In this document: positions 1-64,000 of the stretch, piece by piece
How the letters are laid out: every line of letters starts with the position of its first letter
Position numbering within the stretch: the stretch's first letter is position 1
Assembly: GCA_904063045.1 (NCBI GenBank)
Contig: CAJFCJ010000009.1
Span: forward strand, 2,542,968 to 2,606,967
Length of the DNA stretch: 64,000 nucleotides
Reading direction: 5' to 3'
Source of the DNA: Dimorphilus gyrociliatus
Taxonomy: Eukaryota > Animalia > Annelida
Notes under the pieces: model-generated
The model's database searches: none
The model's input: only the letters and a program-made list of their open reading frames with translations
Told to the model about the DNA's origin: nothing
Program-made: the position numbers and the translations under genes

Positions 1-3000
1 TCTCTTTTACGCAGATAACCAAATTTTTTAATTAATTCATAAGATGTCATAGTATATTGATTCTGGAAAAAATTTGTTATCAATATATAAATTTTATTAT
101 AGTATCTTTATTACTTCAATGGTTACAGTTGGTCCTGGAATGGTTGTAAATAGACCAACTTTCCTTAATAGTCCATTTGTTGGCTCGCTAACTAGAATAG
201 AACCAGGTGAGCATTTTTTTTGTAATTGTCGAGCTATATGAACCGCATCACCAAATACCATAAATTTATCCATCTTTCCTCCAGTCATACAACCAACGAG
301 TTCTCCCGAATGAATTCCAATATTCAATTTAATTTCGTACGATTGGTCCTCAAGAATTGGTCTTTCGTTTAGAGAGTTCCTCAACGATATTGCAACTCTA
401 GCAATATCTAACGCGTGATTTGTATTTGGACAAATTAATCCAGAAACAAGAAGATAAACGTAGCAAGAATGATAAATCTTTATAATAAAGACTGGAATAT
501 TTAAATAGTTTTTAACAAGAAAGAATATAACAAACTCTATCAACTTTATCATTCTTTGATAATAATCTATCAATTCTTTTGTGAAGATCTTGCAATAATT
601 CAATAAGTTTATTAGCATTCATTGATTCAAATTCTTCGTGAAATCTATGAATTTCAATAAAACAAATTGAACATTCTTGTTCTTGATAAACTGGAATTTT
701 AGGATTTATTGACTCGGCAAACTTCTTAACTAAATCCCTAAATGATCATAAATGAACAATCTCTTTACTAAATTATTATAGGTTGTTACTACCTGGGAGA
801 ATAATATTGTATTTTATCAAGAGTATCGCTCTTAGCGTATTCTAATCTCTTATGAGCTTTAAATAGCTCATCTTCTAATGAATCTTGATAGGCATCCATC
901 TCTTTGGTAACATTATCAATGAGGCTTATCTCCCTGAAAATATTCAAATTGTCAAAGGAGATATAATTTAAACTAATAATGCCTACTTTCCTTGAACCAT
1001 ATCTCGTAGTTCTTGACTTAATGCTTTTAAACTGGGTCTCTCCTTAGGCAATTCTTTCCAACATCTGATTATTTGAACGTAATATATTAAGCCTATTATT
1101 TATTATGATATACTTATACTTTGTAATGATCTCCGTAATTAATTTATGGGTATTCTGAAATTTTTCTACAATTTTAGGTCTAAATTTTGGAGTACGCTTC
1201 TTATCTATTATTGCGGCTATTATCTGTTTAGGTCTCATATACTCCCTTTCCAGATAAAATGGATATTTTCTTGTAATTATTTCCAAGAGAATTATACCGA
1301 ATGAATAGATGTCTCCCTCTTTACTTCCCTTTGGTTTTTTACCTCTTAACTGTTCGGGAGATTGCCAAAATCGCTCTTATATGTAATGATAAAATAGTAG
1401 ATCTTATTCGTCTATATAGTTTATATAAATAGTATATTTTCTAACTTATTCCCTCTATGAAATGATCTTTTTCACTTATCAAATAGTTTGTACGAATGTA
1501 ATCTAAACCAAAATCCGTTATTTTTACAGTCCACCTAGTGTCAACTACACAATTTTCACTTTTTAATCTACCATGAAAATTTATAGGACTATTATGCAAA
1601 TAATCTAAACCCTGATGAAATAATCATTAGAATTAAAGTATTGTAGGAATGTTGAATTACACTTTAATTGAATTACTTTGCAAATGTCTATTGAAAATGA
1701 TAGTTCAAATGTAGAATCCAATTTAAATCTTGAATTCTTAAATACTGTATGCAAACTTCCCCTTGAGCAATAGTCCAAAAGTAAACAAGGATATCTATAG
1801 TCTATACATACTCCACGATAAGGATTAATATTTTCATGTTCTATATTTTTAACCTAAATAAAATATAATATAAAATTAATGCAAATTTATGCAAGAACAT
1901 GTTTATTCAATACCAGTTTTAATTCTTGCAATATTTTCTTATTATTCAAATCGAAATTTTTATTTAATGGCTTTACAACTAACATTCCAAACTGAATTTC
2001 AAGGAAAAAGATCATATTTTCTCTTCTAAACTATAGTTATTATTTTTACCTTTTCAGACGTTGCTATATCAGTGTACCTTTTCAGGTCTTCGGATGAATT
2101 TATAAGACTTGAAATATCGCTGTTTGACTAGAGTATTTTATAATATTAGTAACTAATTCGAGTGAATGAAACTATATACAGATTTCGTTATAGAGTTCTG
2201 TTCATCTTTTTCAATGAAGAATAAATCAGCACTTCTTAATAGCCATGAAGATATTCCATACCAACTTTGATCTTCTACAAAACGTCTAGAAAATATCTTT
2301 ATTTTTCTTATTTATCATAATTAATTAATAAAAACTATTTAATCACTTCATTAACCAAATGATTACTATTCCTAGGATTAATGCCGTAAATATCCATAAA
2401 GATAATCTATAGCTTTTTCTTTGTTTATCTAAATGACCAGAGAATGCTATAATAGGAAAATAAATTATTAGTAGGCGTGTTTTAACCTGATTGAGTGCAG
2501 TTTCTTAAAAATCGACAATGAACGTCCGGAGATGGAAATTGTCTATAACCACTAAATAAAGCTTGATTATATTCTCCATTCTTATCCTTTAATAATCTTA
2601 ATCTTCTCCCATCCGAGAAAAAAGTTGAATACTTTAACGTTAACTTTTGATTGGTAAAGACTAAATCTCTAGTTTTTCCATTTGCTAGTGATTATCGATA
2701 AGATTTTTTTGAATAAATTAGAATATATTAGATGACATTATTAATATTAAATTAGCTATACTGACTGTAAAATTGTACTAAGTCTTTTATCACGCGAGAC
2801 ATGTTTCCGTTTTGGGCAATAAATTCCGTACCTACGGCTTCATAAGCTCCTGCTAAGAGCATCGCACTCTCATAAGCTTGCTTCTCTATATATTTAATAT
2901 TCTAAAAGTATATATATATAGAATTTTAAAGTCTAAATATAGTAAATATACACTTACAACATCCGTTATAGGATCAATCCTGTCACGGAAAGAGAAAGAT

Positions 3001-4392
3001 GAATTTTCTGAAAGTTCTTTGACTTTCTTATGAAAATTATCAATATCTTTCCAAGTTGATTGTTGTCTTCTATCGGATAGGATGACAATCTGCCCTTCTA
3101 ATATCTTTAAAAGGTGTCTATTCTTTTCCGGATATTCGAGTAAATCCGCTAAAAATAGCCTTGTTTTATTTAATTATTTTAATGCGTACTTAAGATGTTA
3201 ATCTTACACGATAATCCAAATAAAATAACCTGTACTCCCGCAACAGTTAATCCGCTGTCTCTAAATATATGAAGAAAGCGATGAACTGATTCCCTTTTCT
3301 TCATATAGACAAATATCACTAGAAATATATAAGGTATGTATAAATAGGCCAATATCTCAATTGAGAATATGAAACTGACCGTTAGTTTTACTTAAGAGAT
3401 TGAATAAATTTGTTTCAATTTCCTCTTGTTCGGCATATTCTCTGAGTTGACTACTTTCATTTAACACTAGGAGCCCTTTAATAGGTGGTAGAGACTTTTG
3501 AACTTGACTTACATAAACATTAACATCTTTTCCACTATATTTACACGACTCTTCAATGCTTTCTTTATATTCGTTAGCACTAAAGAGTTTGTTACCAATA
3601 ATACCTAGATTTTCCCATTCAAAATCCTTAATATATAATTAATATCGAATTAGAAATTGCAGCCTATTTTCCAATACAACCTACAATTGTAAGTTTGGCA
3701 ACAGTCTCAGAAGTTTGTTGAACATCTTCGGCAACTGATAGGAAAACTTGTGATCTTTCTTCGTCGTTCAACTCTGAACAACTCCAAGTTATGACTGGAA
3801 TGTGAAATTCTCTAGCTACTTTAGCAATTTGTTTACAAGATTCTAGACAAACTGGACCAATAATTCCATGAATATTAAATTTAATATTTGCATTTAAATT
3901 ATCCCTAATTAATGTTTTTTTATTTCATTGATTAACTGATGTATTATCATTAGGAAAACACTTACAGAAATACATTCCAGAATGCGAGGAGACTTCTATC
4001 GCTTAAACATTGCGTATCAGCAATATAGAAACCTAATCCGCTCTTTCTAATATTTCGATAGCGTCCACTATCTCTTTCAATTTCAGATAAAGCGTAGAGC
4101 ACTGAACCAGGAACGTAGTTAAAACCAGTTGCGGAATTCCATTCTTCGAATTGATAATTAATTGTCTTATTAGAAGGCTATTTACAAAGAATAATAATAA
4201 TGAAACAATAATAAAAGTTATATCATTCTCTTCATCTCTTACATCCCTAATTGATGGATGAAATGGAAGTAGAACCAAAAAATTTAAACTTGAATTACTA
4301 ATTCCATAACTCCAAACTTTAAAGTCGTCTGCTTTTAGTAAATTTAATTCGAGTAATAGAAAACTAATATAAATTGTTATCATTCCATTCAT
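1..4392 (-). CDS. Receptor (membrane) guanylyl cyclase-like protein, multi-exon, 3' end beyond the left edge; catalytic residues degenerate
   Basis: Spliced reading gives a signal peptide ([21 protein letters not shown]), an ANF-receptor-type ectodomain (IADTQC; [12 protein letters not shown]), a TM segment ([17 protein letters not shown]), a kinase-homology domain ([12 protein letters not shown]; [23 protein letters not shown]; WQSPEQL; [11 protein letters not shown]), a coiled-coil linker and a cyclase domain ([10 protein letters not shown]...FGDAVHIA; ORF 97..618). Confidence 0.88.
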
Positions 4393-4579
4393 ATTTATTT
4401 TCACACATACACCGTAACGTTTTAAGATAGATTTGAAAAGCAACAAGTTTACATAACCTTGACATTGAATTTTTATCATTTCTTTCTTTTACAAGTTTTG
4501 TTATAAATATTATTATTACTATTATTATTGTTATTATTGTTATATTGTTGAAAAATACAATAGAAATGAATTAGAATTT

Positions 4580-5413
4580 TTAAGCGTTGTTTTCCTTTTC
4601 TTCAATTTTCTTTTGAAGTTTTGCAACCATCTTTTCGGATAATACTGTTATTTGTCCTTTAGTTTCCACAAAGTTAGTAAAACCTTCAACAGATTTCTGT
4701 CCAGCGTATTTATAACCTCCTCCTATATTTCCTTTTGGGTATAGGACGAACATTGGTACCTAAAAGCATGTAAAAATAATTGAAAAAGATGCGAATGTTC
4801 TTTTTCCTTTTACCTTTACTTCACTTTCGTTTAATAAACTATTTTCATTCAAATTTACTTTAGCAATAACGACGTCTGATCGGTTAGCGAAATGCTCTCC
4901 TACACTCTCCCAAATGGATTTCATCTTTTCGCAATGAGTACATCCAGCTGTATAGAACATAACAAAAATATGCCTTGATGGTTTGGTTGCTAATTGACGA
5001 AATTTCTCTCCATTTAAATCCCAAACTGATCCAGAACTCCAATCTTCTGATAGAGTTCCACTTGTTGCAAACTTTTCGATATTTTCGTGCTTGTGTGGAC
5101 GAAGTAAAAGCTGTACTGGTGGACGATTTGGCATTGGTATTTCATGAAGGGTTTCTGGTATCGACGTAGCTTTTACAGTTGGTAATATCGAGGGCTTATT
5201 CGCGAATTGCTACAATACAAATTGATAGGATTATGTATTAAATATCAATAATAACACTAAAAAGATATTAAAATTAACCCATAGTTGTTCCCATCTACAA
5301 ATTCTTTGTGTTATTCCATAACCTCTATTTTCCTTTGATTCTCTCTTTGCCCGATAATAGAGAGAGCTAACTCCTATAATTCCTAAAAAAGATGCTCTTC
5401 TAAATATGTACAT
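4580..5413 (-). CDS. Single thioredoxin-domain (PDI-like) protein, 3 exons, CxxC = CTHC
   Basis: Exons ~5413-5279, ~5209-4811, ~4760-4580. Contains HIFVMFYTAGCTHCEKMKSIWESV...DVVIAKVN and a VPMFVLYP cis-Pro region. Basic/hydrophobic N-terminus; no KDEL. Confidence 0.78.
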
Positions 5414-5570
5414 CTGCTAGAATTGTTAAAGTATATGTTGCTTTATTTTCTCCCAGCTCTCTCTATGTATCTATCTATCTCTCTATTACTTTTTTTTACT
5501 CTCTTTTAAATGAGATTGAATGACGTATTCAATAAGCCTATTAATGAAAACAAAAAAAACTAGATTTTAA

Positions 5571-5790
5571 CTGGAAACTGAGATTTTTGGAGTGGCTAAT
5601 TGAACGGAAGAGGATGTTCAGAGATTTCTTACTGATTGCGAGTTAAAAGAATATAAACAACAGTAAATATAAAATGTTATTGATTGTTTACTCTACTTTA
5701 TCTTCGATTTTGTTTATAAATTAGCTTTCGAAAATGTAACGGTAAAAATTCTTTTACTCAACGCGGAAGAATGACCTTTGCCTTCCAACA
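5571..5790 (+). pseudogene. Decayed SAM-domain relic of an ARM-TIR-SAM paralogue
   Basis: Reads VAN*TEEDVQRFLTDCELKEYKQH|FRKCNG, with an intron at 5663-5724 in the same position and phase as the SAM intron of the intact paralogues. The conserved Trp codon is TGA and similarity is lost after CNG. Confidence 0.7.
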
Positions 5791-6043
5791 ACTGATTGCA
5801 TGAAGTTGGAGATAAATTTGAAGAATCTACATTGAGAGAAATATGGAAGAATTATTAAGGGTTTAACTGTTGTTTGCAGAGGTTTATATTATAGTTGAAA
5901 AGAGCATAAGACATATTGTATTACATGAGAATATACAATGTTTTGTTGAATAGTGTAATTTACAATCATAAACAATAAATATACTGAAGATGGCGTTAAA
6001 AACACTTTTGCTATGGTTATTAAGTAAACAATTTGAACTATCA

Positions 6044-8091
6044 ATGGGTTGTGGAGCAAGCACTCAAAATGCTAATAAACCTGGTAAATCTAAGAATTTA
6101 TATAATACTCAGTCTTTAAAAAAGTCTAAAGAAGATCTACAACTGGTGTTGGAAGCAGCTGAATCCTTTACTAACGAAGAATGGAAATCTTCAAAGAGTT
6201 CTTCTATAAAATTACACTTGAGATGGCTGGGATATTGCGATGCAAAAATTAAAGCTGCAATAATAAATGACTCTAAATTTTCAAAAGTACTTCCAAAAAT
6301 GTATATTGAATTAATAGAAAAATTTGCAATTTGTGAAGAAGATCCAGTGTATGACATTGTACGCTCCATTCAAACAGTATTATGGAATGGTACGGATGTC
6401 AGCGAAGAGTTCTGTAAAGTAGCCTTAGATAGCAAAGTTCTTCATTTAATAATTGAAAAAATACTCCCGCATTGGAGATTTGAATCAAAAACTCTTATTG
6501 ATGAAAGTTTTATAACTCCTGGCTTATCTACTATGCAGAGACTACAATTTATTAAAGGTGGTTTAGGAATAATGCATAACATTCTCAGATTGGAAGACGA
6601 GTCGAGAAAGATTGTCAGAGATATTGGTGGAATTGAAGCATTCAAAAAACTGTTAATTGTTGATGAACCTGATAAGTTAGATATAATGATAGAAGCTAAA
6701 TGCAATATTATTCTGGCATATCTTATCAAAGAGGATGAAGCTGATAAAGTCGATACAAATAGTAGGGTAATTAAATTTATATCATTCTTACTTGACGGCG
6801 CCTTCAAAAGTGAAACTCACCGTTTCAAAAAATATGGATTTGCTGTTGATGAGACGCTAATGGCTATGAATAAATTAGCCATTAGTGAAAATAATAAAGA
6901 ACTTCTTGCCGATCATATTCCCCTTTTAATAGAAGTGTTAAAACATCCACATAATCCTAAAGAACAAGAATATTCGGCGAAATGCCTTTGGACATTATCA
7001 TTTAATGAAAAGTGCGTACGTGTACTTGAATCGGAAGAAAATTTAAAAACTATTCAATCTTTAAAGAAAACTGGTAAGAATGCAGCTATAAAACGTTCAG
7101 CGGAAGGTATTTTATGGCAAATAGATCAAAAAAATAAAAAACAAGATGATATAGAAGTTAATAATAATTCTAAAGAGGGTCATATAATGTTAAGTTATCA
7201 ATGGGCCTATAAAGCAATTGTCTTCAAAATACGAGATTTTCTTAAAACAAATGGATTTCACGTCTGGATTGATGTTGAATCTATGGGTAGGCTATTTATA
7301 ATCTCTGTTTTTCCATCATTCAACATATAATCACTCTTTCTTTCTAACAAGAGGGTTCAACTCTTGATTGTATGGCGAAAGCTGTTGAAAATTCTTCCGT
7401 AGTTTTAGCTTGCTTCTCACAAAAGTATAAAGATAGTCCGGCTTGTAGAAGTGGTATGATTTATAAATTTCATTCATCTCTTTTGCATCTTTTTTCCTGA
7501 AATATTACTAAAATAGAGGCAGAGTACGCTTATAGAACAAATAAGGAAATTATACCGATTAAAGTGGAAAGAGATTACATAGCTGACGGTTGGTTGGGTA
7601 TACTTTTGGGAACAAAATTATGGATTGATTTTGCAAAGCCTGAAAAAGTAAATGCGTCATTTGAGCAGCTATTAGCAATTTTAGGGAGCAAAGGAAAGCA
7701 TCCTCAAAAAGCAAAAGCAATTGCAAAAGAAACTACATCTACCTTACAGAGTCAACCAGCGAAATCTTATGTAAATACCGATAGTTCTAGTATTGAAAAT
7801 TGGACAGAAGCGGAAGTGGGAACATTTTTTAATGATATTGGTTTGGGGAAATATGCAACACAGTATATATTCCAATACTACTATTATTATAATAATTGAA
7901 AATATCGAATTATTCGTTTATTGTCACTTTTTCATTTCAGTTTTCAAAGTTGTAATGGTAGCGGTCTTTTGGAACTGAAACAAATTCGAGAAATAAGCCT
8001 AGAATTCTTTTATTCAACATTAAAAAAGGAATTTAGCATGCCATTGACTGATTGTATAAAATTGGCAACAGCGTTGAAAAAGATGTATTAA
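6044..8091 (+). CDS. ARM-TIR-SAM protein, paralogue 1 (~613 aa)
   Basis: Exons 6044-7286, 7352-7453, 7517-7862, 7941-8091 (1842 nt, open frame). ARM-like helical repeats (DETLMAMNKLA; AKCLWTLSFN), TIR_2 (HIMLSYQW...VWIDVESM...CFSQKYKDSPACRSEAEYA...GWLGILLG), SAM-like C-terminus (IENWTEAEVGTFF). Start MGCGAS preferred over the upstream ATG at 5990. Confidence 0.88.
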
Positions 8092-8721
8092 TATCAATAG
8101 AGAAATTTGTAAAAACTTTATTCTCTCATTCTTTCTTAATAAAACAAAGTATTATATGTTGAAGCACAGTTAACTGTTATAAAAAGTTGGGTATTCTTAT
8201 TAAGAATTAAGTGAACAATTATCAATTAAGAAAATCTTCAGAAGATTGAATTACTTTACAATTATCAACTGTTTCTAAATATAAACGTGAGAAATATGTC
8301 AGTGGAACGGTAGTTCAACCTAATCATTCCAATCAACTTATTTTTTATTGCGAATTACAGTAATATTAAATGATTTATCTCTCCTTGAGAGCTGTTTTCC
8401 AACTTATTTTCCCTTTTATTCCTCTCTCTCTCTCTTGTTCCAAGTATCCAAAATTTCAAATATCAAGTGTTATAGTGCAAAGAAAATATGAATTTATCCA
8501 AATTATCTTATCAATTTCTAGTGTTCAAAATAAGTGAATAACTATTAATTTTACCGATTACGTAAAAGTCAATTTATCAGAATTATGCAATTATTGTCAT
8601 TGTAATTTTCTGCTATTATTACAAAAAGTATTTACAAACTGGCAATACGTTCTGTTGGATTTTTCTCCTTAGATAAACAACATCTTCTATTGTTTTGTTG
8701 TCATTTTTAATCAGATATTGA

Positions 8722-10876
8722 ATGGGGTCAAACTTGAATAAACTGGCAAGGAATAGCGAAGAATTAAATTCTTCTGATAGGATATTATTAAGTTATCAAT
8801 TGGATTATCAGTCAACTGTCAAAAAAATAGGAAATTTTCTTATTTCCGAAGGATATGATGTATGGATTGATAAAGAATCAATGGGGAAAGAACAAAATAA
8901 AGTAGAATGCAGGTCGGAGGCCATTGAAAATGCAGATGTAATTGTTGTCTGCTTTTCTCATAAATATACATATAGCGATATTTGTAAAAGTGGTACGTAA
9001 GTTTTAATAATAAACTTTTACAACATATTAACATAATTCTATAAATAGAAGCAATGTACGCTGTTCATCTTAAGAAGAAGATTATTCCAATTAGATTAGA
9101 AATAAACTACAAACCTATTGGATGGTTAAATTCTCTAATTATTATTAAACCTTATATAGATTTTTCTATTGAAGAAAACCGCAATATGGCACTTGAAAAA
9201 CTTGTATATTCTATAAGATCGGAAAATAAGATTAGCATCTTTAAGAGTAGTAGAAATCCATTCAAAAATTATTATTCAAATGTTAAAAATTCACTTAGAA
9301 TACAAGTTGAACAAATTGAAAAGTTAAAGGAAGAAGATTTGAAGATAAACATGGAATTTAATAGAGGAATTTTCACACAATTTCTTCTTCTATGTAACAA
9401 AGTTTTCATTCCTCAGGAAAAGATTTTCAATGATAGAGAAATCGTTGATAGAATACCGGAATTATTTTTAAATATTCATAGAAAATATCTCCTTGGCAAC
9501 GAAAACATCGTATTTACTGTTTGTTATGATGTATCGTTATTTTTATTGAACGGAACGCATTATTCTAATTATTTTGGAAGAAAGATTTTTGAAGATGGTT
9601 GCATAGAGTTTATTGTTAAAAATATATTGGGGAGCGATCTTTTATCTTTGAGCGCTCTGGACACGGAAGTAAACTCATCCTCTACTCTATCATCTAAACA
9701 GGTGATAAAATTAGTTAGATGTTATCTAGGAACGTTATATAATATCTTAAGATTAAATAAAGACTTACGAAAATCTATAAGGAACTTTGGTACAATCGAT
9801 GAAATAAACAACAAAATTGAACAACTTAGCAAGTATAAAGAAATTGGAAGTCCTCTTATCATTAAAGCTACTTGCTTAATGCTTTTGACTTATCTGGTTG
9901 ACGATGTAGAAAGGGAAAAACTTAAAGCGAGTCACGAAATGTTAACATTTATGGCTGCCGCACTTGAAAGTGCACTTGATCATGAATGCCACCAGTCAAG
10001 TTACGGTTTCTACGCTGAAGAAACTCTTCATACAATCGTTCAATTGGCCATTGACGATGAAAAGAAACAATTAATGATTGAATATATCCCTCTATTGTTT
10101 AGATGTATTAAGGAAGCTTTAACTGAAAGAGAGCAGAGGCTCTCATTAAAATGTATTTACACTTTATCATTTCACGAAGAATGCGAAGAGCTTATTCAGC
10201 TAAAAAGGAATATTCGATTATTAAAGACAATTTGCGAGAAGGGTTTAAGTGACAACATCAAACAACTTGCGAAAACTGTTCTTTACGAGATTAACCGACG
10301 AAACAATGTACAACAGATTAATACTATTCCTAATAAACCAATTAACGGTCATATAATGTTAAGCTATCATTTAAATAACCAAGAAATTGTTTTAAAGATA
10401 AGTAACTATTTGAAATCCAAAGGATACTCTGTATGGATTGATGTTGATGAGATAAGTGAGTCGTTTTCGTAAAGTATAATAGTTTATTTATTATATGTAT
10501 CAATTAAGGAGATCATCCGCTCGATTCAATCTCTGAAGCAATTACAAATGCACGTGTCCTTCTTGTATGCTTCTCAAGAGAGTATAGTCAGAGTAATACC
10601 TGTCGAAGTGGTAAGATGCTTTAAATAGATAGAAAAAGTCAATCATTACAGGAATGTTAAAAAAAAAAAACAGAAGCCGATTATGCATTCCGACTACACA
10701 AGGATATGATTCCTTTGAAATTGGAGAAAAATTACTCTGGAAGTGGATGGTTAGCTAGAGTATTAGACTTAAAATCAACTATTGATTTTTCGGATGATAA
10801 TGATCATAAATCTTCAATTGAAAGTTTATTAGGACAACTTGGATATGAAGGTTTAAAAACAGAAATTAAAGATTAA
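8722..10876 (+). CDS. TIR-ARM-TIR protein, paralogue 2 (~660 aa, no SAM)
   Basis: Exons 8722-8992, 9049-10455, 10509-10610, 10674-10876 (1983 nt, open frame). N-terminal TIR (ILLSYQ...VWIDKESM...CKSEAMYA...GWL), central ARM region, C-terminal TIR (HIMLSY...CRSEADYA...GWL), then stop. Confidence 0.85.
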
Positions 10877-10988
10877 ACATTGATAGAATATTAAGAGTAT
10901 TTTACTATTTTAATATGTTATTTTTGTATTATTTAATCCTATTCAAATTAAAGCAATAATTAAAATCTATCAGTTTCAATTTGCAGAT

Positions 10989-13433
10989 TTAATATCCCTG
11001 TATATCGTCATTACAACAAAATTCCACAATAAGATGACCCGGTATAGGTTGAAAACCTTGTTTCTCACCACTTATTAAATCTAATTTTTTCTTTTTCATA
11101 TCTTCGCTATTTATATCACGTCCATCAATTCTTCCCTCTCCAATGACTGTACTTCGAAAAGTTCCATGTTCTAGAATCTTTTATTTTTGGAAATAGTATC
11201 ACTTTAACTTTGTTAAAAGATACTTTTCTCTTACCTGAATAACTATTGGTTCTGTAACTTTTCTACGATAGAAGAGACAACGAATATCGTATTTACAATT
11301 GAATTTACCAGAATTTCTCATTAATTCTTTAGCTTTTGTCGGTACTCCTTGTACTCTATCCTTTTCGCTCTTAACAACAATAAATGTTATAAAATTATCC
11401 GCTCTTGCATTACTCGTATCAGGTATCTCTAGACCATCAACCTCTTTAATGATAACTCTTGTCGCCAAATTATATGGAGCTGTACAGCAATTTAATTGTT
11501 CAGGAACTGGAATTTTTAATTCTCTTTTGTTGTTAAAATAATAAATTCACTAGTTTTAATATGATGATTGCTTAAGAGAATATCTTATGTTTGTATTTTG
11601 ATTACCTTGGTGTCATTCCAGATGCTGTGTAAATCCTTAAAAGGAACTTGCCAACAATATTAGGTTCAACAGTGCTTGGTACTAAGATATATCTACCTCT
11701 TAGTAATGAGCTTTTAAGATAAACGCTTCGAACTCTTCTATATTTGGTAACAACTATTGTCTCACCTTTCTCGTGTATTCTATATTTTCTGAAAAGAGAT
11801 TTGTGTAAAGGTTATTATAGGTTAATAATACTTTTCGATTCATTTTTTTACTGGTTATCAGCTACCCTCATTATATGAAATCCAATAGCTCTGATTGAAG
11901 CTCCAACACTCATATCAGGTCTTATATCGGTAGCCTCTAAGGAGAATGTTGCTCCTTCGTGAACAGCCGCAATTTCAAATAGAAATTGAGGATTGTCAAG
12001 AAATGAACTATGCTTTTCATTACCACCGCTTCTATCCCATTTGGTTCCCTTTGCTCCGTGTGTCCAGCTACTATGGAATGTAGTTTCCTTATATGATTTG
12101 ATTGTTGTTAAAAATGATGTATTGACAAAATGATTAATATAAACATGAGTAAAATTTGTTAAAAAATCATCTAGATCCATCCAAAATTCACTTTCATTAT
12201 TATACAATATACCCATTGCATCCCTATCTTTTTGAGATAAATACGACATTTCTCTTGATTGCTCACACCATCTACCTTTCCAGTCTCTATTACCAAGAGG
12301 ATTTCTTAACCGTATTAGATAAATTGTATCTGTGTGAAGAGGATCTTGTAATCTCTTATCAACAAATGATTCTACGACGGAAGTTATAACATAGCCAAAA
12401 CCCTTATATAAACCATTTGGGGATATTTTCAATTTTTCAGATTGAGGACATTCTATTAATGTTGTCATAAGGGCATTGTTCCTATTAGCATCCAAAAGAA
12501 TTCTAAATAGTTGGTGGCGATATTGATCTTGAGATAAATTATAATCTTCGAAAAGTATAGATTGAGCAACACCACCTGTAAAATCTACCAAAGTATTACA
12601 AGGATTGCTCAAGTGCATAGTCTCGTAGTCTCCATAAAGTCTAGAAGAACGTAATAAAGGATTGAAGATTAAATAGGAGGGATATATGAATTTATTAATT
12701 TACTTTGCATAGGCTTTTTGGCAAAGTGACGCCCAAAATTCATTTCTACTTTTTGAATTACAATAGAGCAGCTTACCATTTTTAGTAGGAAGTAAATCAT
12801 CAATTACAACTTGATACCATTTACCTAATCTCCAGAAATTAAATTTAAAGATACCTGCATATTCGTTATCATTTGTCCATTCTTGCTTTTTACAGTCTGG
12901 TATTACCTGTATAGTTTCATTCAATTTCATTTTAGAATATATAAGATATATAATATACTTTATAAAGCATCTTTTGATTAGTTAATAGGGCACAACAGCA
13001 GGATGCAAACCATCCAGATCCATACATTCCTTCGTGTATATCATCTGTTGTAGCACCGTCAACCACTAATCTTGGAACTTTACACAACTCTTTCGGTCTC
13101 TTCCACTCAACTCTTGTATCAATTTTACTGTAGAACATTGATTTATTATTGGCGGGAAATTCTGGGTCAACAAATAATTCTCCTTTAGAAAGTAGTCTCT
13201 TCTTAAGCTCATTATATTTTTGATTACGGAACGCTAAGATTTTACTCAAACCTCCAACTCTATTTTGAACATCACCCTATGTTTATTTTTTATTAGAATA
13301 TAAATAGAAATAATCAATTAATATTAAAAAATAATAAGAAGAAAGGCATAAAAAAAGTAGATCCTTAATAGATTCTGTTGGATATTATTACCTCGCTACC
13401 TCCATAAACATGAATATTAGTCGAATCTTCCAT
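10989..13433 (-). CDS. Calpain-5/6 (TRA-3-type) protein: CysPc, domain III and C-terminal C2; catalytic Cys and His replaced
   Basis: [89 protein letters not shown], followed by a C2-like tail. About 7 exons. The QGxLGDCW motif reads EGMYGSGW and GHAY reads GFGY. Confidence 0.88.
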
Positions 13434-15067
13434 TACAGTTTATTTATAGGATAAAATATCTATTACATATAGTTTAATAAATATATTATTAAAAATTATT
13501 TATTAAGATTTTTAATCAACTAATATAAACAATGTTTAAACTTTTAAATTGTTAAAAATATGGTAATTTAAATAAAACATAAATAAAGAACGATATTAAA
13601 GATATATTAATAAACTGAATATATAGAAAGATATAGAGATATGAAGTTAAAAATAATTTTATTATTTGAATGTTTTCGTGTAACACTTTTATTTCGATTT
13701 ATAAAATTTAAAAGACTTTTTATTCGTTTCACTATTTTTTTTGCACCTATTTGTTAAATTATTTTATAAAACAACACAAAAGACAAGCGCATAATTGACA
13801 CTTCTCTTCAAAATCACTTACAAGTACTCTATATGAGTTCTATCTACTCTGCCCACGTCTAAGGGTATATAAGGAGGTATAACGCAACGTGTCAGTGCAG
13901 TTCGAAATGGAGATGGACGAATAGACATGAAAGTGGTATCGTGGCTTTAAAGATGTTGTTTGTGAAGTATTGGCACTTGCTTGCTTAGACTTTAAGGAAT
14001 CTTCGATCACTGAAAGTGTCATCTTCGAACTGCCAATTTGCGAATGCCAAAAAAACAGAAAGAAAACAAGCAACGAAAAGTCTAACACAGTTGGAAAGCT
14101 TGAATAGCAAAGCCTTTCTAAAGCCAAATGGGAACGACGACGACAACAACATGAATCATAGAATGGTAGATCTATAAAGAGATTGCTGAAAACAAACTAT
14201 TGAGTGTAGAGGAATACAAAAGGTCTTGTGAATATATTACATATGAATCTATGGATTGTTAAAGTATAATGATTACGTTATTCGATGTAATAAGGTAATT
14301 TTTCTGCGTGGAACGTGTAAAATGTTCCACCTCGGAAAAATTGGGGAATTTGGTAATAGCGAAGATAAGTATATTTCGAAGTGGACAAATCATTCTAAGA
14401 TTATAAGTCCTGTTCTTTGGAGGGTGCAATCTTATGTAAGGCTGAAGATTTGCTTTTTGAGGTATTCTAGCTGGCAACGGTTGACATGTGGTTATTAGAG
14501 AAAGAGCCAAAAAAGTAGCTTCTAACGGCCATATCGTCGAATTCAGGTGATGTATTTCCTGTCGCAACCAGAGTCAATGATATATATGTGAAAAAAAATT
14601 ATATGTATATATTGTTATTAAATAATTGTGGCATTTTAAAAAAAAATACAGAGCTGCGGTAGCAAAAACTTGTGAATTTTTTTTAATTTAATAGGGAAAT
14701 CGTTTCCCGAAAACAATGTAGATTATATAATAATTTAAGAAACAGACTACAACAGTGGTAAATCTACTTAGTGCAAATGTTCTTCTCTCCTTCATTTAGT
14801 ATTTCTTACTTGGTCGACAAATATCTTTAAAACTTCTGATTTACTATTTGATAAGAATGTTTGTTGCATTCAATTTCTTGATAATCCATTATTTTATTTA
14901 GTTTCTTGAATAATGCTTTTATTTCTTAATGTCTTAACGACGCTAAAATTAGGATAATTAGGGCAATTTAGGATATTATGCAATCTAATATTCTCGGCGA
15001 AGCCTTATTTGAAAAAAATACAGATGGCGCTTGATGATGTTATGACAACAAATACTAATACACCGTT

Positions 15068-17186
15068 ATGGGCTCAGCTCCCAGTAAAAAAAATTTCACA
15101 CAACCGAAATCGAGCTCCGATTCTAGTGACAATAACAAACCAGAAGATTTAGATTCAATCACAGATATTGCTGTTGACTCAGGACCAGACGAATATGAGG
15201 CTGAAAAAATTCCAATAATAGAAAGGCTCAAACTAGTTCAACCTTTTGATAGAAAAGCTTGGTTGGAATATGCCAGTCAAAGTAAAACCGTTTTTGGAGA
15301 TTTTAGGATTCTATGGGAACAAAACGTAAAGGCTCAACGAAATGTATTTAATGATATAAAAATAGTGAGCGATATACCTAAATTATTTAATACTGTGCTC
15401 GAAATGTTCTTCTTAGATGATGACAACTTTTCATTTCCTATTGTTAAAGATCTCACAGGATTTATGCATAACGCTTCACACTTTTCTTCAAAATTTTCCA
15501 AGATGATTTTTAATGAAGGATGCGTTGATCTTATCATGAACAGAATCATTTCAAATTGGAGATTAGCCATTGAAACTCTCTTTGAAAGTGACTTTAACGA
15601 AAAGTGTGGCATAAGTATTAACGATAGATTTCAAGTACTATTCGGATATTATGGAATACTTCATAATGTAATAAGACATAATAGTGAAACCCGAATTCCA
15701 TTAAGGAGTCTGGGACTTTTGGAAAAGGTGAACACGTGCATTGAAAGCTTGAATAAAATAAAATCTATTGCACCTGCAGAATTCTTGAAACTTAGTTGCT
15801 ATTTTATCCTGGCGTACTTGATTACGGAAGGTGAGCAAGATCTTGTGGAGACGAGTCGGCTAACTCTTACATATATTGTAACTATACTTTCAAGCGCTTT
15901 AAAATATGAGAATCATCATTCATCGGATTTCGGTTTCGATTCAGAGGAGACTCTTCTAGCAATCAATCAATTAGCTAAGAGTGATAAAAATAAAGAAATT
16001 TTGGCAGGACACCTTAAATTAATATTTCAGGCAATGAATGAAGCTCTAAATGAAACTGAACAACAACATGCTTTGAATTGTCTTTGGACTCTATCATTCA
16101 ATGAAAAATGTAGAGATTATATTAAAAGACCGACAAATATAAGAAACTTAGAGAATGTGTCTAAACAGGGAAAAAGTATAGCTTGCCAACGATTAGCCAA
16201 CAATGTCCTTTTTGAAGTGAGAAAAGCTGATAAAATTATTGAAGAAATTAACACACAGGCTGGTGAGATCAAAGGTCATGTTATGCTGAGCTATAGTTGG
16301 AAATTTAAATCAATCGTTTTTAAAATTCGTGATTTTCTAAGAAGCAAACAATACAATGTTTGGATTGATGTCGATTCTATGAGTTTGTAGTAAATTTAGC
16401 TTTTTGATTATTAATATTTTAATAGTTTTCCTTCTTCCTATAAAAGAGGGTTCAACGATTGATTGTATGGCTGAAGCTGTGGAAAATTCCAGCATTGTTA
16501 TTGTTTGCTTTTCGCACAAATATAAGGAGAGTACGCCGTGTAGAAGTGGTAAGGTTGAACTTATAAATGATTAAATGATCGCGTCTCTATAAATATCTTC
16601 ATTTTATACTATTAGAAGCCGAATATGCTTATCATCTTAAGAAAGAGATTATTCCAGTTAAAGTTGAGAAAGATTATAAAGCGGATGGATGGCTCGGTTT
16701 TATAGTAAATACAAGGCTGTGGATTGATTTTACAAAATCAGAGGTCAGCGTTGCGTATGAAAAACTTTTAAATCAATTAGGATCTAAAGGAAAGCGAAAT
16801 AATAATGCCGTCCCACGAAAAGCGGTAATACAAGAGATTAAAGCTGAACCTTCATACCAATCCAACACCAATTCTGAAACAAAAAGTGTAAAAGACTGGA
16901 CAGAAAAAGATGTCCAAAATTTTATTATCAATGAATGTGGATTGAAAAAATATGGTTATCAGTAAGTTTCGTTCTAAACAAACCGACTAATTAGAAGTTT
17001 ATATAAATTTACTGTAATTATTCTCGTAACAGCTTCAAAAATTGCTCTGGTCCCGAATTATTAGAGCTAAAAAGACTAAGTGAATTAAGTCCGGGATCGT
17101 TTTACTCTTCTATAAAAACCGATTTAGGATTACCGTTAATCGACGGTTTAAAATTATCAACAAATCTACAGCGATTAGATTGTTAA
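15068..17186 (+). CDS. ARM-TIR-SAM protein, paralogue 3 (~638 aa)
   Basis: Exons 15068-16382, 16447-16548, 16616-16961, 17033-17186 (1917 nt, open frame). Same motifs and intron positions as paralogue 1; starts MGSAPS. Confidence 0.88.
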
Positions 17187-17695
17187 AAAAGATAATTACT
17201 TCTGTTAATAAGGAAGCTAATTTTCTCTTTTTTAATAAAAAAGTTCTTTTCAACAGATAAGAAATATAAAAGGTTATTTAACTATCTTTTTCAGTAATCT
17301 TTTCTTTATTCTGTTCATTGTATTATAAATAATGTAAATTTTTTTGTCATATTTAATATTTTCATATAATTAAATAGAATACTCAATCGATGACTCACTG
17401 CCTTAAGTATATATACCGTATATATATATATATAAATTACGCTATTAGTCTATTGATTGGTCAGAATAATAAATAATTAATTGGGTGAGTCATCCAATTG
17501 ATTATTGAACTTGTAAGCAGGATTACATTATCAACAATGTTAGAAATGAAAATAAGCAATCGGAATTCCTCTTTGTAATGTCGGTATATAGTCATTTAAG
17601 GCCCACGACACAGTTTATTCACTCGTATTTTTCTCTCTAACACGAAGGATTTCACAAAGATTTTTTTATAAAGAAGTATTAATATTTACATTGAA

Positions 17696-19658
17696 ATGAA
17701 TATTAGAGAAATAAAGAATACCATAAAATTTAAAATTCAATTAGCTAGACAGTCCACGAAATCAGATTGGCCGGAACAGATAAAGAATTTCGCGACAGAT
17801 GGATTATTCGTAGCTTTACTGACGGAATGGAAAACTAGACAGCTACCTCTTGAAGACATATTTTCTAATACTGATTTAATTCGTGACTTACCAACGTTAT
17901 TCATAGATCTCCACGAAAGATTTTTGATTAAGGAAACCGATTTTATATGCTCAGCTATTGAAGATATATGTATATTTTTTCTATCGGCAACACATTATTC
18001 TAGTGTATTTTGTAAAAGAATTTTTCAAGATGGTTGTATTGAATATATGATAGAAAAAGTATTATCTCATTCATTATTATCAATTGATAACTTGTTAAAT
18101 CCGCAAAAAGTAAAAAATAATAATTTACTCAATTTTAAAAGCGCCTTGATATTTCGTTATATTGGTATTCTACATAATATACTCAGACTGAATGAAGATC
18201 TAAGAATTCCAGTGAAAAATCTTGGTACATTAGATTTAATGATTGATATGATACATCAATCAGTTTATTATACAGAGTCCGAAGCTAGTAGGTTCCTTAA
18301 AGTTTTTTGTTACATAACTTTAGCATATTTATTGGATGAAACTGAAGTTAATCTCATGCAAACTTGTTTACAAACTTTAAATTTTATAAGGGATATGCTT
18401 AAAAGAGGTCTTGAAAAGGCTGACCATCAGTCTGAATATGGTTTTTATGTTGATGAAACTCTACACGCGATAAATCAATTGGCGAAGAATGATGATAATA
18501 AGAAATTAATGAAAGGTTATATACCATTATTGTTTAGGGTGATAGAACATTCTAATGATGTTGAGGAACGATGCGCTTTAGATTGTTTATATACTCTCTC
18601 TTTTGATGATGAATGTAAAACTGTAATAAAGAAAGAAGGTTATATAAGAATATTACAGAAGTTGTCTGAATATCATACAAATACTGATAGAAAAGATATA
18701 GTTAAAGCAATTCTTTGGGAAATTGATGAAAAATACAGAAAGGAGTTGACACTTTCAAATAAACAATCGAAAAAATTTGATTTTATGCTTAGTTATCAAT
18801 GGCAATATCAAAAGGTTGTGATGAAAATCAGCAATTCTCTCAAATCACTAGGATATAAGGTTTGGTTAGATATTGAACAAATGAGTAAGTAATCGTAAAC
18901 ATATTTAACTTATTATCAATAATTATAATACTATAAATAAAGATGGTTCAACAAATGAAGCTATGGCGTATGGTATTGAAAGTTCAACGATGTTTATTAT
19001 GTGCTTTTCGAGATCGTACAAAAATAGTAACAACTGTAGAAGAGGTATCTATATATCCATTTATGATTTTTTCATTATTATTTCTTAAATAGGCTTAAAT
19101 ATGAAATAGACTGTTGATTTTTAGAAGCGGTATACGCCAGTGCCCTAAATAAGGTGATAATTCCTTTAAGAATGGAGAAATACTATCAGGGGACTGGATG
19201 GCTTGGAATAATAATTGGAGATAAGTTATGGGTAGATTTTTCAGATTTAGAGAAATATCAATCATCTTTTAAAGGTCTTACGCATCAAATAGATATCCTG
19301 AAACATAAAGATCATAGCAATATTCCGATTACCACTAACCCTTCACCTATAGAATCAAACAATCCTTTAGAGTGGCCTAAAGATAAGGTTCATGATTTTA
19401 TTAAAAACGATTGCGGGTTAAAGGAATACTCTTATCAGTAAGTTGTTGAGTTATTAATATATTTATACATGTATAAGTAAAATGATGATCATTTATCATA
19501 GCTTCGAGGATCTTACTGGCGCAGAATTATTAACGTATAAAACTCTATGCCAAGAAAATCTTAACAATTTTCTCTTATCATTAAAAGACGATTTGAAAAT
19601 CCCGTTTAAAAATGCAATGAAATTTTCAACTAGTTTAAGACAGTTAAAAACTGATTAA
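17696..19658 (+). CDS. ARM-TIR-SAM protein, paralogue 4 (~586 aa)
   Basis: Exons 17696-18884, 18943-19044, 19125-19437, 19502-19658 (1761 nt, open frame). TIR FMLSYQW...CRREAVYA...GWLGIIIG; SAM PLEWPKDKV. The true 5' end is uncertain because there is no Gly2. Confidence 0.85.
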
Positions 19659-19967
19659 AGACACTTTTTATATTCAGTATAAACATTATACTGTATATAA
19701 ATACAGAAGGAATAGTATCAATTGAGTATTGTTTTATTAATTCTTTTTTAAGAATAGGCCTATTTCGTAGTTGAGTAGATTCAATTTTGGCACCTAGATT
19801 TATTTTATGCGTGTTGTGTTCTTGCGTTACCACACTTGCATTGTAACAAGTTAGAAGACAAAAGGTGATTATTGTTAAATCTGTAAAGAAAAAACATACA
19901 AAAATAGGTTATTTTAATAGAACACTTTTAATAAAGAGAAAAGTTAGTTAATTTTGAAATATTTATT

Positions 19968-21200
19968 ATGGGTTTGGCAACTAGTTGTATGGTTAGAAAT
20001 AGAAGAATACGATCGGAGTATGAAAATGAAATTTATTTAAATAAGCCTAGCGACAGCGATGATAATTCATTAGAAGAATATGATATTGAATATTACGAGG
20101 AAACGAAATGCGCATTCAAGAGAAGAATGGTACAAGCTTTAAATTGGAGAAGAGAAGATTGGATAAGAAGTTATGGTGGTGAATTGGTTGATAATCTTAT
20201 ATTTTTAGAGTTTATTTGCAATTGGAAGAAAAATTCAATACCCTTGGAAGTAATTTATGCAGATGAAGATATATTTGAAGACTTACCAGAGTTATTTATT
20301 AAGTTAATTAACGTTTGTTTACTATCTGAGGAAGTGTACATTTATCCATTATGGGATTTTGGTATTTTTCTTCAAAAAGGTACCAGCGTTTCGTCGGAAT
20401 TTGGTAGATTACTCTATGATCAACAATGCGTTGAATTTCTTATAAAAACAGTACTTCCTCATCATAAACTTGCAATCGGATCTTTTGAAGATGACGTTGA
20501 ACCTTGTGGATTTTTGATAATACTTTTCTATATAAGAGCTATTCATAATATTGTTATGTTACACGATGATTTAAGAATGCCTGTTAGAGATATTGGCGCA
20601 CTTGACGAGATAAGTAAGAAACTTGACCCGCTAAAAAGAATTAACTACGATAATAGCGATGAACTAAAATTATTTGAAGCAATTAGTAAAATGACATTAT
20701 CTTATTTAATAAAAGAGGGAGAAGATGATCGTTTTCTAACAAATGCTAATAGTCTTTGTTTCATACTGAAAAATCTTATTGAAATAGAGAAAAGTTCTCA
20801 TTATAATGCGCTAAGCAAAGATGAGAAATTAATTAAAGAATCATTTTATATCGAAGCAGACGAAATACTCTTTTCAATTAATCAAATAGCACAAAATGAG
20901 AAATACGACGAATTATTCTCAGAATTAATTCCAGCTTTATATAGATTCATTAAAGATACTACGAAAATAAGAGACAAGAAATTAGCATTAGATTGCTTAT
21001 GGACTCTATCCTTTTACGAAAATTCTAAAAAGGTATTCAAGAGTCAAAAACTTTGTGAAAAATTGCATAAAATCTCAAGGAAAGCCTCAAATGTTACTGT
21101 TCAAAAATCTGCTGAACGAATTGTTAGAGAACTTAGTAAGAAAAATCGTGCTAGTGAAAGTAGTTCATTGTCTAAGCACAACGGAAGCTTAACCTATTAA
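19968..21200 (+). CDS. ARM-only paralogue 5 (410 aa, single exon, no TIR or SAM)
   Basis: Aligns to the ARM exon of paralogues 1-4 (DEILFSINQIAQNE; LDCLWTLSFYE) and stops at NGSLTY*, where the others begin the TIR. Starts MGLATSC. Confidence 0.82.
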   Translation: MGLATSCMVRNRRIRSEYENEIYLNKPSDSDDNSLEEYDIEYYEETKCAFKRRMVQALNWRREDWIRSYGGELVDNLIFLEFICNWKKNSIPLEVIYADEDIFEDLPELFIKLINVCLLSEEVYIYPLWDFGIFLQKGTSVSSEFGRLLYDQQCVEFLIKTVLPHHKLAIGSFEDDVEPCGFLIILFYIRAIHNIVMLHDDLRMPVRDIGALDEISKKLDPLKRINYDNSDELKLFEAISKMTLSYLIKEGEDDRFLTNANSLCFILKNLIEIEKSSHYNALSKDEKLIKESFYIEADEILFSINQIAQNEKYDELFSELIPALYRFIKDTTKIRDKKLALDCLWTLSFYENSKKVFKSQKLCEKLHKISRKASNVTVQKSAERIVRELSKKNRASESSSLSKHNGSLTY

Positions 21201-21573
21201 AAATCTTGTTCAATTAATACAAAACTTGTCTTATTATTAATTAGATTATACTTCAAACGTTAGAGTTTAGATATACGAAAATTCCAAATTACATCCAATC
21301 TAAACAGGAACAATTATTCCTCACATAAGATAATTGTAAGAAACAAATAATCTTACCTCCTGATACTTTACGTAATATGATTAGATAATGGTTATTCTAT
21401 ATTCAAAAGCTGAATAATTCATCTATAATTTAAATATTTAAATATTACAAAAACATACCTACATACACACGCATACGTGCATAGATATTACATAAACATA
21501 CACGAACATATACATACATAAATTTGCATATATATATATCTAAATTTGAATAATTTGAATAAGAAGCAAAACA

Positions 21574-21732
21574 ATGATTAAATACTACATTACTTCAATG
21601 ATTATCATTTATAATATATACTTTTCTAGTCATTCTTGGTATGACAAATACACTCTTCAATTAAATTTTACGAAAATGATAAGAACAGATAATCACTGTT
21701 TACAAGGTTTTCAAAATGGTATATATATACAG

Positions 21733-21763
<31 letters not shown>

Positions 21764-23432
21764 GAATTTGTTATGATTAATTAATTAATTAATTAATTAT
21801 CTTATTAGGTAATACCTTTATGTGTAATATTTCAAGTAAGTAAAAGTTTTTAAAGAAACACTTTAAAATATATTTCTATGTTTAAATTATAGAAATATTA
21901 TTTGCTAGAAAAGGAGAAGGGAAATTTTATATAATTTATCCAAAACAATCAAAAATCTCTATGACAAAAGATACAATTCCCTATGATTCTATATCATCGA
22001 TAAATATGACATACAACGGTGGTTATTTTAAAATGGCTTTACGTGTAGCAGAAAGTGAAAAAGACTTTAAGGACAACTCTTACAGACTTATTGATAACGT
22101 GAATATTGAAAATTTGACTGATCGTGTTAGAAGTGGAAACGATTCATATGTACAATTTAAAATCGGTTCATATATCATCTACTTGACGTTAAAAGTAATT
22201 TGATTAATTTAATAATTATACATATATAAACTGTACAAACATAATTTATTTATTAAAATCAAGGTCTCTTGCCTTGGTCATCGATTTGGAAATCACTGCT
22301 CTTGTTTTGGTAGAGAAAGAAACGATTTAATATGTCTGAAAAATAGTACAGTATTATGTAAATCAACTGGAAAACCTTATACATATATCGAAAAGAAGTG
22401 CATAGATACTAGAAAATCTCCATTAATGATAGCAACGACAGCGGTTTATACGCAATTTGCAAACTTTTCTAAATGTTCTAAACCGGGTGCATGTAAGTTA
22501 GAAGCAACAGTTTATTGTCTAAGGTTATTTAATAGATACGATGAAGTTTGTGCGGAATATCTCTTTATTCCCGATAAGAAGGTGGCTGGAAAATATATTG
22601 TTGAAACGTATAGATTTGTTAATTATCATATTGGAAGTAGAAAATACGTGAATATCTTTATGGAGATGGAACTTTTCGAAAAGCCTTACGAAACATTTAT
22701 CCAAACTGATTCAATTGATCGATTATATTCTATTGAAAAATTAAGGAAAAATCCAATAATGACAATTTTAAGTGTAGATCGTAAAATTTTTGTTACGTTT
22801 AAATTTAAGGTATGCAAATGATGTTATTCTTGAATTTATTCCCTTAATTCAGCCTATATCTTCTTAATCTAGTTTTTTTGCTCAAAAACCTTTCCTTTTG
22901 CAAGTTTTGGTAGAGATTGCCAATGTATCGGTAAGAAAAAGTATGGAATGAAATGTTTAGAAAATGGTACTATTGTCTGCGAAAAAGGATACTACGATTC
23001 GTCGTTTCATTCTTGTACAGATAAGCCTGAATTTCACGAAGAAATTCAATTTACCGATAAAAAGACAAATTTTCGAGGTAAGATAAATCTAAAAACGAAA
23101 GTAGGAAAACTATTTCTCTTTAGTTCTTCTCTATTTTATATTTAGAAATTGGCAAGACAACAGAAAAGTTTATGAGACAGAAGAAACTAAAACAAAAAAC
23201 CCATTTAATAAAAGCATTTGTTTATATTTCACCAACTTTTTTTATCATTATATCAATTTGTGGGTTAATTTATTATCTAAAGAGACATAAGAAGAGGTCA
23301 AGAAAACTATCTGAAATATCCTCAAGTCAATACTCTAATCAATCATATAGTAGTTTATCGTATATTGGTTCATCCTTTCAACCAAAATATCATTTTAATG
23401 GGAGAAAGTCTACTCTAGGCTACGAATACTAG
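21574..23432 (+). CDS. Single-pass membrane protein with two DSL (Delta/Serrate/LAG-2)-like Cys modules and no EGF repeats
   Basis: Signal peptide MIKYYITSMIIIYNIYFSS. Two 6-Cys modules: C-LGHRFG-NHC-SC-x9-C-x7-C...C and C...SFG-RDC-QC-x9-C-LENGTIV-C-EKGY...C, each preceded by a ~100-aa beta-type segment. TM FFIIISICGLIYYL, then a basic stop-transfer. About 6 exons. Confidence 0.62.
21721..21760. repeat. (AT)n microsatellite, intronic
   Basis: Direct reading; one interruption. Confidence 0.9.
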
Positions 23433-23871
23433 AGAGACTGATTATATTGTTTAGTTATTGTTGAAAGAGTTTTTACTAGATAAAAGAATAAAGGTTATTA
23501 AATATATAAATCCATTAATGACAAACAATAACCGTGTTGAACAAACTCTTAAAAACTACACAAGAAAAGCTATATTTGCGTGCGGAATTGCAAATCTAAT
23601 CGGCATATTTCTTTAATCAAGAGAAACTGTCACTGTTCTTTTCCGTAAAATTTATAAACTCATTAATCAACATCGTTATAAAAGAAGGCGATTCGTCTAG
23701 ATTAACAACTGAGGATTGTTGAACAGTGATGTAAAGATGGAAACTTGAAAAATAGTTGCTTTTTATTAAAAGTATAAGAAAAGTATTGAGAATGAATTTA
23801 GTATAAAATCTTAATATGTTTGAAGTAGTAATTTATGAATTTAAAGTATTCTTCACATAGTCATTAACTTA

Positions 23872-25303
23872 TTAATTTGAAAAGTCATTGGCAGTTAAAT
23901 CTATAGTCATCTGATAAGAGGATTTCTGTTCTAGCTCTGTTAATTCTGTATCTGTTCCTTTCCAACATAAATAGTCTAATATAGAACTAAATATATTTAG
24001 AAAAAGCATTAAAACTATTGAAACGATGAATATTACAGCTATAAGATTACTATAATTCGTTAAAGAAGGTAGTAATAGTGGGATTTTTGTAGGACCTGGA
24101 CAATTTGATTCTAATTTCCATTTGATAAAACGCTTTCTATCATTAATGTATCTCTCTACATGAATAGTTCGGCTGTATCCGCTAATCTGTTGGCATATGT
24201 TTCTGTTTCTACTGGAAATCTCTCCGTGATAGGAACTTAATTTTAAATTATTCATAGAAGGACAATACGTTTGATTGTTATCCCATATAAATACAACATT
24301 TGAGAAATTTCCTCTGCAATACATTTGTAAGTCTTTGATAAATTGACAATTTTCCATAATATGAAAGACTATCGAATTAATTTCAAGATCACTATGACGA
24401 TTTGCATAAATTTAAATAAACACTATTATAAAGTGTTTTAAATAATGAAAATTAAGGTAAAAATCTATTTTTCGTCACAGTTTTCTTAGTTTTATCATCC
24501 AATTGGAAATAGAAGCATTGTTCATAAAATTAAAATCAATAAATCCTTCAATAAGAACTTTTGAAAGTGAATGAAATGTAAATTTTCTAAAGAATCCCGT
24601 ATTGAATATTGCGTATGGAAGATAGACATTTTCCTTAGGGAAGATTTTCAAATTATCTTCAACTTTCCATATACCGTTGAAATTACAGTTAGAAAAGATG
24701 GAAAATAGTTCTAATGGTTTTAAACAAAGAGAACTATCCGCTTTATATTCAATTAATATATTATTAACAGTTATATTATTCTTTATACAAATTAGTGGTT
24801 TTATATTCAAATAATTAAATTCCAAAGAGAATTTCACAATATACGGCTGAATTCTGATACTTAAAACTTCAATATTCATTTTAAAACAGTTTACAAAGTC
24901 TATTTTCGGTTTTAAAATACCGTTAGACATATCGTTAGTTGTTGAAAATACAACCGTCATTAAACTTTCCTCTGTATTTATCAATACATTACTACAATCT
25001 ATTTCAAAGTTCTTTGAATTGAAACAATTGGAATTGCTTTTATAATCACTAGAATTCTTTAAATTCTTACATTTAATTAATAATGAATCAGAGAATCTGC
25101 TAAAAAAAATTTACAATATTTCGTTAATTGAATAACTTTTTTAGTTTTTTTAATCAGAGTTTATACTTGATTGAATATGCTTTGCAAATAATCAATTTTG
25201 GAGAGTATATTAAACAGATCTGAGCAGTATTTTCAAGTTTTGCATAGCATCTATATTTAAGAAATAAGATTGTATAAATTATCAGAATAGATCCTTTTTT
25301 CAT
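23872..25303 (-). CDS. Orphan type I membrane protein (3 exons)
   Basis: Signal peptide MKKGSILIIYTILFLKYRCYA at 25303, spliced in frame to ORFs 24475..24984 and 23872..24357. TM LIAVIFIVSIVLMLFLNIF. No family recognised. Confidence 0.55.
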
Positions 25304-25858
25304 TTTTATAATGTAATAATATCTTAATATTCAAAAATTTAAAAACTAATAGAAACTAGGTCTATGTCTATTTTACTTTTGAATTATATTCTCTTTTATA
25401 CTTGCTAGTGCTAAACAATACTATTTAAAAGAGAATAAGAAACTTTTATCCATTAAGAGATTGGATGAATGAATTACGCATAATTTTCAATGTTTTTTAT
25501 TAAATTTTATAACTTAATTTAAAGTATAAAATTTATTTATTAACGTAGTTTCGTAATCTTTATTTTATACTAGTTTATTGAATTATTGTTTATTATTTAA
25601 AAACTTTTTCAATGAAAAATAAAAGTTTTCATAAAAATCGAATGAAAAAATCATTATTTCGATTCTAACGCTGATTAAATTTAATATTTAATTTTATAAT
25701 AACCATTAATATCTAAAGTAATTCCAATTTCTGGAAAGTTGAATCATTCTACATACACTTAACCCGATCATTTGCTTTATTTATTTATTGCGGAACTATT
25801 GCAACGTTGACATTTTATGAATAATAGCCTAAACTACAATCTTTGATTAATATTAACG

Positions 25859-26423
25859 ATGGCTTTTGGTACAACACAAAGGAAAAATTTAGGAGGTTGT
25901 TATCTCAAAATATATACTATATTGATTTCCTAGTAATATTTCCCCCTCAAATCAGTTAATATTTTCGTGCGGTTTTTTAATTTCGATTATATTTTTTCAT
26001 CAAACAGGTACTGATATCATTGAACAGAAAAACGAAGAATTGACTAACAGTCTCCATGAAAAGGTTAAAAATCTCAAGCAGGTATGTAAAAATGTGTTTT
26101 TGATAAGATTCTTCAATAAAATGTAACAAACGTAATAGAAAACTTTTTCCATAGGTGTCTATAATGATGGGAGATGAAATTAAAAGACAAAATACTTTTC
26201 TTAATGATTTGGTAATAATAGAATTACTTAATATATATATATAATAAGAAGTAAATACTCTTTTCAGACTAATGTCTTTGATAATTCAGATGGATTTTTA
26301 AGATCAACTATTAACCGGGTTACAAAATTAGCAAACTCTGGTCATAACAGATATATCTGGTATTTATTATTGTTTTGCCTATTCGTTTTCTTTCTCATAT
26401 GGATTCTTCTAAAGTTTAAATGA
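25859..26423 (+). CDS. BET1: BET1-like Qc-SNARE
   Basis: Spliced: MAFGTDIIEQKNEELTNSLHEKVKNLKQVSIMMGDEIKRQNTFLNDL...GFLRSTINRVTKL...IWYLLLFCLFVFFLIWILLKFK*. SNARE coiled coil plus C-terminal TM. Not in the ORF track because the exons are short. Confidence 0.85.
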
Positions 26424-27417
26424 TTAAATTATTCAATAATAGCTAATTACTGTTTTGTTGTTAAAATATTATAAGAATCTATCAACATATGGCTGTTTAT
26501 GTTTATAGAGCTAACCGAAAAGAGGTTCTATTATCGTTCATGCTTAAAAAGTTTATTAAATTGTTGTATCTACCAGATTTACTATAAATTGAAAAGAAGA
26601 GAATGGAAAGTTTGTATAATTTGTAATAAAAATATTAACTCTTTTATTATTGTTTTGTTTTATTTGTTCTTAAAATTGTATTATTTTTTTCTTATTCCTG
26701 CAGAATAAAAATGTTCTATTCTATTTAATTTTGTGATAAAATATCAAACATTATCAAAAGATATTTTCTTTTAAGTAATATGTGAACTTTGGAAGTTATT
26801 TGATTTTTCTTTTATTACGAAAGTATAAAATTCTTTCATGTCTCGATCGCTCGCCTTCTTATTATCTTATCGTTAAATAAAGATCTTTTTTATCATTTCA
26901 GCTTCTAACAAAATGACATATAATGAAAGTAAACTTTTATGCGACATAGCATAACCTCAAGTATCATTATTTCTTTAACGATACATCGTGTATCGGTGTA
27001 AATTATTTCGTCTTATCACGTTCTCGTACTTAACATACGTATATTAGATTTATTGATATCGTTACTCCTAGGTCATTCATACACGAAGGAACTATACTTT
27101 CTTTTTTGTTTTCTACTTTCCGTCAATATGGCAGTTTAATGTAAAACTATTGATATGCAAGTTGCGACGTTTGATCAGAGAAAGGGTGACTACTTTTTAA
27201 TATAACCATGATACGAGCGTGTGTACTATACTTGATCAAGTGCTAAAGTATCCTGGTTATCTCTTCAAGTATTTAGTTCATTCACCGAAAGATTTTTGAC
27301 TAGAACAGCTGACTTTAACCATACCTTACATACCATTACTAGAGGTGAAGGTCAATTACTCTAAAAGTCCTCTCGTATTTCTGGAATAATATGGATATGC
27401 ACTTTTAGATATCCAAA

Positions 27418-29740
27418 ATGGCGGAGGACAGGACGACAAAGGCGGAAAATTCGAGAATTTTTGATCATTTCTCAGCTATAAACGAACACCCTGTTGACGA
27501 TATATCACTAGAATTCTTCTACAAGCCTCACACAATTACACTTCTTACGGTATCAATTGCCGGTTTACTGTACACAGCATTTACAAGGTTAGGTATCATA
27601 TCTATCACGTGTGTTTCTCTCTGGAAGATGCTCTAGAGAAAATCAATACTCTTTGTAATTAATATGTTATAATATAGTATAGTCACGACTATAAATATTA
27701 TTTGATTAATGTTATAAACTATCTTATGTATATCCTTGTATTTGACCGGATCTAGTGATTTTTATATGAGACATATAACTCAATTAATACCTCTTCCTAC
27801 AGCGAAACGGGGTAAGCAAATTAGCATAAAGTTAGTTCTTCATAAATAGGAGCACTAAAAACAAATATATGCTTTTGAAAACAAAATTAGAAGTCTTTAA
27901 TGAAATTCCTATGTCATTGGAACATAATATAATAGAACGCTACGTTTTTCCTATCGGTGAAAAAAAACAAGAAAAAGTTCTCGCAAAATATCGATAAATA
28001 TAAACAAATAACGGAGTATTGTTCCTCGAATAGAAACGCCACAACGGCGTTAAATTCCCAAACGTCATTTAGTTCGATGAGGTTTCGCTGTTATTACCGA
28101 AAGTTTTAACTGCTCGTTCAGGTTACCCACTTGTCATATTTAGTATACACGATGTTTTTCGATGTATTTAAGTACGTGTGCTTGTATTTGAGCCATTATT
28201 TATTTTTCATTTTCTTAAGAAATATTTGTTTTTCTTATTATGTTTTTTTCTCTAATAGGGAAGATGCCAGCTCACAAAGTAATATTTGGAATGGATTGTG
28301 CTGTGTATTCTTTTTTTTTCTAATAATAAGCGTTTTGGCATTTCCAAATGGTAAGTTTTGTATAGAAAACACGATCATGTCAAACTTACACTAACTTCGT
28401 ACAAAGTTAAATAATTAATGAAGTAAAAGAATAGCTATTCTTTTTATTATTATTGCTAATTAAATATTGTTTTATTCGCAGGTCCATTTACAAGGCCCCA
28501 TCCTGCGATATGGCGAATAGTATTTGGTAATTATTAAAAAGAATTAATAGTTAAAGTTTTAAACTAATTGTTTCTTTTTCTACGTCAATCAGGTATAAGT
28601 GTTATATACTTTTTATTGTTAGTTTTCGTCCTTTTTCAAAATTTGAATGACGTTAAGTTAATGATACACTGGGTTGCTCCTGATTTAAAAAGTTATACGT
28701 TAGATGAGAAGGAGTATGCTATCAATTGCTCGCAAATTACTTTGGCGAGACTATGGTCCCATTGTGATGTTTTTGCTGTTGCCCATTTCTGGGGATGGGC
28801 ATTGAAAGCTCTTCTCATTAGACATTATGGAATTTGCTGGACAATATCAGTTACCTGGGAAGTTACAGAAATGGCATTTGCTCATTTACTACCAAATTTT
28901 AATGAATGTTGGTGGGATGCATTTATTTTGGATGTAATAGTGTGTAATGGTCTAGGAATTTGGCTAGGAATGGTCATATGTAGAACTCTAGAAATGAGAA
29001 ATTATCATTGGGAAAGCATAAAAGATATCCATTCGACAACGGGTAAAATTAGAAGAGCTGTTATGCAATTTACACCAGCAAGTTGGACACATGTAAGATG
29101 GTTGGATCCGAATTGTACTTACATGCGATTTATATCAGTTGCCATATTGGTCGTTGTATGGCAATTTGTAGAATTAAATAGTTTCTTCCTTAAACATATA
29201 TTTGTTATTGGAACCGATCATCCATTGACCGTTGGTCGGGTTCTATTAATTGCACTCGTAGGAGGGCCATCATTAAGACAGTATTATACCTATACAACGG
29301 ATACTCAGTGTAAAAGATTGGGAACACAATGTTGGGTTTTCATTGCCATAACTCTTTGCGAAGCCATAATTTGCTTAAAGTTTGGTTTAGAAATATTTAA
29401 ACAAACAGAAATTAGTTATTTAATTTATTGGTTAACATTTTTAGTAAGTATTTTAATTATACACCCAAATATTATATTCCAAGCTTATCTTTAATTTTTC
29501 GTATAGTTGCTGAGTAGTATAATTTGCGTCTACTTTTGTGCGATTATCGCTAAAAGATCTCGTGACAAGGTAGGTTTTATTACCACTATCTCTTAAAACT
29601 TTTCACATCACGAAACATCGTTTATTTTTTTTTTATTTTTGTTTTTTTACGTACAGAGATTCGAAATAGAGAGAATGCAGAATGGTAAAACAACTTTAAA
29701 CAATGAAACGCCAAATGGAGTTCACGATCACCAGGAATAA
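27418..29740 (+). CDS. PTDSS1: Phosphatidylserine synthase (base-exchange type)
   Basis: [69 protein letters not shown]. About 6 exons. Confidence 0.92.
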
Positions 29741-30021
29741 ACTAAATGATAAAAAACGAAAAATTAATAGACAAATTATGAAAGACTTAAACCCTTTCCT
29801 CTCCCATTAACCTTCCCCCTCTCCCTCCCCCCACAAAAAAAGAGAAAAAAAATTAATATATCGAAAAATAAGTATTGTGTTTTCTTCAAAGGAACGATGA
29901 GTCTAATCAAGAAACTTTGCGTTTTTTATATATCTTTTTGTGTGATAATTCATTTCAACCTAGGTACTAAATCGAATTTGTTTTTGATATTATTTGCTAG
30001 AAAAGAAAGAAATATTGAATG

Positions 30022-30086
30022 AATATATATATATGTATAAATATATATATTGTATATATATATATATATATGTTTATATTTATATA
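30022..30086. repeat. Interrupted (AT)n microsatellite
   Basis: Direct reading; 3' of PTDSS1. Confidence 0.85.
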
Positions 30087-31269
30087 CTAAAAAAAGCTTT
30101 TATATGTTTTTTCTGGACTAAGCCTGGTGCTCTTAACTGCCGAAAAAAAGAGAAGAAAAAAATATTTGTTAGACTATTTTGTTCTTGAAAAGGAAATGTT
30201 AAATCATTAGAAATGGAAAAATGAAAAATTAGACAATATTAAACAACTAATAAAGAAAAAAAACTCGACCTGTTTCACTTTTCATCTCATGAATAATATG
30301 AATTCAGTTAATTTTTAACCGTAACACGTGTTATAGAACGTTTTTTTTTTCAGCTAGCTAATAATAAAAAGGCCTAGTTTAATGGAATTGTTATAAAAAC
30401 TAGGTGCCGTTTTAGCACAAGTGTTTGAATCGGTCTAACCGGGTTGACTGTAAATTGCTTCATTTTGTGTTCAATTGCCAATAAATTATAATAAAAAAAA
30501 TTAAATAAAGAGGAAATTTTCAACATAAAATTCTGTAAGTTATCTTCCCTAACTTCTCTTTATATCTTCTCCTTGTGCTTTTAGTCGATCAGTTCGTCTA
30601 ATTCTCTCTACACTCGGTAAGTTAAATAACTTTTAAATGCTTTTAATTATTCAATTTTGATAGGCATAATCGGATTAAAGTTTAAGTATTTGCATTAAAA
30701 ACTTATCTTAATTGATACATTTTCTCTTGCATAATCTATCATCAACGGAAGATAAGCGATTCATTAAGATAGCTGATATCCATATTTTCCTCTCTTTTAG
30801 CAAAGAATATATACCTACGTGGAATATTCTTTACATCTAGTTTTAAAACGTAACCACATAAAAAGCCAAATGCCGCAAAAGCATCTGTTACCTGTTTGCG
30901 GTCGACATCCCTGGTGCTGTGGAGGAAATCTTGCAGACGTTGATTGCAACGATATGGGCCGGGAAAACAAGAGTAAGATTTATCAAACAAAATAGAAGGC
31001 TGGTGATAGGGTTAAGGGTTAGGACAGGTTGCCCTATATGTTTGTATATAGAGAACAATATTTTAATAATTTCGTCACGATACTGTTATAAAGCTCTGCT
31101 TGTGTACGGGTGCAAATCTCTTTGTAAATTCATTATGCACGATCACGATGAGGAAAAGGTAAAGTACAAGAGGGAATGTAGGGGAATAACAGACTCTCGA
31201 ACGGGGGTGGAATTTATCTTTTATTTTAATAGTCACTTTTTCTTCGGATTGACTTGAAGGGTGAACGGC

Positions 31270-34015
31270 ATGGACAACTTCGATACAGGACAATTAAACG
31301 TTACTGTACGAACTAAAAATCATTCTCCTCCTTCAGAGTTGGTTGTTACCACTTGTAAAGTTGATCATGAAACCGTTGTCAGAATCGACCGTATTCCAGC
31401 CGATATGATCGACTATTCAAAAGTCGCCCATGCGGCTAGCGGACCATATACTGGGATTTATATTAATAAACCTACTTCTAGCGGTAAATTGATTTGAAAT
31501 TTTCTATAGAAAAGAAGCTTAGTCATTTGACTTTCTTTATTTTTATCTTATCTCCTTTAGAAACACTCAAATACGTTGAGAAGTATCATCAACGATTCAA
31601 GTTTGTAGCTTACCTTTCTCCAAAGCAGAAAAAGGATTCTAATGAGCATAAAGAGTCTAGAGAGGTTCGACTTTGGTTTAGTGATCTTCTACCTTTCGAA
31701 ATGAGAAAGGAAAAGGGCAGAGAATTCTTTAATAAGTTAACAACCCCTGAAACTTTTCCTAAAGAATACGCCTATTTCATTCGGAGAACCCTTTTATTAA
31801 CCCATTTAAGAGATTTTATCGATAGTGTTGAATTACACTTCCGACCATATAGGGCTGTAGTGAACAAGCCACCACCAACTCCAAAAACAGAGGAGGTTAA
31901 ATTGCCCCCACCTAAGCCACCGAAAGAAGAGCAATTCGTTTCAACTGCAATTATGCATGTCCAAGAGTGCCCTATAGTTGAAACAGCCCAATTAATAACC
32001 ACCGAGGAGCCGAAGCCGAGTCCTATCTTGTCTACTATTGGTAAGTACATAATTGGATACTTAGAGAACTTAAGATGTTTTAATTACCGCAACTTGTTAT
32101 AGAGAACTTTATTACCGTTTTGACGCCTGCCGTCTATGATTACCAGTACCTAACGGAAGTTGCAGTTTCCGGTAAAACATCTATTGGATTTCGTGTAAAA
32201 GCGAAGGCTGGTGCTTACGTTGCCCTTTCATCTGTCTACGGAGATACTTTACGTAAGACTTATGAAGTGGTCATTGGCACTGAGAATAACACTAGATGCG
32301 AAATAAGATATGGCGGACAAGGTCCCATAATGACGGAAAGTGTGACCTATAACATACTAGATCAGTATAATTTTAAAGATTTCTGGATATCTTGGGGAGG
32401 TAATAGGCTAGTGGTTGGAGAAGGAAGAGAAATGACTGAATCTTCTGAATTGATTTCTTGGGCGATTGCTGATAAATACAGACATTCGATCAATTGCTTA
32501 TCTGTATCCACCGATAAAAATTCAGAAGGTACTTGGGAATTTGTGGAAATGATTGACACTAGACCAAAGGATGATAGTCAAAGACGAGCAGCAGTTCTTA
32601 GTAAGATGCGCCTCCTTCTTCTATGGTTTGCTAAGAAACAACGAATGTTACAAATTCTAGAAGATGCTTTCCCAGACACTTTAACTACGGACGAGCTACT
32701 TATGTAAGCTAATCAATACGTTGTTTAAATACTCCCTGAAAAATTCGATAATCCATACCTATATGCTTTAAATAGAACTTGCAAAGTCAAGCAAAGTGAC
32801 GTCATGCAAGCTATTGTTTTTCTAAAAGAACTGCAAAAGAAAAGGCTTATAAATGAAGTATTAGAGAATTCTGGAAATTGGATTCGTATACCTACTACCT
32901 CGGGCTTAGATGCTAGAAGTAGTCATGGTTCGTATAGGACAAATCCAAATGCGGGGAAGGGGGTGGGAAGGGGAAGTGCAAAATATACACTATATATAAA
33001 TATATATATATTTGTTTTTTGTTTAACAGAAATAAGATTCGTTAGCCATTTACCTGCCTTTGATATAACTGAAAGCCCTACTGTAGCCATCATAACAACT
33101 TATTATTGCGAAAAAGTGGCCGTAGATGCTATGATGGATCATAAGATGTCTTTTATTGTAAATGGAGACAATGAATCAAGCGTCTTTACAATCGGTAAAA
33201 TAGGAGAGTTGATCGTTGTTGCTACGAAACTATCCAGAAGCGCAACTCTGGCTGGAGAACGTTGTATGATTTCGGACGGTAATGCAACAGCCCGTCTTCT
33301 CTTAACTTTTAATAGATTAGAACATGTACTTGTTGTGGGAGTTGGCGGAGGTGTACCGTCTTTCTGCTCGTGGATGCAACACGTTAGACGTGGAGACGTT
33401 GTCGTGTCAGTAAACGATAGAGCCAAGGATGCTTATTTGCACTGCGTAAAAATTGATAGTGATCCTTCCGGTTTCACTTATAATACTATAGCGTGGAGAC
33501 CCCAGCACGGATCCCTATCGGCGTGCCTATCCCGTATTCGACATTCTGATCAAAACAAAGATTGGAAAGAATCCATTTCACGTGGTCTTGAGCTTTTGCA
33601 AGCGGAGGAAAGTAGCTTCCATAAACCTGAACTCAAGAGCGATAAATTGTTTGCTATTGATGACGATGCTCTTGTTCAAGTTGAGCATCCGGATCCACAT
33701 GATCAGTCTATGTGGAACCAAAATTCAGTTAAATACGGATCGATAGCGTCTGGAAAATATATTCCCTATAATTTCCAGCTACGCATGGACTTTGGTATGA
33801 GATACGGCATTAAAGCGTTCGATCAGAACTTGGAAGCAGTTCTAGACTCTCTAGAGGGTTCGCAAGCCAATAGTTGGGCGGTTATAAGAGGTATTTCAGA
33901 TTATGCCGATGGAACAACCGATAAAGTTTGGCAGCCATACGCATCATTAGCAGCTGCAGCATACGCAAGAGCAGCAATTTTAGCTCTATCTTCTAAGACA
34001 ATCAGAGAATTTTAA
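31270..34015 (+). CDS. Fusion protein: unknown N-terminal domain, FaMeT-like (Methyltransf_FA) beta domain, winged-helix, and nucleoside phosphorylase (PNP_UDP/MTA-SAH nucleosidase-like) domain
   Basis: FaMeT-like: IGFRVKAKAGAYVALS...YEVVIGTENNTRCEIR...FKDFWISW. Winged-helix-like: MLQILEDAFPDTLTTDELL...FLKELQKKRLI...NWIR. PNP: VAIITTYYCE, VLVVGVGGGVP...RRGDVVVS, IRGISDYAD...WQPYASLAAAAYAR. The 5' end is uncertain, with possible exons at ~30870-30971. Confidence 0.75.
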
Positions 34016-34099
34016 AATATCTTATCAAAACAAAAAAAAACAAAAAAAAACCCACCCTTTAAACAAATCTTAATATTAATATTATTAGTCTTTGAAGAC

Positions 34100-34140
34100 A
34101 GAAGAAGAAGAAGAAGAATAAGAAGAAGAATAAGAGAAGA
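34100..34140. repeat. (GAA)n-rich simple repeat
   Basis: Direct reading: agaagaagaagaagaagaataagaagaagaataag. Confidence 0.85.
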
Positions 34141-34389
34141 TAGATTCCTTTCGCCAACTTAGATTATGATTCTTTTGTTTTTTTTTTTGTGAAGTAGATT
34201 CTCTTTTCCTTTTTTTTTTCGCTTCCATTTTTATTTTTCACCAAAATACACTAAATCACCAACTAAAAATTACTTTATTTTGATTAATAATTCAATAGAA
34301 ATACAATATTTATCTTAATCAAAATGTATTTTGTGTATATTTACTATTCTATCTTTCTAGTACGAATATGACGCGCTGTGTAGAGGGAA

Positions 34390-34393
<4 letters not shown>

Positions 34394-34430
<37 letters not shown>
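34394..34430. repeat. (AT)n microsatellite
   Basis: Direct reading; lies between convergent genes. Confidence 0.92.
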
Positions 34431-34433
<3 letters not shown>

Positions 34434-35248
34434 GTTTAGCAGGATCTCGTAATTAGGTCAAAAAAATCAATTAATTGATTAACATGATTAAAAATATGGA
34501 TCATGTTCAATTGTAATATATATATATAGTCTATCTGTATGTTCGTGCGTGCTTAAAGGCATATCTATAATTCTATAATTCTTCAATTTATTCTCTCTCT
34601 CTCTCTTTCTCTAGCAGACAAAATACAGTTTATATTAAACTATACTATAACTAAGCATCATTATAATCTCTTAATGATGAAAGAAGAGAAGAAAAAAGAC
34701 AATATCATATTATCATAAAAATCTTGCAGTGAGTATAGCCCTTCATTTCCTTGTTTTGAAACAAAACAAATAAAATATAATCAGTTTTTATAAACGATAT
34801 GAATAAATTAAAATAATGAATATGCATATATTAGATTTTCGTCCATACATCTTCCGGAAGGTCAAAAACAAACTTTTTCCCCAGTTGTGATAAGTCTTTA
34901 AATACGTACTAGAATTGTTGTAATTAATTATTTAAATTAATTATTCTTCATAGCCCTATATACTGTATTTCTTTTAACCAAACATAGCATTCACAGAAGC
35001 TCCCTATAAAAATTATATAATCTAATTAATATACATTTAATAATATTAAATATTCATGATGTTTTTATATCCAGTTTTTAATAAAAATAAAAAGAAAATT
35101 TTACAGGCGCAACTTAGGGAAAGAAATTAATTAGCAGAGCATAAAATGAAATGAAAAGGAAAGTTGCGTGAACAAATTATCGGGTTTAGGTTGGGGAAGG
35201 GATGGCAAACTTTACTTTCCTTAAGTATATACATATTAAAAGGTTAAT

Positions 35249-45697
<10,449 letters not shown>

Positions 45698-47170
45698 TTT
45701 GTCTGCTATTTCTCTATATGTAACAATTTTTAGTTCATTTTCCAGCAAATTAAAACCTATTGTAACAAACTAGAATATGCAAAATATAAACAAATGAAAC
45801 ATACTATTTAAGTCTTAAAGAGGTTTTCATGCTCTTTTTTTTTGTCTTCAAGCTCCTCCTCTTTGACCCTTTACGTTTCCTTTGTCTTTTATAAATTCAA
45901 TATATACATTATATATGTAACAATATGTTTATATAACAAACATGTTTTTACCTTAAAATACATAAACATTCATACATGTGTAAATATTGATAGCACTTCT
46001 CCCAAAAGGAAATCTATACAACCTTCTCCACCTACACTCTATCTTTTGTCTTTCTTGTTAATAGATACCTTTTTTTATAAAGTAGTCAATTAAATTAATA
46101 TAGATATATAAAGTCAAAACCCATATGATTATGTAATAAACGAGAAATATGACAGTAATTTATGATTGATAATTTTTTTTCAAGTGCAACGGCCGGGTAA
46201 ATATTGAACAAATAATAAAAAACTATAAAAGTGATAGTTTAACGGAAGGCTTTGATAAAAGTTATTTAAATCATTCAAATAGAGGAAACTATTCTCTAAA
46301 CTGTTCACTTTATATAAAAAAAATTTACTGAATAATTATATAAAGCGTAAAACATCTGTTACAAGAAACAGATAGGTGATGATACCATTGAAAAAATACA
46401 TTATAGTATATATATATATATATATAGATGGTTTTCTTCCTTTTATAAATAACTAACCTTTAGAGTTTTCACTATAATAGTATCGATGTGTTATTTGTGT
46501 GTTTTTCACATTTAAATTTGCCTTCTTCTCATTTATTAATCGATATTTATCTTTTTCAAGTAAAATCTTTGCTTTCTTAAACGATTTTACAGTTTCGTAA
46601 ACTTTCGATAAAGGAACATTAAACTTAACCATATTTCATTAATCTAAACAGATTATAATATAATAAACAATCTTTAGGCCTATTCCTCATTTTTAATATA
46701 ATTAGCGAAACGTTAAAAAAAAGAATATTATATTTATGCAAAATTTTAAAAATATTGTCTACATTAAGCATATAATATAGTAGTTTTATATTCTTGATAT
46801 TTCTATTCGAGTTATCATTAAACAAAGGCTAAAAAAGAAAAAAAGAATCTTTTAAAAAGAACACAGAAAAGAAAATATTTAATAATTTTTTAAAAAATAA
46901 ATTTGCTAAGAAAAACATAAAATCAATGCAAAAGTAGCACATTTACTTTCGGTTTTTTGTTTGTAATTGTTTTTGTTTGTTTTGTTCAGTTCGAAATTTT
47001 TCACGTCAAAAAATAACGTAAAAAATTTTAATAAGAAGAAGTCGAACTAATGGTGGAAAAGAGAAAGAAAAGAGCCGACGAAAATAAGGAATAATTCCAA
47101 CAATGGATAATGAAGAGTTTGGTTTTTTCTGGAAAGAAACTGGCTTCGTAAAATGTATTATTTTCGATTG

Positions 47171-49227
47171 CTAGACGCAGGAATCGTATTTTGCTGGTTG
47201 ATGAGCGTGTGCAGCCATGCATTCTATACTTATATCGCACTTTGCAACTCCAGCACCAGCTCTTTGTGTTGCTATATCCGCTACACGTCTCCAGCTGAGT
47301 TTAGGGAAATAACTAATTAAATAAATATTAATAATATATTTTATTTGTTACCTATTAACTTTGGGATCGGGATCGTACACTTCAACACTTCTTAGATAGT
47401 TGTGACCGTCGTGTCCTCCAACAGCAAATAGCACACCTGTATAAATATAAAAGCAAATTAATACAATCAGTCGTTATTTACATAAAATCCTTTTAATTCA
47501 ATTACCTCCTAGTGCGGCTACCCCGACCCCACCTCTCGGACTAGACATAGAGACAATTTCTGTCCATTGATTCTTTACAGAGCAGTAGCCCTCAACCGAA
47601 TCCAATGGAGAATTATCGTCAAAGCCCCCCACTATATATAAAAGTCCATCTAATTCGGCAATTCCTGCTCCTGCCCTTCGTATGCTCATCGGAGCTACGA
47701 AAGACCACTTGTTCAAGTGGGGATCGTATCTCTCACAACTTTCGAGAGATGCCTGGCCATCATTTCCTCCTATAGAGTAAAGTTGCCCATTGTGGGCCGC
47801 CACAGCTACACCTCCCCTTGGTACCAGCATTGATGCCACTTGCTCCCAACTATTGGCGACTGGATCATACCTTTCTACATTTGGATAGCAAGTATTATCA
47901 TCTAAGCCACCCACTGAATAGATAGGACCGTTTGGTCCAAGAGATGCTAGGGCAATACCACGCCTCATAGTTGACATAGGATTAATAGGTGACCATTTAT
48001 TTGTTTTGGGATCGTAAACCTCACCACTGGATAAATGGTCTGTACCATCATGACCGCCAATTGCATACAATTTACTTTTAAATGCTACAACTCCAACATG
48101 TCGTCGTCTGGTAGACATATCCGGTATTGGAAGCCACTGATCTCGCGATACATCATACCACTCAACCGATTTAAAAGGATCACCTGCCGCTCCTCTGCCA
48201 CCAACACAGAAAATTACGCCTGAATAAGATTTTCTAGGCCTTTCTCTATAGCCCCTAATAAATGAGGTTTTGTTTTGGAGGTGAAAGGTCTTAACATCAT
48301 CTAAAATATCTCTGCATTCTAGATTTTCTTTTAAAATCGGTTCCTTTTCAACGGTTTCCAAAAAAAAATTAATACTTAACAATTGTAAACGTATCTGCTT
48401 CAGAAGCTTTGGTAATAGCACAGTACGTTCCTTACTTTTATATTTCACCCATTTAACAACGGCATTATATATTTCTTCCTCACATGGAACGTTTGTATCA
48501 TCACTACGAATCATTTGAACCAGAGCCATTTCGGTCATACGTTCAAAGTCTTCACATTTCACTATTTTATTAAAATTTTCACGGGCGTATTGATCGGCAT
48601 ATTCCATCAATTCAACTCTATTATGCTGTTCTGCAAAGGCTCTTACTCCTATACAGTTGCTTGGATGCAGGTGATGTTTCATAAATCGACAACAAGCGTG
48701 GGCTACTGATTCAATTTGCAGTATATCTGAGGTATATAATAAATTTTGTACATTTTCAATATCTATGTCTACCTTTCCCGTGTAGGCAAATTTAATTAAA
48801 TCAAACAAACACTTTTCATCAACATCATTGATTGTTATTGAGTCTGAGCGAGTTTCTTCCATTCCTGACATAAACATCATTTTAAAATAAGGAGAACATC
48901 CAGCTAAAACGATTCTGTGGCATTTTAGTGTTCTTTCTCCACATATTACTTCCACATCAGTCAAGTACGATTTCTCCAAAAATTCAGCAAATACTTTATA
49001 TGCTGTTGGCGGGTATTCATTGCTAACATCGAAAGTCCAACGATCTTCCTCAATGTTAGTATTATCCGTACTAGAATTCACAATAGGATTCTTATTATAA
49101 AACACCCCAACTTGTAATTCCTTAATGCTCATTCCTGCCTTCAAAACACTTTCTAAAATCGTAGAAAACACATTATATATCGCAGAATTAACCTCATACC
49201 CCCAAGACGCATGCGCAGCATTGGCAT
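47171..49227 (-). CDS. KLHL8: Kelch-like protein (BTB-BACK-6 Kelch), KLHL8-like
   Basis: ORF 47498..49171 plus two 3' exons (GVLFAVGGHDG...; WRRVADIATQRAGAGVA) and a short probable first exon. FCVGGRGAAGDPFKSVE, RRRHVGV and RRGIALASLG are characteristic of KLHL8. Confidence 0.85.
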
Positions 49228-49448
49228 TGACTACCGATGTCTATTACGATTTGTTCACTACATATTATGCTACCGGACAGGAAACCATACTACAATGGCG
49301 TTAAAGTGACAAATATTTGAACCTGATCGTTTGTTTTTAGAATAAAAACTGAGCTTCGAGGCGCAAAGTCATCAAACGGGAAATTGTAAATGTTCAAAAT
49401 ATTTATTTAAAGTAATCTACATGTTCTTAAATTAGAGAACGTTTCCAG
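49172..49448. promoter_or_regulatory. Probable bidirectional promoter (KLHL8 / RhoGEF)
   Basis: Head-to-head starts ~220 nt apart. NRF1-like TGCGCATGCG on the minus strand at ~49208-49217 and YY1-like ATGGCG at 49295. Confidence 0.45.
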
Positions 49449-52400
49449 ATGGATCCGAATGAAGACGATCTCTGTGATATCGGTTAGTATACCTTTCTAA
49501 TATGAACTACCTAATCGGTTAGTATTAGAATGCGCATTTATTTGCATTTATTTGAAAATAAATAATACAACACCATAACTAATTAGGAAATAAGGTTAAA
49601 TTTTTACTCTCTTATCATATACAAGCTAAATATAAAAAAAACATAATGTTCAACGAAGCAGTCCATTTATAATTGATGCACGTAACCGACCCTCAAACAT
49701 ACTATTTCACTTTTAAAAAAGTCAATTGTAAACGGTAAAACAGGCCGCCTATTCGAACATGACTAGCCATTCTATTAGGTAGATAAATAATAAAAAGTTC
49801 TATTTCTCTATTCCGTATTAGCCAATGTTCTATAATGTTCTATAAATTTCATTAAAATTCTTTGTGATTTCTTACTCTAGTAAGAATTCCTTCTTTTTCA
49901 TTAGAGGGCAATGAAGATATTCAGAAACAGGATAATGATGAAACAGTCGTTGAAAGTTTTGACGAAAATGAAGATTTACCTAACCAACTCCGACAAGTAA
50001 GCCTTTGATAAATATAGTAAATTTATTCGAATTCCAGTCCGAAATTCAGGTCGAAACGGCTGTGACTGATATGAGAGATGTTTTCACATCGGCTTTGTCA
50101 GCCTTGAAAACTATGCAAAATGACGATGAACAACTTCAACAGAAAGTTGATGATCATAAAAAAGAGCATGAGAGGCAATTATCCCAAGTTGTTCGAATGG
50201 TTTTGTCGTTAAAGGTAAATAGATATACATTAATCTTTTCATACCTTTTCAAATTCGTTTCTGGCTAACTAAAGAATGACTTTGGGGCTGTTCTTCATCA
50301 ACTAACCATCGAATCCCACGTACAAAGGAATTTACGTCAACAAGTTTCTGCTTTACAAAGTGATAGGCAGCTTCTTCTTGAGGAGCTCCACCGTGCAGGC
50401 GCTATATCAGATTCCTTATAGTTCGTGTTCAGTCTTTCATCAGATATATGACCGATTTATAATTGTCCTTTTATTGAATAGTGAAGAACACAATGCGTGT
50501 GAAAGTTCAGAAGAGAGCGATCAAGAACCTCTATCGCTTCTACTACGGAAAGCCAGAATGGTATTTGGTATATCATTGTCATGTAAAAGTGAAGAAGACT
50601 CAGGAGTGACAACAACCGATTCATCAGTTTCACCCGAATCTCCTCGTTCAGTCAACCAAGAAAATTCTTACATCGTGACCCTTCCACCCCCACCATCCCG
50701 TAGGAATAAAACTTTCATTTCAAAGTGTATGTAATAGCATTCTCTTTCTTTTTTTATATAGCTGTCGACGACGTTGAAGCTTCGGCTTATGACAGTGATA
50801 GCTCTATAACCGCTGCCGCTAATAAAAGTCTAGATCTCTCACGATCATTGGGAGATAATTGTCTTGAAGTAACAGCTATAGAATTATCATCCGATGAAGA
50901 AGACACTAGAAAGGACACTGAGAAAGAAGAAATGAAAAAGCATACACCTCCGGTTTCACCAAGAACGGATGCGGACGGTGCGGCTAGGTCGCCATTTCGA
51001 AAACCTACAACACCCGTGAGAAAAGTTCCACCACACGAAAGACGAATTAAACAGATACAACGAAACAACGTTGCACAAGAACTCTACGAAACGGAAAAAA
51101 AATATTGCAATAATTTATGGATTCTCTTGGATCATTTTGCTGAGCCAATTAGAAAATCGGAAGTAATCTCATCAAAGGAATTATCGTTCGTATATTTATT
51201 AGAAAATAAACCATAGCTAAGCCAAATGTAATAAATACACAATCTCTTTCAGGACAATGTTACCGCAAGTACTAATAACTTTATACCAAAGTCATTGTAC
51301 AATACTTCAAAAGTTGGAAGATCGAGTATCTCATTCGAGTAATTATAAAGGAATGTTTGGTGATATCTTTGCTCGTTTTATCGCTGATACAGACGTAATT
51401 GCAAATATATAAATATATTCAAATTTATACGGCTAATTTTACTCTTTTCTTTTTTTTTCCAGGGTGAATTATTTCAGCATTATCAAAAATACGTAAGGGA
51501 ATTTCCTGATGCTATTCTTCAGATAAAAAAGTCCTGTAGGACCTGCCCGAAGTTTAGAAAATTTCTACGAGTTTGTATTCTCACTATTTTATCAAAGTTT
51601 TATAAAATTTTTACTGTATGTATTTTAGCAACAACTTGATGACCCAGTTTGTGAAGGTTTGGATTTGGGCTCATTTCTCCTCACGCCTGTACAAAGAATT
51701 CCTCGCTATGTACTTTTATTAAAGGTAATTAAAAAAGCATTAAAAAGAAATTTACGTTTACACTGTTTCAATCTGTCTATTGTATAGCAAATGTTAAAGT
51801 GTACTGAGGAAGATCACCCAGACCACTACCAACTTCAATTGTCTTTACATAAGTTGGCAGCTTTCTTAACTCAGCTTAATGAATCGATACAATACTCAAT
51901 GAAACTCGTTTCTCAAGTTGCCCAATCTCCCAAACTTAAACGGTATTTATTATTTAACGGGTTTACTTCAAATCTTTATTGACACGCATCTTATTTCATT
52001 AAATAGTAAAACTAGTCGAAGTTCATCGTTTCGTTCAAGTAATAGCAGCGTTGAGAGCATGAAATTAGCCGCTTCTAATACTGTTCAAAAGATAACAAAG
52101 TAAAGTATTTGCGTAACACTCTGATTGCGTAATAAGTATCGACTTATTTTATTCTAAAAATAGCGTGGCAAGGAATGTTTCGTTTAGGGAGGGTAGACAT
52201 ACACCTCGTTTGGGGAGTAGACCTTCCTCAACTGTTTCGACAGACACACCAAACAAATTGAAGCAAAAGTTAGGTTATCTGGCTACGCCTTCGGTTCCCT
52301 TGAAATCACCATCTGTCACCGTTGATCCTGGACCGAATTCATTTAGCGCAAATGACGAAGTCGTTGCTGGTAACTTTTCAAGACGCATTAGAAAAAGCAT

Positions 52401-52827
52401 TAGCCAATCGGATGTACGATTAGCGTCAGCCTTCAATGATTCGAGTAATATTGGTGAGAATACTTTAGTCTCTCAGTCGCAAATGGATGTATCAGCGTCA
52501 TCTAAAAAACGTCATCGGTTTCCATTAATGCCTTGGACAAAAAGCGCAACAATGTGTAATAATGATTCGTTGACCTCGAACGGTAAAAGAAAGAAAGGAA
52601 AACAAAGGCATTTAATAGATTCAAGTATTGCATCCGAAGCAGATGTTTCTCTTCTAAAAAAGAAAAATGGAATTAAAGGATCAATTAGAAGTTTTTTCAA
52701 AATTAGGTAATAAATAAAAAATACCTAGCTAATTATATACTTATGCTCCTTTTCTCTTTTTTTTTACAGTAAGGATAATAAACCGCCGATAGCTCCAAGA
52801 GCAAAGAAAGTCTTAAAACAATCGTGA
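49449..52827 (+). CDS. Dbl-homology RhoGEF with N-terminal coiled coil and no PH domain
   Basis: RNNVAQELYETEKKY...FLLTPVQRIPRYVLLLK...DHPDH...LNESI DH motifs over several exons, followed by a Ser-rich, basic tail. Confidence 0.8.
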
Positions 52828-53304
52828 TATTTCAAATTATTTGCAAAAATTTTATATTTTAAGCGTGCTATGAAAAATCTTTTAAACATTTTGTTCCGAT
52901 TTTAAATATTCTCCTTTACAATTTTCTCTTTTTTTTTTATTTTACACACTACGGTGGTTTTCTTTTTTCTCCTAAAAAAAGTGAGGTGCATGTAAGTTTT
53001 TGTTAAAAATTTAATACATTCGAAGTGATTTGTAAAAAATTAATAAAAATAGAACTGCCTTCTTTTTTATAGTTGATTTCATTTCCTGTTTCCCTTTAAA
53101 TCTTTATCTGGAACTATAGGGAAAATTACTTTAGGGAATTTAAATTAAGATTTTATCGTAAGATAGATGGCGCTTCGATCGCATTGCGTAATTTAATGGG
53201 TTTGCGTTACCGCGTCGATTCAACGGTTAGAAAATTGAGCCCGCAGCTAGGTACCACATTAAACTAATTCGCGTATTCAGTAGCGAGAATATCATTTCCC
53301 CAAA

Positions 53305-56300
53305 ATGGCGGAGCTAAAATTCGAAGCTCCTCTTGCAAACTTTGAGGGAGAAGAATGGAATGATTTCAATGAATTCCAAGCAGCTGAAAAAACTGGTCCA
53401 CCAAGTGTTAAAAGCGACACAAGTGATGATCGAAATTCATTAATGGACAATTTCAATGAAACTATATCAACATCTTTAGAAGATCTTGTGAATACATTCG
53501 ACGAAAAATTAACAAAATGCTTTAAAAATCATCAAGTAAAGCCGGAAACAAACAGTCATCAAACTATTAAAACGCAAGAAGAAATAATAAATGATTGCCA
53601 GTAAGTCATAACAAATTTCTGCATATTTTTAATTGAAATTGATTGGTAATTGATATGTAAATGACTACCATAGACTGGATGTACTTGCAATTCGTTAGAT
53701 GCCAATCAAGGCATTATCATTAATTAAGCATACACGCATAGGTTATACTCCTAAATATTGACATGTTGTGTAAAATCTCTAGAGTAACATGTATATTTTA
53801 TTCTTTATATTTTTGTGCTAGCTTCTTAAGAACTTAGTTTAAGTGGGATACAATAAAGAAAATTAATTGCTAAAAAATTTGTGATAATCAATATAATTTC
53901 TAAAGCCAACTGGTAGCAACAAAAGAAGTCATATTTCACTAAATTCTCTTAAACAATAATAGTTTTTAGAGCAGATGGGTACAATTCTTAGCCTATCTAA
54001 CGACCTACTCCTTTTAAAATGCTCACTTTACTCTATATGTCTTTGTAGAAATATAATTCAATTAGACATTCCATCTTATTGGATTAATATTCCTTTCTCT
54101 TGTGCATTTGTAAACTTATAATAATGTAATAATCCATTATATGCAATAGTATTCACTTGAGGGACAAAAATTAACTCTTCAACTTCGTACCCACCTTATT
54201 TAGCAATTTTATTAAATTTTCGTTTAACGTTCCTATTTATTAGTCGTCATTGACCGAATAACAGAGCTCAATCGATAAAGTTGGTGAAAGACAAACTGTC
54301 CAGTATATTTTACTTCAAATGTCTGTAAAACTGACAGAGAGGGACAAGCAAGAGAAATAGACAGGCAGGGAGAAAGACATTTTAAGTACAGTATGTATAA
54401 GAAAAAGATTTGTCCTATGGTAATTTATTCTCTAATACAAGCAAATAACCTGTTATTGAAAACAAACGTTACTTCTACTTCATCACAAACGAGCACCTTT
54501 AACGTGTGTTTGATAGAAAATTTCACGCTTCGTTAATTACTCATTTGCCTTTTATAATTTCTGAGTAACAAAATTAATTAAATGATGAATAATTCATTAT
54601 TATAAACATCAAAATATTTGAACTATAAACTTTTGAATTTTTTATTCTATCATAATATTTCCAAAAATCTAATCCTATTTATAATTTTCTTTCAGAATGT
54701 GGTGGACAATTACGGGTAATTATGGCAATGTCCTACCCATAGACTGGTCAAAATCCTACGCTCGTCAACTACATACAGAGGCCTTGCATCTTGAAGAGAA
54801 AAAGGTAAAAACTTTAATTATAACTCTATATTGGCTACATTATTAGATTGTAAAGGGAGATATATACATTTGTATAATTTAAAAAGGCTAATAAATAAAA
54901 CCCTCCCCAATGCACCATGTGCGATCAATATTGAGCAAAACGCTGTTTCTATTTATTTCTCACGATTCACCGTTAGCAATAAATTCTATAATAGATACAT
55001 AATAATACATTCTTTATAGCATTTTTCTATTGTTTAATTTCAATAATAACGGAATTCAACGATATAAAAAAGAACTTAATGAACTTAATATTTAAGCGTA
55101 TATACCCTGCTGAGACTTTTGAGACGAGACAAAAAAGGACCAATGAATATAATCAAATCCACGTTTACTTCTTTTTTTTTAAGTGAAAATTATCAAGTTC
55201 GTCCAGTACTTATTGATTGTCTTCCTTACGAATTGGTCTGTGTAAAGATCTTAAGCATGAGACAAAATTAGTCGCCTTACGATTACGAATTTAATATAAA
55301 TGTACTTCTCTCACGCTTTTCAATGTACTTTATTTGATGAAATTTTCGAAATAATAATGCATAGTGAAACAGATGTTTTTATGGAATTAATTTTCTCCTT
55401 GATAGATTAATGATAAATATTGTTATTTATGGTTTGATTCGCTAGAAATTTATCAGTAAACGAACATTATTGTTGACCAAGTAAAAAAAAAATTGCATTC
55501 TATAAGACCTCAAATGTTTATTCCTAGGACGAAGAAGAATTGAATTTGGATTTATCAGACGACGAAGAATTACAAGCTGCATTTGATATGCACTCACTAA
55601 TTGTATCTTCTCTTCATCACGAGCCTCTTTTTTCGGCTGATGATGTTATCAATGAGATAGAAGGAATTATGAAGGAAGCAGATGATTTTGAAGAAGAGAC
55701 TGCTATGAACAATAGATCTTCAACTTCCATAGAATTGCTACAATTAAAATATAAGTCAGATATAACACCGTCAAATATAGAAGGAAGTGAGTACACTTTT
55801 AAACTTTTCTTTCAATTAGTCTGTAACAATTTTTTTCTTTACTTTAAAAAAAAACCAACTAACAAAACGAATATAATCCTATTTTATTTTTATTTGTTTC
55901 AAAAAGAAGATACATCTGGTAAATTTTCACATAAATTTTGTATTCTTTTTTTTCTTGTTATTGCAGTTTGTCATCACGTTGTAAATATGCATGTTTGTAA
56001 AAAAAAATAACCGAACTATAAGGTATAACTTATTGAGCATTTCTGAGTTCTATTTAATGAATATGTCAAAGGGATTTTTATTGATCGAAGGGAAGGAGGA
56101 AAATATTAGAATAATGTAGGTTTCCTTTTTTTTTAAGACAGACCATTCCTTAGCAAACAATTTCTATTTATATACCGAATGAATTTTATTACCCACTTTA
56201 TAACATATAAAAATTAGATTTTATTCTGGTTTCTGGCTAAGACTTATATTTTGTTTTGTACATTTTTTAAGAAACAGAGAGAATAATAAGGCAGTTAAAA

Positions 56301-57416
56301 ATAGAATTCAGAAATGCTTGTTAGGAAAATCGATAATCTTATCATTCTTATTCATACCCTGGACTTTTTACCTTTCATCTATAACCTTTCACAAAATTTC
56401 CCTTCCCACTATTATGAAGATATACTGTAGATATTTCGAATCTAGCTGTTGTTTCGCTTTAGAATCCATTTAGAACCATTGACGTTGATAAATATTCATA
56501 ATATTTCTGCGTCATTCTCTTTGCAGCCCTGAAATCCCTATCGACCGTGGCTTTGAATGAACTATACGAGGAATTAGAGGGAACTGTAAAAGAATTATCT
56601 GAAACTCTAATACAACAATTAGCTCTCCGAGACGAATTAGAATACGAAAAAGAGCTAAAAAATCAATTCATATCCCTTCTTCTTTCATTGCAGGTAAACG
56701 ATATATTTCTCTCTTTTTTCTCCTACCTAATATTAATGATCTGAGGGGAATTTATGCATCGTTGGGTATCTTAAGCAAACTATGACCCTGAATCAATAAG
56801 TTTTTAGCGGATATAAAATCTTATCTACACTACAATGACGTCAAACCTAATATATTCAGCTGTTTTCCTCTTTTTTTTTCTTGACAATCAATATATTGTT
56901 ATTTTTATTCTTTGTTGTTTTTTTTTTAACCTAAAATTAATAAATAATATTTTCCATAGAAAAAAAGAAGAGAATTACCGATTTCATCGTCCGGTATTAA
57001 GGTTCCTGGTTCTAAAAAAGTCATCAGCCCAGACGGTTTTGGAAAAGTAAATATTTTTTATAGTATAAAACACTACATCCTAACCATTCTATTACATTTT
57101 TTTTTATTTAGTATCTGACAATGTCTATACCATATAACGCGGAGAGAGTAGGCCCACCAACCAACGAGGAATTACAAATTTTTATTAAGAGTAAGTAAAT
57201 ACGACATTTTCGATTAAACTCCTAAGATTATGTACATTAAATAATAAGTAATACGACATTGCTTATTTTAGTTATGAAGGCAATGAACGAAGATAGCCCT
57301 GTTGTCCCTACTTTACTGACTGATTACATACTCAAAGGTTTAATATTTCGATAATTCATTTTTTCATAATTTCATCTTCATCTTATATTACAGTGGTTTG
57401 TCCTACTAACAACTAG
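53305..57416 (+). CDS. FEZ1: FEZ1/UNC-76 family kinesin adaptor
   Basis: MAELKFEAPLA, SLEDLVNTFDEKLTKCF, WWTITGNYGNVLPIDWSKSYAR, FDMHSLI, LVQQLALRDELEYEKELKNQFIS-like segment, YLTMSIPY, VPTLLTDYILKV. Confidence 0.9.
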
Positions 57417-58036
57417 TCCGGTGCTGAGATAATAGCAATTTTTGGCTTCTTTCCTAGTCAAGATGTTGTCCGCGATAATTTATGCAATTGTACATCAATT
57501 TATGAAAGACTCGTAGCTTTATGAAGACGAAGATCTTTTTCGCTTTACTATGTTATTTTTCCTTAAATTTACTTCCCTCTCAAAAACATTTTTTTACTTT
57601 GTTGCTCAGTGTACAAGAATATCCGTTTGAGTTATACGCAAATTGCTAATGATATCAAAAAAAGGAAGAAATGATAACGATTTTTGGCGTATTTATCGTC
57701 TTATGTGTAATATTTGAAAATTCCTAAAAATAAACAAAAATTAATAAGTTAATTCTAATTTAAGGACAAAAAATTAATCATTGAATAGCAAATTTTAAAT
57801 AAATCATATAAAATTGTAATCGAGAAAACATAAAGAAAATCTCTTAATATACGATTTCTTTAGAATTGAATAAATTTCTTTAAATTAATGACAAATTAAA
57901 TTGGGATTTAAATATATATATATATATTAGAAGGGAATGGGGAGTGAGAAGCGACTAGATCACAAAATTAAGAGAAAGTTGATCACTTGAGCAGTTTTGT
58001 TTGTTTCTTGTGATTAATTACAAAAATTTTTAAAGA

Positions 58037-61000
58037 TTATGAATTTGAAGGCCATACACTGTCCATATTATGATCAACACGTGACAGTGGACGTAAATTG
58101 CGTATCTCCCCACTGTAGTAGGCCAAGTCGGTTGTTACCAGACCTTGTTGAGGACCACCGTCATTAGAAACTCTAAGTCTGGCTAAGGCATTTTTCATAT
58201 GGCGTTTGAAAGCTTGATGAACTCGTAACAAAAGTTGTGCTATATGCTTTTCGGGAAGTAAACTGTTGATAGCCTGATAGAATTTGCTAATCTGAGAAAC
58301 GGCTTGACGGACGTGAGTTGACGGCATTGGAGCCTTCACTTCGTACTTTGAGAATTGAGCATCAAACATCGATTCAATAATATAAACCAGCTTATTGTCA
58401 ATTTCCTCAATATGATTTTTATAATCACGAGTAACTTTATCAAAATGACGTAATTGATTATTATTCTTTTCCGGAATCAGTTGTTCGAAATGTCGTCTTA
58501 TTAAAGGAAGAAGAAAAACTATAAACTGTAAGCATCTGGAGTTTAGAGCCAAATGTCTAGTGGATATTGTTTTCAACCCAACTAATTGGACGGCTCCAGC
58601 ACCAAGTACGAGTTGACAAGTTCTTGAATTGTACATATTTAATAATTCCAATAGTCTTATAGAAATATCCGACGATACGGCCTTAACAACTTTAGCCAAT
58701 TCGCAATATTCAATTACTATTTTAAATAACAAAAGCACCGTCCCAACAACGCCATATTCTTCGTTAGCTACTTTTAGGACCGGTTTCGTTTCTTCAACAG
58801 AATTTTTCGTTTGAGGTAAACCTTCTCTAGTCAGTGTACCACTACTTATCACATGATCTATGAGTAATTGAAATTGAAGAGGAACTTCGGCTTGTTTCCA
58901 ATGTTCATTGTCAAGTATCAGGGACAATTTGGTTCTTTTTTCATCATGGACCTTGTTTATATAGCTAGTAGCTTGGGCTTTCATACTAGCACTAAGTGCT
59001 ATACCCGTTTTCCTTTCCGATTCAACCAGTTTGGCTGAACTTCTCATCCAAACTTGAACTTTCTCCCACAACTCAACTAATTCAGACGGCTGAAGCTTTT
59101 CTAAAAATCCATTTTTAGCCCTAGCCGTTACTAATTTACCGACCCGATCATGCGCACATTCGGCAATAGTATAGAACATAGTATTGATTTTGTCATCTAC
59201 ATCTTCAGTTTCCGTCTGATTTATGGACGCGTCTAATTCGCATGAGACGTTAATCTTCCTCGGAGTATTAGTACAAGCCGTTTTGCATACGTCTTTCATA
59301 ATATCACTAATTATCTATATAAGAACAAAGAATATTAATTAATTATTTACGTCTGCTAATATATATTCCCATTATTAAAAATATTACCTTAATTCGTTTA
59401 AGCATTGATAACATTTTTTCTAGTACAACATCAAGTAAATCCATCCATCTTTCATAGTCTAAAAGTCTAATAAAATTGAAAAATATTTGTTTAAACTAGT
59501 TTTTAATTATTTAATACAAAAATTATTATATACCTCATCTGATCGGCTAATGATCCTAACTCATTGTCGCTATCGTCAATATGAGAGACGGCTTTAACAA
59601 TAATATCCTTTAACAAAGCCTTTATGGCAACTTCAGCTTCGTCGGCGTAAGTAGTAATCCAATCATAATTATCAACTCTAACCATACCAGATAAAACAGC
59701 AATAAGATGCTCCTATTAAAAATAAACAAACAAACATTAAATATTTAATAAATAATAAACAAATGTCAATAATCAATAGCAATAGTAGGAAATTATTAAT
59801 ATTTCTTCGTCTAGCTCCTTTAACCGTGAAATCATAATATATAGTATTAAGGGTGAAATAAAATAAGGGACCAAGCCGAGAAATGACAATAAGAAAGTTA
59901 AACAGTTGTTAGTGAATATTAGTAAACTTTTTCCATTCTTTTTTTTTTATATATGGGGGTCATAACTTAAATTAATAAAAGTTATATATGACCTATTTTC
60001 AAACAATTTAAGCTTAAAAAAATTGAAAATGCGAATTATACCTGATAAGTTAACGATACTAATTCATATTCCTGTAGAATTTATATAGTATTTGTGCTTG
60101 TGTTATAATAACTTTAGCAAATAAACAAACAAATAAACAAACAAAATTTATCCAATAAAAAACACAAAAAAGAAAGAGAATAGACCAAAAAACGAAAAAA
60201 TTATATAGAATATATAAATATACTATATATCTATCTATCTTTATTAGAAAATCAAGATTACAAACTTGTTCGATATCCTCAGATTCATTTAATGGTTTAT
60301 TAAGATCGTTTGATGCTATTTTAACAAACTCCTGTTTCATCATCTTTTCAATTACTTTAGCTAATTCGGATAGTTGAGAGCCTAGATGTCTTTAGAAATG
60401 AAATAAGAAAGGACAATTAATTTTAGTTAATCATTTTCGCCTTTTTAGATCGTATAAATACCTAAAACTATAGATTCCACGTAGTTCTTGAGATAAGACT
60501 TCTTGCGTTGTATAAATTAAGTCTAATGCTCCTATATAATCGCTTGAAGCCAATAGTACTTGAATAGTTGGTTGAGTTTGATGTACAGTAGCCATTAACT
60601 TCAGCTAAATTGTTTTTTTTGAATAACGCAAAATATATTATTATTATTATTATACAAATAGAATATATATTTAAATTTTGTTACCTTATCAAGAACAACT
60701 GCCCTATTCGTTCTAATTCTATTATATTTCATAATAGCCAATGGTTTTTCAGCAAATAAACTATTTAAATCGCTAATTTTTGTTCTGTTCAAAGAAATAA
60801 TATTAGATATATAATTATTAAATGAAGAACGTAACGTTAATTCATTTTTCCTTTTAACCTTAAAGACTTGATTTTATTCAATGTTGTTTTCATATCTTCT
60901 TGCAGTTGGTCATGTGATGACATAGCGTGAAAAAACGCGTCAGCTTTTGCAGATATTTGCTTGGCTATTTGAACTTCAACACAATCCAAGTAATGCGTTA

Positions 61001-61934
61001 ACTGTGTATTTTTTTTATTATTATTTTTTTTGTTTTTTTTTTAAAAAAAAAAAAGAAGAGATTGTCGTTAGACTAAACTGAAAGGGTAAAACAACTTTTT
61101 ATCCTTACCTTTTCTTGCAAGAGTCTAGCTCCACTTGTAACTTGACTCCATGGGAAGACGGAATTAAACGTTTCTGAATTTTCAAGATCGAAATTTGATT
61201 TAAGAAAGATTGGAGGAATGCCTTCTAAATCAACTCTTGGGCGAACATTAGGTTTTAATAGGGCCAACGGTGACTCTTCGTCGCTTAATTCGTCATTTCT
61301 CATATTGGCTTCTTTCAATTTTAAATGTTTTTTATATTTATTATCTGTTTTCTTTAAATATTTTTGAAAATGAACGGCAGTGATCACCGGTAAATGAGGT
61401 GATGGAGCAACATCAGTAGATTCAAATCCTGGTCCCCATGTTTTACTAAAAATATCTCTTTCCCTACGACCTACTCTTGGGTCATTTAGCGCAGCAGGTA
61501 AGTTCACTTTTGAATTGTACACTGTCCATTTTCGTTGATCTTCTACCACACTTGGAGTACTTTGTGTAGTAGGACTGGTATGGCTTTTTGATAGTACGTC
61601 TGTAATTGAAATATCCTCTTAAATGTATATATAGGTTTTTATTTAAAAAATTTAAGCTAAACAACTTACTAGGGTCTAGCATGGCTCCTAAATGATGTTT
61701 TATTATATGAATTTGATAGTCATCATCATTAACCCCTTCGATAGGTAACGTTCCGCATACACCATTCTTGGAATATTGACATACGTAGGAACCCCCTTCC
61801 TTTTTTGAATGGTAATTTCGTAAATGTCTGATAAATTCTTGAGGAGCCTTAAAAAAAGTCGATTTGTTTTCACAAACACCACAGCTGGTCCATGATGTAT
61901 TATTTGCAGTTTCAATGTTTGGCTTATGCGACAT
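58037..61934 (-). CDS. VPS54: GARP complex subunit VPS54
   Basis: N-terminal zinc-finger-like region (CGVC...RHLRNYH...GGSYVC), NLPAALNDP, VVGTVLLL, ELLNMYNSRTCQLVLGAGA, GLKTISTRHLAL, GPQQGLVTTDL. Confidence 0.92.
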
Positions 61935-62600
61935 GCCTTAATAAAGGCTCAGACAATATAGTACAATCCTGCCTTCAGTATCGGAATACGTTTTTTAATA
62001 TGAGCGTCTAATTTATTAGGGATTCAGTATAAAACGTGTGAAGGTAGAATCCTAACCGGAACTTGGGATTATTTTGCATATTATTTTCTCTGAAAACTGG
62101 TATACCATCACGTGATCGTACGTTTCTCGTTCAATATTTTGAAAAGACTTGTTAAACTCATGCGAACCAATTTTATAATAAAATACAAAGAGATTTTAAA
62201 GAATAAATTCATAAAGGAAAATTTTTTTGTTATTATTATCAAGTTTAATATAATAATATATACTTTATAAACAGAGAATATGCAATATATGGATGAGAGT
62301 ATTATATTGACATAAAAAAAATTTAATAGAGACTAATAACAAATCCGATTAGGCCTAAGTTAAGCCAATTAAGTAATTATAAAAATATATACGTCATTTC
62401 AAGTTTTAAATATCTTCTCTCTGTAGGCCTACATCTACTTTATTTATAAAAGTGTCCACAAAACAAACACATAGTAGATAGACATATACATTTATATATA
62501 TATATATATGGGTTTATATCTATATACATGTTTATCTAAGTCTAAATATACAGCTATACTTAAATTATGGCTTTTATAACTTATATTAATCTTAATTTAG

Positions 62601-64000
62601 CTGAGATTTGGGCGATTCTTATTAACTTTGCTCATACTTTGTCAGATGTTACTTTTCATACATATTTGTATTATAGACCATGTTCTATTATCGATGATAA
62701 AGATATGATATCTTGCTTTCGTTCAAACAATAAAATTATAAATTCAACACTGGAAATAAACTCAATGATCCATGAACCAATTGGAAAATATATCTATTTA
62801 GTATGGGGTTTGTTACTTGGTGCTCTTTATGGAGCATGGTCGGATAGAATAGGTCGTAGAACTGGAATGACAATCGTTTCCATTGGTTTAGTTCTCTTCA
62901 ACTTCTTCAATGCTTTGGACTATGATGTCATAAAAACCCATGAGCCAATTATTCCGTTTCTTGCAAGATTTCTAGTATCCTTAACAAGTCACTATGTAAT
63001 AATTTATACGCTGGCTTACTCATATTCAGCCGATGTTACGTTACAAAAGAATAGATTAGGTCGCTATGTTCTATTGGATATCGCTTTTCGAATTTCTACA
63101 ATATTGGCTGGAACCTCATTATTATTTCTTACTTTTATAGGTTTTTCACCTATCTTATTAACAAGTATAAATATTGGTTTGCTGGCGGCAGCAGTTACCG
63201 GATATAGTTCTGAAACTGGTTCTATCCGCTACAAACTCAAAGACTCAACTAAATCTAAGAAAAGTAGTTTGTATGAACTTTCTTGGCATTTTCGAGACGC
63301 TTATCACACACTTACCAAACATCGAGAATATAATAGCAGAAGCCACCTCCTTATTTATATTCTCCTATTCGCTTTCAACGATTTATTAAGTAACTGCATT
63401 ACGGAAATAACAACAGTTCTAACCATGAAACATCCGGCTTTGAACTGGGATTCGGTTACTGTTGGTGAATTTCGCTTAGTTTGCGAATTATCCTTATTAG
63501 TGGGTTCAGGTGTCGGCTGGAATATAATAACTCAATCGTCATTTTCTCGTTTTCGAGAACCTCAGTTTATATTAATCGGTTTAGCTTTCAGACTATTGCA
63601 AATATTACCTGTCCTCGTAACAGAAGCGTCTCATGAACCTTATTTAATGGTTGCCATCCTCGGTGTATTCACTTCGTTAATTGGACCCTCAATTCTATCT
63701 CACGCAACTAGTATTGTAGAACCTCACGAAATTGGAAAAGTATTAGGATGTACATTCGGTTTATCGTGTTTTTTGCGTCTACTTTTGGAAGTTATTGGAA
63801 AAGCAACAGTCTATTTGCTGGCCGATGAACCACCCAATGTTGTTTGGGGTCCAATTTTAGGAATTGCCTCATTATTATTTCTATTGCTAGGATTAAATAT
63901 AAGAGATATAGTAAAGCAATACGAAAGAAGGAATCGACATAGATTGTTAGCCAAAGATATATATTCTGAAGAATTGAATAGCACAGGAGATAATACTCCA
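62601..64000 (+). CDS. SLC46/PCFT-like MFS transporter, open to the right edge; first exon not resolved
   Basis: Stop-free frame from the acceptor at ~62600 to 64000, with GAWSDRIGRR (MFS motif A), AYSYSADVT...R..R, VEPHEIGKV and about 12 hydrophobic segments. Absent from the ORF track because it has no stop in the window. Confidence 0.8.

Follow-up and report, generated by a model that had tools for sequence, protein, structure and literature searches.

Cleavage of NAD+ by TIR domains connects bacterial, plant and animal immunity, and SARM1 is the main well-studied animal TIR NADase. In SARM1 and C. elegans TIR-1 the domains follow the order ARM-SAM-SAM-TIR, and the N-terminus of SARM1 carries a mitochondrial targeting sequence. 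The TIR domains of the CRISPR-associated bacterial Cat1, of SPARTA TIR-APAZ and of the plant proteins RPS4, RPP1 and Roq1 cleave NAD+ on oligomerisation; for such NADase activity a conserved glutamate is necessary, but not sufficient. These prokaryotic and plant enzymes are similar in fold to the TIR domains considered here, but their partner domains are wholly different: the proteins of this study belong to the metazoan cytosol and have neither a nucleotide-binding switch nor a CRISPR or Argonaute partner.

A further set of proteins, already catalogued under the name “ARM-TIR” or conserved invertebrate TIR proteins, forms an ancient family that extends from Cnidaria to Cephalochordata. In the passage of PMC6321704 that cites Gerdol et al. 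2017, an adaptor or regulator role is hypothesised for the ‘ecTIR-DC’ proteins, and a paper on the Aplysia immunome counts ARM-TIR proteins among possible novel TLR adaptors. The initial annotation of the locus had noted related ARM-TIR proteins in other invertebrates and knew of no functional description of such a cluster, and this agrees with our results: homologues occur in many phyla, and no enzymatic, localisation or oligomerisation study of any family member was found in the searched literature.

Here we describe an array of such genes in the annelid Dimorphilus gyrociliatus, which is a local, old tandem expansion of the ancient metazoan ARM-TIR-SAM family of cytosolic proteins. Other family members share the collinear order of ARM, TIR_2 and C-terminal SAM and are likewise cytosolic; Dimorphilus differs from them in its five-gene local array, which includes TIR-ARM-TIR and ARM-only forms. 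The cluster illustrates well a family that is already catalogued and does not represent a novel type of system.

Layout and transcription of the array

The array lies at 5.5-21.3 kb of the 64-kb window, that is, of the whole stretch of DNA analysed (Table 1). Its five co-oriented paralogues, A-E, match one another at E 1e-28 to 1e-112 (tblastn), and no additional copies were detected by tblastn in the rest of the window. They arose by local duplication, accompanied by the loss or gain of domains. Between B and C the array is interrupted by an unrelated calpain-type gene on the opposite strand (Pfam E 2.6e-29 and 2.8e-18), whose minus-strand intron joint 11177/11235 (CT..AC) is present in RNA contigs.

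Table 1. Positions in the window of the paralogues, their exons and neighbouring features
Feature	Position	Strand	Description
SAM relic	5592..5832	+	Dead remnant of the 3' part of a former paralogue, upstream of A; SAM half-exons at about 5592-5654 and 5746-5832
Gene A	6044-8091	+	613 aa, ARM-TIR-SAM; starts MGCGAS
Gene A exons	6044-7286, 7352-7453, 7517-7862, 7941-8091	+	3/3 introns RNA-confirmed
Gene B	8722-10876	+	660 aa, TIR-ARM-TIR without SAM; starts MGSNLN
Gene B exons	8722-8992, 9049-10455, 10509-10610, 10674-10876	+	Introns RNA-confirmed
Calpain-type gene	approx. 10989..13433 (~11.0-13.4 kb)	-	Peptidase_C2 and Calpain_III; unrelated to the ARM-TIR-SAM family
Gene C	15068-17186	+	638 aa, ARM-TIR-SAM; starts MGSAPS
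Gene C exons	15068-16382, 16447-16548, 16616-16961, 17033-17186	+	Introns RNA-confirmed
Gene D	17696-19658	+	586 aa, ARM-TIR-SAM; without MG start
Gene D exons	17696-18884, 18943-19044, 19125-19437, 19502-19658	+	Introns RNA-confirmed
Gene E	19968-21200	+	410 aa, ARM only; starts MGLATS
Possible decayed TIR alphaA/betaB remnant	21278..21352	+	Out of frame, directly past the E stop codon; suggestive only

The gene models given here are RNA-verified exon structures. Each of the 13 predicted coding introns appears as a GT..AG joint among the transcript contigs of RNA run X2, the supporting contigs being 100% identical to the window, and all five genes were expressed in that run. The contig of gene A starts at 6018, downstream of an alternative ATG at 5990. 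The five co-oriented paralogues and the SAM relic, as well as the four architectures (three ARM-TIR-SAM genes, one TIR-ARM-TIR, one ARM-only and the orphan SAM relic) proposed in the initial annotation, were borne out.

Might the locus instead hold fewer, longer genes? The public model DgyrCDS7910 (P0003) merges C and D into a single protein of 1195 aa, ARM-TIR-ARM-TIR-SAM, by joining C residues 1-625 to D from about residue 17. A read-through from D to E is likewise conceivable, in that one contig extends from exon 3 of D past the D stop codon and across the intron at 19863-19918, which lies in the 5'UTR of E in run X2, into E itself. However, the last exon of C has its own in-frame stop (17184-17186), and the SAM of C aligns to its end with those of A and D. 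Furthermore, the D contig is collinear from 17374, with neither a joint from C nor any upstream coding exon of D. A transcript contig that spans two genes is no proof of a single transcript, and because the D stop codon falls within the D-E contig, E is still a separate ORF. We regard a fused gene as very improbable, and the separate models of C and D correct the public one. The public protein P0008 is identical to gene E.

Relatives, derived members and decayed pieces

A family search returned 436 cluster representatives at E<=1e-3, with members in Pocillopora, Lingula, Watersipora, Branchiostoma, Antedon and Diadema, and also in Ptychodera, Styela, Owenia, Argopecten and Haliotis; no vertebrate protein was found among the 20 matches checked for source. 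Full-length collinear homologues, all uncharacterised, are present in corals, brachiopods, bryozoans, molluscs, annelids, echinoderms, hemichordates, tunicates and amphioxus. For example, the alignment of gene A with the Ptychodera protein P0015 runs from end to end (32% identity over 586 aa), and that with the Owenia protein P0010 covers 529 aa (33%). Its orthologue in another sample (P0001) is 49.5% identical, starts MGAGAS and has the same thioredoxin neighbour; because this orthologue persists with its neighbour at such a level of identity, the duplications are old.

Among the paralogues, pairwise identity is 24-33% in the ARM region, 39-67% in the TIR and 30-44% in the SAM. The contrast drawn in the initial annotation between diverged ARM and conserved TIR regions thus stands in its direction, but strong TIR conservation is limited to the A-C pair (67%). 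Across the whole family, identity to gene C is about 40% in the TIR versus about 25% in the ARM, and since the difference is family-wide, it is not evidence for accelerated sensor evolution in this cluster.

We considered that the cluster might consist mostly of decaying duplicates, with one or two functional copies and the rest expressed pseudogenes. The SAM relic upstream of A is dead: its first half (VAN*TEEDVQRFLTDCELKEY) aligns to VKDWTEKDVQNF... of C, a stop codon stands in place of the SAM Trp that is near-invariant in the family, and RNA depth in run X2 is zero. The half at 5746-5832 is 48% identical to the SAM of A over 29 aa (tblastn, E 3.8e-4 against the window and 2e-7 against the subregion). 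Gene E is cut at the start of its TIR, the ORF ending within the would-be strand betaA (…HNGSLTY*); its branch is the longest in the tree, and it retains only 13 of the 35 ARM positions conserved in the family, a loss that is as compatible with relaxed constraint as with a decoy role. The sequence just past its stop codon matches the TIR weakly in tblastn (E 0.3; 32% identity across 25 aa) and contains a stop codon; the match is suggestive only. In gene B, both TIRs (B1 and B2) keep the C-x-x-E Glu, but they retain just 21/32 and 23/32 of the conserved positions and have lost the SYxW Trp, the BB-loop Gly and the G-S-T motif; no SAM-like sequence was found 3' of the B stop codon.

Against decay on this scale, the ORFs of A-D are complete (586-660 aa), their splice sites are canonical and confirmed by RNA, and the four genes have comparable support from transcripts; E retains an intact ORF and an MG start, and the orthologue of A survives with conserved synteny elsewhere. 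In addition, because the ARM regions are so weakly identical and yet the genes are intact, the paralogues have long been maintained. It is therefore improbable that most of the array is pseudogenic. Genes A, C and D are its conservative members: conserved TIR positions number 32/32 in A and 28/32 in D. All three keep the G-S-T motif of the BB-loop region, a region that enzymatic TIRs need to assemble their active sites. Genes B, with two divergent TIRs and no SAM, and E, which is weakly conserved, are derived.

The three modules compared with SARM1

Genes A, C and D contain the same three domain types as SARM1 and TIR-1, but in the order ARM-TIR-SAM and with one SAM. Genes A-E are not SARM1 orthologues, as the initial annotation had held from the same differences in order and SAM number. 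Its description of the proteins as SARM1-like is upheld by the shared modules and by a candidate catalytic Glu in all six TIRs, but not by the ARM region, which has no sequence match to that of SARM1.

Pfam searches of the Dimorphilus proteins alone gave TIR_2 as the only significant domain (E 7.5e-44 on P0003, which covers C and D; for B, 4e-10 in exon 1 and 1.1e-7 in exon 2), the TIRs of A and B being checked by exon-wise matches and alignment. The ARM was sub-threshold and the SAM undetected, and these two of the three expected domains became significant only through the family profile or predicted structure. In the AF2 model of gene C (pLDDT 80.7), the predicted ARM superhelix spans residues 40-393 and is followed by a TIR (404-527) and a helical SAM (569-618), the SAM region being modelled as a confident helical bundle. 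Residues 40-393 fit the ARM domains of beta-catenin and APC with Z about 19-20, and the ARM part of the family profile matched Vac8, ODAD2 and beta-catenin with E values of 1e-20 to 1e-40. Judged by profile and model, the ARM region is a canonical superhelix of the beta-catenin/APC/Vac8 type.

How far does the likeness to SARM1 extend? Human SARM1 is the top Foldseek match for the whole gene C model (E 5.6e-6), although with a global TM-score of only 0.29. In the structural comparison that placed the ARM region with beta-catenin and APC, the 50 matches of highest Z are all canonical ARM proteins and do not include SARM1. No sequence similarity between the SARM1 ARM and the family ARM was detected in the family profile search; full-length SARM1 chains meet the profile in only two stretches, with no third above threshold. 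The better of these is the SAM: profile positions 545-618 match SAM1 of SARM1/TIR-1 (chain 409-474, 6e-11), and homologues match SAM_1/SAM_2/SAM_3. Because the family ARM has no sequence match to that of SARM1, the NMN/NAD+-sensing role is not transferable from SARM1, and because the single SAM sits after the TIR, the octamer geometry of SARM1 cannot be assumed.

The N-terminus also differs from that of SARM1 in bearing a myristoylation motif. When a Met-Gly start was scored as G-{EDRKHPFYW}-x-x-[STAGCN]-{P}, and also as MGxxx[STAGCN], genes A, B, C and E fitted, as did about 55 of 153 retrieved homologues (about a third), and D did not. The MGCGAS start of gene A is a predicted N-myristoylation, possibly also palmitoylation, motif.

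The family TIR profile found its best sequence match in Cat1 (2e-9), followed by a bacterial SEFIR protein (8e-5), RPS4 (2e-4) and, distantly, TIR-1/SARM1 (about 1e-3), with weaker matches to Hydra TRR-2, Roq1, RPP1 and TRAF3IP2. The Glu of a C-(R/K)-x-E motif is present in 6/6 TIRs, two of them in B and none in E, which has no TIR. In alignments this C-R-x-E motif corresponds to CWDE in Cat1 and to CVRE in RPS4, and an S-x-x-C-x-x-E motif is likewise aligned between the family TIR and Cat1. Across the family, the Glu is conserved in 98%, the Cys in 98% and the Arg in 96%. The alignment to human SARM1 ends before this Glu, so that the match to E642 is not direct. An intron splits the codon of the Glu; the searched ARM-TIR and ecTIR-DC literature made no mention of this intron or of the N-myristoylation start.

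Proposed function of the family

Taken as a whole, these features make NADase activity of the family TIRs plausible. We think it fairly probable that the array is an old tandem expansion in which A, C and D encode self-associating TIR enzymes tethered to a membrane, working like SARM1 without being SARM1. Anchored at a membrane, they would oligomerise through the SAM, which would gather the TIRs, form their active sites and allow NAD+ to be cleaved, resulting in NAD+ depletion and/or a signalling nucleotide. The ARM superhelix might keep the TIR inactive, or might recruit a peptide ligand or partner; ARM autoinhibition or metabolite sensing in the family would be pure analogy with SARM1. B and E may, speculatively, modulate A, C and D by hetero-association; the likeness to paired sensor/helper/decoy NLR clusters that the initial annotation suggested is likewise speculative.

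Alternatively, the TIRs could be non-enzymatic scaffolds and the proteins Toll/IL-1-type adaptors or regulators acting through TIR-TIR, SAM-SAM and ARM-peptide contacts, in line with the adaptor roles put forward for ecTIR-DC and Aplysia proteins. The predicted TIR fold lends itself to either role: its TM is about 0.72-0.77 to the TIRs of SARM1 (about 0.75), Hydra TRR-2 and MyD88, and the MyD88 scaffold TIR, compared as filaments at TM about 0.73, fits about as well as the enzymatic ones. Canonical ARM repeats, moreover, are typical peptide-binding scaffolds. However, the family TIR profile reached no TLR or MyD88 TIR at E 0.1, while enzymatic TIRs (Cat1, RPS4, TIR-1/SARM1, Roq1 and RPP1) are prominent among its matches, and a pure scaffold hardly explains the 96-98% conservation of the C-R-x-E Glu, Cys and Arg across phyla. 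We find a purely scaffolding role doubtful, although scaffold and enzymatic roles are compatible with each other.

A bolder extension of the enzymatic reading, which we offer tentatively and consider rather unlikely in its full form, is that ARM-TIR-SAM proteins are ancient lipid-anchored, ARM-gated NAD+ hydrolases of innate immunity or regulated cell death, older than the cnidarian-bilaterian split and separate from SARM1, and that B and E control A, C and D by hetero-oligomerisation. If true, such control by B and E would give animals an equivalent of the paired or helper receptors of immunity. The family offers a route to the question of whether ARM-gated TIR enzymes besides SARM1 act in animals, and Dimorphilus, with its 74-Mb genome, short genes and five adjacent variants that include natural “domain deletion” forms, provides a compact and tractable set in which to pursue it.

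The tandem array and its transcripts

The window is AT-rich (GC ~30%), and large plus-strand ORFs of 398-472 aa are listed in it at 5990, 9054, 15068, 17696 and 19968. The first four each terminate within a TIR domain, in its first strand and helix (TIR_2 matches), and when the three plus-strand frames were read, the rest of the TIR and the C-terminal parts were found in short downstream exons. We assembled the gene models manually, guided by GT..AG sites and by alignment of the paralogues. Genes A, C and D encode ARM-TIR-SAM proteins, B has two TIRs (B1 and B2) flanking its ARM region, and E consists of an ARM region only. In a tblastn comparison of the five proteins with the whole window, matches between copies had E values of 1e-28 to 1e-112, and the sole additional match was a short SAM-like piece.

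Coordinates of the five paralogues and neighbouring features in the window, with splice joints found in contigs of the public sequencing run X2
Feature	Position	Strand	Product or basis	Joints in X2 contigs
Thioredoxin-like ORF	4760-5134	-	identified by eye	
SAM-like piece	5746-5832		29 aa, tblastn	
Gene A	6044-7286, 7352-7453, 7517-7862, 7941-8091	+	613 aa	7286/7352, 7453/7517, 7862/7941
Gene B	8722-8992, 9049-10455, 10509-10610, 10674-10876	+	660 aa	8992/9049, 10455/10509, 10610/10674
Calpain-type gene, between B and C	10989-13433	-	Peptidase_C2 + Calpain_III (Pfam)	
Gene C	15068-16382, 16447-16548, 16616-16961, 17033-17186	+	638 aa	16382/16447, 16548/16616, 16961/17033
Gene D	17696-18884, 18943-19044, 19125-19437, 19502-19658	+	586 aa	18884/18943, 19044/19125, 19437/19502
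Gene E	19968-21200	+	410 aa, single coding exon	

The X2 contigs are 100% identical to the window and omit exactly the predicted introns, all of which are GT..AG; X2 therefore derives from RNA, and each of the five genes is transcribed. The depth of X2 over the SAM relic, a dead fragment upstream of A, was zero. Because the transcript contig of A begins at 6018, between the in-frame ATGs at 5990 and 6044, the latter start (MGCGAS) is favoured, and because the contig of D is collinear from 17374, D has no upstream coding exon. A single RNA contig (19292-21169) runs from exon 3 of D through exon 4 and the stop codon, across a GT..AG intron at 19863-19918 and into E, which points to transcriptional read-through or to UTRs that overlap. 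A minor GT..AG joint (19230/19292) removes 61 nt within exon 3 of D, in the C-terminal part of the TIR; the frame would shift, and this may be an unproductive isoform. We also observed that the stop codon of D is overlapped by ATTAAA.

On the evidence of gene models, tblastn and transcripts, the tandem cluster of co-oriented paralogues claimed in the initial annotation is real and was well described. The array is not strictly contiguous, since the minus-strand calpain-type gene separates B from C. This gene, too, is transcribed; a minus-strand intron lies at 11178-11234. In the public annotation, the D. gyrociliatus protein P0003 (DgyrCDS7910; CAD5119282.1, 1195 aa) is composed of C residues 1-625 followed by D from about residue 17, and the public model thus joins two genes, bypassing C's own stop at 17184-17186; in the listed transcript contigs, C and D appear as separate genes. 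A second public protein, P0008, is identical to E. A bdelloid rotifer source, suggested at first by the AT-rich composition, short introns and a Didymodactylos match, was discarded on the strength of these two D. gyrociliatus proteins.

Domain identities and the TIR motif

The domain names proposed from the sequence were recovered by different routes. Pfam called TIR_2 on P0003 with an E value of 7.5e-44, whereas single-sequence searches gave only sub-threshold ARM matches, and neither SAM nor ARM was called by Pfam when the C-terminal regions of the Dimorphilus proteins, E or the ARM parts alone were searched; the SAM and ARM names therefore depend on the profile of the family (the invertebrate ARM-TIR-SAM proteins) and on structure, both of which bear them out. 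A profile of 60 family sequences matched designed ARM proteins, Vac8, ODAD2/ARMC4 and beta-catenin at 1e-20 to 1e-40, and residues 40-393 of the AF2 model of C (pLDDT 80.7) gave Z scores of 19-20 to the ARM domains of beta-catenin and APC. Against full-length SARM1 chains, the same profile had two matching stretches, the better being the SAM, and profile positions 545-618 matched SAM1 of SARM1/TIR-1. Homologues from Owenia, Ptychodera and others matched SAM_1, SAM_2 or SAM_3 in Pfam, and the AF2 models have a confident bundle of four to five helices at the SAM.

SARM1 was not among the best 50 structural matches by Z. In a Foldseek search with the whole C model, hSARM1 ranked first (E 5.6e-6), yet the TM score was 0.29. 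A high rank with a low TM score is expected where the three domain types are shared but arranged differently.

What kind of TIR do these genes encode? The second TIR intron is in phase 1 in every TIR and interrupts the Glu codon of a C-(R/K)-x-E motif. A profile of 51 family TIRs matched the CRISPR-associated TIR protein Cat1 best (E 2e-9), followed by a bacterial SEFIR protein (8e-5), plant RPS4 (2e-4), C. elegans TIR-1 and human SARM1 (about 1e-3) and, more weakly still, Hydra TRR-2, Roq1, RPP1 and TRAF3IP2; no TLR or MyD88 TIR was found in this search at an E value of 0.1. The family motif S-x-x-C-R-x-E aligns with SDWCWDE of Cat1 and SVWCVRE of RPS4, and following the plant TIR literature we take the Glu of the aligned C-x-x-E to be the catalytic Glu. 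The main rival to an enzyme, less probable but still plausible, is a non-enzymatic adaptor function. The AF2 TIR-SAM model (pLDDT 88) has target-normalised TM scores of 0.72-0.77 against the TIRs of SARM1, Hydra TRR-2, SPARTA and MyD88 alike, so the modelled fold is that of a generic TIR, and fold alone does not tell enzyme from scaffold.

Divergence and derived copies

The initial annotation described diverged ARM regions beside conserved TIRs. The contrast itself stands: pairwise identity among copies is 24-33% in the ARM and 39-67% in the TIR (67% for A-C only), with 30-44% in the SAM. It is not specific to the cluster, for family-wide identity to C is about 25% over the full length versus about 40% in the TIR, and it is thus no evidence of special ARM diversification here. 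At such ARM identities between paralogues, synonymous sites are saturated.

When the TIRs were scored at 32 positions conserved in at least 85% of 49 non-Dimorphilus members, A retained 32, C 29, D 28, B2 23 and B1 21. In both TIRs of B the SYxW Trp is lost, as is the Gly-Ser-Thr motif of the BB loop; C-x-x-E and GWL are kept. At 35 conserved ARM positions, the counts were 25 for A and for C, 23 for D, 18 for B and 13 for E.

How might the unusual copies have arisen? First, residues 13-649 of B are collinear with residues 392-1095 of P0003, that is, with the C-TIR to D-ARM-D-TIR junction of the fused model. The first TIR of B has no first TIR intron but has the Glu-splitting one, and nothing above chance was found in a search for a SAM downstream of B. 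We infer that two tandem copies gave rise to B, through a fusion or a deletion between them. Second, the ORF of E ends in HNGSLTY*, where its paralogues have GHIMLSY, and E is without the near-invariant N-x... N-K motif; from this ending and the ARM losses, E is an expressed copy that has been truncated and is under weak constraint. An out-of-frame TIR-like match beyond its stop (E 0.3) hints faintly at a TIR remnant. Third, the two SAM half-exons persist in the SAM relic, where the near-invariant Trp has given way to a stop codon, and the search for a TIR remnant upstream of it found nothing above chance.

Age, distribution and probable function

A word-indexed protein search with exon 1 of C gave two matches only, and an exhaustive search revealed the family. 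In a maximum-likelihood tree of 70 proteins (quick search, midpoint root), the five window genes formed a group of 15 rows together with Logan proteins and another Dimorphilus paralogue, and the split between this group and the 55 proteins from other phyla had an SH-aLRT of 99%. Within this group, A pairs with P0001, a protein from sample ERR14224706, with 97% support. The gene for P0001 adjoins a minus-strand Thioredoxin (PF00085) gene, and the thioredoxin-like ORF lies immediately upstream of A, also on the minus strand; the thioredoxin-A gene pair thus appears to be syntenic in another species. From the pairing and the shared neighbour, A is old and orthologue-bearing, and the duplications took place before those species diverged. 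In a related ARM-TIR-SAM gene, P0004 (L001:1384-3300; SRR23372229, 29% GC), the first TIR intron is absent, as in B1, and the phase-1 Glu-splitting intron and the SAM intron are kept. A further D. gyrociliatus paralogue, P0014 (DgyrCDS14462), lies on a separate 145-kb contig.

Named members, all "uncharacterized" or automatically named, come from Pocillopora, Lingula, Watersipora, Branchiostoma, Antedon, Diadema, Ptychodera, Styela, Owenia, Argopecten and Haliotis. An N-myristoylation pattern after MG is fitted by A, B, C and E, not by D, and by about 55 of the 153 retrieved proteins, many as MGCxxS and including members from Styela, Ptychodera, Owenia, Lingula, Branchiostoma, Haliotis and Pocillopora. 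The motif looks like an ancestral feature of the family and suggests membrane tethering.

A protein class termed "Evolutionary conserved TIR-domain containing" was reportedly defined by Gerdol et al. in 2017. In two reports, such proteins are common among invertebrates and apparently missing from vertebrates, and an adaptor or regulator role is hypothesised for them (PMC6321704; PMC5549309). The literature searched yielded catalogues and SARM1 papers only and no functional or biochemical study of the ARM-TIR-SAM architecture, in agreement with the earlier statement that no functional description was known.

The cluster is a lineage-specific expansion within an already catalogued family. The structures of the genes and their expression, the identity of the domains, the conserved motifs and the spread across phyla are direct observations. 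On the best-supported interpretation, A, C and D would act in the manner of SARM1 although they are not its orthologues. They would be membrane-tethered TIR enzymes, presumably lipidated, that oligomerise through their SAM and probably cleave NAD+, with a canonical ARM domain that may gate or target the enzyme; B and E may have a regulatory role.

Follow-up and report, generated by a model that had tools for sequence, protein, structure and literature searches.

A probably inherited phase-1 intron splits the codon of the catalytic-position glutamate in five TIR domains of Dimorphilus gyrociliatus

Four neighbouring tandem genes of Dimorphilus gyrociliatus (A, B, D and E) encode five TIR domains, and each of these domains carries a Glu at the position that is catalytic in NADase TIR domains. 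In all five the Glu codon, within C-R/K-S/R-E-A-x-Y-A, is split by a phase-1 GT..AG intron of 56-80 nt (Table 1). The genes lie in a stretch of 64 kb, the whole of which was analysed and is referred to here as the window. A six-frame HMM scan found only five TIR domains in these 64 kb, so the set is complete for the window. The explanation that we favour, with a probability of roughly 0.85 for the whole of it, is that the genes belong to an ARM-TIR-SAM family with an invariant Glu, that the ancestral gene of this family had the phase-1 intron at the Glu codon before the split between protostomes and deuterostomes, and that all copies have inherited it. The five sites would then be paralogous copies of one ancestral intron and not five independent coincidences.

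Table 1. Genes of the array and the introns that split the Glu codon (window coordinates)
Feature	Positions	Strand	Size	Domains or codon	Exons or peptide at junction	Glu	Remarks
Gene A	6044..8091	+	613 aa	ARM-TIR-SAM	6044-7286, 7352-7453, 7517-7862, 7941-8091		open spliced model; TIR about 7178-7692
Gene A intron	7454-7516	+	63 nt	G7453 / AG7517, codon G/AG	KYKDSPACRS-E-AEYAYRTNK	E449	ends GTATGA..AAATAG
Gene B	8722..10876	+	660 aa	TIR-ARM-TIR, no SAM	8722-8992, 9049-10455, 10509-10610, 10674-10876		spliced model
Gene B TIR1 intron	8993-9048	+	56 nt	G8992 / AA9049, codon G/AA	KYTYSDICKS-E-AMYAVHLKK	E91	
Gene B TIR2 intron	10611-10673	+	63 nt	G10610 / AA10674, codon G/AA	EYSQSNTCRS-E-ADYAFRLHK	E594	
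Gene D	15068..17186	+	638 aa	ARM-TIR-SAM	15068-16382, 16447-16548, 16616-16961, 17033-17186		model matches DgyrCDS7910
Gene D intron	16549-16615	+	67 nt	G16548 / AA16616, codon G/AA	KYKESTPCRS-E-AEYAYHLKK	E473	
Gene E	17696..19658	+	586 aa as modelled	ARM-TIR-SAM	17696-18884, 18943-19044, 19125-19437, 19502-19658		model matches DgyrCDS7910
Gene E intron	19045-19124	+	80 nt	G19044 / AA19125, codon G/AA	SYKNSNNCRR-E-AVYASALNK	E431	
Gene F	19968..21200	+	410 aa	ARM only, no TIR	single exon		paralogue (P0003)

Complete open gene models run through all five Glu-codon introns. The splicing evidence for genes A and B comes from the contigs of one sequencing run (X1), which behave as a transcriptome. 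These contigs skip the three Glu-codon introns of the two genes at exactly the modelled bases, and the other three introns of this pair are skipped with the same precision. For gene A the contig joint is at 7452/7516 (GT..AG, contig depth 148.8), and a single transcript contig of 2053 nt spans the entire spliced CDS of gene B. The introns of genes D and E are spliced identically in the public annotation DgyrCDS7910 (P0004), in which the two genes are fused into one entry (A0A7I8VSJ3): residues 1-625 are identical to the gene D model, the protein matches gene E from residue 626 onward, and its E473 and E1040 are the Glu residues of genes D and E, respectively. The first-pass annotation had stated that five TIR domains keep the Glu and that its codon is always split by an intron. 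All five junctions are as written there, three of them confirmed by contigs and two by DgyrCDS7910.

The spliced TIR domains of genes D and E score 77.9 and 75.0 bits, respectively, against Pfam TIR_2 (PF13676; gathering cut-off 28 bits). The first exon of TIR1 of gene B scores 40.6 bits by itself, and the exon pieces of gene A also match TIR_2. The family HMM aligns end to end with the TIR domain of gene A and with both of those of gene B, and in the profile alignment the family Glu falls on the 'HKE' of TIR-1, the C. elegans orthologue of SARM1, and the 'DEL' of Cat1. The alignment of human SARM1 to the family profile stops at position 64, short of the Glu, owing to a long betaC-alphaC insert in SARM1, and the residue register is therefore taken from TIR-1. 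When the first 90 aa of gene B were used as a single query against the PDB, the best TIR match was RPP1, at an uninformative E of 0.44.

The structure model, an AlphaFold model of the gene D TIR domain only (DgyrCDS7910 residues 399-532), has a pLDDT of 92.4 and places the Glu (Glu75 in model numbering) within helix 70-81. Foldseek ranks the TIR domain of human SARM1 first among its matches (E 3e-6), and VIA gave Z 17.8 with an rmsd of 2.0 Å over 124 residues against SARM1 561-700 and Z 17-19 against solved TIR domains. The TIR domains of MyD88 and Hydra TRR-2 tie with SARM1 in this match, so fold similarity has no power to separate enzymes from scaffolds. The position of the Glu itself is given by Table S2 of Hurieva et al. 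(2026; bioRxiv 10.64898/2026.04.20.719644), where GLU473 and GLU1040 lie 0.47 Å and 0.75 Å, respectively, from ThsB E85. These are Calpha distances after TM-align to ThsB E85 and they cover genes D and E, the three TIR domains of genes A and B being placed by alignment only. The profile alignment to TIR-1 and Cat1, the helix in the model and the published distances uphold the earlier proposal that this residue sits at the NADase catalytic position: it is the alphaC position of ThsB E85 and SARM1 E642, which is catalytic in NADase TIR domains.

A profile search retrieved 2116 relatives at E<=1e-3, with E values down to 1e-95 outside the genus. The family is marked by an ARM repeat followed by a TIR domain with CR[ST]EAEY and then a C-terminal SAM domain, and by shared intron positions, and the window genes fit it. 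The SAM domains of the Dimorphilus copies fall below the Pfam threshold but can be aligned to homologues that pass it, and in the homologues from Owenia (P0010) and Branchiostoma (P0012) a SAM_1 domain comes after TIR_2. The TIR domains of the paralogues are 40-67% identical to one another, with saturation at synonymous sites. On these sequence comparisons and the names of cluster members, genes A, B, D and E are anciently diverged tandem paralogues of a bilaterian-wide ARM-TIR-SAM family. The gene A TIR domain is 80% identical to that of its syntenic orthologue (L001), with a dN of 0.12 against saturated dS, which indicates purifying selection. Tabulation with the family HMM over all retrieved proteins gave a Glu in this column in 125 of the 125 complete TIR domains, and the residue does not vary in the family.

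The same phase-1 intron interrupts this Glu codon in what is counted here as six further phyla or subphyla of animals, represented by Owenia, Haliotis, Strongylocentrotus, Ptychodera, Branchiostoma and Styela, as well as in the syntenic orthologue of gene A. This makes the position an inherited one, which the first-pass annotation had offered as a fallback ('just an inherited intron position') and which is the part of its interpretation of the intron that is borne out. Columns 647/1 and 681/1 of the intron matrix are shared; the Glu-codon intron is the sole intron common to all 11 sequences mapped, and the neighbouring -34 phase-1 intron is present in nine of the 11. Gene B TIR1 is without this upstream intron. 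It could be argued that the intron was gained several times independently at a favoured insertion site in the Glu codon, but the recurrence itself is the whole of the case for this, and we dismiss it for practical purposes: codon and phase are identical and the flanking residues (C-R-S/T, E-A-E-Y) alike in 11 of 11, and with the -34 intron also shared, a single ancestral intron is a much more parsimonious account. In Styela the Glu-codon intron has been kept although most of the other introns have been replaced, and in the Dimorphilus genome it has been kept although the ARM-region introns of these genes have been lost. That it is the only intron retained universally could hint at constraint on the intron. 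It is also a convenient marker of membership of the ARM-TIR-SAM family and of mis-annotated gene models.

One alternative is a safety switch, which the first-pass annotation had raised for intron retention: the cell would regulate whether the intron in the Glu codon is retained, or whether the exon before it is skipped, and so make an active and potentially lethal NADase only from fully spliced mRNA. The Glu codon is assembled only after splicing, no intron position other than this one is conserved in every sequence mapped, and the exon before the intron, at exactly 102 nt, lies between two phase-1 introns, so that skipping it would stay in frame. However, retention of any of the 12 introns of these genes would bring a premature stop within 15 codons, and in this the Glu-codon intron has no special property. 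Its lengths are ordinary for Dimorphilus, a genome with a median intron of 66 bp and splicing adapted to short introns (PMC7854359), and conservation of ancestral introns is expected in slowly evolving lineages. Additionally, spliced contigs account for all of the depth at the three testable introns; no retained-intron contig was seen, and coverage inside the three Glu-codon introns of genes A and B is zero in these contigs, which are blind to rare isoforms. With early stops from every intron, typical sizes and no coverage inside the examinable introns, the switch did not hold up and we consider it very improbable. The same low probability applies to a longer-term form of the idea, that the intron and the symmetric 102-nt exon have persisted in all copies for more than half a billion years, also where most other introns of the gene were lost or replaced, and that alternative splicing at this place yields isoforms without catalytic activity, either in frame or truncated, which hold a hazardous NAD+-consuming enzyme in check. 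Nothing examined suggests that the intron regulates activity, and the data are those expected of an ordinary inherited intron.

The odds that these TIR domains cleave NAD+ are, in our estimate, about even. The Glu is necessary but insufficient for NADase activity: in TLR2 and IL-1R9/10, which are inactive, it is present but faces away from the pocket (Hurieva et al., 2026). The window TIR domains might likewise be non-enzymatic adaptors in which the Glu is kept for structure or interface. The match of MyD88 and TRR-2 to the model, as good as that of SARM1, agrees with this, as does Table S4 of the same preprint, in which the 'Active' field is empty for four members of the same 40%-identity cluster (from Chlamydomonas, Branchiostoma, Lepisosteus and Phallusia), assayed as isolated TIR domains in E. 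coli lysates. That assay, however, also leaves the known-active controls RUN1, RPP1 and RPS4 blank. The Glu is constant across phyla in the complete domains tabulated above, whereas scaffold TIR domains vary at this site (Ala in human TLR7/8 and Ser in TLR9; Table S3), and UniProt rules name homologues ADP-ribosyl cyclase. An oyster TIR protein with experimentally demonstrated cADPR production (A0A8W8J0Z4, cluster K1QUY0_1) has C-R-R-E-A-A-Y-A-S ... G-W-L, which closely resembles CRREAVYAS of gene E, although it belongs to a different 40%-identity cluster and is likened by motif. We therefore regard an adaptor role as rather unlikely, though a serious contender. An invariant Glu in a family whose isolated TIR domains were not scored active makes a case for testing full-length or SAM-oligomerised proteins.

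If the domains are enzymes, the N-terminal myristoylation motif may anchor the proteins to the membrane and the ARM repeat may restrain the TIR domain, as in SARM1. Oligomerisation would be driven by the C-terminal SAM domain or, in gene B, by the second TIR domain, and the assembled TIR domains would form an NAD+ pocket where the Glu acts, giving ADPR or cyclic ADPR.

The window genes have ARM, SAM and TIR_2-type TIR parts in common with SARM1 and C. elegans TIR-1, and have similar betaA 'ISY' and betaB 'V-W/F-x-D-V' motifs, but TIR identity is only about 17%. The order in SARM1 is ARM-SAM-SAM-TIR, whereas genes A, D and E are ARM-TIR-SAM with one SAM domain and gene B is TIR-ARM-TIR; orthology to SARM1 was considered and rejected because the genes do not have the SARM1 architecture. 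SARM1 also has a mitochondrial leader, whereas the window genes start with MGxxxS, a myristoylation-type N-terminus (MGCGAS in gene A). The TIR NADases ThsB (Thoeris) and Cat1 of bacteria share the TIR fold and the alphaC Glu, Cat1 ranking first by sequence when the family profile is searched against the PDB (E 1.4e-8) and ThsB E85 being the published structural reference, but both are defence proteins of prokaryotes, have different partner domains and contain neither ARM nor SAM.

The closest published description is cluster A0A0B7AZE4_1, ARM(TPR)-TIR, of Hurieva et al. (2026), in which genes D and E are listed as A0A7I8VSJ3. The cluster has the same motif, S-x-K-Y-K-x-S-x-x-C-R-S/T-E-A-E-Y, and the preprint assigns GLU473 and GLU1040 to the active-site position; it gives no gene structure, and the four members tested were not scored active. 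The observation made here is thus real but ordinary and largely catalogued already, two of the five Glu residues (E473 and E1040) being tabulated in that preprint. It is already a published generalisation that most non-Toll TIR domains of animals keep the catalytic Glu, and the finding matters little as it stands.

Finally, a scan of the window found no TIR domain downstream of gene F. In word-index protein searches, exon 1 of gene A as query matched two Logan ORFs and gene F and nothing else, and exon 2 of gene B as query gave no match. In the gene B protein, 'CRSE' also occurs at residues 63-66, by chance and away from the Glu motif.

The glutamate (Glu) codon at all five junctions listed in the table is cut after its first base. 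Splicing restores GAG or GAA, and the resulting Glu sits within C-R/K-S/R-E-A-x-Y-A. Complete open reading frames assemble across all five introns and the script check confirms each junction, so the first-pass annotation was right in describing five intact TIR domains whose Glu codon is split by an intron. These five TIR domains are the only significant matches to the family TIR HMM in a six-frame scan of the 64-kb window. Even at sensitive settings (--max, E<=10) nothing TIR-like turns up at 21200-21400, just past the stop of ARM-only gene F.

Gene models and Glu-splitting introns (window positions)
Feature	Position	Length	Structure	Check
Gene A	6044-8091	613 aa	ARM-TIR-SAM	
Gene B	8722-10876	660 aa	TIR-ARM-TIR	
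Gene D	15068-17186	638 aa	ARM-TIR-SAM	
Gene E	17696-19658	586 aa	ARM-TIR-SAM	
Gene F	19968-21200	410 aa	ARM only	
Gene A Glu intron	7453/7517 junction	63 nt	GT..AG, phase 1	script check of junction
Gene B TIR1 Glu intron	8992/9049 junction	56 nt	GT..AG, phase 1	script check of junction
Gene B TIR2 Glu intron	10610/10674 junction	63 nt	GT..AG, phase 1	script check of junction
Gene D Glu intron	16548/16616 junction	67 nt	GT..AG, phase 1	script check of junction
Gene E Glu intron	19044/19125 junction	80 nt	GT..AG, phase 1	script check of junction

The N-terminal TIR of gene B (8722-9230) keeps the Glu intron but lacks the intron 34 codons upstream that is present in the other four TIRs, and carries a 2-residue insertion in its place. 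Gene B has no SAM. Just upstream of gene A, at 5571-5830, there is a short SAM-coding end ('...TEEDVQRFLTDCELKEYKQQ') followed by a GT intron and then a frame with stops, which looks like the decayed tail of another paralogue.

X1, the one public sequencing run containing the window DNA, consists of contigs and behaves like a transcriptome: genes A and B appear in it with their six introns removed exactly where the models place them, and the entire spliced CDS of gene B sits on a single contig of 2053 nt. For genes D and E there is a deposited protein of the miniature annelid Dimorphilus gyrociliatus, DgyrCDS7910 (CAD5119282.1; UniProt A0A7I8VSJ3). Residues 1-625 are identical to model D and the protein is identical to model E from E residue 17, showing that the same splice sites are used. 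DgyrCDS7910 (1195 aa; 15068-19658) joins D and E in one protein, leaving D at residue 625 via an intron of ~600 nt (genome median 66 nt) that takes in D's last 13 codons, the D stop and the E start. Because the C-terminus of D itself matches homologues at their SAM ends, the fusion is probably an annotation chimera. In one low-depth X1 contig (16.9), position 7288 is joined to 7357 across AG..GT ends, with three foreign letters and loose ends at 7392; this is most likely a paralogue transcript placed at 90% likeness and not an isoform of gene A.

Several lines of evidence put the Glu at the catalytic position, as had been claimed. We tabulated every retrieved protein against the HMM, in place of an alignment (A2) chosen by a Glu-containing pattern, and Glu is present in 125/125 complete TIR domains. 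The 18 gaps at this column come from ORFs truncated no later than the exon end, three of them stopping exactly at '...CRS', and a single 'G' seems to come from a mis-spliced model. The family profile pairs the Glu with that of 'DWVHKE' in Caenorhabditis elegans TIR-1 (8p2m) and with 'DEL' of Cat1 (9mud, E 1.4e-8). In an AlphaFold model of the gene D TIR (pLDDT 92.4), Glu75 (E473 of DgyrCDS7910) lies within helix 70-81. The top Foldseek match of this model is the human SARM1 TIR (6o0u, E 3e-6), and VIA-align superposes 124 residues on SARM1 561-700 with an rmsd of 2.0 Å (Z 17.8). The TIRs of Hydra TRR-2, SPARTA and MyD88 tie with SARM1 in VIA-align, so fold alone cannot separate enzyme from adaptor. 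After TM-align, GLU 473 (A0A7I8VSJ3_2) and GLU 1040 (A0A7I8VSJ3_1) lie 0.47 Å and 0.75 Å, respectively, from the reference catalytic residue ThsB E85, and both domains belong to cluster A0A0B7AZE4_1 (Hurieva et al., 2026; bioRxiv 10.64898/2026.04.20.719644). The putative catalytic Glu of gene A and of both gene B TIRs is assigned by alignment.

The split codon had been read as either a splicing safety switch or an inherited intron position. We mapped every intron at genomic loci of family members by exact protein-to-DNA threading. A phase-1 intron also lies within the catalytic Glu codon of the genes from Owenia (annelid), Haliotis (mollusc), Strongylocentrotus (echinoderm), Ptychodera (hemichordate), Branchiostoma (cephalochordate) and Styela (tunicate), as well as in that of the syntenic gene A orthologue of a relative (contig L001). 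In a common alignment it is the only intron shared by 11/11 sequences; the next commonest, another phase-1 intron lying 34 codons upstream, is found in 9/11. Taken together, the mapped positions show that the five Dimorphilus sites are copies of one intron, arising from one event and not five, and that this intron is older than the protostome-deuterostome split. Inheritance is thus the correct alternative. The two introns bound a 102-nt exon of equal length in Dimorphilus, L001, Owenia, Branchiostoma, Ptychodera and Strongylocentrotus. That no other intron of the family is as conserved as the Glu intron, and that this exon is symmetric so that skipping it stays in frame, would fit a role of intron or exon in regulating activity. 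However, retention of any of the 12 introns in these genes gives a stop within 1-15 codons, so the Glu intron is without special consequence, and early stops on retention are expected of AT-rich introns. There is also no retained-intron contig among the X1 contigs, and spliced contigs fully explain the depth in bins around the three Glu introns of A and B, rare isoforms being beyond contig resolution. The safety switch is therefore not borne out, and we regard such regulation as very improbable. In the D. gyrociliatus genome the median intron measures 66 bp, splicing is adapted to introns this short, and ancestral introns are highly retained (PMC7854359), so Glu introns of 56-80 nt are of ordinary size here.

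The proposal that these are active NADases is plausible, but has recently been challenged for isolated domains. Most non-Toll animal TIRs retain the Glu and many make cADPR in a Glu-dependent manner, but the Glu is insufficient, as TLR2 and IL-1R9/10 retain it without activity (Hurieva et al., 2026). In Table S4 of that study the 'Active' field is blank for four isolated TIRs of the same cluster (Chlamydomonas A0A2K3E7X5, Branchiostoma A0A8J9W3M3, Lepisosteus W5N735 and Phallusia A0A6F9DHT8), and for another D. gyrociliatus TIR encoded elsewhere in the genome (A0A7I8VYT1_1, from a 2178-aa protein; row 137). The controls RUN1, RPP1 and RPS4 are likewise blank, so the assay yields false negatives. 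An oyster TIR of a neighbouring cluster was scored as a cADPR producer (Table S4), and its motif, CRREAAYAS, is like that of gene E. Gene A and its L001 orthologue share 80% identity in the TIR (dN 0.12, dS saturated), which points to purifying selection. Together with the unbroken conservation of the Glu, this speaks against a pure adaptor role. On balance we put the odds that these TIRs are enzymatically active at about even.

A profile search with the ARM parts recovers 2116 proteins at E<=1e-3, of which 105 reach E<=1e-30, with named members in Owenia, Haliotis, Sinanodonta, Lingula, Strongylocentrotus, Patiria, Amphiura, Holothuria, Ptychodera, Saccoglossus, Branchiostoma and Styela. Against Pfam TIR_2 (cut-off 28 bits), the spliced D and E TIRs reach 78 and 75 bits, and a C-terminal SAM_1 is above cut-off in the Owenia and Branchiostoma homologues. 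The order ARM-TIR-SAM is unlike the ARM-SAM-SAM-TIR of SARM1, so these are not SARM1 orthologues but members of a distinct, already catalogued family. In working they would most resemble SARM1-type autoinhibited TIR enzymes, judging from ARM, SAM and a TIR_2 with the Glu. Some members carry the rule-based UniProt names 'ADP-ribosyl cyclase/cyclic ADP-ribose hydrolase' or 'NAD(+) hydrolase SARM1'. Little of this is new, since public tables already contain the family as well as the Glu calls.

L001 1-10000 (Logan SRR23372229) is syntenic with window 1-5400. About 2 kb of L001 lies beyond the gene A orthologue to the contig end, with no obvious gene B counterpart there. The shared order is receptor guanylyl cyclase pieces, a minus-strand thioredoxin-domain gene and then the gene A orthologue.

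Finally, the N-myristoylation consensus M-G-x-x-x-S/T (MGCGAS, MGSNLNK, MGSAPSK, MGLATSC) opens the products of genes A, B, D and F (at 6044, 8722, 15068 and 19968) and of hemichordate, amphioxus and tunicate homologues (P0009, P0012, P0013 and P0015), but is absent from gene E as modelled. This shared start suggests that the family may be membrane-anchored.
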